Of a stretch of DNA of 64,000 nucleotides, positions 1 to 64,000 are shown one piece after another. Below the pieces are notes generated by a model. That model was given only the letters and a program-made list of their open reading frames with translations, was not told the origin of the DNA and did no database searches. The DNA comes from Octopus vulgaris (Eukaryota): NCBI GenBank assembly GCA_951406725.2, contig OX597836.1, positions 36,890,001 through 36,954,000 on the forward strand, given 5' to 3'. A program made the translations under genes and the position numbers. The number at the start of each line of letters is the position of its first letter. Position 1 is the stretch's first letter.

Positions 1-706
1 AAATTGACTGGTGAGATAAGAGAAGCGGAATTCATAACAGGAACGCGGATATATTTCTAATTTCCTTTGTTTACACAAACACACACACACCTACTCTCTC
101 TCTCACACACACACACGCATGTATGCATATACATATATTTACACGCGAACGATGCATTATAGCTGTGCAGTAAGACGTTTGCTACCTACGCCTATGGCTA
201 TGGGTTCAGTCCACTGCGTGGCGTCTTGGTGAAGAGAGATTAGGCAGACAAAAATCTAAAAGAATACATACATATAGATAAACATGGTTTTGTTTTGTTC
301 ACGTTGCAGTAAACTAGCGCTTCAGTAAAGGAGGCTGATTGAAAATCTCTAAAGATAACCTCGGTAATGACTGAAACAAGTATAAGATTATATATATTAT
401 TAATATAGAATGAATTTTGTTTTTCAGAAAAAAAAGTTCATCAAAACGTGGCAGCATATCAAAATAACTTTAAAGGTTAAAATTATAAACAACTTATAAA
501 CAAGGGCAAAAGAAAAATTATTTCCATGCCACAATGAAAAAAAAAAGTCTGTTGACTAGCTTCTCCGATTTCAGCACCACGTATATTTATAGTCAGTGTA
601 TAATTATATGTAGAAATTGACGACTTAAAGTCTGTTATCAGCATATTGGCATGGAAATAATTTTTCTTTTGCACTTGTTTATAAGTTGGTTATATATATG
701 TATATA

Positions 707-747
<41 letters not shown>

Positions 748-1139
748 AATCAAAATATCCTTTGAGAATAAAGTGTACTGGATTTCACATAAGTGCTCTT
801 GATATAAAAAAATATCTAAAAGCCTAAGGTATTTAGAGATTCAATTTGAACGATTATATATTAAAGAGTAAAAGTAGGAAAAATAATATCATAAAAATCA
901 CTGTATAGATACGTCCATAATATAAACAATATTGTATTAATAAATAAATATATAAGGTATAACTGTGATATTTTTTTTATATTTGAGAGATCTTACTATT
1001 ATTCCATGATTATACTACTTTTCGAAATGGATTCAAAGTTCTGAAAACTTATTGATTACATACCTAAAAGAAAAGGAATTATGGGTCTTCTACTTACACA
1101 CAGCCATTACGGATTCTTACAAAGCATTTTACCATGGAG

Positions 1140-1532
1140 TTACTCTTTACTCCTTACTCTTTTACTCTTTTACTAGTTTCAGTCATTTGACTGCGGCCAT
1201 GCTGGAGCACCGCCTTTAATCGAGCAACTCGACCCCGGGACTTATTCTTTTGTAAGCCCAGTACTTATTCTAACGGGGATATAAGCACACCAGCATCGGT
1301 TGTCAAGCAATGCTAGGGGACAAACACAGACACACAAACACACACACGCATATATATATATGTATATACGACGGGCTTCTTTCAGTTTCCGTCTACCAAA
1401 TCCACCCACAAGGCATTGGTCGGCCCGGGGCTATAGCAGAAGACACTCGCCCAAGATGCCACGCAGTGGGACTGAACCTGGAACCATGTGGTTGGTTAGC
1501 AAGCTACTTACCACACAGCCACTCCTGCGCCT
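1140..1532 (-). mobile_element. SINE family A (tRNA-like head, internal TA/TG microsatellite, CR1-type 3' stem-loop, (GTAAAAGA)n-like tail)
   Basis: Near-identical to 49434-49867: head GGCGCAGGAGTGGCTGTGTGGTAAG...GGTTCAGTCCC, tail GGCGGTGCTCCAGCATGGCCGCAGTCAAATGACTGAAAC. Confidence 0.9.
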
Positions 1533-1959
1533 GTTATATTATTTTTCCAAAATGTTTTGCCCAAATTTATACTAGTACATTTTTATACCAATAACGTTTT
1601 AAATACATACTATATGATTTTAAATAGCATCTATATCATTTGATTTACTACACTGAAATTAAACATTTTCTCTGACGAGTGGATATACTTCCTAATTATG
1701 CTTATCAACTTTGGATCTCATTTCAAGTTATAGTTTAATCATGAAATGATCGTAAGATCTCTGAAATATTTTGTAAAAGTCATAGTTATATTTTATGTTT
1801 ATTTATTTATAACATATTGTTTATATTATAGACGTATCTCTACTGAGACTTTTGCGATACATTTTTTCCTAATTTTACTCTCTAATATATCTGTGTTTTT
1901 ATGTACATAACTTTGCATACATTTTGTACGTGTGTCTTATGTGTAAGTGTATGCGTGTT

Positions 1960-2440
1960 TGTGTGGGTTTTTGTGCGTGTGTGTATTTGTGTCTGTATGT
2001 GTTTTTGCGTGTGTTTGTGTGTATATGTGTGTTTGTGTGTATGTGTGTGTTTGTGTGTATTTGTGTGTTTGTGTGTATGTGTGTGTTTGTGTGTATGCGT
2101 GTGTTTGTGTGTATGTGTGTGTTTGTGTGTATGCGTGTGTTTGTGTGTATGTGTGTGTTTGTGTGTATGTGTGTGTTTGTGTGTATGCGTGTGTTTGTGT
2201 GTATTTGTGTGTTTGTGTGTATGTGTGTGTTTGTGTGTATGCGTGTGTTTGTGTGTATGTGTGTGTTTGTGTGTATGTGTGTGTTTGTGTGTATGTGTGT
2301 GTTTGTGTGTATGTGTGTATTTGTGTGTATGTGTGTGCTTGTGTGTATGTGTGTGTTTGTGTGTATGTGCCTGTATGTGTTTTTGTGTGTGTTTGTATGT
2401 ATGTGTGTGTTTGTCTGTATGTGTGTGTTTGTGTGTGTGG
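1960..2440. repeat. 18-bp minisatellite (ATGTGTGTGTTTGTGTGT)n
   Basis: Direct tandem periodicity; source of the spurious HTHTHK/CVCVCL ORFs. Confidence 0.95.
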
Positions 2441-3420
2441 TTATGTTTGAATATGTATGTTTGCGCGTGCGCTAAATTAAAAAAAAGCGAATGTAAATAT
2501 CCTTCGGATAACAGTACGATGCAAAATTTAATTTGCACAAGTAAAGACAAAAGTGAGATAAAATAAAATTCACATGTAAGTCCATCACTTATTCACAACA
2601 TAAATGATTCATTTTTAATGCCAGAAGTAACAAAAGCTGTAATTTTCAACGTCAACTTTACAAAAACTAGTGATAGATAACGTAGGCAACGTAATTGTAA
2701 ATTCTCGTTTGGAAACAATGTATGGTGTGGGATTTATATTTATGCTTTAAATTTTATCGTTTTGCTGGGATCTCTAGTGACAATATCAATATCGTTTATT
2801 ATTGTGCGTTATATCTTATACACGGTGAAATATTATCCAAGTGCAATCCATTAAACATTATCTTTACACCCCATCACTTTTTCGAGCACAAATCTAATCT
2901 CACACTTTTAATTATATATTATCTCTAATTATATGTTAACATAACCGCGAAGTTCCCAGGGAAACTTTCTTTAACCGTGATTCGCATGAAAATCAAGTCC
3001 TATTTCTGGGCGCCACATATATAGTGTGCGTACGAATTGAAGCGGTAGTTATTCAAAATGTTAGCTATTTCTAAGTTAGGTTGATTACTACGCGTTTTCA
3101 GCGATCGCTTTCAGTATTTGACTGTTAATAATTTTTTGGATCCCACCCGAGATGGAAGCTGAAATTTAAATAATGGTATATGTTGTTGTGTTTCCCGAAG
3201 GAGGAAAATCTCATTCGATAGTTTTTCAAATCGTTTAACACTGATGAAATTCAATTTAATTTAATGATTGATCGAATACTGAAGCAACCATGATCCATAA
3301 GGCATCTGCGCACAATATCGTTGCCAATGAGTACATTTGTGTTAGGTCTGTAGACCTGCCATATATATAGCAGCCTAGCTTATAAAAGTGACATTTTCTC
3401 ATCTTATTTGAAAATGTTTA

Positions 3421-3814
3421 GTGTGGTGAGTAGCTTGCTTACGAACCACATGGTTCCGGGTTCAGTCCCATTGCGTGGTAACTTGGGCAAGTGACTTCTA
3501 CTATAGCCTCGGGCCGACCAAAGCCTTGTGAGTGGATTTGGCAGACGGAAACTGAAAGAAGCTCGTCGTATATATGTATATATATATGTGTGTATATATG
3601 CTTGTGTGCTTGTGTTTGTCCCCCACAACATCGCTTGACAACCGATGGTGGTGTGTTTACATCCCGGTAACTTAGTGGTTCGGCAAAAGGGACCGATAGA
3701 ATAAGTACTAGGCTTACAAAGAATAAGTCCTGGGGGTCGATTTGCTCGACTAAAGGCCTTGCTCCAGCATGTCCACAGTCACATGACTGAAACAAGTAAA
3801 AAAGTAAAAGAGTA
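3421..3814 (+). mobile_element. SINE family A
   Basis: Same head, body and tail as other A copies. Confidence 0.9.
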
Positions 3815-5689
3815 ATAATGTAACTAGAATGGTGGTGATGAGGATGACTTCAAATAGATGTCTGATTAAGTCAAATCAAGTCTAATTAAGGCTAAACAAC
3901 GAAAGATAACTTCGTAGCCAATTATAATGCAAATTTCCTTTGAGAACTTAATTCTTAAATTCTAAAAATTACTTCCCCCTTTTCTTTGAGAAACTTCAAG
4001 AATTCTTGCCAGATTTAGTATTCTTTCACCTACCAAGAACGAAAATTCAATTAAGACTTGAAATTTCTTTTACTCGGTACTCAGTACGTTACATTTTATT
4101 ACCACGAATTTTCGGAGCTAACACAACTAATCTCTTTGTTCCTTTAAAATTCATCCCTTCAATATATCTACATAAGCCAGCCAAAATTGATATTGATTTA
4201 AGATTTCAGAAATCACAAACTTCCATTCCTTTTAATTTTGCACTTTGAAAGTTATTTACAAGAAAATTACATTTACAAGTGAATGAAGAATAATTTCAAA
4301 TATGTTAGATACATTAACTGAATTCCTAAATAAATAGAATTGGTTGTAACTTGAAGGCACCTGATCACAGGTCTGTTCAAACAGGTCTCATCTGGGATGT
4401 GAAAAAGCAACACTTCTTTTTGTAAATAATTCCGCAAGGCTTACATCGTTATATCAAAAGAAGATATGAACACTATGGTGGGATATTAGCCAACAATTTA
4501 ATTCGGAATCGAAACGAACCACATGAATGTGATTCCAAAATAATACGACAGATGCCGTAAATGATAAGCACAGCTAGTTCAATCTTCAAAGCAATTAAAT
4601 ATGTCCCTCTATTCTGAATTGGTGAGAACCATGTGTATCTAATCAGAACAAATACCATCATATGATGGCATGGTATCTTGGTTCTAATAAGTAGGAAATC
4701 CATAAGGCCGAGTGGTCAGTAACTAAACCTGTCCATAGTGGTATTTATCAGTGATGTGAGGTACCTTCTGAATAAACCGTACCCATACAGCGATGACACG
4801 ATGGGGGTCAACAAGATTACTAATAATATAGCAATTATGAAAACCGTTCGAAGTTCATGAAGATTGATGGAAAACATTGGTGCTCATAACACATGTGGTT
4901 ATAACACAGAAGATGAATCTGGGAAACTTGATTTCACTTGAGAAAAATACTTTATTGTACAGAGGAAGTCCTTAAAGAATTAATCTCTGAGATCGGCCTA
5001 TATGTGACATAGAAAACAACATTTTCAAATTATTCGATTAAAGTAGTTTTGAATAGTCATACAAGCACATAATGGAAACAACTAGGGCGCTGCTATTATC
5101 AAGTGTGCTTTATCAGTTATCAACTGAAGTGAAACCTGAACAGCAATAACTGAAACAGGTGTAATTCATTCATATTTAATTAATTTAGTGTTAACTAAAG
5201 AAGGAGATAATTAAGAAAGTATAGTATATACCCTGCTGTTATAATGGTTAGATCCTTTAAGTATTATTTCGTGATGTGCAAATGGATATCATGAGTTTAC
5301 TTTCAGATATACTCATTAGGTTCTTTTTGTGTATTATCTGAAATAGAATACCCGCATATGAATCCCCCAAACTGAATCATTATTGACTTTTATTAGATAC
5401 TTTGTATGTTTCTAGATAATTATATAAATACATGATAAATAAGACCCCAAGGTACGATATACAAATGCATGTAATACTGAAGGGTTGTACCTGAAAATTT
5501 GGAAATTCGTTTTCCCAAATTATTTAAATATATATATATAAGGTCAATCTGTGCCAAGCGGTGTTACTCTGCTTGCTTTAGCGTGGTTACTATGGCAACA
5601 GCGTATTGATCAGTGCTCGCATGAGGGGGACGGAAAATGGATTTCGCAGGAATCTTTATTCAGCACAACGATTGTTTTGACCCATCCTG

Positions 5690-5870
5690 AATTCTGTCCC
5701 TTACTTCTGCTGACACTTTCGCCCCAACTTTCTCTCTCTTTCCTCCTGCATCTTTGCAGCTCACCTGCGACGGACCGGCGTTCCGTCTAGGTGGGAATCC
5801 TATACGCCAAGGAAACCGGGAAACCGGCCCTTATGAGCCAGACATGGCTCGAGAAGGAACAAACATCAAT
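5690..5870 (+). mobile_element. Degenerate SINE, family-B body with V/Meta-like tail
   Basis: CCTGCGACGGACCGGCGTTCCGTCTAGG...GAAACCGGGAAACCGGCCC.TATGAGCC matches the tail of 28634-28940. Confidence 0.65.
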
Positions 5871-6219
5871 TCAAAAGAACAGCAATAACGACTAGAACAA
5901 TTCAAGAGGTAACTAAAATATATTCTAAGACAAATAAGGAATATTCTACCTCAGCTCCCTATGTTATATCAACGCAATTTCTCCACCTAATCACATAATT
6001 CCTAGAAAATCTAGTTTAACGTCTCCTGGGTATATACAAATAAAAATGCTTGTACTAGGGCTACAAATCAAAAATTTTATATTTTGAAACCAACAAATGA
6101 TGGAAAGTTAAAGCATAAAAATACTTATGGCAGTGCTCCAGCATGACCCCAGCTACTTGACTGAAAAACATAAAAGAATAAAAGAATACTTAATAATTAC
6201 TCATAAACGTACTCATATA

Positions 6220-6566
6220 GATTAAATGCTGAGATCCCCTTCGGTCATGACTGATCATGGGATTGCACCTACAAACTTCCCCTCCGAGGCACAAGACCGG
6301 ACAAGGTTGTTTACCGAAGACCAGCAGTCGCCCATGCATACCAGCCTCCTCTCTCCACACCACTGATGTTATCCAAGGGAAAGGCAAAGGGGCCGATACA
6401 GCTTGGCACCAGTGACGTCGCAACTCATTTCTACAGCTGAGTAAACTGGAACAACGTGAAATAAAGTGTCTTGCTCAAGAACACAACACGCACCCCGGTC
6501 CGGGATTAGAATTCACAACCTCACGATCGTAGGCTCGACGCTCTAACCACTGAGCCATGCGCCTTC
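6220..6566 (-). mobile_element. SINE family C, CORE-type
   Basis: Minus strand: A-box TGGCTCAGTGG, B-box-like GAATTCTAATCC, then TGTGTTCTTGAGCAAGACACTTTATTTCACGTTG...CTCAGCTGTAGAAATG resembling the CORE domain. Confidence 0.8.
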
Positions 6567-7470
6567 TCATAGATTAGATACCAATACAGAAAACATAAGT
6601 AATCTATATATGACCAATGATCCTCTGCCTGGGCCTTTCGCGCTATGAAGCGTAAATAAATATTCTTCGAAACGAAAGACTCGGAGGAAAATACGGCGTG
6701 AAATAGGAAATGAGTATCACTGAACAATTAGCGGCAGAGAGAGAAGGAACCATGTGGAAAACATTTTATGCAACATAGCATACATCAACTAGCTCATTAA
6801 ACCCTTTTGCTCGAAATATTGGACATAGTTCATAATTAATTTTGATCTCATCTGCAACTTAATAGTAGTCGTGTAATTATTCTAAATTGAATACATTATT
6901 GCGTAAATCACAGTTATAATTGAATTGCTAAATTAATATTCATGCATTATAATCTTGCCTAATCTGGTGCCTTATACGATTAACATCTCCTAATAAATTA
7001 TATCTAATATCTTTCTATTAACATCTTAACTCTTGTAAGCCAGGTACGTTTCATCTTAATCTGATAGGCGTGCAGCTATCGCAGACCGCACATGGGTTGC
7101 ATTAAATTTAAACACAGGAATCTTATTGTTCTTAATCATAGCTACTACACAAACCACAAATACAACATGCAGATAATTAATCTTATTTACACATACCGTT
7201 TCACAAATCTTTCCAATCCCAACAATACATCTTATATAAGAAATTCTAATACAAAACGACTATTTGGAGCGAAAATATATGCTCTAAAAACCCAAAAATG
7301 AGTTACCTAACCAATAGTAACACAGTCCTTTTTTCCATAAAGCACAAAGAAAGCTCAAAATAGTATAAGTCAGTTAAAAGAGGACTAGATTTAACATATG
7401 GAGATGATTAACTTGTCTTATAAACCTTGTCTGCAAGCGAAACTTATGAATTGTCTATAACAAAAATAAT

Positions 7471-7887
7471 ACCTATTTCTTTGCTACTCACCAGGAGCTA
7501 AACATAGAGAAGACAAACAAGGACAGACAAATGGATTAAGTCGATTATATCGACGCCAGTGCTTAACTGGTACTTATTTAATCGACCCCGAAAGGATGAA
7601 AGGCAAAGTCGACCTCGGCGGAATTTGAACTCAGAACGTAGCGGCAGACGAAATACCTATTTCTTTATTACCCACAAGGGGCTAAACATAGAGTGGACAA
7701 ACAGGGAGAGACATAGGTATTAAGTCGATTACATCGACCACAGTGTGAAACTGGTACTTAATTTATCGACCCCGAAAGGATGAAAGGCAAAGTCGACCTC
7801 GGCGGAATTTGAACTCACAACGTAGCGGCAGACGAAATACCGCTAAGCATTTCGCCCGGCGCGCTGAAGTTTCTGCCAGTTCGCCGC
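7471..7887 (-). mobile_element. SINE family D, internally duplicated (about 180-bp unit x2)
   Basis: GTTCAAATTCCGCCGAGGTCGACTTTGCCTTTCATCCTTTCGGGGTCG occurs twice; flanking duplication ACAAAAATAATACCT at 7460-7474 and 7897-7911. Confidence 0.88.
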
Positions 7888-8238
7888 TATTCTACTACAA
7901 AAATAATACCTTTAATTCAAAGTAATGTTCTCTCAAATTGTAATTAATATGTACTTAAATATATTTCCATACTACTGATCCAATATTCTAAATAATAATA
8001 CCTTCATTAGCTGTTTTAATCTTAATCTTTATACGACGTAGAAATATCATACGCATGCATCGTCCTCAGTATCTTCCAAATATTCTTCTGTAGACTGACA
8101 ATAAACTAACACTTGATTAATGTCTTTGAAATGACAAAATTAAATATTATAATCAAAACTAATGCTAACTTAACTAAACTTACTATGTGCATATTCATAC
8201 TAATTTTTTATAATTTTTTTTTTTTTTGCTTCAGCAGT

Positions 8239-8625
8239 GTGGAAGCACTCCGTCGGTTACGACGACGAGGGTTCCGGTTGATCCGAATCAATGGAACAGC
8301 CTGCTCGTGAAATTAACGTGTAAGTGGCTGAGCACTCCACAGACACGTGTACCCTTAACGTAGTTCTCGGGGATATTAATCGTGACACAGAGAGTGACAA
8401 GGCCGGCCCTTTGAAATAAAGGTACAACAGAAACAGGAAGTAAGAGTGAGAGAAAATTGTGGTGAAAGAGTACAGCAGGGATCACCACCATCCCCTGCCG
8501 GAGCCTCGTGGAGCTTTAGGTGTTTTCGCTCAATAAACACTCACAACGCCCGGTCTGGGAATCGAAACCGTGATCCCATGACCGTGAGTCCGCTGCCTTA
8601 ACCACTGGGCCATTGCGCCTCCACG
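8239..8625 (-). mobile_element. SINE family B, full length, 12-bp TSD
   Basis: Head GGAGGCGCAATGGCCCAGTGGTTA...GGTTTCGATTCC; TSD TGCTTCAGCAGT at 8227-8238 and 8626-8637. Confidence 0.92.
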
Positions 8626-9087
8626 TGCTTCAGCAGTAAACCTCATTCTATGAATTATTTCATATAACTTATATATCAAAAATAGTTGCCGAATGCAACT
8701 GTTCTTTTCCTCTATATATCCGTCATATCCCTACTTTAAGCCTTAATCTCTGTAAGTTTTTTAATGCTATATTACAAAAGATATAATCCAATATTAATCT
8801 TAATTGTTTTGTTAATACTACCACATTTCTGACATAATTAACCTGTTGCTTTATTCGCCGACATTGTGGTATATTCTTCATCAATCTCACTTCGTCTCAG
8901 TATTTTAGATAAAAGAACGAGCAATCTCGGACCACATATATATATATATATATATAAACACATAAGGTATCCACTTATAGGAATTCAACAAGCTAGAAAG
9001 AACAGCTAGGTTCTATAACTACAAAATTTAGGGATAAAATTCGACAGGAACGATTTGAAAAAAAAAAAAACATTTTACCATCTAGTT

Positions 9088-9161
9088 TCCTGGACCAATT
9101 GGTTTCTGATTTTAGTTTAGCGAGTCAAGGAACTTGATAGGTGTAATCTTCTTCAGCAGGA
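9088..9161 (-). ncRNA. Type I hammerhead ribozyme motif
   Basis: TCCTG-CTGAAGA-aGATT..AATCa-GAAA-CCAATTG-GTC^CAGGA: 5-bp stem I, palindromic stem III ACCAATTGGT, GUC triplet. Confidence 0.7.
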
Positions 9162-9186
9162 CCACCTAGGGTTAAACGTATATATA

Positions 9187-9395
9187 CAGGGGACGATCAA
9201 AACTACTTTTGTTTATACGTCCTAACTTTTTCAAAATCTTCTGCGCAGCTGCAGTCCTTCGCCGGCAATAAAAAAAACCGCCAACTTTTAAAACCGAATT
9301 TTTTTTAATTGCCGGCGTAGGACTGCGGCTGCGCAGTAGATTTTGAAAATGTTAGGACGTATAAACACAGGGCAAGAAGTTTTGATCGTCCCGTG
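9187..9395. mobile_element. Foldback MITE, Tc1/mariner-like ends
   Basis: About 90-bp inverted arms (GGGACGATCAAAAC...GCCGGCAAT / ATTGCCGGC...GTTTTGATCGTCCC) in TA-rich context. Confidence 0.8.
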
Positions 9396-11312
9396 TGTAT
9401 ACGTTTATATGTATAACATATACGTGTATATGTTATATTTGTTCTTCACTCATTTAGTATTTCTCTTATTTTTATCTTATGTCCATAATCTGCCAATCGT
9501 TCGTCACGAAACAAGATGAAACACGTAGGTTGAAGTGTTGCTGACGAAGTCACAGATGTGTGATGAAAGGTCTCCAGACAATGGACATAAAATATAGTAA
9601 GAACAATAATTAGAGAAGAACGAATAAATAGTGCGTGTGTTCAATTGGGAAGACGAAAAAGATATATATTGTTTTACCACCCTTATTCCTGGTTCCACTG
9701 CTCTATTGCACCATTTCAATCGACTTTCCTTCCAACCGCAAATGATGTCTATATTTTTCACATAGTCTCATTATTTAGGTCCAGATGGTACAAATATTCT
9801 CTTATCTAATATTTTCTCAGTGTTTGCCCATTTCATTTAATCTCGCCTATCATTTAGTCAATAATGTGTATCCCCCACACTTTAAGCTTTTATGTTTCTC
9901 GAAATGTTAGTTGATATGCGACACGTGCTCAGGATATCACTTTTTCAATACCTATTGTTTGTTGACTTTATATCAGAGTCGTTCGAGTAAGCACTACACC
10001 TGACATTATCTACAATATATTACATATAAAACTGAGTTATAATTCTTCATCTATAATGTACTTCTTTCTAGTAAGATTATGTGTAAGGGCTTTATTGTAT
10101 ATCAATAATTTATAACACATAATCTAGTAGCATGAAATCTTCCTACCACATAACAGTATTCATTCTTATACATTTATGCATTTTCCTTTATTTTTTCAGA
10201 TTTCAGTGAGCTTTATCTTGTCAGGTGAGTAGTATATATTTTACGAATATTTATATTTGCATCGTAACATGTTTATCACTTTCTCCATCTGACGTTAAAT
10301 ACCTTCACAAAGTCATTGACCGTTTTCTTTCTTTTTTTTTTTTTTTTGCTTTCAGTTTTTTAAAGTGTTATTCACGTTGATCAGATCTACGAGTTACACG
10401 AATAAACTCAGTTAATGCACGTTTTGTGACTCTCTCTCTCTTACATATCAGAAACCTTACTGCATTTGCGCAGAAAAAAGTAACGCTCAACAAGAAAATA
10501 TAGTATATTCCAATTAATATTTCATGCCTTTAAATATTTTTTCCTATTATTTCTCAATTCTTCCAAATATTAAAGCCATTTGAAATCTGGGATTGTTTCT
10601 ATATTTAGACTAGAATAACATCTGATTTGAAATATTGTTAACACAATCCTCAGAAAAATTCTGGTGAAAGCTACGATGTATTTACGTCTGAGGCGATGAG
10701 CTTGTGCTTCATACTCCGGATTTATATGGCAATTTTTCAACACAGCCATGAAGATATGTAAATAAAGAATAATAAAAAAGAATCTATATATATATTTTAA
10801 CATTTATACTACTTTCTGTCACTACTGTCAATATTAGCTTTTGTTGATTCTCTTGCCATAGTGACAGCAACTACAAACATTTAATGATAATAAAAAAAAT
10901 TGAAATTGTATTACTAGGAGTGTATTATCCAATGATGTGCATCTCTCTTGAATCCAATGACAGAATTTAAGTGAGTTTTAACCATCACTTTCAGTACATC
11001 GTGCGGAAACGTAATCGCTCTCTCGTTCTTTGCATATTGGTAATAAGATGTAGTAAATGGAATATTTCTTTTAGTAGTACATCCTGGTGAATATAACATA
11101 TATATATATGCAGCACGGAATTTTGTCAGTGAACAGGTCGCGGTCTCAAAGCGACGAAAATATTTTGGCAAATTAAATTTAAATGTTGAAGTGAATCTAA
11201 CAGTTTTTGTGTGTTTCTTAAATGCCTTATAAACACCTTCCACGCTGCAATTGTTTTCGTTCCAGCACACAATCTCAGATCAGGCCACTTGCTATGCAGG
11301 TACATCTCCGAA

Positions 11313-11367
<55 letters not shown>

Positions 11368-11369
11368 GT

Positions 11370-11707
11370 TTAAATATTTGTTGTGCAAGATTTTTTTATG
11401 TGAAGTCGTGTGTTGAAACAGATATTGTTATATTTCGGAATGGTCATTTTGCCAGTATAGCCAATAAAAACACACGCACTCTATATTTGGTGTTATTTTG
11501 CTTCAGTGTTATTTATTTTTTACAAATAAGAAAGAAGAAAACAATGGATTACTGATGCGGTCACTGGAGTGTGACGAAAGAAATCTGGCCGAAATAAGAT
11601 TAAGATTAATGTAAAAATAAATAACACTGAAGCAAAGTAACACCAAATATATAGTGCGTGTGTTTTTATTGGCTAAACTGGCAAAATGACCATTCCGAAA
11701 TATAACA

Positions 11708-11710
<3 letters not shown>
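11370..11710. mobile_element. Small foldback element with HHR-like motif (Penelope pLTR-like derivative)
   Basis: Inverted arms 11423-11523 / 11610-11710 plus one-sided tail; between (TA)n tracts; homologous to 36423-36990. Confidence 0.75.
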
Positions 11711-12869
<1,159 letters not shown>

Positions 12870-13340
12870 TTCTTTCCTTCATCGCGAATATATGTGCCCA
12901 GGTCTCTGACAATTATTAGCACTACTACCACATTTTCCAGCGATCACAGCTGCTTAAGCCCCAAAGCTAACCTCTCATGTCTATCGACATTTCTTCCTTC
13001 CTTATCGCATAACTTATTAGCTGGGCGTGCTATTTCTATGATACAGCACCGTTTGCTTTCTTCTCAATTAACACAATATCAGGCTTCCCATTCTGTATCT
13101 CATAGTCGCACTGAATCATAAGATCCCAAAAGATATTTGCATTAGCATTTTCGATTATGTCTTCGGGTTTATGTAACAATAATAATATAACAAACAGTTA
13201 ATGATGTGAATTAACAAATATCTTTAAGTTCTGAATATAAATAATTACAGAAGATTCCTAACAATTGAAATAAAAGCGACGAAACCATGTAAACCGCAAG
13301 CAAATTGGTTAAAATATTTGCGGGATCTATGCCAGTAATA

Positions 13341-13542
13341 TTACTCTTTTACTCTTTTACTTGTTTCAGTCATTTGACTGCGGCCATGCTGGAGCACCGC
13401 CTTTAGCCGAGCAAATCGACCCCGGGACTTATTCTTTGTAAGCCCAGTACTTATTCTATCGGTCTCTTTTGCCGAACCGCTAAGTGACGGGGACGTAAAC
13501 ACACCAGCATCGATTGTCAAGCAATGCTAGGGGGACACACAA

Positions 13543-13573
<31 letters not shown>

Positions 13574-13733
13574 CATATATACGACAGGCGTCTTTCAGTT
13601 TCCGTCTACCAAATCCACTCACAAGGCATTGGTCGGCCCGGGGCTATAGCAGAAGACACTTGCCCAAGATGCCACGCAGTGGGACTGAACCCGGAACCAT
13701 GTGGTTGGTTAGCAAGCTACTTACCACACAGCC
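13341..13733 (-). mobile_element. SINE family A
   Basis: Near-identical to other A copies. Confidence 0.92.
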
Positions 13734-13870
13734 CGGTACGCCCGACGAAAAATGGGGCTTAAGCTGCATGTGGGCTGGTCAAAACTGTATTCCAAAAATT
13801 CAGCTTGTTGGAGCCTTCTAGGGAGAGCAAAAAGGAAGACAAGAAGAAGTCAGACATTTTACTACAGTTG

Positions 13871-13988
<118 letters not shown>

Positions 13989-14119
13989 CAGATAGATAAA
14001 ACTTATTTGGAAAAGGATGCATTCATATAATAATATAAATAATATATGCATATAATTATATGTATATATATATATATATACATGTGTGTGTATGTGTGTG
14101 TATACATATATATATATTT

Positions 14120-14176
<57 letters not shown>

Positions 14177-14519
14177 ACAGATAAAATGGGATTTAGAAAC
14201 CCCAACTTTATCCTCCGCTAGAACACCTCCGAATGATGACCCCTAGAGAGTATGGACGCTGGTGAGAGGGACATCGCTCACGTACAATATGGTGTGATGT
14301 GTTCGTATTCATATTTATATTTATGATGTATTTATATTTGTTGAAACAATCGTAGTAAAGAAATTAATATAATACAAACCCTCCATCCTCCCAATCATTG
14401 TCTCTCTCTCTCTCACTCAGTATATATCTGTGTGTATTTCTGTGTGCGTGTATGTAAACGCGTGAGTGTGTGAACCTGTGTGTCAGTGTAAGTGTGTAGT
14501 TTTGTTCTCTCTTTCTCTC

Positions 14520-14682
14520 TATGTGTACATATACATATATATACATATATATATATATACATATATACATATATATATATATATATGTATGTATATGTAT
14601 ATATGTATATATATATATGTATATATATGTATATATATACATATATATGTATATATATGTAAATATATATATATATACATAC

Positions 14683-14765
<83 letters not shown>

Positions 14766-14791
14766 TATATACATATATATACATATATATA

Positions 14792-14855
<64 letters not shown>

Positions 14856-14863
14856 GAGAGAGT

Positions 14864-14906
<43 letters not shown>
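14520..14906. repeat. Compound (TA)n/(TACA)n microsatellite
   Basis: Direct inspection. Confidence 0.95.
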
Positions 14907-14908
<2 letters not shown>

Positions 14909-15520
14909 CGGGAGTAATTACTTAGAAGAGATCAGAGAATAACAAATACAAATTTATATTTTGCTAGTCGCTTATATTTCTGATTATGTCTTTAATGGCG
15001 ACAAATCTGTCCGATACTTCGGTAGATAACATCACTTAATTGGACAGGATGAAAGCAACGAAAGTAGTCATTTTGATTGTTAAATATCGTAGTAGTGTTG
15101 AATATATATATATATATAAATGTAGAATTATATTTTAGTATCTACGTGGGAATGAGTTTGTAAGTTAACCGATGTAATATTCGTTCTTTATATAAAAGTT
15201 ATGTGAGGTTGCAGAGTGTTGATATTAGTTATGGAAGAGTCTTCGTAAGAAAATTCTTGTTTTTAATAACAAAGTTATATCTAATGTTTATCTTTTATCT
15301 TCCATCTTTTGTCTTTTACTGTGACGCCGGATTGATGAGTTTTTGGTCAAATGAATCGACCCCAGTTTATTTATTTTAAGCCTGGTTTTTATTCCATAGT
15401 TTTATTTTGTTGAAGCTCTAAGTTACGGTGTATATAAACACAGCCATACGGTTTGTGAAGTAGTAGCGCTGGGGACAAACAGAGATACATACACACATAC
15501 ACACAGACACACACATATAC

Positions 15521-15786
15521 AGGCGTGTAGCTGAGCGGTTGGGGTATTCGGGTAACGATTCTAACGTCGTGAGTTCAATTCCCACGCGTTATGTCCTTAA
15601 ACAAGACATTTTATTTCACGTTGCTCCAGTTCAGTCAGTTGGGAAAAATGAGTAGTACCTTTATTCCAAAGGACCAGCCTTGAAGCCCTCTGATTCACAC
15701 TCAATCTCCCTCAGGACTACGTTATAAGTATACGTGTCTGTAGAGTGTTCAGCCTCATGCACGTTAATTTCACGAGCGGGATGTTG
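15521..15786 (+). mobile_element. Old chimeric SINE: family-C head/CORE + family-B tail
   Basis: CAAGACATTTTATTTCACGTTGCTCCAG (C core) followed by ACGTGTCTGTAGAGTGTTCAGCC...CACGTTAATTTCACGAGC (B tail). Confidence 0.7.
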
Positions 15787-15898
15787 AGCGTAGGCTCGAA
15801 ACGTAAAAGACTTTTTCTATTCCTGAGCGCTATACTAATACATTTGTTTGTATGTACACCACCTGCCTTCGTCTTTTGTTTATTTTCGTAAACTTTCC

Positions 15899-15901
<3 letters not shown>
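15786..15901 (+). mobile_element. Truncated copy of the small HHR-like element at 38380-38582
   Basis: GAGCGTAGGCTCGAAACGTAAAAGACTTTTTCTATTCCTGAGCG shared; ends in (TA)n. Confidence 0.75.
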
Positions 15902-15970
<69 letters not shown>

Positions 15971-16155
15971 TATATATACGGCAATAAGAGAATGGAGGGG
16001 TTCAAGTAGTATTCATCAACGTCTAGATATTGCAATATGTAATTGCTATGCAATGAAAAAACACTTGTGTATTAATAATTGAGTATTCTACCAGTAGTAT
16101 ATATATATATTATCCCTTAGTTGGTTGGATTCACAACCTCTAACTCTCTTGGTGT

Positions 16156-16236
<81 letters not shown>

Positions 16237-17495
16237 TGCTCAAAGTACAATACATAAAATAAAGTCAAGTAAAAGGACTGGAAATCGTTTAGTTTTTTTT
16301 TCGTAAAGGATATGAGGAAATAACAAATGATATAAATTTGAATTCTAAATACTTAGAATTCTATCCAACAACTCACATCTCAAAATCTTTGAAGCGTGAC
16401 ATTAAAATGGTTAAATGTATAATGTATGAATGAGGGCATGCTTTAGGTTATGAAAATTACTGGCGCTAGGTTAAGAAAATACAGGAAGATCAGTTAATCA
16501 TGATTTTATTCAACATATTACCTTCTTAGATCCGAATATTTATGGCAGCTGTTCTTCAGGTTATTGAAACCCTGGGAAAGAACTCGGCAATTTGGATTTC
16601 TCACCAGGCCTTTTGCGATACCTTTAAAGCCAGGAACTTTTCAGTACTCCCTTATAACATGCGATTAAACGTAGACCATATGTAAAATGACTTATAGTTC
16701 GTATATCAATCTGTCTATCAAAAGTACAAGGGACAATAAGAAAGAAACTAGTTATGATGGTTTTAATTTCATAACAAACAAGCCGAAAATCACAGACAAG
16801 TGTCAAAACATCGGAAATATACTACATGTTCTAACCCTAAAATTCTGATATGACTCACATGTCTCATTGTCTTAAAGTCATAAGCAATCCCAAATCATAC
16901 TTGCCAGTTCAATAAAAACAAGAATATGTGCCTGTAGTAAATACATTTAAAGATGCAATTAACACCAAAGCAAGAAAGTCAAGCTTCCCACTTTGTAATA
17001 ACGATACGTTAGTCAATACACTGTTTGAAAACCATCGGCAAAAGCAAAAACGTATTTAGAAAAGCTAGTCATAGATTTGTCAGCTTCGATTTCCACTAAG
17101 TATCAGGACTACATTTTATATCATTTTTACAAATGTATGTGTATTCATGAGTATGAATAAGATCGTTATTACTATAGGTTTCTGATTTATGTGTGTATGC
17201 ATGCATAAATGTGTTTCTATGCATATATTCATATACATGTGTGTGTGTGTATTTAAGTATATTTCAATGTGTGTGTACTCTCTTTACTTGTTTCAGTCAT
17301 TTGACTGTGGCCATGCTGGAGCACCGCCTTTAGTCGAGCAAATCAACCCCGGGACTTATTATTTGTAAGCCTAGTACTTATTCTATCGGTCCCTTTTTGC
17401 CGAACCGCTAAGTTACGGGGACGTAAACACACTAGCATCGGTTGTCAAGCGATGTTGGGGGTGGACAAACACAAACGCACAAACACACACACACA

Positions 17496-17535
<40 letters not shown>

Positions 17536-17996
17536 ATATGAATAAAAAATGGAGTTAACGCAGGTTTAAACAAGTATTTTTACTTTCTATATATGTTTCG
17601 AAAATTCCACTGATACTATTCAAAAGAATAAAAGGTATAAACAATGCAATCTTCTCTTCGGGAAAGTGAAAAAACGAAACTCGTCAATACGACATTTTAG
17701 CAAAAAATGATGGATTCGTATAGCGATAGACATAACGCTATTAATATTGTTTAAAAATACGTTATATGATATAACGCCATAAGTAGCTAACAGAAAGAGT
17801 AGGGATATTAATAGTGAATGTTAAATATAAAGGAAATTAAAGTTTAAACTATATATAATGATAGAGACTACTTATATGCACTAAAAGTATGTTTCTGCCA
17901 ATGCTTACATCTGTATGCTCGTTCTATAACCGTGTTTACTAGAGTATTTTTAGAAAAAATAATGAAAAATAGCTCAGAATTGCAGAGAAGACAGAA

Positions 17997-19244
17997 TTAC
18001 TTGCCTTTGTCATATGGTATCGAAATTGAGAGGATCAACCATTCTAAATGAAATTGTTCATTGTGGTCTTTTAAATCCCAAATCAGTTTGCTGAGACCGG
18101 TACTATTCCGTTTATTTCTATCCCTAAATGTTGAGTAATGGATAGAAATTCTTTTAGATAACTCTAACGATGTGCTTCCAATGTAAAATCGTACTTTATT
18201 ACGAGTACTGATTATACACTGGTATATAGAATTTTTAATCTTAGAGTTACTTGAGATAAATTTAATTCTATTGGAATTGACTTCAGATACAATAACCTTG
18301 TTATTAATATTTCTAGAGGGTTGGATTGTATTAGCTAAATTAATGTTAGTATTACTAAATGTATTAATATTTAACAGTTTGTTATTATGAGAAGATATAA
18401 TTTGCAAGAGAGTGTTTGTGTTTGAAAAACCTATCCTAACCTTATGTGAATTAATTATAGAGTAATATCTAGAATTGTTTGGAAAATTCCTAGCAATAGC
18501 TTGACGAAACAGCAGTGGGAGATTAGATTTAATTTGTCTCCCGTAAGGAATTATTGACCAAATATTTTTACTAGTATTCATAGCGTAATTACTTTTGAAG
18601 GTGTTATATTTACTTTTAGATCGGTAATAGGGGAATAAATAAGGGTTATCTGCCTTCATTCGCTTTGTATCGGTGCGTAAGTTATGTTTGTTATCAATAA
18701 TTCTTTTACGACTAGAAATCTTATCTACATTATTGAATTTACAATTAGACTGAGCAGAAACAATGTAGAAAATTTTTTCTGTATAACCTGCTTTGATTAA
18801 GGTAGAGTTATAGAATTCAGCGTTATTATTGAAAATATCAACATTAGCAGATAATTTAGATAATCTAAATGAAATATTCTTAACTAAATTCTTAGTAATT
18901 GCTCCAGGATGATTACTAAATTTGCTAATGTACTTAAGATTGGTCAACGGTTTATGATATGGGAAGTAAGAGTCACTGTGTAAATTAAGCGTAATATCTA
19001 AAAAGTTGGTCTTCGTCAGATCGTCATCAAAAACGATTTTTAAGCCCATTCTACTGAAAAAATTAACTAAACTATTGTTAACTTTTTGTACCTTTTGGTT
19101 GGAAACATTTTGGAGGTAAAGTAAACAATCATCACGATTTAGACCTTCATAAATGTTAGGGAACTCTTCAGCCATTTCAAAAAGAATATATATACAGACC
19201 AAATCAGCTATCTGTGCTGAATCAGAACTTCCCAAAGGCCACAA
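17997..19244 (-). pseudogene. Penelope reverse transcriptase C-terminal part + GIY-YIG endonuclease (truncated, premature stop)
   Basis: GLNRDDCL (YxDD-like), NFLDITL, YHKP, SNHP thumb motifs; SIYQC...FYIGST...KRISIH GIY-YIG; TAA at 17997-17999 is AAA (19306-19308) in the inverted copy, which reads on as KFCLLCNSE...CKH. Confidence 0.9.
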
Positions 19245-19637
19245 TGAACAATTTCATTTAGAATGGTTGATCCTCTCAATTTCGATACCATATGACAAAG
19301 GCAAGAAATTCTGTCTTCTCTGCAATTCTGAGCTATTTTTCGTTATTTTTTCTAAAAATACTCTAGTAAACACGGTTATAGAACGAGCATACAGATGTAA
19401 GCATTGGCAGAAACATACTTTTAGTGCATATAAGTAGTCTCTATCATTATATATAGTTTAAACTTTAATTTCCTTTATATTTAACATTCACTATTAATAT
19501 CCCTACTCTTTCTGTTAGCTACTTATGACGTTATATCATATAACGTTTTTTTAAACAATATTAATAACGTTCTGTCTATCGCTATACGAATCCATCATTT
19601 TTTGCTAAAATGTCGTATTGACGAGTTTCGTTTTTTC

Positions 19638-19723
19638 ACTTTCCCGAAGAGAAGATTGCATTGTTTATACCTTTTATTATTTTGAATAGTATCAGTGGAA
19701 TTTTCGAAACATATGTATAAAGT
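19638..19723 (+). ncRNA. HHR variant in Penelope pLTR (second copy 17582-17667, minus)
   Basis: ACTTTC-CCGAAGA-GAAGA..TTTTC-GAAA-CATATG-TA^(G/T)AAAGT; palindromic ACATATGT. Confidence 0.65.
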
Positions 19724-20252
19724 AAAAATACTTGTTTAAACCTGCGTTAACTCCATTTTTTATTCATATTATTCAAAATATTCAACGTAAACACGAAGTT
19801 TCAACCTTTATAAACAAGGAGTTACAACATCTTTACTTGTGAGATTTTTGCTGCCCTAGTAACTATTTATTTATTTATCCGTGTTAATTGTTAACAAGGT
19901 AAAATACACTCATCTATTTATATATATATATATACGACGGGCTTCTTTCAGTTTCCGTCTACCAAATCCACCCACAAGGCTTTGGTCGGCCTGAGGCTAT
20001 AGCAGAAGACACTTGCCCAAGGTGCCACGCAGCGGGACTTAACCTGGAATCATGTAGTTACTAAGCAAGCTACTTACCACACAGCCACTCCGACGCCAAA
20101 GGGTTTTTTAAAAATTGGTTCTCAACCGGGGTCGACATTGTTCTTGGAGTTCCATTTAAAATTGTGTTGTTAAATTTTATCTGCAATCAACTCGTCAGAC
20201 TTCTGTAATACTCTAGATAAGTTAACACATATTTTACACAAATCCTAATAAT

Positions 20253-20488
20253 ATCTGTTTCTGTATTGCCCACAGGGAGGCTAAACATAGAGGAAACAAA
20301 GAAGGACAGGCAAATGGATTAAGTCGATTATATCGACCCCAGTGCGTAACTGGTACTTACTTAATCGACCCTGAAAAGATTAAAGACAAAGTCGACATCG
20401 ATTGAATTTGATCTCAGAACGTAGTTGCAGACGAAATACCGCTAAGAATTTCACCCGGAGTGCTAATGATTCTGCCAGCTAGCTGCCC
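20253..20488 (-). mobile_element. SINE family D monomer
   Basis: Homology to 7471-7887. Confidence 0.85.
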
Positions 20489-20867
20489 TAATTCCTAATA
20501 GTATTTAATTATGGAAATATAATGGGAATTTTTTAAACCTTCAAATGGCTGTTGGGGACCATCCGATTGAAATAAAGGGTTCACCAGAACAAAGAAATGA
20601 TTCAGACTCTCTGATCTAAAACTTTAGAAAATTTTCTTGTTCCAAGCGCAATAAGATACTCCTTAAAGCAGTCATTTCTACAATTCGAGCTACTTTGCAA
20701 GTATGCACTTACACAGACATTGCCTTCCATCAGGTTTATGTTAATCTGTTTTTCGAATTTTCTTTTTCTTTCTATCACAAATAATCTTTGATTTATGAAA
20801 ATATATTTTTTACATATCTCCGAATGTATGGGTATGTAATTGCATATGCATATGCGTATTCATACGT

Positions 20868-20930
20868 GTATATATATATATATATTTATATATATGTATA
20901 TATATGTATGTATATATATGTATATATATG

Positions 20931-20961
<31 letters not shown>

Positions 20962-20966
20962 GTATA

Positions 20967-21041
<75 letters not shown>

Positions 21042-21160
21042 ATATATGTATATATATGTATGTATGTATATACATATATATGTATATATATGTATGTATA
21101 TATATATATGTATATATATATATATGTATATATATATACATATATGTATATATATGAATG

Positions 21161-21230
<70 letters not shown>

Positions 21231-21240
21231 CATACATGTA
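20868..21240. repeat. Compound (TA)n/(TATG)n microsatellite
   Basis: Direct inspection. Confidence 0.95.
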
Positions 21241-22001
21241 CATATGTATTTTGTTTTATATATCTAATATACACACACATACACACCCACGCACGCACGC
21301 ACACACTCACACATATAATGTCATACATTTTAATTAGTTCGCCACTGTCTCAGAAGCAACAAAGGCAATCCAACATATATTATAAAAGTTTATTCGTCGT
21401 GCCTGACAATCCCATATCATTAAATATATATCCTCAATGAAGATACAAAAATAAAAGAAATCAATCAGAGGAGAATAATACGTGCATTAGATATATAATA
21501 ATGGAATCTGTTACACGCTTCGGGTATCATTTCTGACTAGCATTAAAAAAGAAACAATTCATGCGGTAATATACAGAAAAATAATTGTTACTGTCACGAA
21601 CTGCTTTCCAAAAATTTCTTTTCATTTCGACTGAAGACAATTATCTTATATGCGTAAGTGTTTTAAACCTTATGGCTCTTCCAGTGTCAAATATTTACGT
21701 GGAGTTATTCAAACCTGTAATTATTGACAAGTAATTATTTTTTTCCCCCCTGCAAAAGAATGATACCTTTCTAAAGTATTAGGCTTTGCTTAATCGCCAT
21801 TCAGATCTGATCGTGCAAAATATTTGTCTAATGTTGTGTATTTATTTATCCAGTTATTGTTATTTCGGAGCAACAACCTTAATATCTACGTTCTAGTTAA
21901 TAGCGCCATTCGGTTCTTGGGTGAACATAATGGAGCCCTTAACGCTGTAAGCATTCAGACCATACCTCCTGTCAGCAAAAAAAATTTTCTCAATCATAAA
22001 C

Positions 22002-22240
22002 AGGCGCAGGAATGGCTTTGTGGTAAGTAGCTTGCTAACCAACCACATAGTTCCGGGTTCAGTCCCACTGCGTGGCATCTTGGGCAAGTGTCTTCTGCTA
22101 TGGCCCCGGGCCGACCAATGCCTTGTGAGAGGATTTGGTAGACGGAAACTGAAAGAAGCCTGTCGTATATATGTATATATATAAGTGTGTGTGTATATGT
22201 TTGTGTGTCTGTGTTTGTCCCCCAACCGATGCTGGTGTGG
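22002..22240 (+). mobile_element. SINE family A, 5' half
   Basis: Head and body match; tail missing. Confidence 0.85.
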
Positions 22241-22849
22241 TTAGAGAAAGGTATAGGCGTGCACCAAAAGTACATTAAAATATTTATTATTGTTATTTTA
22301 TTTTCTTCATTCAAAAATATTGCAGCGTTGTTTTTATTAGTTTGGCATTTCGTCAAACATTTACCTGTCACGTTTCGGAGTCATTTTCTGTACTGAACAC
22401 TTCTCTTTTCAGGTGTTTTCCTTATAGTAAGTAATTCTTGTCACTTGGCTTTCCGCCACTTGGTCTGTACCATCACCAGGACATTTAGGCCGGCACTCTG
22501 GTATGATGATAATATATTGTTTCCAGTTCAACAACGCTGTCCTCCTTCATAATCATAAAGTGAACGAAAGAGTGCTGATCTAATTCAGCTAGAAAGAATG
22601 CTAGAGTAAAAGTAACAATTTAAAATCTAAGTGAGGAAAGGAGATGCTAGTAACTTTCCCATTTCAAACAATTTTTGTGGGAAATAAAACGAAAAAAATC
22701 CGGGGTTTTTTTTGTGAATGAGTATTCAGAAATAAAATATTTCTGAATAGACAGTTTTTCTTGCCGAGTTTCAAAAGAGAAAGGGTGTGTTCTACTTCTT
22801 TATTAACAATATCTTATAAAGATAACAAAGGTGGTTATTTGTTGCGTAT

Positions 22850-23197
22850 GTATGATTTACTTAAGCTGTAAATACAGAACGGTAGCGTGAAAGCTCGACA
22901 GGCAGAAATTAACCCTGAATTAGATAAAGAACCTAAAACCACTGCCGCCAGACAAACAAAACAGATCAAACAGACTGCAAAACACAACAGACAGAAAAAA
23001 ATTTAGAAGGTCTGGAGCCAGAAGCCTCTGGAAGGGCATTATATTCTTCGAAGCAGGAATGCTGATGTTTAACCAAGAAACAACTTAGCAGTGGCTGAGA
23101 AGCTAAGGACTGATCGCAGAGACTAGAGGTTTCATATTAGCGACACAAGATCAAAGAGTGCTTACCAAATTCTACCAGGCTAACTTTCTTCAGAACG
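22850..23197 (+). pseudogene. R4/Dong-like (RLE) LINE fragment
   Basis: Translates QWLRS*GLIAETRGFILATQDQRVLTKFYQANFLQN, like the WL..G.L.AETEG...AAQDQ.L.T motif of RLE LINEs. Confidence 0.7.
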
Positions 23198-23630
23198 GTC
23201 CGTTGTTTGACCATAACCAGTTGAGTATGTCTCTTAGTAGTTGACGATATGTGCGTCTCTGATCACAAGCAGAAATAGTGGGGTAGCAACATAACCATGT
23301 GTTGAGAGGAATTCTTTGGGGTTTGAATAATTCGCCTCTGGAAACATGGGTGCATCATTCAACATCCTTAAGCAATCATTATTCAGGGACCTTTTCTGTG
23401 GGATGGGCTACTCGACCCGAATAAAATTCTAACTGTGCATCACCTACAAGGTCATGCGCTGTTTATCTTGATATGGGATGTCAATGTTGCGCACATATGG
23501 TTTTGATGCATGTGCCTAGTGCATGTGCCTAGTGTACCCTTACCCGACGGGTAGTAATGATGAGTATACTGGGCTTTCTATATTTTATCCTAGTGTCACT
23601 TTGACGACATGCACTACTCTCTCACTCAAA
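23198..23630 (+). mobile_element. Unclassified retro-type insert ending in (AAT)n
   Basis: Higher-complexity block between two LINE fragments, followed directly by an (AAT)n tail. Confidence 0.4.
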
Positions 23631-23695
<65 letters not shown>

Positions 23696-23782
23696 TTATA
23701 AGAAGAAGAGGAAGAAAAAGAAGAAGAAGAAGAAGAAGAAGAAGAAGAACAACAACAACAACAACAACAACAACAATAATAA
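23631..23782. repeat. (AAT)n-(AAG)n-(AAC)n compound microsatellite
   Basis: Direct inspection. Confidence 0.95.
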
Positions 23783-23789
23783 TCGACTA

Positions 23790-24130
23790 GGAAATTAGAC
23801 GTTGCTTATTAATTAATCCATCATGTCCGTCTTATTCCAGGATGGAAAAGAAAGAGGATGAACAGTAAAAAATATACAATCCCTCAAAAGTTGAAATTTC
23901 AAATATTTGGAGTATGAAAACTGTAAAGATTGTGCCTGTGACAATTGGTGCATTGGGAACTCTAAGTACAGTTATTGAGAAATGGTTGAAGGAGCTTGGA
24001 ATAGAATGCCCTGTAGAACTCCTACAGTAAGTTTGTCTATTATTGACAGGAATGATTATCAGGCTAGTCTTAGGCGCTTGAATGTCTGCTGAATGCTTGT
24101 GGATATCTGAGGTTACGGCTAATAACCCGC
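23790..24130 (+). pseudogene. R4/Dong-like LINE C-terminal restriction-like endonuclease fragment
   Basis: Translates LKVEISNIWSMKTVKIVPVTIGALGTLSTVIEKWLKELGIECPVELLQ*VCLLLTGMIIRLVL (P.VIGALG...LQK..LL.T..I.R.VL motif). Confidence 0.75.
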
Positions 24131-24400
24131 TACTTACAAAACATTCTACCAGGAACAAGAACGAATCTGAATCAAATCCTCAATGATGATATTTATTTAT
24201 TTATTTATTTATTTATTCACTAAAATTCTCCTGGTTTACTATATTACTTCTCATTCTCCACTCCACATCTGCTCTAAGTATGGCTGCCAACTCAATACTT
24301 CCTGATCTGTTTGGTATTTGCAACATTCGATGCCAGCGTGTTGCTCCATTTGAGACGGTGCCAAGTGCACCGATCTCAATTTCATCATCTCATCATCATC

Positions 24401-24414
24401 ATTACTACTACTAT

Positions 24415-24471
<57 letters not shown>

Positions 24472-24612
24472 TACTACTGCTGCTACTACTTCTACTACTA
24501 CTACTATTACTACTACTATTACTACCACTACCACTATTACTACCACTACTACTACTACTTCTACTACTACTACTGCTGCTGTTGCTGCTGCCACTACTAA
24601 TACTACTTCTAT

Positions 24613-24645
<33 letters not shown>

Positions 24646-24832
24646 AACAACTACTACTACTGCTGCTGCTGCTGCCACTGCTGCTACTGCTACGACTACT
24701 ACTACTACTATTACTACTCCTCATCCTACTATTACTAACATTACTACTACTTCAACTACTACTACTACTGCTACTACTATTATTATTACTACTACTACTT
24801 CTACTACTACTACTAATTCTACTACTACTACT
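24401..24832. repeat. (TAC)n microsatellite with TGC variants
   Basis: Direct inspection. Confidence 0.95.
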
Positions 24833-25283
24833 GCAAACTGAATGCCCTTGAGCAGAAGACTAGCAATAGGAACCCCCCACAGAATTAAAACTAATATTCC
24901 AACAACATCACGAACCTCATTAGCAAATCATATTAGCTCCCATCGTGTCATTTAATTATTCCGATTACGAACCAAAGAGACAAGCTGTTCGCGGGAACTC
25001 AATTTGCTAAGATTAGCAAGGAAGCTGTCTCTCAAATCACATTTCACTGCCATTGAAAGAAAGAAGACAGTGGAAAAATAGTCGCTGACGAACAAATATC
25101 GAGATTGGTTGTGGCTGTAAAGACATTGATTATGCTGTGACAAGATCAGAGCTGACAAGACGCTAAACAACCATAACGAGAGTATTGAGAAAGCTACAAT
25201 AAAAATTAACACCCATCTCCCAAAAAGAGCTACACCAATCGACTATAACTGTAGCAACAGAAACAAGAACAGAAGCAACAAGT

Positions 25284-25640
25284 CGAAGCGCAATGGTCCA
25301 GCGGTTAGGGCAGCGGATTCGCGGTCAGAGGATCGCGGTTTCGATTCCCAGACTGGGCATTGTGTGTGTTTATTGAGCGAAAAACACCTAAAGCTCCACG
25401 AGGCTCCGGCAGGGGGTGGTGGCGACCCCTGTTGTACTCTTTCGTCCCAACCTTCTCTCACTCTTTCTTCCTGTTCCTTGTCCCGACTTCCTACGCAACC
25501 GCTGAGCCTGGATGCGCATTCATCCATCCGTCGAGGCTTTCGGTATCGGGGGTTGACCTGCTTTCTCTTCTGCGGGTCTTACGAATAGCAAAGAACCACG
25601 TTTCGGACTTCTCCCATCTTGCGAAGACCGTTCGCTCAAC
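25284..25640 (+). mobile_element. SINE family-B head with alternative tail 2
   Basis: B head/body to CTCTCACTCTTTCTTCCTGTT, then unrelated tail ending in (CAA/CAG)n. Confidence 0.8.
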
Positions 25641-25742
25641 AGCAACAGCAACAGCAGCAACAACAGCAGCAGCGGTAGGAACAAGATCAGAAAAAGCAAA
25701 AGATAGACATCGACGACGGTTACAGCAGCAACAACAACAACA

Positions 25743-26220
25743 GTGGAGGAGCAATGGCCCAGTAATTAGGGCAACGGACTCGCGGTCGTAAGAGCGCGGA
25801 TTCGATTCCCAGACCGGGCATTGTTTGTGTTTATTGAGCAAAAACACCTAAGCTCCACGAGCCTCCAGCAGGGTTAATGGTGAACCCCGCTGTATTCTTT
25901 CACCACAACTTTCTCTCACTCTGTCTTCCTTCTCCTGCCACAGAGCAAAAGAACCATGGTGTAACCCACTATGGTGTGGTAAACTTTCAGACCCTAGTCT
26001 AGATTGCGTATCATCTGTACCCCAGGAAGGTTCAGCTCTCCACCCGTTAAAAGCTACCGTTTACTGAATGAGGATAACAACGTAGCTTTCGCGCCCTTGC
26101 AGCCGCAAGACTATTGCGTGAGGTGAGTGGATCTTCAAGTTGCGACACGCATTCTTATTAGCTTTGAGTAGGCTTGAATTAGAGATTACTGTTTGTGGCT
26201 AGTGGCGTGAGTCCTGATTG
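25743..26220 (+). mobile_element. SINE family-B head with alternative tail 3, followed by (GAA)n
   Basis: B head/body to 25930, then about 290 bp of different sequence running into (GAA)n. Confidence 0.7.
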
Positions 26221-26392
26221 GAAGAAGGAGGAGAAGAAGAAGAAGAAGAAGAAGAAGAAGAAGAAGAAGAAGAAGAAGAAGAAGAAGAAGAAGAAGAAGA
26301 AGAAGAAGAAGAAGAAGAAGAAGAAGAAGAAGAAGAAGAAGAAGAAGAAGAAGAAGAAGAAGAAGAAGAAGAAGAAGAAGAAGAAGAAGAAG
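26221..26392. repeat. (GAA)n microsatellite
   Basis: Direct inspection. Confidence 0.97.
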
Positions 26393-26880
26393 ACAAAAGC
26401 TGCAGCTAGAAGAATACCAAAATTAGAAGTAACGACGTCTACCACAAGAACTGCAACCTCAGAATGTATTCAAGTGTGATGAACTGAAATCAAAGGAAAA
26501 ATAACAGAAATTTCAGATTTAGTTTTCCTTTAGCTTTTTATTAATAAGTTACTGAGACAGATTTAGATCTTCTGCTTCATTCGTATATTTGAGTTTTGTA
26601 GTTGTTGTTACTTAAGTTGTTATTGTTGAAGCCGCTGTTGCTTTGGTCCACTATAGTTTAATTGAACCAAGTCAACTGGTACTGCTATTATAAGTATAGT
26701 AAACAGTAAAATTAAAGACAAGTAATACGTATAAACAGCCTAGGCAAACGACGACTAACTGGGTTTTCTTTTATAACGAGTGCGGTATTGTTGCTATACG
26801 TAGGAGCATTCAATATTCACGATGGATGATGCTTCTCGATAATGCTTCCGCTAGTCACATCGATAGACCTATGTGGAGTA

Positions 26881-27288
26881 ATACCTGTTTGTTTACTACC
26901 CACAAGGGGCTAAACACAGAGAGGACAAACACGGACAGACAAACGGATTAAGTCGATTATATCGACCCCAGTGCGTAACTGGTACTTATTTAATCGACAC
27001 CGAAAGGATGAAAGTCAAAGTCGACCTCGGCGGAATTTGAATTCAGAACGTAGCGGCAGATGAAATACCTATTTCTTTACTACCCACAAGGGGCTAAACA
27101 CAGAGAGGACAAACAAGGACAGACAAATGGATTAAGTCGATTTATATCGACTCTCAGTGCGTAACTGGTACTTATTTAATCGACTCCGAAAGGATGAAAG
27201 GCGGAATTTGAACTCAGAACGTAATGGCAGACGAAATACGGCTACACATTTCGCCCGGCGTGCTAAAGTTTCTGCCAGCGCGCCGCCT
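26881..27288 (-). mobile_element. SINE family D, internally duplicated
   Basis: Two tandem units plus head. Confidence 0.88.
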
Positions 27289-27507
27289 TCGGGCAATACC
27301 ACTGTACAAACACACATTATTAAACCCTAATGAATTAATGCTTCTATATATCTAGGACGTTGCGACGACGACACAGAAACATTAATACCACATCGGGAAT
27401 AGTGTTACTTTCCTCGCTCTCTCTTTCTCTCTCTCTCTCTATCTGTCACTCCCTCGCTCTCTTTCTGTCACTCTCTCTCTCTCACTTTCTCTCACACACA
27501 ATCCATT

Positions 27508-27743
27508 AGTAGAAAAAGACAAGGAAATTAAAGAAAACTTCAAACAATGTTGAAAGATTTACAAAAGCCTTTACATTTCAGCCGGAAAGGCCTATCTTCA
27601 GAAGAAAGCAGTCCAAGAACAAAGTTAATATTAAGTCTTTTTCCTACTTCTGAAGAGAGGCCTTTTCCCCTGAAATATAAAGGTTGTTGTATAACGTCTT
27701 GCAATGTTAGAAACTTTCGTTATCTTCGTTTTCTTTTTCTACT
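27508..27743. mobile_element. Old foldback element with an HHR-like motif in each arm
   Basis: AGTAGAAAAAGA...TCTTTTTCTACT ends; CTT-CTGAAGA-(T/G)AGGCCTTT....CT-GAAA-TRTA-AAGG on both strands. Confidence 0.6.
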
Positions 27744-28633
27744 TCTGAATTTACAACGCTTCAAGCGAACTACACCGCTCTTATGAACAATCTTTTTTGA
27801 TGCGCAATGTAGTGCTGATCAAAAACAGGCTAACTGATACCATACTAAACTTTTTTCTCTTCTGCTTTTCAAATATAGATCATATAATACGTCATTAGCC
27901 AATGTGACTGCTTTTCTTTTAAGATATTAGGGTACGATTTGAGGAGATTTGCCGCTATTTCTAAGCGGGTAACCAAGCACGTACAGCTCTCACGCTGCTC
28001 ATTTATTGAATATATTCGAAGTAAAGAATCTGTTCGCAAATGATCAATTACTATTGTTATTCGTTTTACGTCTATTATTTCCAAACTACAACTTTTTCCG
28101 TCCTTTTATGGCCTATTATTTCTAATTCAAAATGCATAATATTGGTGTCTGGAGCTGAATATCGATTTAATACAGATTTTTTTTCTATGCACTCCATCAT
28201 TTAATATACCCAGTATCTTTATATGGTTTATCAAATATCACGAAACGTTTACAGTTGATTTATAGCTGTGTGGATATATGAGTATTCCTCGTGTTTATAA
28301 TTTCGACCTTTCTCTGACATTGCACAACGTTGCAGCTGTTTCTTTTCATGTTTTCTACTCTCAGTCCTAAACTGCTCTTTAAATAGCCTAATATATTATA
28401 TACTAAACATATCTTAGCTCAGAATATGCAATAATTATTTACTTCTTCCGACGGCAATAAAAGTATTTATTAACATATTAGTCATTTGGGTTATGGAGTT
28501 GCAGAACCGGTCGAACATATAGCAAAGAATATTCTGGTGTTTGTTTACATTGCTTTAGGTTCAAATTGTTCCAGAATAATCTCTGTCTGTTGTCATCTCA
28601 AGATTCAGAGTATCAGTCAAGTAGTACGGTCGC

Positions 28634-28940
28634 TGGAGGCGCAATGGCCCAGTGGTTAGGGCAGCGGACTCGCGGTCGGAAGTTCGCGGTTTCGATTCCG
28701 TTGTGTGTTTTTATTGAGCGAAAAACAAACTAAACGCCCCACGATGCTCCGGCAGGGGGCGTTGGTGACCCCTGTTGTACTCTTTCGCCACAACTGTCTC
28801 TCACTCTCTCTTCTTGTTTCTTGAGTAACGCAGCGATGGACTGGCGTCCCGTCCAGCTGGGGGAAACACATACGCCACAGAAACCGGGAATCCGGGCCCA
28901 TGAGCCTGGCTAGGCTAGAAAAGGGCGACGTTTATCGTTT
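28634..28940 (+). mobile_element. SINE family-B head with V/Meta-like tail 4
   Basis: GCGATGGACTGGCGTCCCGTCCAG...CAGAAACCGGGA resembles the conserved segment of V-/Meta-type SINEs (from memory). Confidence 0.8.
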
Positions 28941-29799
28941 GTGCGGTCGATATATTAGTCTGAAACCTCCTACTTACTACGTAGCATTATATCTATACTA
29001 GAAATCAATAATATATTATCAATATTATGTTAACATTCATACACTTATAGAATTCTTATACTAACTTAATAATGCTTTGCAGTTTTTGAAATATACTATT
29101 GCAGGTTTCAGTCACTGGACAGCAGCCGCGCCAGAGCACAGTTATTAATCCTTTAGCATTCAGATTACTCTGTCAAAGGTAATATATATTTATTTACAGT
29201 GCTTAAACTTAATCATGCATTATCTTGTAACTTTGTAACTTCCATGATATAATTGTTTATTTTTGAGAATGACATTGTAGAGTAGGTGTAAGAAGTGGGA
29301 TCAGACAACTCTGGACCTAAAATAGGTAGAACATTCAAGCCTGGCGTGGCCGGTTTAAATGCTGAAGGGTCAAGGGGTTTCAGATTATTACATGGTCGTA
29401 CATGAAATTGCGTTGTATGTCATCGTTTTAGTAAAATACGAAATATAAAGTAGATATTACACGACATGTGTAATCATACATACATGCACACACATGCATA
29501 CAAATAAACGCCTATGCCCACAAACACATACTTACACACATATACACGCTTACACACATGCACACACTTACACACATTGACATGCGCACATGCCTCTAAG
29601 CTTCCAGGATTTTGTTTACACCTGCATATTCACAATTCAGTTATAATTTCCATTCATTGAGAATATTTAGTTATTTAGGGCTGTAGAAAAAATTATAGTG
29701 CTACTGTTATGTGAATAATTTATTCTACCGTTTGCAGTTTTGATTAATTAAAATTCATTATATTTATTAGATTAACATTTGTTTCTAGAAATTTCTCTT

Positions 29800-31360
29800 T
29801 CGTAAAGGTGACTAATTCAAATTCTGCTGAGAACGACTTTGCTTTCATCATTCCGGAGTCGACAAAAAAAGTAATAGTTACGCACTGCCGTCAATATAAT
29901 CGACTAGCCTCTCCCCCAAAACGCCAGGCCTTGTGACTTTAGTAGAAAGGATTATTACTAAAACGGCGAGCTGGCAGAATCGTTTTCACCCCTGTGAAAA
30001 TGCGTGACGGTATTTCGTCTGCCGCTACGTTCTGAGTTTAAATTCAGCCGAGATCGACTTTGCCTCTCATCCTTGCGGGGTCGATTAAATAAGTACCAGT
30101 TACGCACCGGGATCGAAATAATCGACTTAATCCGTTTGTCTGTCCTTGTTTGTCCTTGTGGGTAGTAAAGAAACAGGTATTTCGTCTGCCGTTACGTTCT
30201 GAGTTCAAATTCCGCCGAGGTCGACTTTGCCTTTCATCCGTTCGGAGTCGAGTAAATAAGTACCAGTTACGCACTGGTGTCGATATAATCGACTTAATCC
30301 GTTTGTCTGTCCTTATTTGTCCTCTCTCTGTTTAGCCCCTCGTGGCTAGTAAAGAAACAGAAATAGGCATTTCGTGCATCATCACGTTCTGAGTTCAAAT
30401 CCCAACGGAGTCGACGTCGAATTTCATTCTTTCGAGGTGGATAGAATGAGAACCAGCTGAGTTCTGTTGTCGATGTATTCGACTAGCCCGCTCCCCACAT
30501 AACATCAGGCCTGATGCCAATAATAGAAACGATAATCATTACAAACAATATTTTTTGGATATAATGACATATTTGCAGACAATATTTTTTATTATTACCT
30601 CGGGAAATAGAGCGTCGTGTTCGTAGCGTCATTAGCAAGACCGGCAAAATGCTAATCGGCATTTCATCCGTCTTTAAGTTCTGAGTTGAAATTCCTCCGA
30701 GAATGATTTCGACTTACATTCCTCCGGGGTCAATAAGTTAAGAACTAGTGGAGCACTAGGGTCCAATGGAATTGACTTAAACCCACCCTGAAATTTCTGG
30801 GCTTTTGTCAAAGTTTGAAACTATAATGAAGTAGGGAAATGCTTGCGCAAAAAGTTTCGAATGTCTGGATACAGAATTTTGCTCTATTTTTTTCCACCAA
30901 TTTTCATACTGACGTTCAAATCTCGTTGAGGCGGTGAGCTGGCAGAAACGGTAGCACGCCGGGCGAAATGCGTAGCCGTATTTCGTCTGCCGCTACGTTC
31001 TGAGTTCAAGTTCCGCCGAGGTCGACTTTGCCTTTCATCTTTCGGGGTCGATAAATTAAGTACTAGCTACGCACTGGGGTCGATATAATCGACATAATCC
31101 GTGTTTCTGTCCTTGTTTGTCCTCTCTGTGTTTAGTCCTTGTGGGTAGTAAAGAAATAGGTATTTCGTCTGCTGCTACGTTCTGAGTACCAGTTACGTCC
31201 TGAGTACAAATCCCGCCGAGGTCGACTTTGCCTTTCATCCTTTCGGGGTCGATTAAATAAGTACCAGTTACGTACTGGGGTCGATCTAATCAACTTAATC
31301 AGTTTGTCTGTCCTTGTTTGCCCCCTCTGTGTTTAGCCCCTTGTGGGTAATAAAGAAACA
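29800..31360 (+). mobile_element. Cluster of SINE family D copies (younger 29963-30367 and 30930-31360; decayed 29800-29960, 30367-30535, 30620-30825)
   Basis: Repeated TTCTGAGTTCAAAT...GTCGACTTTGCCTTTCATCC motif, all same orientation. Confidence 0.85.
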
Positions 31361-31799
31361 GAATGCTTATAAAATAAAGTAGCCAATCAAATAATGTAAG
31401 CAATGCATTCGACTAAAGCCTTCCTAGCTAAATAACTAAATACATTGTATGATTGAATGTAGTTGGGTGGATCAAAAGAAAGACTATTGATATATCTTAT
31501 AGTCAGCAGCTTTTTATAGTGAATTCCTTTGATTACACTTCAATGAAAAGTATCAAAAGACGGTGGAAGAAAATATTGTTTCACTGGTTTCAGTATATGT
31601 TGGGTTGGTGGTTGGAATTCAGAGAACTGCGCGTCTAATTCTGAGAAATCACTTCAATATTTATAGCAGTAGCTGTATCGTTTCATCTCTAATTTATTCC
31701 TTCAAAAATCAAAAGCTAATTCTTTTGAAATTGTAATAATTGGTGTATTTGGATCAGCAATCATTCGTCATTTTTAGAAATCAACCCACACAGATACAT

Positions 31800-31860
<61 letters not shown>

Positions 31861-32492
31861 CATACATATATATATGTGTGTGTGTGTGTGTAAGTGTATG
31901 TGTGCGTGTGTGTACACACACGTGTCTACACTCACAGACAGACAAATATATGTACGAACAGATGTATAAATAAATGGGTGTGAGTGTGTGTGTGTTTATG
32001 TGTTCATATATATATATATATATATATATGTTAGGTGTATACACATACATATATATACATAGTGATTATGGCAGCACACAAGGAGACAGTCCAGAAAAAT
32101 TGCAGGAAATTCCGAAGTCGACTAGAGTTTTTTTAAGCCAATGGTGATTTTATTGTATACATTTACTCTTTAGTATTTCAAAATATTTTTATGTAATTTT
32201 GGCAAATATATGGTAAAATAAGATGTGAGTGTTATTTTCATTTTTGTGTAATTTACACGACAATGTGCTCATGGAGAGTCAAAAGTCGTCTGCTGCTAGA
32301 GTCAAAGATGCGGAAATGTGTCGAATCATATGTACAGCCGTTTCCTCATCTTTTTATTCTGACTAAGGTTTTTTCACAAAAAATTTTAAGTATATTTATA
32401 ACACACGCTGTTGTCTATATAATTTCCACAAATATGTATTTTAAAACGTTTTAGCAGCGATGTATACTAATGTGCCGCACAAGAAAAATAAG

Positions 32493-32887
32493 TAATTAAA
32501 AATATTGAATTTCTAAATGTCTCAAAGAGACATGGGCGGTGGTGGAGCGAGAGAGTGGTTGTATACTGTCAACATAACGTGACAGTCCCGTACGGGAATT
32601 ACACCACCGCTGTTTAGCCCTAGGAAGCATCGACACTTCCTGTCGGCTTTGACACATTTCCTGTGTCCTTATATTTGCGAAGGGGAGGCAAGCACCCCCC
32701 ACCAGCTAGGATTCACACCTGAGATCATGCATGTTTCTGGGTCTTACCCGTCATCAGTCCAGGATAGTGAAACCTGCAAGTTGAGATGCCTGTCTAGCCT
32801 TCGCAAATATATATATTTACAGTGAAATATATTCACTGGTCACCGTAATTAGAAATATTGAATTTCTAAATGTCTCAAAGAGACATG
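32493..32887 (-). mobile_element. Retrozyme-like HHR element: 353-nt unit + 42-nt terminal redundancy, 11-bp TSD
   Basis: Direct repeats 32493-32534 / 32846-32887 (1 mismatch); TSD AGAAAAATAAG 32482-32492 / 32888-32898; HHR core on minus strand. Confidence 0.75.
32708..32775 (-). ncRNA. Type I hammerhead ribozyme motif
   Basis: CCTGGA-CTGATGA(32757-32751)-cGGGT-AAG-ACCCa-GAAA(32737-32734)-CATGCATG-ATC^TCAGG; stem I extends via TTCAC/GTGAA. Confidence 0.7.
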
Positions 32888-33074
32888 AGAAAAATAAGGT
32901 TTATCATTTTTCAATGGGAGGTGAAAGGGAATGTGAGGTCAATAATATTAATATTAATATTAATAAATCCACCACGCAAGCGAAGCTTTTTTGTTGGCAG
33001 CAAATGAAATAATGTCAACATTTCTTCGAAATTTGCCAAAAATTATCAATAAAATTATCGAAAATTATCAATAA

Positions 33075-33356
33075 TATTCCACAGCTCTTTATCATCCTCC
33101 CTAAATGCCTGAGAGACTTACATGGTGTGGATGTGGGTTTCTTTAAAACTAAACTGGATCTCTTCTTGTCGGGGGTCCCAGATGAACCTACCTCACGACA
33201 AGAGACACAGATGCGGGCAGCAGCATCGAACTCCCTCGTTGATCAAGTGCCACGTATCAGAGGTGAATTCACATACTGGTGTAACTCTTTCAGCGGTGGT
33301 GCCCCAGCATGGCCGCGGCCTTCGGGCTAAAACATTTTTAAGGATTTAAGGATTTA
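33075..33356 (+). pseudogene. CR1-clade LINE 3' end
   Basis: PQLFIILPKCLRDLHGVDVGFFKTKLDLFLSGVPDEP...RAAASNSL; 3' stem-loop and (TAAGGATT)n-like tail. Confidence 0.8.
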
Positions 33357-33548
33357 TAACTAAGTGAGAAGAACAGAAAGGTAAAGTGGATTTCGGAAGT
33401 GGAAGGGTTATGAACTGATTATTATGGTGGACCGTTCGTTGCCAGAACCATTGAAGACTAAATTACAGTATTAAGAAGATGGAGATTATGAATAATTAAT
33501 GAATAATAAAATATCATAAACGCAGGTGTTAGAAAGAACAATGTATGT

Positions 33549-33620
<72 letters not shown>

Positions 33621-33724
33621 ATGTGTACAATTTTGCGATAACCCTTCACAAACAGTCAGAAGAAAATGTGAGATATTTTTTTCTGAATGGTAATGTACTT
33701 TTTCATTAGTTAACTGCCAATATA

Positions 33725-33899
33725 TGTTTTTTTACTACCCACAAGGGGCTGCTAAACATAGAGGGGACAAACAAGGACAGAGAAAGGAATTACATCGACC
33801 CCAGTGCGTATCTGGTACTTAATTTATCAACTCCGAAAGGATGAAAGGCAAAGTCGACCTCGGCGGAATTTGAACTCAGAACGTAGCGGCCGACGAAAT
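33725..33899 (-). mobile_element. SINE family D fragment
   Basis: Homology to D; head replaced by the following insert. Confidence 0.8.
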
Positions 33900-34125
33900 T
33901 GGTTGTGTAGTTCTCAAGTTTTAGGGAATCATAGTGGAGAAGATATGATATTGCTGTGGGCTCTCCCTAGGCAGACAGTTAAAAAAAAATTTGTGTCGAT
34001 GACACTCCCCGGACCCTAAGTAAGGCATGTATAAAATTTGAATGAAATTGGTTGTGTAGTTCTCAAGTTTTAGGGAAACGCACAGACAGACAGACAGACA
34101 CACATTCTCAGTTTTATATATTAAT
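33895..34125 (-). mobile_element. Non-autonomous Helitron-like fragment with 34-bp direct repeat
   Basis: Minus strand starts ATATATAAAACTGAGAATGTGTGTCTGTCTGTCTG ((CTGT)n near 5' end, as in Lep1-type Helitrons); repeat 33895-33928 / 34044-34077. Confidence 0.55.
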
Positions 34126-34869
34126 GATAAAGAGATACGTAGCCATTTCAACAGTAAAAGATTATATTTTATTTTAAATATTTATTTCAAATTGTGCACA
34201 GGGTCACCAATTTTGGACTTATTATATCGATTTCGATACGATGAAAGGCAAAGTCGACTTCGGTGGAATTTGAACTCAGAACGAAAAGACGGATGAAATA
34301 CCGCTTGGTGGGGCGCCAATTTGTTGTGAACTATTAAAATGAAGACAATCTCTTCTAGACTAATTTAATTTGAGTCAGACACAAAAGCTTCGAATTTACA
34401 TCAGAAAGTAAATGTGTATAGACTATATTTGTGAATTTGCCTTCTTTCTTAGACTACCCAATATAACTTATCTAATGTTTCATATAACGCCATTTCATCA
34501 TTATATATAATTGCCAACGCATCATAATTTCAGACACATGAATTAAGTTAAATTCTATGTAACGAAGACATTTCTTGCAGGAACGAAAGAAATACTTTAT
34601 GCTTACAAAGCCATACCTGTCTTTTTCAGCTTAGATCGTTAATTATTCAATAAAATTGAAAAGAGAGAGAAAGTAGTTTTAAAATCGTACGAAAAGAATT
34701 TACAGTCCAATATTTAATTTACGAAGTATGTCCAGTAGTATTTCACTTCATCTTGGATTGCCGCTAGATTAGTTTAAATAGATGATAAATAAATGCAACT
34801 ATGTATGTTTATATGTATGGGTGTATATGCATTATATATGTAAGCATATATGTATGAATACATGTACAG

Positions 34870-35061
34870 CAGAAACAGGAAGAAAGAGTGAGAGAAAGTT
34901 GTGGTGCGAGAATACAATAGGTTCGACCCCCACCTAGGAACCTCGTGAAGCTTTAGGTGTTTTCGGTCAACAAGCACTCACAACGCCCGGTCTGGGAATC
35001 GAAACCACGATCCCACGACCGCGAGTCTGTTGCCATAATCACTGGGCCATTGTGCCTCCAC
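34870..35061 (-). mobile_element. SINE family-B head/body, diverged
   Basis: Homology to B head. Confidence 0.8.
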
Positions 35062-35084
35062 ACACCCGCGTGGGCGCGCGAACG

Positions 35085-35157
<73 letters not shown>

Positions 35158-35161
<4 letters not shown>

Positions 35162-35412
35162 GGTGCAATAAATACAGTATCGTCTAAATTACGCAAAATT
35201 AACACTGAAATCTCGTTGTAAATAATATATTTACCAAAATTACATAAAAATATCTTGAAATACTAAGCAGTAAATTTATTCAATAAAATCGCCATTAGCT
35301 TCAACCACAGCCTCTAGCCCTCTTGAAACTATACTGGATGGTCTCCTTGATTAAGTTAGTGAATGCTTCCATAATCCTTGCCCTTCAGTTCATGTTTGGT
35401 GTGACAAGGAGT
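35158..35412 (-). mobile_element. Tc1/mariner (maT-like) 3' end and TIR
   Basis: TA|CAGGGTG terminus; homologous to 46626-46972. Confidence 0.7.
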
Positions 35413-36422
35413 AGTCGTGTACTATCTTATATCTCTCCCCACCTCTACACACTCAATAATACTATAAAAAGAGACAAAATTCCTACAAAAGTTCAATTTG
35501 ACAACTCCACTAGAGTGGACGAAAGCGCTAATATGTGATATATGATTTATAAAAACATGTAACATACTTATAAATATCTGTAAATATAAAACCATCCAGA
35601 TTTCTGAGTACCTCATTTCTTCTAATATATAATATCCGTACGTCATACCCAAACCGTCTAATAGATATATGTATACATATATAAATATATGCATGTATAA
35701 CACACACATACAAATATACATATATTTGTATATGTGTCTTGCATCTATGTATTCACCATTTATTCCGTTCCCATAAATATGGCTTAAATGGATGGTGGAA
35801 TATGGAATTATTCTTTAAGTTTAAAGATACAACAATAAAATTTGTATTAAAATTTCTTATGTAATGTTTCCAACATAATAATGTCTGACAAAATTTTATT
35901 CATAAACGCTATCTTTTGACTAAACAACTTTTATTCATATTATCTCACTTATTACGCTATTCCAGCTCAAATTTCCGTTATAGTTTTTCACCTCAAGAAA
36001 ATTTATTACTGAACTTTTCACGCGATTGATGAAATGAGATGAATACTTTGAAAAAAGAAACGAACTTAAAATAAAAACAAAAAAAGTTTGGAAAAATTGT
36101 TTCCACTCAACAATAAGGTTGGCGTAAATTATATTTCATATCTCCTGCATTAGAGTATTGTATAAGATTACTTTACAAAAAGAAGTTATTATAGCCAGAA
36201 TCATATTGTACGAAAGACAAAACAAAAGAAAAGTAAATAAAGTTTTAGTAGCATTTTTAATTGATTAAATATAGATACTGTGTTGTGTGAAATATCCCTG
36301 TTTATTATTATTAGAATTATAAGAAAATTATATGAACAAAGCATTGTCAATGATAAAATATTGCAGCTTAAGAAAGTTCTAATTTTTGGCTCCACATCCA
36401 TTTCTTAATAATTCAACTGGTT

Positions 36423-36990
36423 TTGTTGTATTTCGGAATGGTCATTTTGCCTGTTTAGCCAATAAAAACACACGCACTATATATTTGGTGTTACTTTGCG
36501 TCAGTGTTATTTACTTTTTACATTAACCTTAATCTTATTTTGGCCAGAGTTCTTTCGTCACACTCCTGTGACCGCATCAGTGGTCCTTTGCTTTCTTCTT
36601 TCTTATTTGTGTGTCTCTCCTTACTAACTGTCAGCCATTTTGTATTTCTATTGTCTGTGCCTTCATTTGCGCATGCGTATGTCTCTATGTCCGTCTATGT
36701 TTAATTAGTGGGGGGATGGGAATGCCTGTAATATTAGTAAGGAGAGACACACAAATAAGAAAGAAGAAGGCAAAGGACCACTGATGCGGTCACTGGAGTG
36801 TGACGAAAGAAATCTGGCCGAAATAAGATTAAAATTAATGTAAAAATAAATAACACTGAAGCAAAGTAACACCAAATATATAGTGCGTGTGTTTTTATTG
36901 GCTAAACTGGCAAAATGACCATTCCGAAATACAACAATATCTGTTTCAACACACGACTTCACATCAAAAATCTTGCACAACAAATATATA
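36423..36990 (+). mobile_element. Foldback element with HHR-like motif in both arms (family of 11370-11710)
   Basis: Inverted arms 36423-36628 / 36733-36937 and tail 36938-36990. Confidence 0.8.
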
Positions 36991-37684
36991 AACGCGTCAA
37001 CTGTTTTTACTTTATGTTTCTTTCTACGTTCATCTGCAGTATTTGCATACGATGTGTAAGACACATAGTCACATGTTACCGCTTCAATTTCATGCCTGTT
37101 GATGATTGTAGCTATCTGTCAAAAATAATTAAGCATATTTTGAAAGACGTTCCTTCGAGAGCATCAGGATTTCTTGTATGAGAGGTACTATCTTATCAAA
37201 CGCTTCATATTGCATAAAATACATAGTATTTTATATGCAGAAAATCGAAACGAGAGCGAAAGAAATATATATGCACAGCCACACATACAGATACGAATGT
37301 CTGCATATATATATATACACACGCGTATATACACACGTATACAAAAATTTTTGTGTCATATATACGTGTCAGATATCTCGAAAAGCAGTAAAATTTTTCT
37401 CCGCATGTGTCTTATGTTTGCACTCTGTGTTCAAAGTAAATATCAGAACGGAACTTTAGAACTAAACATATAACATTAACACATTCGCTCCTTACATATC
37501 CATTGTCTGAACCAGAAGACAACACATGGAGTTCGTAACAATAGTTATATGCCGTTATCGGCAAACACCACTATGTCTACTTATTTACATAGAGGCAAAC
37601 GTTATGCGTATGTATTTGTAGTTACATTTACATATTCATATACACATATGTGTGTGTGCATATATGTGGGGGGGTGTATGTGTG

Positions 37685-37716
<32 letters not shown>

Positions 37717-37722
37717 ATCTAT

Positions 37723-37768
<46 letters not shown>

Positions 37769-37833
37769 GAAATATAAGTATATACATTTATTTATATAAT
37801 ATATATACAAACACATATATATATATATATGTG

Positions 37834-37929
<96 letters not shown>

Positions 37930-38239
37930 ATATATATTCTGAAGTGAGATATATACCATTGATCAGCGTATAAAACGATGCTTAGAAAGCCAATGAACGT
38001 GTATGTGTATAAGTGAGTACGCGAGTGCTTTTGTACATTTACATCACTGCAACTAAATATAAACAAGATAACTAAGAAAATTGTATAAACAAAAAGTGTT
38101 TGCTATAGTTTGTTAACAAGTAATAGTGTTTTTTTTAAATTTTCAGTTACGTATTAGTTGCATTAAGAATATATATATCAGTATATTAGGAAAGAAAATA
38201 TATTCCAAGATGGACGATTTCCAGTATATTTTATAAAAG

Positions 38240-38341
38240 TATTGTGTTGTCCGGAAAGTTCGTACCGATTTTTAAAGGAAAGAAAAATGTCAATAAATAC
38301 TTGCTATTACATTTTTGATCAACTAAATATGAACCACTTTG

Positions 38342-38345
<4 letters not shown>
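38240..38345. mobile_element. Mariner terminal fragment
   Basis: TATTGTGTTGTCCGGAAAGTTCGTACCGATTT resembles mariner TIRs (TA-TTRGGTTG...AAAGT). Confidence 0.5.
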
Positions 38346-38378
<33 letters not shown>

Positions 38379-38379
38379 C

Positions 38380-38582
38380 GCCATGATCAATCGTTAGCTA
38401 CTACACACATTTTTTTCTCTCCTTGTTTCTCTCCTTGTTTGCTATGTCCCTTTCTGTAGAAGAGCATAGGCTCGAAACGTAAAAGACTTTTTCTATTCCT
38501 GAGCGTTATACTAATACAGCTGTTGGTTTTTTACACCACCTGTCTTCGTCTTTTGTTGCTTTTTTATTCGTAAACTCCCCCT
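38380..38582 (+). mobile_element. Small microsatellite-embedded element with minimal HHR variant
   Basis: CTTT-CTGTAGA-A-GAGC-ATAG-GCTC-GAAA-CGTA^AAAG at 38450-38485; second copy at 15786-15901. Confidence 0.65.
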
Positions 38583-38661
38583 ATATATATACATGTATAT
38601 ATATACATATATATATACATATATATATGTATGTATGTATATATATGTATATATATATATG

Positions 38662-38696
<35 letters not shown>

Positions 38697-38727
38697 ATAT
38701 AAATACATACATGCACACATAGACACG

Positions 38728-38773
<46 letters not shown>

Positions 38774-39357
38774 AAAGTTCACATGGTGTGCACTTGTATG
38801 TAGGTGGTAGTGTGTTTCGGGAATCAGAGGAAAGGGGAGAGGGAAAATGACTGGTACTCGTAGTTTAAATCTTACTGTAAAATAATTAATTTCCAAACAA
38901 GGCAATTATTATTGCCAATTATGTTTCCTAATATGAATTAATGTTCTTTTTAACCATTACGTCAATTTTTTAAAACTATCATTTTACACACGAATGAAAA
39001 TGGCGGTAATATTAAACATTTTCACCTTGAATATGCATAGCTTTGTATTTTCAAGATGTAAACCGTTTAATTTTATTCTTGTGTAATAGAACTTCAATTG
39101 GAAGGTTTATGTTAAATGCTCTTAACGTATATTTAAAGATAAAAATAATGAAAACGGGGAAAATTGATAATAGTAATTGGATTGATTTTCCTGTTTTTTA
39201 TCATTACTATTATAATTTTTTTCAGTTTTCACAAGCGATCGAATATGAATGAATATTAAAAGGTCGGGGAATACGCTTATGGAATAATATTTTATATGGC
39301 TGTCTTCCATTTTGATTTTCTGGCTGATTTTAATGAGAGAAATTAATCGCTTTCGAT

Positions 39358-39430
39358 ATCTGTGTGTACGTACGTCTGTGTGTACGTACGTCTGTGTGTA
39401 CGTACGTCTGTGTGTACGTACGTCTGTGTG
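39358..39430. repeat. 16-bp minisatellite (TCTGTGTGTACGTACG)x4
   Basis: Direct inspection. Confidence 0.9.
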
Positions 39431-39905
39431 CGTGTGTGTGACTGTGTGTTCTTACTGATATATTTAATCGTTGTTTCTTTGTATTTGTCTATACCCATTA
39501 TTATTTACATCTTAGAATTAATAGAATTCTAATTGTGCTAGGAGCCCTTGGATTTCAACCTCCACATCTCTACTTTCCTCTATGTATGGCTAAATGTATT
39601 TGCTTTGCCAAATGAATTGCATTTTCATATTTGAGATTTGCTTGAGACCGTTGCCTCTTAATCAGGCACTCAAATATGAATCCATCGCATTCTGTAGTGG
39701 AAGCAGCTGCAAGCGAATGACATTTATATAAGTTATTCCTTTATTCCTTTCCTCTCTCTTCTTATTACCGCTCTCTTCTCGACTATCCGTTCGTTCAGAA
39801 ATATATGTTATTGAGTTCTGCAACAGGTTATTTGTATTGCAGTGCCGAAGCGAATTGTGTGTGTATGTGTGTGTATGTGTGTGCTTATGTTTCCCCCTCC
39901 ACACA

Positions 39906-40010
39906 CCGCTTACGGAAAGCGACTTCCAGGCAGGATTCCAAAAGTGTCACGACGGTGGGGACCGGTACATTGCTGTAAATTCACCATTTCAAAGGCGACG
40001 ATGTTACAGC
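39906..40010 (+). pseudogene. Mariner transposase C-terminal fragment
   Basis: PLTESDFQAGFQKCHDGGDRYIA, like the mariner FQ..FQKW..RW.RCI terminus. Confidence 0.5.
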
Positions 40011-40489
40011 TTAAGTAATTCATTATTAATTATTAAACATAACTAATACCAGAACTACTTGATATTACCTCGTAATTCTCCCATTCTACAACCCCCAAAG
40101 ATTTATCCTTCTTTACTGTCCCTATCAGTGTACCCCTCCCTCATTTTACTTTGCCTTTCACAACTATATATGGCTCCCATATTCTTTACCCATGCTCCGT
40201 TCAGTCTTTCTTTCCCTCATTCCGAGTTCTAAATATATATATATGTATATATGTATATATAAATACATACTTGCACACATAGACACGCTCATATATAGAT
40301 ACATACAAGTTCACATAGTGTGCACTTGTATGTATGTGGTAGTGTGTTTGCGGGAAGCAGAGGAAAGTGGAGAGGGAAAGTGACTAATTTCACTTTGCCT
40401 TTCCATACTCCATTAGTCCTTCTAAAAGCATGTGCTTACTTCTTATCAATCATCACTTAATCTATTATGTTTCTCTTTACATTCTTCTC

Positions 40490-41200
40490 ACTCGGTAAGC
40501 GAGTCGGAGACCTTCTGCGATACGGTCTGGATCTCGACAACGGTGTTTAAAACAGCGTCATTTGACTGGATTCACATCTTGGGAAAGAGATAGAAATTCG
40601 CAGGTACTATATCTGGTGAATAGAGCGGGTAGGCAAGTAAGACCATGTTGCTTTTGGCGAGAAACTCACGAGTCAGGGCGCATGGCGGTCGTGAAAAATC
40701 TAATTATTCGCGTACCAAAAATATGTTTGCTCTCGCCGAATGCACAAACCGACGAATTTTGTCCACATTTCCGGGGGCGACACTCACCGCAGCTCTTGCA
40801 AATCGCTCATATTCTTCCAGGGACGTACATTCTTCTGCTTTTGAAGCGCCCATGCCACCCGAAACATTGCGTTCGATCCATTGCTTCGTCGCCATAAACT
40901 TCCAAAAACATACTTAATGTCTCTGTAACATACTTTCCACACGTTTAATGCAAAATTCACGTTGGCTCTTTTCTGGTTCCAACTTCCTCTCCATGACAAA
41001 AGTCGCAGAGTACAGCATACACGTGATCACAATAATACAAATTTAACAACTTGTGATGTAAACACAGCGATGTCACTCGGCACATTGCTTCATGCAGGTC
41101 ACTGTTAGGTCTCAATGCGTACGCACCCGTGTGCTGACATCTGTTGGCGCGGTAACTCGTATATTTGAAATAGAGAGAGGCAGAAGATTATGGATTCATA
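40490..41200 (-). pseudogene. Decayed, internally deleted mariner transposase
   Basis: Frameshifted HTH (RANV.F....GKS.TETL.M..EVYGDEAMDRTQCF.WHGRFK..R.SLEE.ER) and PLYSPDIVPANFYLFPKM (YSPDL motif) near 40575-40630. Confidence 0.78.
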
Positions 41201-41275
41201 GTATTCGTTTTAATGTCGCTTCTGCTAAATTTTTTCTCAAATTCTCTCCATATCTCTCAGTCTATATATTTATGT

Positions 41276-41313
<38 letters not shown>

Positions 41314-41371
41314 TTTCCCAACTATTGATCTATCTACCTATCTATCAATCCATCTAATTATCTATCGATAC

Positions 41372-41545
41372 ACGATCCCTATCGATTGTTTTTGTTTTGT
41401 TTTTTTCTTTCCCTTTTTTCTTTTCCTTTTACGATCCCTTTTGATCGAAAACCTACCCCACTTTTTTTTTTCTCCCCAAAAACAAAAGCTCTACTTTGTA
41501 ATCTGTCCCGTCTATGTGCCGCCCTGTGAGGCTAATAAAGAAACA
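41372..41545 (+). mobile_element. 3' UTR-only copy of the Tx1-like LINE, in (TCTA)n
   Basis: CGATCCCTTTTGATCGAAA...GCTCTAC.TTGTAAT.TGT.C..TCT.TGTGC.GCCCTGTG.GGCTAATAAAGAAACATA matches reverse complement of 62025-62245. Confidence 0.85.
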
Positions 41546-41879
41546 TATCTATCCATCGATCTATCTATTCATTTATCTATGTTTGTCTGTCTATCTTTCT
41601 ATCTACCCATCCATCCGACCATCTATCTATTTATCTATCTTTGAGCTATTATCGAGTTTTGTTTGTAGATAATTTTTCTATGAATCGAAACTTTCTCTAT
41701 ATTGTCGTAACGTTGGGCATCACTTCACTTCTTTTTCATCCAACCATTTTACTACAGCTCTGTGTATTGATAATTTTAATTACGCGTGAGCATGCATCCA
41801 TGTGCGTATGTATGTATGTACGTATGTATATATATATATAAATTTATTTATATATCTATGTGCATATGTATATATTTAT

Positions 41880-42190
41880 GTATATATGTATGAACGTATA
41901 TATTTCTGTATGTATGTATTTGTATATGTATACATGTACGTACGTATGTATTTATTTATGTATTTACGTGTGTATGTATATATTAATATATATATATATG
42001 TATGAACGTATATATTTCTGTATGTATGTATTTGTATATGTATGCATGTACGTACATATGTATTTATTTATGTATTTACGTGTGTATGTATATATTAATA
42101 TATATATATATATATATGTATGAACGTATATATTTCTGTATGTATGTATTTGTATATGTATGCATGTACGTACGTATGTATTTATGTATG
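41880..42190. repeat. About 110-120-bp tandem unit x3 built on TA/TATG microsatellite
   Basis: GTATGAACGTATATATTTCTGTATG at about 41888, 42000 and 42118. Confidence 0.85.
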
Positions 42191-42554
42191 TATGCATGCA
42201 TAGTTGCATGTATACACAAATGTAAGAATGTATGTATGTATTTTATATGCGTATATACAATTATGTTTGGCTAAAGGCTAAGAGAGAGTCGGTGGAAAAC
42301 TATTGACGTATTGACGTCATGGTTACTATTCCCTATACGAACGAATTCATTTTCGTGAACAGCATGGGACTTAAGAAGGAAAGTATTTTTACTTTTATGC
42401 CTAGAAATAAAATAAAATATAGACGTCAATAATTCAATGTGTAACGAGTATACGTGTTTGAAATATGAGCGTATGATGCAATTTCAGAATTAAAAATGAA
42501 TTGCAGGCTTATCAGTCTTGTTTGAAGAGACCCTCGAGGCTTGTCTGATAAAAA

Positions 42555-42555
<1 letters not shown>

Positions 42556-42623
<68 letters not shown>

Positions 42624-42651
42624 CAGATAGATAATTAGATAGGTAGATAAT

Positions 42652-42686
<35 letters not shown>

Positions 42687-42750
42687 ATAGATACATAGAC
42701 AGATAGATAATTAGATAGGTAGCTAATTAGATAGATAGATAGATAGATAT

Positions 42751-42799
<49 letters not shown>

Positions 42800-42859
42800 T
42801 AAATAGGTAGACAATTAGATAGATAGATAGACAGATAGATAATTAGATAGGTAGACAAT

Positions 42860-42930
<71 letters not shown>

Positions 42931-42945
42931 GTAAATAGATAGATC
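42556..42945. repeat. (GATA)n microsatellite with higher-order interruptions
   Basis: Direct inspection. Confidence 0.95.
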
Positions 42946-43299
42946 GAAAGATATACAGAAAGGGTAAAGAGAGAAGATCGGAGACAGTTGTTAATGAAGG
43001 AGAGAGTCCAAGTGCACATGCAATACACAATGCGATTACTAGAATGCAAAATGAAATTGAAGATCAAAGAGAGAGAAAAGAAATGAGGCCAGAAAGTGAG
43101 AATAAAAGTTGCTTATAGCAGAGCGAAGTGCGAAGAAACAAATGCTCTGAGAATCAAAGACAATTGCGAATATAATAGGAAAATGAAAGCGAAGTAGAAG
43201 AAAAGCGAGAATAAATAACTTAAGACGAAGAGATGTAGAAAATAGTTAGAGCTGCTATGGAAATGCAAAATGTAAGGCACGTTGATAGAAATACCAGGA

Positions 43300-44200
43300 G
43301 GTATCACAATAATCATACCTACTCTAGGCCAAAGACAGAAATATAAGGGAGGAGCTAATTGATTTCATTAACCCCAATGCGTAGCTGGTAATTATTTCAT
43401 CGACCCAGAGAGGTTACATGGCAAAGTCGACCGCAGCAGAATTTGAACTCAAAATGTAAATTGGGATGAAATGTCGCTAAGCATTTTTCCCGACATGGTA
43501 ACGATTTTGCCAATTTAACCCCTTGGTATCATAACACTTTCAAGTTTTGGTACAAGGCCATCAATTTAAGGGGACAGGTAAATCGATTACATCGACTTAT
43601 TTTATCGACGCCGAGAGGGTGAAAGACAAAGTCGATCGCAGCAGAATTTGAACTCAGAACGTAAATACATACCAAATGCCGCTAATGAATTCGCCCGGCG
43701 TGCTAACGCTTCTGCCAACTTGTCGTCTTAGTTATCATAATAACAATTGTTTCTACTACAGATACAAAGCCTGAAATTTCGATGGAGAGGGATAGTCGAT
43801 TGCATCGCCCCAGTGTTCTACTGGTAGTTAAATTATTGACCCTGAAAGGTTGAAAGGCAAAGTCGACCGCGGCGAAATTTGAATTTAGAACGTAAAGACG
43901 GACAAAAAACCGCGAAACACTTCGCCCGGCTTGCTAACGATTCTACCAGCACGCCGCCTTAGGTATCATAATAATAACCTTTCTACTAAAGACGCGAGGC
44001 CTGAAAGTTGGTTGGAGGGTATTTATCATTACACCTATGACAGTTTCTCACTGATACTTCATTTATCGACCCGGAAAGGATAAAACGCAAAATCAACCTT
44101 GGTGGAATTTGAACGTAAAGACGGACAGAAAACCGCTAAGCATTTTGCCCAGCGTGCTAACGATTCTGCCAGCTTGCCCCTTCAGGTATCGTAATAGTAA
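43300..44200 (-). mobile_element. Head-to-tail array of four old family-D SINE monomers
   Basis: GCAAAGTCGACC..G..GAATTTGAAC recurs every ~220 bp, separated by GGTATCATAATAA-like spacers. Confidence 0.8.
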
Positions 44201-46503
44201 TATCACAAGGAAAGCATGACACCATAATGTCACTGTCTGAAACAAATAATTTAACTTTGTAGAATTTAACTCAGTATATTGGTTTTGGACATCCAAGTAC
44301 TTTCTTCTTGAGAAATTCAGTGACATCTTATTTAGTAACTACTTGCCATTAAGATAAAGGTCAAAATCCCGCAGCGGTGTCATTCCATGAAATAACTGGA
44401 AGCTAGGTTATCCTTCCTATCCAATTTTAAGAATAGTATTAGATCTTACAGCTCAATGGTTTTGAATGCATCTGTGGAGGCGGAAATAGCTAACACGCTT
44501 GTTGATGCCCCTTTAGTGATAAATGCATAGGCAAATTTATTATTGATTATCACATTTGCCTTATGAGCACGCCAAGCTAGAGATTGAATTTAAGTTACCC
44601 AAAAGCATGATGACAATTCAATGATTGATGATACAGCATATCCAAGGTGAATCGTTATGTGAAAGGTAAATGTTGGTGTTTACAACAGCTCGTAAAATAC
44701 TACAAAGTGTTTATGTTTTTTATCAAAGCCTCTGTTGTATATTATGAATCACAGAATGCTATTGAAAATATACCCCCAACATATTGTATAATGTAAATAA
44801 GCTTGTAAATAAGCATGTAACTTGCGACAAACACAGAATAATATATTATAATATATTAGATTTATTTTTGTAAACTGAAAACTATCACGACATATTAATA
44901 ACAGTGCAACTTGTAGTTTATTCTGGAGTTTTGTTATTACAGTATATCAATAAGGATTAATGGACATCATTACTTTGTAATTTTAGCTATAAAACTTGCA
45001 TGCAAAGAATGAATTTTTTAACTCTAAAATCTAAAATGCAATTTTAATAAAGAAAGTTTTAACATATAATCGGTTCTTGTATAATGAAAATTTGAAACAG
45101 ATTTCGGTTTTCATATAATGAAAATTCTAGGATGGTACCTACCTTTGAACTTCATAATTGCACTGATCCCATGAAACTGGCAACAGAATATCTCAACTCA
45201 CGCAGAACAAGGCGACGAAGAGGCGTCTACGTCGTCAGAAAGCTCACTGGAAATAGCAGTCAAATCTCTTCAAGCCACAACTTACAGTCTTATCAGACGA
45301 GACATGGAACAAGTCGAGGCTGAGGTTCATTTGAACAAAAGTCAGCTGGTTCAAGTCTAGCTTGGTGAAAAATGAAGAAAAACATTTTTAAAAAACTTTC
45401 TTACTTCATATTGTCCTCAGAATGATGTACAGTAAACTAGAAACGGTATAAAAATGTCCCTGTGAACCTTTGTCACATTACAGAACGGTATATTGGATGA
45501 CGTGGTTTCTATGTTTGTCATAAACGTCGGAATAGTCAAGTCTTAGAACACCAATCGTTATGGATCTGCGCGATACGGACTGAAATATAGCTTCGCTGCA
45601 TATTTAAAGCAAATCGGGCAGCGAGTCATCTAGTCGATCTCTCAAATAGCTACCAGATGGCATTACTTAAAATCACATTTTACCGAGTTTAATTTTGAAA
45701 AATGACATATAGCACAATGTACTCATGTATTCTTCCATCACCGGAACACTATTGACAATTGCCAATCGACAATTGAACACCAGCTAAACAACAAATCTTA
45801 CAGCTTAAACAAAATGTTATCATGTCTATCACTCTAGCGCTCCAGATTCTTCACAGAACAACTGCTCAACCTCATTCATCATTAAAAATGATAAAACTCT
45901 GCTTCCGATTGAATTTAGAAATGCACTTATTTCTTAATCTCTTACAAATTATGATATGCACACAAGTAACACTTAATTATGATATGCACACACGTAAATG
46001 AAATATGGTAAGGTTGTTATATCATTCTTTATCATAATCACATCAGTCTTAAATATAAGACTATGTTGGGGCAGCCGGCATCATGGGTTTCTTATTTCCC
46101 GCATATGTGCTCTCAAAAAATTGGTACTCCATATGGTGAGAGATAAATATTTATTTAGAGGACAAAATTCACGTCTTTAAGTGCTTCAAATGGTATCAGG
46201 CGTTGAGAAATATCACAAACATATTGTGTCTGATGATTATGCCTGTAATATTTCTCAACATATGAAACTATTAATAGCACAAAAAGACATTTATAATGTC
46301 CTTTACATAATATATATATATATAAATATATATAAAACATAAGACAATGTATCAATAATATACATACATACACACACATGTATATATATATATACATACA
46401 TGTGTGTGTGTGTTTGATATGTGTGTGTTTATGTATGTATATTATTAAGTTTTATATGTATATATATTATTTAAAGGACACTATATATGCTTTTAAGTTA
46501 TAC

Positions 46504-46590
<87 letters not shown>

Positions 46591-46625
46591 CATACATACA
46601 TACATAATACATACATACATACATA

Positions 46626-46972
46626 CAGAGAGTCCAGTGAATAAATTGTCTCCTAAATTACGCAAAAATGAAAATAGAACTGACATCTCATTTTAACAGA
46701 TATATAATTACCAAAATTATATGAAAATATCTTGAAATACTAAAAAGTAAATTTATTCAATACAATTGCCATTGGCTTCAACCGAGGCCTACAGACAACT
46801 TTGGAATCTCCTGAACCTCTTCTGGACTGCCTTCTTGTTGTTTAAGTTGGTGAATGTTGCCATAATTCTTTCCTTCAGCTCATCTTTGCTGTTGCAATGG
46901 GTTTTGCTGGTCTCTTGCTCAACTGCGCCCCTTGCAGAGTAATGAAGAGGGTTGCAATCTGGAGAGTTAGGT
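46626..46972 (-). pseudogene. Tc1/mariner (maT-like) transposase C-terminus and TIR
   Basis: PNSPDCNPLHYSARGAVEQETSKTHCNSKDELKERIMATF...VEANGNCIE* (SPDLNP.D motif). Confidence 0.8.
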
Positions 46973-47069
46973 TAACTGATTTATTTGTATTGCAACACAA
47001 TATCTAATTGCATATATCATAGGTGTTTTCGGGCACTGGAAGGCTTGGCTTCATACTCTTGTTTAATAG

Positions 47070-47557
47070 GGCTGATGTCATTCTAAGATAGTGGTCCCAA
47101 AGGCATCCTCGTGGGTCGGGCCGACCAGGTCCACCAGTGACCTCCATTGCTGGTGATCTCGTTCCAGGCCCTCTGTATGCTCCATGGTAACGTCGAGCTT
47201 CTGGAGATCTTCCTTAATCATGTCCAACTATCTGGTGTGGTGCCTGCCACGAGGCCTCCTCCAGTCCGCAAATGCAGCGTGGAATGACAGTAAATCCCTG
47301 GTAGGATGATATTGCGGGAGACTGAGCACATGGCCGTACCAGCGCACGCAACGGATTGCTATGCGGTGGGAGGTGCGGGTTGATACACGCAGTCCTTTAT
47401 TGGAAAGATGAAGGCACCATTTGATATTGTGGATGGTCCATAGGGAGCTGCTATCGAAGCCGTTGGCTCTCTTTGTCAGGGTCTTCAAGAGGGACGACGT
47501 TTCTGCCTCATAGAAGTGAACGGTGAGGACCACTGCATTGTAGATGCAAGTGAGCAA
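47070..47557 (-). pseudogene. RTE-clade LINE 3' end
   Basis: IYNAVVL...YEAET...RWYGHVLSLP...WRRPRGR..TR*LDMIKEDL...WRSLV. Confidence 0.85.
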
Positions 47558-48055
47558 TTGAAAAATATCTCAACATTGACGCAGTGCAAGTTCCAATTAT
47601 GCCTTGTAACTTGGGAAATGTATGCGGAATATTTTCACCTAATGTAATGGGCATTTTGAAGCACAGGGGTATTAAATTAAAAGGTATTACCATATTCTGT
47701 AACGTTTATAAATAAGAACATAAAGAATAAATACAACCGATATAAATGATATATTAAACAGTCATTGATTATTACTACCGCCTCTCTGTTTACTCTCACC
47801 AAGAATATGTTATTATTTTGTCCGTCCTCAAGAGAGTAGACACGTCTTTGACGGGTAATATAACTTCTGTATTATTGATCGAACCATTTACTTAAGTATT
47901 ATTGATGAAACAATTTGTACGATACTAAACTGCATAAAGAAATAAAATGATTTAGTAAACAGTTAGAAACTCAATGACACAGGACGGTCTGTAGAATAAA
48001 TTAATTTTGTCGCCTAACTTTATAACTCAGATACTAACCAATATATATTGACATA

Positions 48056-48106
<51 letters not shown>

Positions 48107-48113
48107 CTGTCTG

Positions 48114-48162
<49 letters not shown>

Positions 48163-48190
48163 ATGTCTATATATATATCCATCTGTCCAT

Positions 48191-48243
<53 letters not shown>

Positions 48244-48362
48244 TGTATGTATGCATATGTGTATGTATTTATGTATGTATGTATGTATAACCTTCACTCT
48301 TTGTCTCTCTTTGTCTCTCTGTTTATCTATATATGTGTATGTGTTTGATTGTGTGTATATGA

Positions 48363-48409
<47 letters not shown>

Positions 48410-49433
48410 TATAAATGCATACATACTTGTATTCAAATTCCCAGACATTTTTTTCGGTGAGCAAAACAGCAAAGACGTGAACAAAATGAAAGAGATTTGC
48501 CATGAAAAGACTACAGCTTCAAATGCTAAGTTTTATGTAACAATTCTTAAAAGCAAACTTTAAAAGCCAAGATTATAAAATATACACCGATTGATATATA
48601 AAACTGTTGCTTTTATTTATGAGCCACAAATTGATGATAAATACGTGTATGTGGGTGTGATGATATACAAGTGTGTGTATATGTATTTGTGTGTATGTGT
48701 GTGTGTGTGTGTGTGTGAGTGTGTGTTTGTGTGTGTACATTCAGGAATTCATCAAATTTTGTTCTTTCTTCGTTTTAGCTTTTTAATGTCGATATTTCGA
48801 GGCCTTTACTTTTATTTAAAGCAATAAGAGAAAACTTCACATTTAAATTGTTTTTCAGTTTGAAACGCTGACTTTAAAATGAAATATATTCAGTTTAAAT
48901 GCAAAGAGACTTCGAAAGAATTGGACACTCATTAACTTTACTGTAATTCTCATTTTTAGAAAAATACTTATATATGACGCCTGTATAATTTTTTTATTAA
49001 AGCGAAATATTCAAACAATCTCCGGTTTTCAGTGAAGTCTTAATAAATATTCTCTTAATATTACTTAACCAAACTCATTAGGTTTCACTATAATAACAGG
49101 TTGTTGTTGTTGTTGAGTATACCAATGTGGTCAGTGGATTAGGCATCTGCTGAAGGATCTATTTCATATTGACTAGTTCACTGCCCGGCAGCATAGCGAC
49201 GGTTAATAATTAGTGTTTTGACATTAGCATCGTGAGTGCGGGAAGCTGGTAAAATTTTTAGCACGCCACACGAAATGCTTGGTATCATAAAGTCCATTTT
49301 TAACTCTGAATTCAAATTACCTGGGTTTATTTTGCCTTTTATCTTTTCGGGATTGTTGAAATATTATGTTGTGAAGAAATTTTTATTTTGGTTTTAAATT
49401 ATGTAGTATCAAATTAGTATTCTTTGTATGTAT

Positions 49434-49605
49434 AGGCGCAGGAGTGGCTGTGTGGTAAGTAGCTTGCTAACCAACCACATGGTTCCGGGTTCAGTCCCAC
49501 TGCGTGGCATCTTGGGCAAGTGTCTTCTGCTATAGCCCCGGGCCGACCAATGCCTTGTGAGTGGATTTGGTAGACGGAAATTGAAAGAAGCCTGTCGTAT
49601 ATATG

Positions 49606-49642
<37 letters not shown>

Positions 49643-49867
49643 ATGTGTTTGCGTGTCTGTGTTTGTCCTCCTAGCATTGCTTGACAACCGATGCTGGTGT
49701 GTTTACGTCCCCGTCACTTAGCGGTTCGGCAAAAGAGACCGATAGAATAAGTACTGGGCTTACAAAGAATAAGTCCCGGGGTCGTATTTGCTCGACTAAA
49801 GGCGTTGCTCCAGCATGGCCGCAGTCAAACGACTGAAACAAGTAAAAGAGTAAAGAGTAAAAGAGTA
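49434..49867 (+). mobile_element. SINE family A, full length
   Basis: Complete head, body and GTAAAAGA tail repeats. Confidence 0.92.
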
Positions 49868-50753
49868 TACTAGTTATAGCTTCTAGAGGGTGTCATTTTG
49901 GTAGCGTATAAATTCAAGAGAAAAGAATTTTCTTCTTCTGTTATTGTGGTAGCATGAATTTCCTTTCGAACACACTGGAAAATTGCAAATAAAATGTTGG
50001 ATGAGACTCTAGTGTAATGATGATTGTGAAGTATGACTGTATCAGGCTTTTTGCCTGCATTGTCTGCAGCATTTCCGCATACGTTATTTAATGTGTTCTT
50101 TAGATTCATAAAATCAGTTTTGAATGCAGATTGTGAATCCTTAACATCATTTATTGCTGCTTCAAGAGAATTTATAGACAGCTCTTCAACTTCTTTAAGT
50201 AGAAAGGCCTCGAGCAATCCTATCATCGTTTGCTTTCATGCCATACATGGCCATAATTCTGTTGAGGCTTGGAATATTTCTTCTGAGACATCGTGCTGTC
50301 GTTCAATCAAGAATGGACAATTTATGTAAGTGAATGAAATAAATATGATATTTCTTAAATACGGATCAAACCACATTACCTAAATCAGGATCCATCCATT
50401 TGTTCCAGTGGACTCAAACGGGACTATCAGTGATTTATACGGACGGAATTTCACGTCCATTTAACCACAAGTAGGAAAAGTAACGTAGACATCTACTTTT
50501 TGCACACAGTTTATGCTGTCCAGTCTTCTAGTATTCAACAGCTTTGTTTCATAATTAGTAGCTATTATTTACTATATTTGTTCCTCAAAAACCTGCTGTC
50601 AGTATGTTGTTCTAATAACTGTTTACGTTGTTACTGAGAAATTTATATTGAGCCAAAATTCATTCTCACTGCCGGTGATCAAGGCGTTATTGTTCTCGTT
50701 TGTATTGCCTAATAACTTCGTTTAAAATACACTCATGTTTTTCTATATTACAC

Positions 50754-50800
<47 letters not shown>

Positions 50801-50815
50801 TGTGTGTGTGTGTAT

Positions 50816-50975
50816 AGGCCCAGACGTGGCTGTGTAATAAGAAGTTTTCTTTCCAACCACATAGTACCGGATTCAGGACCAGATTGGTCGAGTGTCCTGT
50901 ACTATAGCCGCAGGTCAAGAAAAATCTTGTGAGTGGATTTGGTAGATGGAAACTGAAAGAAGCCTGTCGTATATA
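50816..50975 (+). mobile_element. SINE family A, diverged 5' half
   Basis: GTGAGTGGATTTGGTAGATGGAAACTGAAAGAAGCC. Confidence 0.7.
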
Positions 50976-51358
50976 TATATATATAGGTTCTATTGTTCCA
51001 CAATATAGGGGAATTATAATTGTCAAAAATGCGACTAGAGTGTCAAAAAGACACCTACATACCTAGAAATAAAATCTAAAATGCTTTAATGCAGTGGTTA
51101 ACTCACACAAACGAAAACATATACACTAACACCGATTATAATAATCCGTAAATCATTTTAGCTCTTATTTCGAGCAATGTCGACGTATTCATATTTAGTG
51201 ACAGTTATAATTTCTCTTTTAAGGGAAATATTGCGACCTACTCTTAACATTAATTTTGTGTATACACACTAGCGAATCGCTAAATCATTCATTTACTTGG
51301 ATGTCGAAAACATATCCTAATAGAGAAACGCGTCCAGAATAACCCTAACACCGATTTG

Positions 51359-51409
51359 GCTTAACTGATGAGGCAACGGAAACTGCAGAAACTGATATCA
51401 ATCTTAAGT
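51359..51409 (+). ncRNA. Type I hammerhead motif (slightly decayed)
   Basis: GCTTAA-CTGATGA-gGCA..TGCa-GAAA-CTGATATCA-ATC^TTAAGT; 6-bp stem I, near-palindromic stem III. Confidence 0.65.
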
Positions 51410-51570
51410 ATTCTTGGTCGGCATTTTTCAGTCAATTATGCCCCTCGCCTTAGTGTATATATTTTCAATTATGTGCGTTAACTACAGCATTAGAGCATTG
51501 TAACTCTTATTGCTAGCAATGTAGGTGGTTTTTAACACCCTAGTTCCCTTTAGTGACAATTAAATATATC

Positions 51571-51941
51571 GTGGCACTCCGTCGGTTATGACAACGAGGT
51601 TTCCAGTTGATCCGATCAACGGAACAGCCGTCTCGTGAAATTAATGTGCGATTAAGTGGCTGAGCACTCCACAGACACGTGTACACTTAATGCAGTCCTC
51701 GGGGAAATTCGGCTTGACACAGAGTGTGTCAAGTTTGGCCCTTTGAAATACAGGTGCAACAGAAACAGGGAGAAAGAGTGAGAGGAGGTTGTGGTGAAAG
51801 TACAGCAAGGTTCGTCCCCTCACCCTACCGGAGTCTCACGGAGCTTTAGGCGTTTTCATTCACAACGCCCGGTCAGAGAATCAAAACCGCGGTCCTACAA
51901 CCACGAGTCCGCTGACCTAACCAATGGGCCATTGCGCTTCC
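51571..51941 (-). mobile_element. SINE family B, diverged
   Basis: Full-length homology to 8239-8625. Confidence 0.85.
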
Positions 51942-51943
51942 AG

Positions 51944-51987
<44 letters not shown>

Positions 51988-52217
51988 GTATCTATACATA
52001 TATACGTGTATGTGTATGTGCGTGTGTTATTGCCTGTGTGTTTCCCCCACCACTGCCTGACAACCGCTGATGATGTGTTTACGTCCCCGTAAGAAAAGAG
52101 ACCCATGGCTAAAAGACTTTGAAGTACTCAGAGCATTTCGTTCGAGTAAAATTCATCAAGTTGGTGCTCCAGCGGGTCGGAGTCTAAATATTGAAACAAG
52201 TTACAAAATAGAATAAT

Positions 52218-52267
<50 letters not shown>

Positions 52268-52277
52268 AACACACACA

Positions 52278-52323
<46 letters not shown>

Positions 52324-53193
52324 TATATATACACATACATATTATAGAAAAACGGCTGAAACGCTGGAACTAAGCCCATCTGTATACTCTCTTTCTTTCT
52401 CTGTACATATATATATATATAGAATATATACATACAGTTGGAATATATACATTCAGTTGTACTTAATGTATTGAAAGGTACGTTTTTATCATTATGAGGC
52501 TTCTTTGTTGGTGATTTGAGAGTTATTCCTTGTAGACAGTGCAACTATATAAATGGTCTCACTTTTCTACACATGTCTAAATGTTAGTAATGTTTGTAGC
52601 AGACGATAAGTGCTAACTGGAACTCTTTATTCTTATATAATAATTTTACGCATACCATTAATGTAACGTTTTAGTGAAATAACTTACTCATAAACGAAAT
52701 TACAGTGATAAGATTCAGTGAATTATTTTCATACAAGATGAAGAATGTTTTTATCACAATTGTTGTATATCAATAAATATTTACAGGGAAACTAATACGT
52801 ATAATTTACAAACACCTTCAGTCTGCAAAACAGACATTTATTAGAATCGACTGTTTTACTGACTGACAAATTTTGTTTCTGCTTTTTTTTGTAAAAGTTT
52901 ACCTAGCACAAAAATAAATATTTTCTACGGATGGAAGGACCTGTTTTCAATAAATCGAAATACATTTAGAGTAGGAGTAATTCTTCTACTGATTGAATCT
53001 TTTAGGTAATATTTCACCATTTTTATCACCTTTCTCTTTCTTCTTCCTGTCTCCATCGACGTGTTTTCTTTTTACTTTAATTAGAGACTGCATTGCTGAA
53101 ATATTCATCGCCATATTTCATTTTTTGGTAGAGTAATAAGAAAAACATACACTTGACGAAAAATAAATTACAAAACTACATTATCGTTATGTT

Positions 53194-53581
53194 GTGGAAG
53201 CACTCCGTCGGTTACGACGATGAGTGTTCCGGTTGATCCGAATCAACGGAACAGCCTGCTCGTGAAATTAACGTGTAAGTGGCTGAGTGCTCCACAGACA
53301 CGTGCACCCTTAACGTAGTTCTCGGGGATATTCAGCGTGACACAGAGAGTGACAAGGCCGGCTCCTTGAAATACAGGTACAACAGAAACAGGAAGTAATA
53401 GTGAGAGAAAGTTGTGGTGAAAGAGTACAGCAGGGATCACCACCATCCCCTGTCGGAGCCTCGTGGAGCTCTTTAGGTGTTTTCGCTCAATAAACACTCA
53501 CAACGCCCGGTCTGGGAATCGAAACCGCGATCGTATGACCGCGAGTCCGCTGCCCTAACCACTGGGCCATTGCGCCTCCAC
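53194..53581 (-). mobile_element. SINE family B, full length, 11-bp TSD
   Basis: TSD ATCGTTATGTT at 53183-53193 and 53582-53592. Confidence 0.92.
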
Positions 53582-53944
53582 ATCGTTATGTTATATTACT
53601 GAGTTTAAGGAAGAATTTGAATAATTTCACTGTTTTGTGTTGTACTGTATTTCGTTTCCACAGGCAACAAAACGTCTATATCGTTGTAGCCTTCGAATTT
53701 CGCCTACATTGATTTTTACCTGTGAGCTTTTCGCTGACAGTAAAAATAAATAGCAATGGACCGAGCAATGGAGTTAAAAGAACGATCAGCCATTAAGTCA
53801 TACAACCTTTATTCGCCTCTTTGCCTTTTGATCTCTATTCTTGCCACAGCCTGCCTGGAAGGTAGATTTAGTACGTCTCCCGGTCTAAAACCATGACACT
53901 ACACCTTCGATGGGCATGGGTCCTCTGAATATAAAAAAAAATAT

Positions 53945-54478
53945 GTGGCTGTGTGGTAAGTAGCTTGCTTACCAGCTACATGGTCCCGGGTTCAGTTCCA
54001 CTGCGTGGCACCTTGGGCAAGTGTCTTCTACTATAGTCTCCGGCTGACCAAAGCCTTGTGAGTGGATTTGGTAGACGGAAGCTGAAAGAAGCCCGTCGTA
54101 TATATGTGTATATATATAAATATATATATATATGTGTGTGTGTGTGTATGTATGGATGGATGGAGGGATGTGCGTGTATATATATATGTGTGGGGGGTGT
54201 ATGTATGTATATATATATGTGTGTGTGTATGTATGTATATATGTATGTGTGTGTATATGTTTGTGTGTCTGCGCTTGTCCCCCCAACATCGCTTGACAAC
54301 CAATACTGGTGTGTTTTACGTCCCCGTAACTTAGCGGTTCGGCGAAATAGACCGATGGAATAATTACTAGGCTTACAAAGAATAAGTCCTGGGGTCGATT
54401 TTCTGGACTAAAGGCGGTGCTCCAGCATGGCCGCAGTCAAATGACTCAAACAAGTAAAAAAAATAGAATAGAATAAAA
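53945..54478 (+). mobile_element. SINE family A with expanded internal microsatellite
   Basis: Head, body and tail match. Confidence 0.9.
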
Positions 54479-54675
54479 GCGTACATAAACGTCATTGTGA
54501 CTTGAGCGTTTAGCAGACAGGTACAGGCATGAACGGACTGACACAGGTCTCATACTATAGACTCCCATTTTTTCTATGTACATATTTGCCCACCTGTATA
54601 TACTTACGTACCTGTGTATGTGTTTGTGTTTTTAAGTTTATATACATATATATATATATACATATATATTTTTTT

Positions 54676-54901
54676 TTCTCTATTGCCCACAAGTTGCTAA
54701 ACATAGAGAAGACAAACAAGGATAGACTAAGAGATTAAGTCGATTACATCGATCCCAGTATGTAACTGGTACTTTATTTATCGACCCCGAAAGGATGAAA
54801 GTCAAAGTCGACCTCGGCGGAATTTGAACTCAGAACTTAACGGCAGACAAAATATCGCTAAGCATTTGGGCCGGCGCTCTAACGTCTCTGCTAGCTCGCC
54901 T
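54676..54901 (-). mobile_element. SINE family D monomer
   Basis: Homology to D. Confidence 0.87.
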
Positions 54902-55030
<129 letters not shown>

Positions 55031-55035
55031 ATATG

Positions 55036-55087
<52 letters not shown>

Positions 55088-55097
55088 TATGTGTATG

Positions 55098-55131
<34 letters not shown>

Positions 55132-55930
55132 ATTAGAGAGAGGGTAGATATTTTATTCATGGTAATTTCGTCCACAAAGCAACTGATATTCATTAAATAA
55201 AGTACGTGTCTTGTGATCTCGCATTGATTCAAAACATTCTGTTGGACTATTTTCACGGTAATGTTAAAAGTATATATTTATTGAATATACACCAGACAGT
55301 ATATGTAACCTTAATAAACATGCACAGACGCTCGCACGCACACACACGTAAACACACGCGCACCAATGTAAACACACGCAAGTGTATATAGTTGATACCA
55401 TTAGAATTTATAACTTTCGATCGAACGTAAATTTTTTTTCTTTTATTGGTAACGGTAGATATCGAAGCACATATTCAAAAACTTTTTTCAAACCAATATT
55501 TAAACTTTGTTATACGTACATGCATATACACACATACGAATACATACACACACTCAAACACGCACACATACGTACACACGCACACCAGATAGACAAAGTT
55601 TAATTCCCAATATGCAAATAAAGATATTCTGAATAAAATATTTAAGGAGTGCATATACACAACTACTCAAGCGTATGTGATGTACACAATATGTGTCTAT
55701 ATGAATCAAACTACTGTGTAGACTTTTAGACACGAAGTGCTTTACACCATACAACTTATACATACATATATATATATGTTTGTGCGTGTGTGTGTGTGTG
55801 TGTTTCTGTGGCTTTTCACCTCATCAGCCACTGTTGCACTAAGATTAATTAATAATTCTGCACGAATGCATTTGTGTGCTTAATATGTATACATGTACAG
55901 TGATGTCTGTGTGTATATACAAATTACACA

Positions 55931-55987
<57 letters not shown>

Positions 55988-55991
<4 letters not shown>

Positions 55992-56151
55992 AGTGTATTT
56001 TTACCTTGTTAACAATTAACACGGAAAAACTAAATAAATAGTTACCAGGGCAGCAAAATCTCACAAGTAAAGGTGTTGTAACTCCTTGTTTATAAAGGTA
56101 GAAACTTCGTGTTTACGTTGAATATTTTGCGTTAACTCCATTTTTTTTTTA

Positions 56152-56159
<8 letters not shown>
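55988..56159 (-). mobile_element. Miniature derivative of the Penelope at 17.5-19.9 kb
   Basis: 55988-56129 is the reverse complement of tail 19773-19914; 56128-56159 is pLTR end 19743-19769 in opposite orientation; microsatellite flanks. Confidence 0.85.
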
Positions 56160-56195
<36 letters not shown>

Positions 56196-56390
56196 TATAC
56201 TGATACTATACTTAGAATCGCTTCCACCATAGGTAAACGTTAAGCAATAATTTATATTCTTTGTTACATGATTATTAGTTGACTACAGTCAATATGAGAG
56301 CTAACGGCTTAAATTATGGCATAAATTATCATATATTTGCTTCCAAAAGTTTACGTCAAGTTGTGGCTGTAGCAATTTTTTACATAACAG

Positions 56391-57250
56391 ATAATAATAA
56401 TAGCAAGCTGGCACTTCGTATCAATGCATATATACCTATATGACGAAGAGATGTATTTTAATATCAATTCACATACCGACGAGAAAAATTCTTAGCAGCA
56501 TCTCGTCTATATTTACGATCTGATTTCAAATTCTCCCGAGGTCGACTTTGCCTTTCACTCTTTCGGAGTCGATAAAATAAGTACCTGTTAAGCACTGGAG
56601 TCGATGTAATCGACTTACTCATCCCCGAATTTGCTCGCCTTGTGCTAAAATTTGAAACCAATATTTCTATAAAACAATAACAATAATAATTAGTAGTCTA
56701 GCACTTCATATCAATGTATATACACCTAAATGACGCAGAAATGTATTTTGATATCAATTGCATTAACGGCGGTGAGATGACACAATCGTAAGCACGTGGA
56801 GAAAAACGCTTAGTAGCAAGCCGTCCGTCCTTTTACGTTTCGATTTCAAATACCCGCGAAGTGGCCCTTACCTTTCATCGACTCGGGGTCGATAAAATAA
56901 GTACCAGCTGAGTACTTGGGTTGAGGTAAACGACTTATCTCCTGCGAAGTTGCTGGCATGGTACCAAAATCTGAAACCAGTATCAATTCACTTCAATCAC
57001 ATATATATACTTATTATTTGGTATTCTTTTAAGACAGTGTACTTGTAGAATTGTTAGTGCATCAACAAAATGCCCGACGACGTTTCTTCCACTTTTGCGT
57101 TCTGAATTGAAATTCTACCGCGGTTGACTTCGCCTTTTACTCTCTTTTGGTATCAATGAAATAAGCACTAGCTGAGCAGCGCAGTCGACACTTGGTGTAA
57201 CTGACATATCCCTGTATCCAAAATTTCAAGCTTCGTTGCCTACATTAGAA
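56391..57250 (+). mobile_element. Three decayed family-D SINEs with duplicated flank
   Basis: D core at about 56520, 56840 and 57100. Confidence 0.7.
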
Positions 57251-58669
57251 GGAATTGCTTCATGTTCAAATCAATACTTTGTTTTTACATAGTTTGGTTG
57301 GTTTTATTTTTATTTGTAAAGTTTTATCCAGACGAAGAAGTATAAAAATGTGACTTTGAAAGAATGAAAGGCAAAGTCGACCTCAGTGGAATTTAAAATG
57401 AGAACGTAAACATGGACGAAATGCTACTAAGAATTTTTCCCGCCTGTATGTCAATTGATTTTAAAATACATCTCTTCGTTATATAGGTATATATGCTTTT
57501 ATATGAAGCGCCAGTTTACTATTATTATTATCTGTTATATCAAACATAGCTACGGCCATCAATGTAGCTTTGATGATAATACTTAGCTGTTCATCAAGTC
57601 CGATGGTCAGAACGGACGAATTTTTTTTAGACTGGAGTAGTAAACGAAATATTTACAATAGAGGTATTTTACTTAAGTGATGGATTAAAACCAACTATAG
57701 AAAGTTACTCAAACGACACTTTCCTTGAGATTTCAGAGTGTTTGCATCTAGATTTTATTCCCAAAGCTTTAACAGATCCGAAAGCTTTGACAGAAGACGT
57801 TAAGTCTATGTGCCGAAGAGTAGAATTGAACATGAAACTACATTTTTACAAAAGGAGATTCTAGTCACATGACTGTGTCTGTATCCTGGATTTAAACATT
57901 AATTATTGATGTTGAACAGGAAAGAGTGAAATGAAAACTGAAAAAAACTCAGAAAAGACTATTTCGTGTTGTTATCGTGCATTTGTTGGACGCCATTGTA
58001 ACAAAAGACGTTCCACTGTGGTTGTCGGTCTTCATTTTGTATAAATGAATATATACAACTTATACTTGTAGCATTCAGTTATAAGCTAAGTACTCACCAC
58101 CTCAGACTAGTACTTAGGCCTAAAATAATCTGGTCGGATAATATTTGCGAGCTCATTAAAACTGAAGGGATGCATCGAAGCGAGCGTTGGTAAAAACACA
58201 AATTGATATTAATGATAATAGAACATTTTCACCAAGAAAATAATCTGTAGTCTTATTATATATAAAGCCAACGTAATAATAATACAACGTTCCAAATCTG
58301 CAGTAAACAGTTTTATAATTCAAAATGACATTGTAGTCAGGAAAGGAATTAATTATTCAAAATATGTATGTTTATATTATATTATATTCAATGCATTATT
58401 GATAAATATACATAACTGTCTCAAAATTAACAAAGCTGATACGAAAATTTATCAATTGCGAATAACGTCATTATATTAAAAAACAAAGAAATACTTGGCT
58501 AGAAGTATGATTCTCGCACAAAATATTACTGAATTCAAAAGAACTGAATGCAATAATATTTGCCGAAAGAAATTCACCCCGAATAGGGTATTGAAATGTT
58601 TAACTTTCAGAAACCTTCTGCGCAATCAGCCTAGTTAATGTCATTGAAGAACGACTTTGGAAATACATT

Positions 58670-59054
58670 TGGATGGAAGCACTCCGTCGGTTACGACGAC
58701 GAAGGTTCCGGTTGACCCGATCAACGGAACAGCCTGCTCGTGAAATTAACGTGTAAGTGGCTGAGCACTCCACAGACACGTGTACCCTTGACGTATTTCT
58801 CGGGGATATTCAGCGTGACACAGAGAGTGACAAGGCCGGCCATTTGAAATACAAATACAACAGAAACAGGAAGTAAGAGTGAGAGAAAATTGTGGTGAAA
58901 GAGTACAGCAGGGATCACCACCATCCCTGCCGGAGCCTCGTGGAGCTTTAGGTGTTTTCGCTCAATAAACACTCACAACGCCCGGTCTGGGAATCGAAAC
59001 CGCGATCTTACGACCGCGAGTCCGCTGCCCTAACCACTGGGCCATTGCGCCTCC
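58670..59054 (-). mobile_element. SINE family B, full length, 12-bp TSD
   Basis: TGGAAATACATT 58658-58669 / TGGAAACACATT 59055-59066. Confidence 0.92.
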
Positions 59055-59287
59055 TGGAAACACATTATTTAGTATATCACCACTTTATCGCTGTGTTTTA
59101 GGAAGATTTCATTCCCATTTTCATGGCCAAAGGCATCCTAGCCGTAAGTAGCCGGTTTATATGTTCATTAGTTAGTGGATATATAGATTTTTGAAACTCA
59201 CTGTATTATGTGAGAGAGATCTGGCTACTGCTATATGTATATAAGGTCTTTATGTATGTATACATAAATATACGTAAATTTATATGT

Positions 59288-59688
<401 letters not shown>

Positions 59689-59795
59689 ATGTGTATATAT
59701 TTTTATTTATTTATTTTTTTATTTTATCTAGTTTCAGCTCACGAGCTGTGGCGATGCTGGGGCACCGCCATTTATATATATATATATATATATAT

Positions 59796-60379
59796 ACAAA
59801 TTGAGATAGGGGTTGTAAATGCAACCCTCTATGGGATAACGTATACCTAATATACTGCTAGTGAAGTACCCAAAAAAGTTAATACATAAATGTTAATGAT
59901 TGCGATGCAATCAATTCATTTACTGTATTATATGGGCAAAGGTACAATGAGTTATACAAGATAAGAAAATGGAGAAATACATCTAAATCAAATATCAATT
60001 ACCAGATAATATTCAATCACATACTTTATTAAACCACCTCATAAGAGACTGTAGGGTTAAATATAAAAGGCAGAACAAATCAGTGTACATAAAGGAATGT
60101 ACATAAAAAAGTGTACACAAAAGAGTAACGTTGTATAATAATTAGAATATATATAAAAAAAAATATAAATACAAGTAATATAATATAAGTATAAATTTGA
60201 TCTAATTTATACTCTTTTATGTACACTTTTTTTATGTACATTCCTTTATGTACACTGATTTGTTCTGCTTTTTATATTTAACCCTACAGTCTCTTATGTG
60301 GCGGTTTAATAAAGTATGTGATTGAGTATTATCTGGTAATTGATATTTGATTTAGATGTATTTCTCCATGTTCTTATCT

Positions 60380-60385
<6 letters not shown>
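59796..60385. mobile_element. Foldback element with one-sided tail in (TA)n
   Basis: About 175-bp inverted arms 59953-60126 / 60210-60385; tail 59796-59952. Confidence 0.75.
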
Positions 60386-60430
<45 letters not shown>

Positions 60431-60443
60431 GTATGTATGTATG

Positions 60444-60496
<53 letters not shown>

Positions 60497-60904
60497 ATGT
60501 GTATATGTATATACGTGAGTATATGTGTGTATGTTTGTATGTGTGTATGTATGTATGTATGTACCACAGAGTTACTAAATGATAAGATGATTTAATGAAG
60601 GTACGAGCAGCCATCGTTCCTTGGGTGTGAGTGGTGCAATGAAATTTTATGACCATAAAACAATAAAAGCTTGTTAGATTAATTCGTTTCACGATAATAA
60701 AAGGAGCGATTATAAAAATAGCTAAACTAAGAAAATTGTATGATCAGATAGACAGACAGATACCTCCCTACACACGTACATAGAGAGAGAGGGAGATTTG
60801 GAAGTTTGATGGATTAATATAGATGTTGAAAATTAATGATGACAGCAGTTTGCAATGTTTCTCCATAAAGGAAAACTATAATACTCACTTAATGTAACTA
60901 GTTG

Positions 60905-61305
60905 ACTCTTTTACTGCTTTCAGTCATTTGACTATGGCCATGTTGTAGCATCGCCTTTAGTCGAGCAAATCAACCCCAGGGCTTATTCTTTGTAAGCCTA
61001 GTACTTATTCTATCGGTCTCTTTTTGCCGAAACGCTAAGTTACGGGGACGTAAACACACCAGCATCGGTTGTCAAGCGATGTTGGGAGGACAAACACAGA
61101 CACACAAACATATACACACACAAACACACACACACATATATACGACGGGCTTCATTCAGTTTCCGTCTGCCAATTCCACTCACTTGGCTTTCGTCGGCCC
61201 GAGGCTATAGTAGAAGATACTTGCCCAAGGTGCCACGCAGTGGGACTGAACCCGGGACCATGTGGTTCGTAAGCAAGCTACTTACCACACAACCACTCCT
61301 ACGCC
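60905..61305 (-). mobile_element. SINE family A
   Basis: Full-length match. Confidence 0.9.
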
Positions 61306-61481
61306 TTTATGTTAGTTAAAAACACGTACATCGCTAGAAATGAGTTCTAAAGGGCTCTAATGTTGTAGGAACAATTATGTGATTTGACTACAGTACTAGT
61401 GCAATTTAGTTCTTATTTCCAGCAATCTAGTTGTTTCTAACATAACGATTCCCATTTAGTGACGATTATGTGTGAGTGATT

Positions 61482-61525
<44 letters not shown>

Positions 61526-61699
61526 GCGTGTGTTTTTGTGTGTGTGTGTGTGCCTGTTTTCTTGTGATTTACCTTGGATATATTGCGCATTGTTCCCGAC
61601 TTAGCAAATAATTTTATATAATACATTCCTCACAATGCTTCATACTAACTATTCCTTTATACATATAGAGAGAGGTGGATAGGTGGGAGAGAGGGGGAG

Positions 61700-61820
61700 A
61701 GAGGGAGAGAGACAGGAGAGGGAGAGAGAGACAGGAGAGGGAGAGAGAGACAGGAGAGGGAGAGAGAGACAGGAGAGGGAGAGAGAGACAGGAGAGGGAG
61801 AGAGAGACAGGAGAGGGAGA
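61700..61820. repeat. 19-bp purine minisatellite (GGAGAGAGAGACAGGAGAG)x6
   Basis: Direct inspection. Confidence 0.9.
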
Positions 61821-61867
61821 GTTAGACAGAAAGATAGACAGACAGGTAGATGGATAGATAGATAGAG

Positions 61868-61935
<68 letters not shown>

Positions 61936-61988
61936 GGATGGATGGATAGATATATGGATAGATAGATGGATGGATGGATGGATGGATT

Positions 61989-62024
<36 letters not shown>

Positions 62025-63338
62025 TGTTTCTTTATTAGCCACACAGGGCTGCACACAGATAGAACAAATTACAAGGTAGAGCTTTTCTTTTGAAGGTTTA
62101 AAAAAAAAAAAAAAAAAAAAAAAAGGAAGGGGGAGTTTCGATCAAAAGGGATCGTAAAAGGAGAGAAAGAGGACAAAAAAAAGGGGGGTTAAAAAAAAAA
62201 GGGGGAGAGGAAAAAAAAAAAAAAAATTGATCAATAGGGATCGTTATCACAGAAATGTCAATATGAAGTGTAAAGGGGAGGACAGGTGAGGTTTACCCGT
62301 GGAAAGAAAAGCCTACGGAAAAGACCACGGTAACCTCGGTCAATGAAGTCACATTTTATATTTCTTTTTTTTTTTTCTTTTTTTTGCAAATAAGCAACTC
62401 TCTGTTTTCGATTTCTGGGTTCATAGGACTATGCTCAAGGTGGCTTCGTCATTCATACGTGCCATTCTTGCTACATTCACCCATCTTTTTTTAAAACATT
62501 CGCTAGACAAAACTTGCCTCTCTACTCTCACTTTCCTTTTCAAGTGGTACTTGAAGAAGTTGATGAGAGATTGACCAGAGAGGAAAGTGTTTGTCTCCAA
62601 TCCTTTCAGACGCGTCCACCAGATACATTCTTTCGCCATAGCCACAAGGATGATGAAAATAGCTCTTCCTTCCCGTTTGAAGGAAGGAGGCGTGACAATA
62701 TTGACGATAGACTCAGCTGATAAACCGACTCGTCCCACACGTGACAGCAGTTGTTCGACATAAGCCCACAGGTCGGAAATTGTTGGGCACTGAACGAGTG
62801 CGTGCAGAACGGTTTCGTCGCTCTGACCGCATCTCGGGCAGGTCGGCCCCGTGTTTCTCGAGCCGTGTCTGTAGAGCTTATCCCGAACGGGTAGCGCTTC
62901 TCGGTAGCACTGCCAGGCCAGGGATCTCTGGAAGTTGTCCATGGGCCCTGGCCCGAAGGTCGTCCTGAACAGGCGGGTCAGGTACTCCTCGTCGACGTCC
63001 AGGTTCGCCCCGAGCTCGTCGTCGTACTTCCCCTCCACTAAACCCCTATAGAATGCTTTGGTTGTGTTGAAGTCACTTAAGGTCGACCCAGGACGGCAGA
63101 GTTGCTTGAGAGCAACGCGACACTCGCGGTGCCATTCGCCCTTCCTCGGCCTCTTTTTGATCCACGACTGCAGTTCGGTCATGGAGACGAGCTGCGGGAA
63201 AGCGTGCCTCACAAACGGCGACCACACCTGTTCACCGTCGTCTACATAGAGCCAGAGATGCCGCAGTCTCAGCGCGTGTCTGCGCATCATCAACCACGGC
63301 ATGCCCAGCCCTCCTTTTAACGGGTGTTGACAGCAAAA
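62025..63338 (-). mobile_element. 5'-truncated Tx1/L1-clade LINE in (GATA/GATG)n
   Basis: Uninterrupted ORF2 C-terminus plus 3' UTR ending AATAAAGAAACA; microsatellite on both sides. Confidence 0.9.
62421..63338 (-). CDS. LINE ORF2 C-terminal part (post-RT GGLG motif, zf-RVT CCHC finger); 5'-truncated
   Basis: KGGLGMP; [16 protein letters not shown]; [19 protein letters not shown]; ECIWWTR; no stops over about 305 codons. Confidence 0.85.
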
Positions 63339-64000
63339 GATAGATAGATAGATAGATGGATAGATAGATGGATAGATAGATGGATGGATGGATGGATGGA
63401 TGGATGGATGGATGGATGGATTGATAGATAGATAGATACATAGATACATAGATAGATAGATAGATAGATAGATAGACAGATAGATAGATAGATAGATAGA
63501 TAGATCGACAGATAGATAACCAAGTAATTCAGACGGTATTAAGATATTGAATAGGCTGTATTTTAAACCAGATTAGTAATAATAATTAGTCCAGACTGGT
63601 ATATAGAGATACAGACAGAGATTAATAGAAAAATAGGCTGAGAGCCATAAGAAATATTATAATCCTATTTAAACGATGGCGCATTTAAATCTAAGAAGAT
63701 ATATTCATGCAGTGAGACAAAGTGATAAACGGACAGAAAATATAGAGAGATTTTAGTGCTGATTTATGATGTGAATTAAACATCAAAAGTAATTAGGTGT
63801 ATAATTATACTGTGACGACAAATTATAGTGATTGTATACAATAATTTCGGCAAGCAGGTGAGATAACACCAGGTATGTTTCAATCCTTTGAGATCTCAAA
63901 AGTAAAACAGTGGGCTATATATTATTTCATGATTTATTTTTTTTACTTGTTTCTCTCACTAAACTGCGGCCATGCTAGAGTACCGTCTTCAAGACCTCGC

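Follow-up and report, generated by a model that had tools for sequence, protein, structure and literature searches.

A dispersed family of hammerhead retrozymes in Octopus vulgaris whose insertion junctions bear the signature of Penelope-like retrotransposons

The class of metazoan non-LTR retrozymes was defined by Cervera and de la Pena (2020, PMC7229834), with sizes of 350-390 nt in mussel and 331/353 nt in axolotl, and Penelope-like retrotransposons (PLEs) were named there as candidates for their mobilization. A preprint of 2026 (bioRxiv 10.64898/2026.07.22.740005) describes retrozymes as non-autonomous PLE derivatives, based on co-occurrence and on pLTR homology in vertebrates. The integration of animal retrozymes has thus far been a matter of hypothesis. 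The insertions of PLEs themselves have been characterized by 5' truncation, partial tandems, an inverted 5' copy, a tail of 30-40 bp at one end and a bias towards (TA)n (PMC8557442), and the tail has been explained as the interval between two internal starts of reverse transcription, from which both strands are extended (PMC11167929). Here we describe a family of retrozymes of Octopus vulgaris, designated family A, that provides direct junction evidence on integration. As suggested by our comparative analysis, family A is a dispersed non-coding retrozyme likely inserted by the RT/GIY-YIG protein of a PLE, most likely of Neptune type, and probably from circular RNA; we assign this reading a probability of about 0.8.

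Family A resembles the metazoan retrozymes described in PMC7229834 in its non-coding unit of 350-360 nt, its type I hammerhead with a short palindromic stem III, target-site duplications (TSDs) longer than 4 bp, a highly paired predicted circle and co-occurring PLEs, and a weak base of stem II is common to family A (C·A) and axolotl Amex2 (U·U). Unlike those retrozymes, it is found in the loci examined mostly as dispersed copies of 0.3-2.1 turns and not as tandem arrays, and it shows fixed ends (sites A and B) and inverted arms, the words 'inverted' and 'tail' having no occurrence in the main text of that paper; circles and cleavage were demonstrated there and are predicted for family A. With the 2026 preprint our analysis shares the class of partner concluded and monomers dispersed over chromosomes, and it differs in that no pLTR homology was found for family A in the PLE-type loci searched and that the evidence comes from junction anatomy ('tail' does not occur in the preprint either, and both main texts are silent on tails and inverted copies). 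The EN+ PLEs, as described for Poseidon PAc (PMC11167929) and for Neptune and Naiad (PMC8557442), share with family A two internal starts, a tail at one end, an inverted 5' copy, partial tandems, AT/(TA)n targets and a type I hammerhead; unlike them, family A lacks an ORF, its tail is 57 nt long compared to 30-40, and its hammerhead is canonical rather than minimal. Family A is a new dispersed family of a known class, the non-LTR retrozymes. In the literature searched, supplements, Repbase and subscription journals aside, we found no account of family A, nor one of a retrozyme that carries an ORF or of a Tx1 derivative directed to start sites.

The window analyzed is a stretch of 64,000 nt (contig OX597836.1, positions 36,890,001 to 36,954,000). 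Unit positions 1-353 are numbered along its minus strand, from 32845 to 32493, and the insert comprises the following features:

32482 to 32492 (no strand): left copy of the TSD, 11 bp, AGAAAAATAAG, an exact match to the right copy
32888 to 32898 (no strand): right copy of the TSD, AGAAAAATAAG, exact
32493 to 32887, minus strand: whole insert, 1.12 turns of the 353-nt unit of family A (unit 312 to 353, then 1 to 353)
32846 to 32887, minus strand: incomplete extra turn at the 5' end (unit 312-353), matching 32493-32534 in 41 of 42 positions
32805 to 32817, minus strand: TATA-like run (unit 29-41), by its sequence a putative internal promoter, 27-31 nt upstream of the cassette site
32765 to 32786, minus strand: unit 60-81, duplicated around an ORF1-only cassette elsewhere and empty in the window copy; putative transcription start
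32718 to 32763, minus strand: type I hammerhead with stem I 32763-58/32723-18, core 32757-51, GAAA 32737-34 and a palindromic 3-bp stem III; C·A base in stem II, family cleavage position 32724^32723, U16.1 replaced by A at 32725
32670 to 32811, minus strand: rod enclosing the ribozyme, closed by a 14-bp helix (unit 35-48/163-176), with compensatory changes
32543 to 32562, minus strand: end site A of the family (unit 284-303, most often 292-294), putative first internal RT start, unused by the window copy
32493 to 32500, minus strand: family end site B (unit ~346-353), putative second RT start and primed end of the window copy
32495 to 32551, minus strand: 57-nt 'tail' between sites A and B

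An earlier note on this DNA had read the insert as a hammerhead repeat copied from a circle by the reverse transcriptase of a LINE or a PLE. What stands of this reading is a multi-copy, TSD-flanked, target-primed element of the non-LTR retrozyme kind that was copied for more than one turn; a LINE becomes very improbable, and the circular template is probable rather than observed. The 11-bp TSD is exact on both sides, the CUGAUGA core (32757-32751) and the 14-bp helix (32670-83/32798-811) are present, and the hairpins that had been named are recovered in the MFE fold of the window unit. The period of 353 of the terminal redundancy holds, and its presumed full identity amounts to 41 of 42 positions, or to 43 nt if one base common with the TSD is counted. 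The ribozyme had been described less accurately. The AUC site with an extra A in stem III is actually a substitution of U16.1 by A, since 45 of 46 aligned monomers retain U16.1, the exception being the window copy (C17 is retained in 43). The cleavage position, given as 32723^32722, belongs after unit 122, at 32724^32723, with the family triplet GUC/GUU; the C·A at the base of stem II, regarded as a defect of this copy, is family-wide (C·A in 39 of the 46 monomers, U-A in 6); and no bulge remains in stem I, which forms a helix of 6 bp in the family register. Because the invariant U16.1 is lost in its one ribozyme, the window copy is predicted to be inactive; it is one damaged, otherwise ordinary member of the family and probably a dead end.

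The search of the genome (2.8 Gb) with the unit revealed 2165 first-look candidates, of which the best 40 were scored. The 19-nt core motif has 293 exact matches genome-wide and the 26-nt 3' motif 311, both with 0 matches for the reversed control, so the single-copy sequence that would have spoken against the earlier note is replaced by a dispersed family. From the first 100 core-motif matches (contigs C1-C6), which are dispersed, 89 insertion events were obtained by merging the matches of one insertion; a second set of 96 loci was taken from the first 100 matches of the 3' motif and represents partly the same insertions. As in other retrozymes, the copies are numerous, carry TSDs longer than 4 bp and have no LTR, PBS, PPT or fixed terminal repeat; the fixed ends of an LTR/TRIM element, which the same note had weighed, are replaced by variable 5' ends and by copies of up to 742 nt. 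The ORF for RT and GIY-YIG of an autonomous PLE is absent from the unit. Six two-ribozyme copies were found, the longest being that of 742 nt, and no long tandem array was present in 189 pattern-picked loci on contigs C1-C6. Two sister families of 360 nt exist, B (731 matches at one mismatch) and C, and the three families are 54-61% identical pairwise. Families B (L305-L329) and C (L304/L079/L165) have the same hairpin layout as A, and both host the cassette described below.

The linear MFE fold of the window unit has a z of -6.5, with 0 of 100 shuffles as good, and circular folding gave -5.6 for the sense and -5.4 for the antisense strand, two values so near to each other that the fold z cannot choose the strand. 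Rfam returned no hammerhead match in the window, even at E<=10, and just microsatellite-driven miRNA noise among the matches listed (150 of 171) for 8 loci. The evidence for the ribozyme comes from the alignment. Among the 46 aligned monomers, pairs of stem I and of the closing helix covary: 88-123 (AU 25, GC 19), 83-128 (CG 38, UA 5), 86-125 (GC 38, AU 6) and 43-168 (CG 28, UA 16). In 31 hand-picked contiguous copies 95.3% of the cells are paired, and two-sided changes affect 40 cells, compared to 14.8 in shuffled and at most 9 in slid controls, the rows being kin; the number of pairs with two-sided change lies weakly above that of shuffles (10 vs 6.9; 26/500; rows related). The core and all stem pairs are retained in 16 of 34 full monomers. 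A type I hammerhead and its closing helix are thus supported by compensatory base changes, the covariation that the earlier note had proposed as a check, and the unit of family A appears as a non-coding sequence of 353 nt, in the range of ~150-450 nt, with a conserved hammerhead core and covarying stems. The 3-bp palindromic stem III is the type described for hammerheads that act as dimers (PMC4209133).

The junctions carry the main finding. The 3' ends were taken from single-reference BLAST, because profile-HMM and multi-reference mapping over-extended into (TA)n flanks. They fall at site A (284-303) in 45 of the 89 events and at site B (337-2, mostly 346-353) in 34, with 9 elsewhere and 1 unresolved; the 96 loci of the second set gave 54, 32 and 10, respectively. 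The two sites lie ~57 nt apart. Circular permutation, as anticipated earlier, therefore holds for the variable 5' ends and for copying beyond one turn, and free permutation does not, the 3' ends being confined to two sites (79/89; 86/96). An inverted 5' arm is present in 39 of the 89 events, and where both ends of the insertion could be classified (32) they are at opposite sites in 30, with P=7e-8 under the assumption of independence; the second set, with 37 inverted loci, shows opposite sites in 27 of 30 classifiable. Non-simple TSDs flank 25 of the 89 events (10-15 bp in 18; those of 7-8 bp may be due to chance), 28 events lie within simple repeats, and no TSD was found in 36. A TA-rich 3' flank occurs in 23 events, counted without genome background. 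More than one turn was copied in 28 of the 89, with a maximum of 2.1 turns. Among the 59 uninverted copies none has its 5' end at the cleavage site (119-127), which 43 of them cross, position 60 is crossed by 33, and no sharp peak of 5' ends is visible at either place.

Two fixed 3' end sites point to the internal initiation of PLEs rather than to a LINE. Family A bears the PLE mechanism in its junctions and was likely copied by a Penelope-like retrotransposon, since they display the two-start-site 'tail' signature and match the descriptions of PLEs: two internal starts with a tail at one end of inverted copies, 5' truncation, partial tandems and a bias towards AT/(TA)n targets. Mobilization in the manner of a SINE by an APE-type LINE (L1/Tx1/RTE), through ordinary 3'-end priming and twin-priming inversions, would account for some of these observations, as TSDs of 10-15 bp, 5' truncation and inversion are LINE traits too, and Tx1-like LINEs are present in the genome. 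However, the copies have no poly(A) or repeat tail, they end at two fixed internal sites, and their inverted arms begin not at a breakpoint but at these two sites, overlapping the direct arm; the opposite-end rule already largely refutes the LINE, which we consider very improbable.

A young PLE family of this genome, encoding a protein of 1312 aa, is a good candidate for the partner of family A, and the best one. It carries a CX4CxxC motif before GIY-YIG, a trait of Neptune/Nematis (PMC8557442), and would be of Neptune type by this motif rather than by a tree; Pfam gave no match for the protein. Its pLTR contains a hammerhead-like motif, its ends lie ~57 nt apart (50-60 in individual copies) and are opposite in 7 of 7 inverted loci, and AATATTT stands at tail position 45-51, compared to 46-52 in family A. 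The tails of two further PLE families measure ~38 and ~30 nt (counted by eye). Counting against the match of 57 nt, family B, which has the two-end pattern too, shows a spacing of ~46-51 nt. BLAST and profile search in 81 PLE-type loci found no pLTR homology to the family-A unit, just neighbouring retrozyme copies being matched, and the pLTRs of the 781-aa, L126-type, window and 1312-aa PLEs likewise had none. Hence family A is not a recognizable derivative of an autonomous pLTR among the PLE families sampled, and its assignment to a partner is one of geometry. With an intact young candidate enzyme and two mapped starts, trans-mobilization and the choice between circle and linear template become testable in vitro with a 353-nt RNA. 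The 1312-aa family (L292-L303) is very young, with many identical intact copies, a long low-complexity Asn-rich insert and a CUGAUGC hammerhead-like core. In another young PLE, of 781 aa (L121-L124), an additional ORF of ~350 aa lies upstream, the tail measures 38 nt, and a pattern search found no hammerhead.

In the cycle that we propose, a copy of more than two turns would be transcribed from the internal TATA near unit 30-60, and two hammerheads, as the conserved core and the covariation suggest, would cut at 122^123 to yield a 353-nt monomer that would then be ligated. As the junctions show, copying starts internally at A or B on an AT-rich target, often on both DNA strands with one site each; it leaves inverted 5' arms, TSDs of 10-15 bp and a tail at one end, and it continues past the ribozyme and the putative start for as much as 2.1 turns. 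The window copy is one of these products, begun at B and ended after 395 nt. Passage of the RT over the ribozyme site for up to 2.1 turns fits a circle or an uncleaved multimer, and since copying continues over the cleavage site and over the putative start alike, the templates were continuous there. With an internal promoter, linear copying alone would lose one turn per cycle and would need circles or template jumps.

We lean towards a circular template. In a rather unlikely alternative, the same PLE machinery would copy linear uncleaved templates, the extra turns would come from template jumps of the RT or from rare genomic dimers, as in the partial tandems of PLEs, and circles would be absent or a by-product. 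Unprocessed RNA is described as the main substrate of anole Poseidon, with cleavage dispensable in vitro (PMC11167929). Within family A, the turns of three of the six two-ribozyme copies (L009, L191, L208) differ by 14-19% at unit 60-122 and by 4-8% elsewhere, so some templates were mixed, which is impossible from a single monomer circle; four of the longest copies have their start at 63-84, where that of linear dimer transcripts would be expected; and in 16 intact monomers the circular MFE is lower than the energy of the active ribozyme fold, by 2.7-4.8 kcal/mol in 14. Linear templates are, however, at odds with a core and stems conserved with compensatory changes, with 5' ends that pile up neither at 123 nor sharply at 60, and with divergence that is lower within insertions (7.1% between redundant turns, 321/4509 sites; 6.5% between inverted and direct arms, 455/7011) than between them (11.4%), as determined for the 89 events and 28 best-match loci, one a duplicate. 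Nor was a 353-spaced same-strand pair found among the first 100 core matches, so arrays are scarce as sources. Contigs of runs presumed to be RNA cover the unit and not the flanks of the window locus, as any copy within a host transcript would do. In contigs of three presumed-RNA runs the flank of locus L093 is joined to the unit, possibly as part of a host transcript.

Several family-A matches continued into a common sequence of ~1.7 kb, the cassette. Out of 25 cassette loci examined, 16 lie in family A at unit 60-81, a stretch that is duplicated around the cassette, 4 at the corresponding place of family B and 5 elsewhere, one with a TSD of 21 nt; the duplications measure 14-21 nt. Among the 89 events the cassette or its 3' end is located at unit 59-71 in 8 and at ~280 in 2. 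A cassette-type 3' end is joined to the unit elsewhere in L204, L251 and L367, twice at ~280 and once at 172. The cassette encodes one ORF of ~445-460 aa with a CCHC knuckle (Pfam E 0.001-0.003, below the cut-off), and no RT match was obtained in the ORF of composite or cassette. Its dN/dS is mostly 0.05-0.2 over the first 250 codons of 17 unbroken natural ORFs and higher in two copies. The protein is 28-29% identical to the ORF1 of a Tx1-like LINE, which stands before an APE-RT ORF2, and to that of a second ORF1-only cassette, and a large protein search gave no homolog at E<=1e-3. Atlas look-alikes are CCHC/ZCCHC3-like, with a recognition score below the reliable level, PDB sequence matches are confined to the zinc knuckle region, and the single-sequence fold was useless (pLDDT 39). 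The cassette is thus a Tx1-type, HAL1-like element under purifying selection, with ORF1 alone, a relation to LINEs and its own TSD. HAL1 is an ORF1-only derivative of L1 (PMC5753468), and target-specific Tx1/SINEU elements provide a precedent for insertion into another transposon (PMC4494074). With these the cassette shares a lone ORF1-like CCHC protein, duplications of 14-21 nt and nesting in a mobile element; it differs from them in its hosts, which have no sequence in common but for the most part a TATA-like box 24-31 nt upstream, and in the re-mobilization of the composite by the PLE route.

Cassette relatives are abundant, with 13,824 candidates, the best 147 of which were scored; cassettes form arrays, one of which precedes an autonomous Tx1-like LINE (L256). 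A TATA-like hexamer is found 24-31 nt upstream in 12 of 15 cassette junctions, 36 nt upstream in one and not in two, a count for which three junctions were placed by eye and the motif set was widened post hoc, with no background. In the family L137-L181 and L255-L259 the cassettes lie ~25-30 nt downstream of the TATA-like box in hosts unrelated to one another. At the 5' junction of the L150 cassette, with no snRNA locus upstream, ~25 nt precede the cassette; we take these to resemble the 5' end of U1 snRNA, with no Rfam match among those listed.

In the composites L008, L118/L141 and L158, inverted arms that begin at A or B extend over the unit and on into the cassette, and in L059 the copy breaks off 44 nt inside the cassette, with an unrelated flank upstream; composite RNA therefore took the PLE route of copying. 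Hammerheads flank the ORF on both sides in L144 and L159, and in each of these loci one of the pair is mutated. The use of A/B ends by 14 of 16 composites and the purifying selection on the ORF could also be expected if the 2.05-kb ORF-bearing form were the master and the 353-nt units were recurrent deletion products across a direct repeat of ~20 nt. This is improbable given that the cassette also resides in families B and C, at TATA promoters, before LINE ORF1s and in its own arrays, that on the cassette tree (48 rows, labelled by hand) no fewer than 8 changes are required for the family-A label, and that the junctions differ between composites. With the cassette as a passenger of the retrozyme, the findings may be joined into one reading, which we offer as speculative and, taken as a whole, unlikely. 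A Tx1-derived ORF1-only element would target start sites of RNA polymerase II and land at the internal start of the retrozyme, just 5' of its hammerhead; two ribozymes would release a protein-coding circular RNA of ~2.05 kb; a Neptune PLE would copy it; and the strict A/B pairing would stem from a single RT dimer that primes the two DNA strands from two registers of the RNA. If this were true, a retrozyme would repeatedly have gained a protein-coding gene in a three-layer parasite, a genomic model for viroid-like circles gaining the gene of an RNA-binding protein. The cassette itself suggests a LINE derivative targeted to start sites and a route from non-coding to coding ribozyme circles.

The window contains further traces of mobile elements. 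A PLE fragment at 17997-19253 (minus strand) comprises an RT C-terminus and a GIY-YIG-like motif, both recognized by eye, and a 536-bp inverted repeat; Pfam gave no match for it. The segment at ~33080-33340 (plus strand) is presumably related to the 3' end of a CR1/L2-type LINE, which it resembles, and 62421-63572 (minus strand) represents the C-terminal part of a Tx1/L1-type ORF2 (zf-RVT, E 5e-8).
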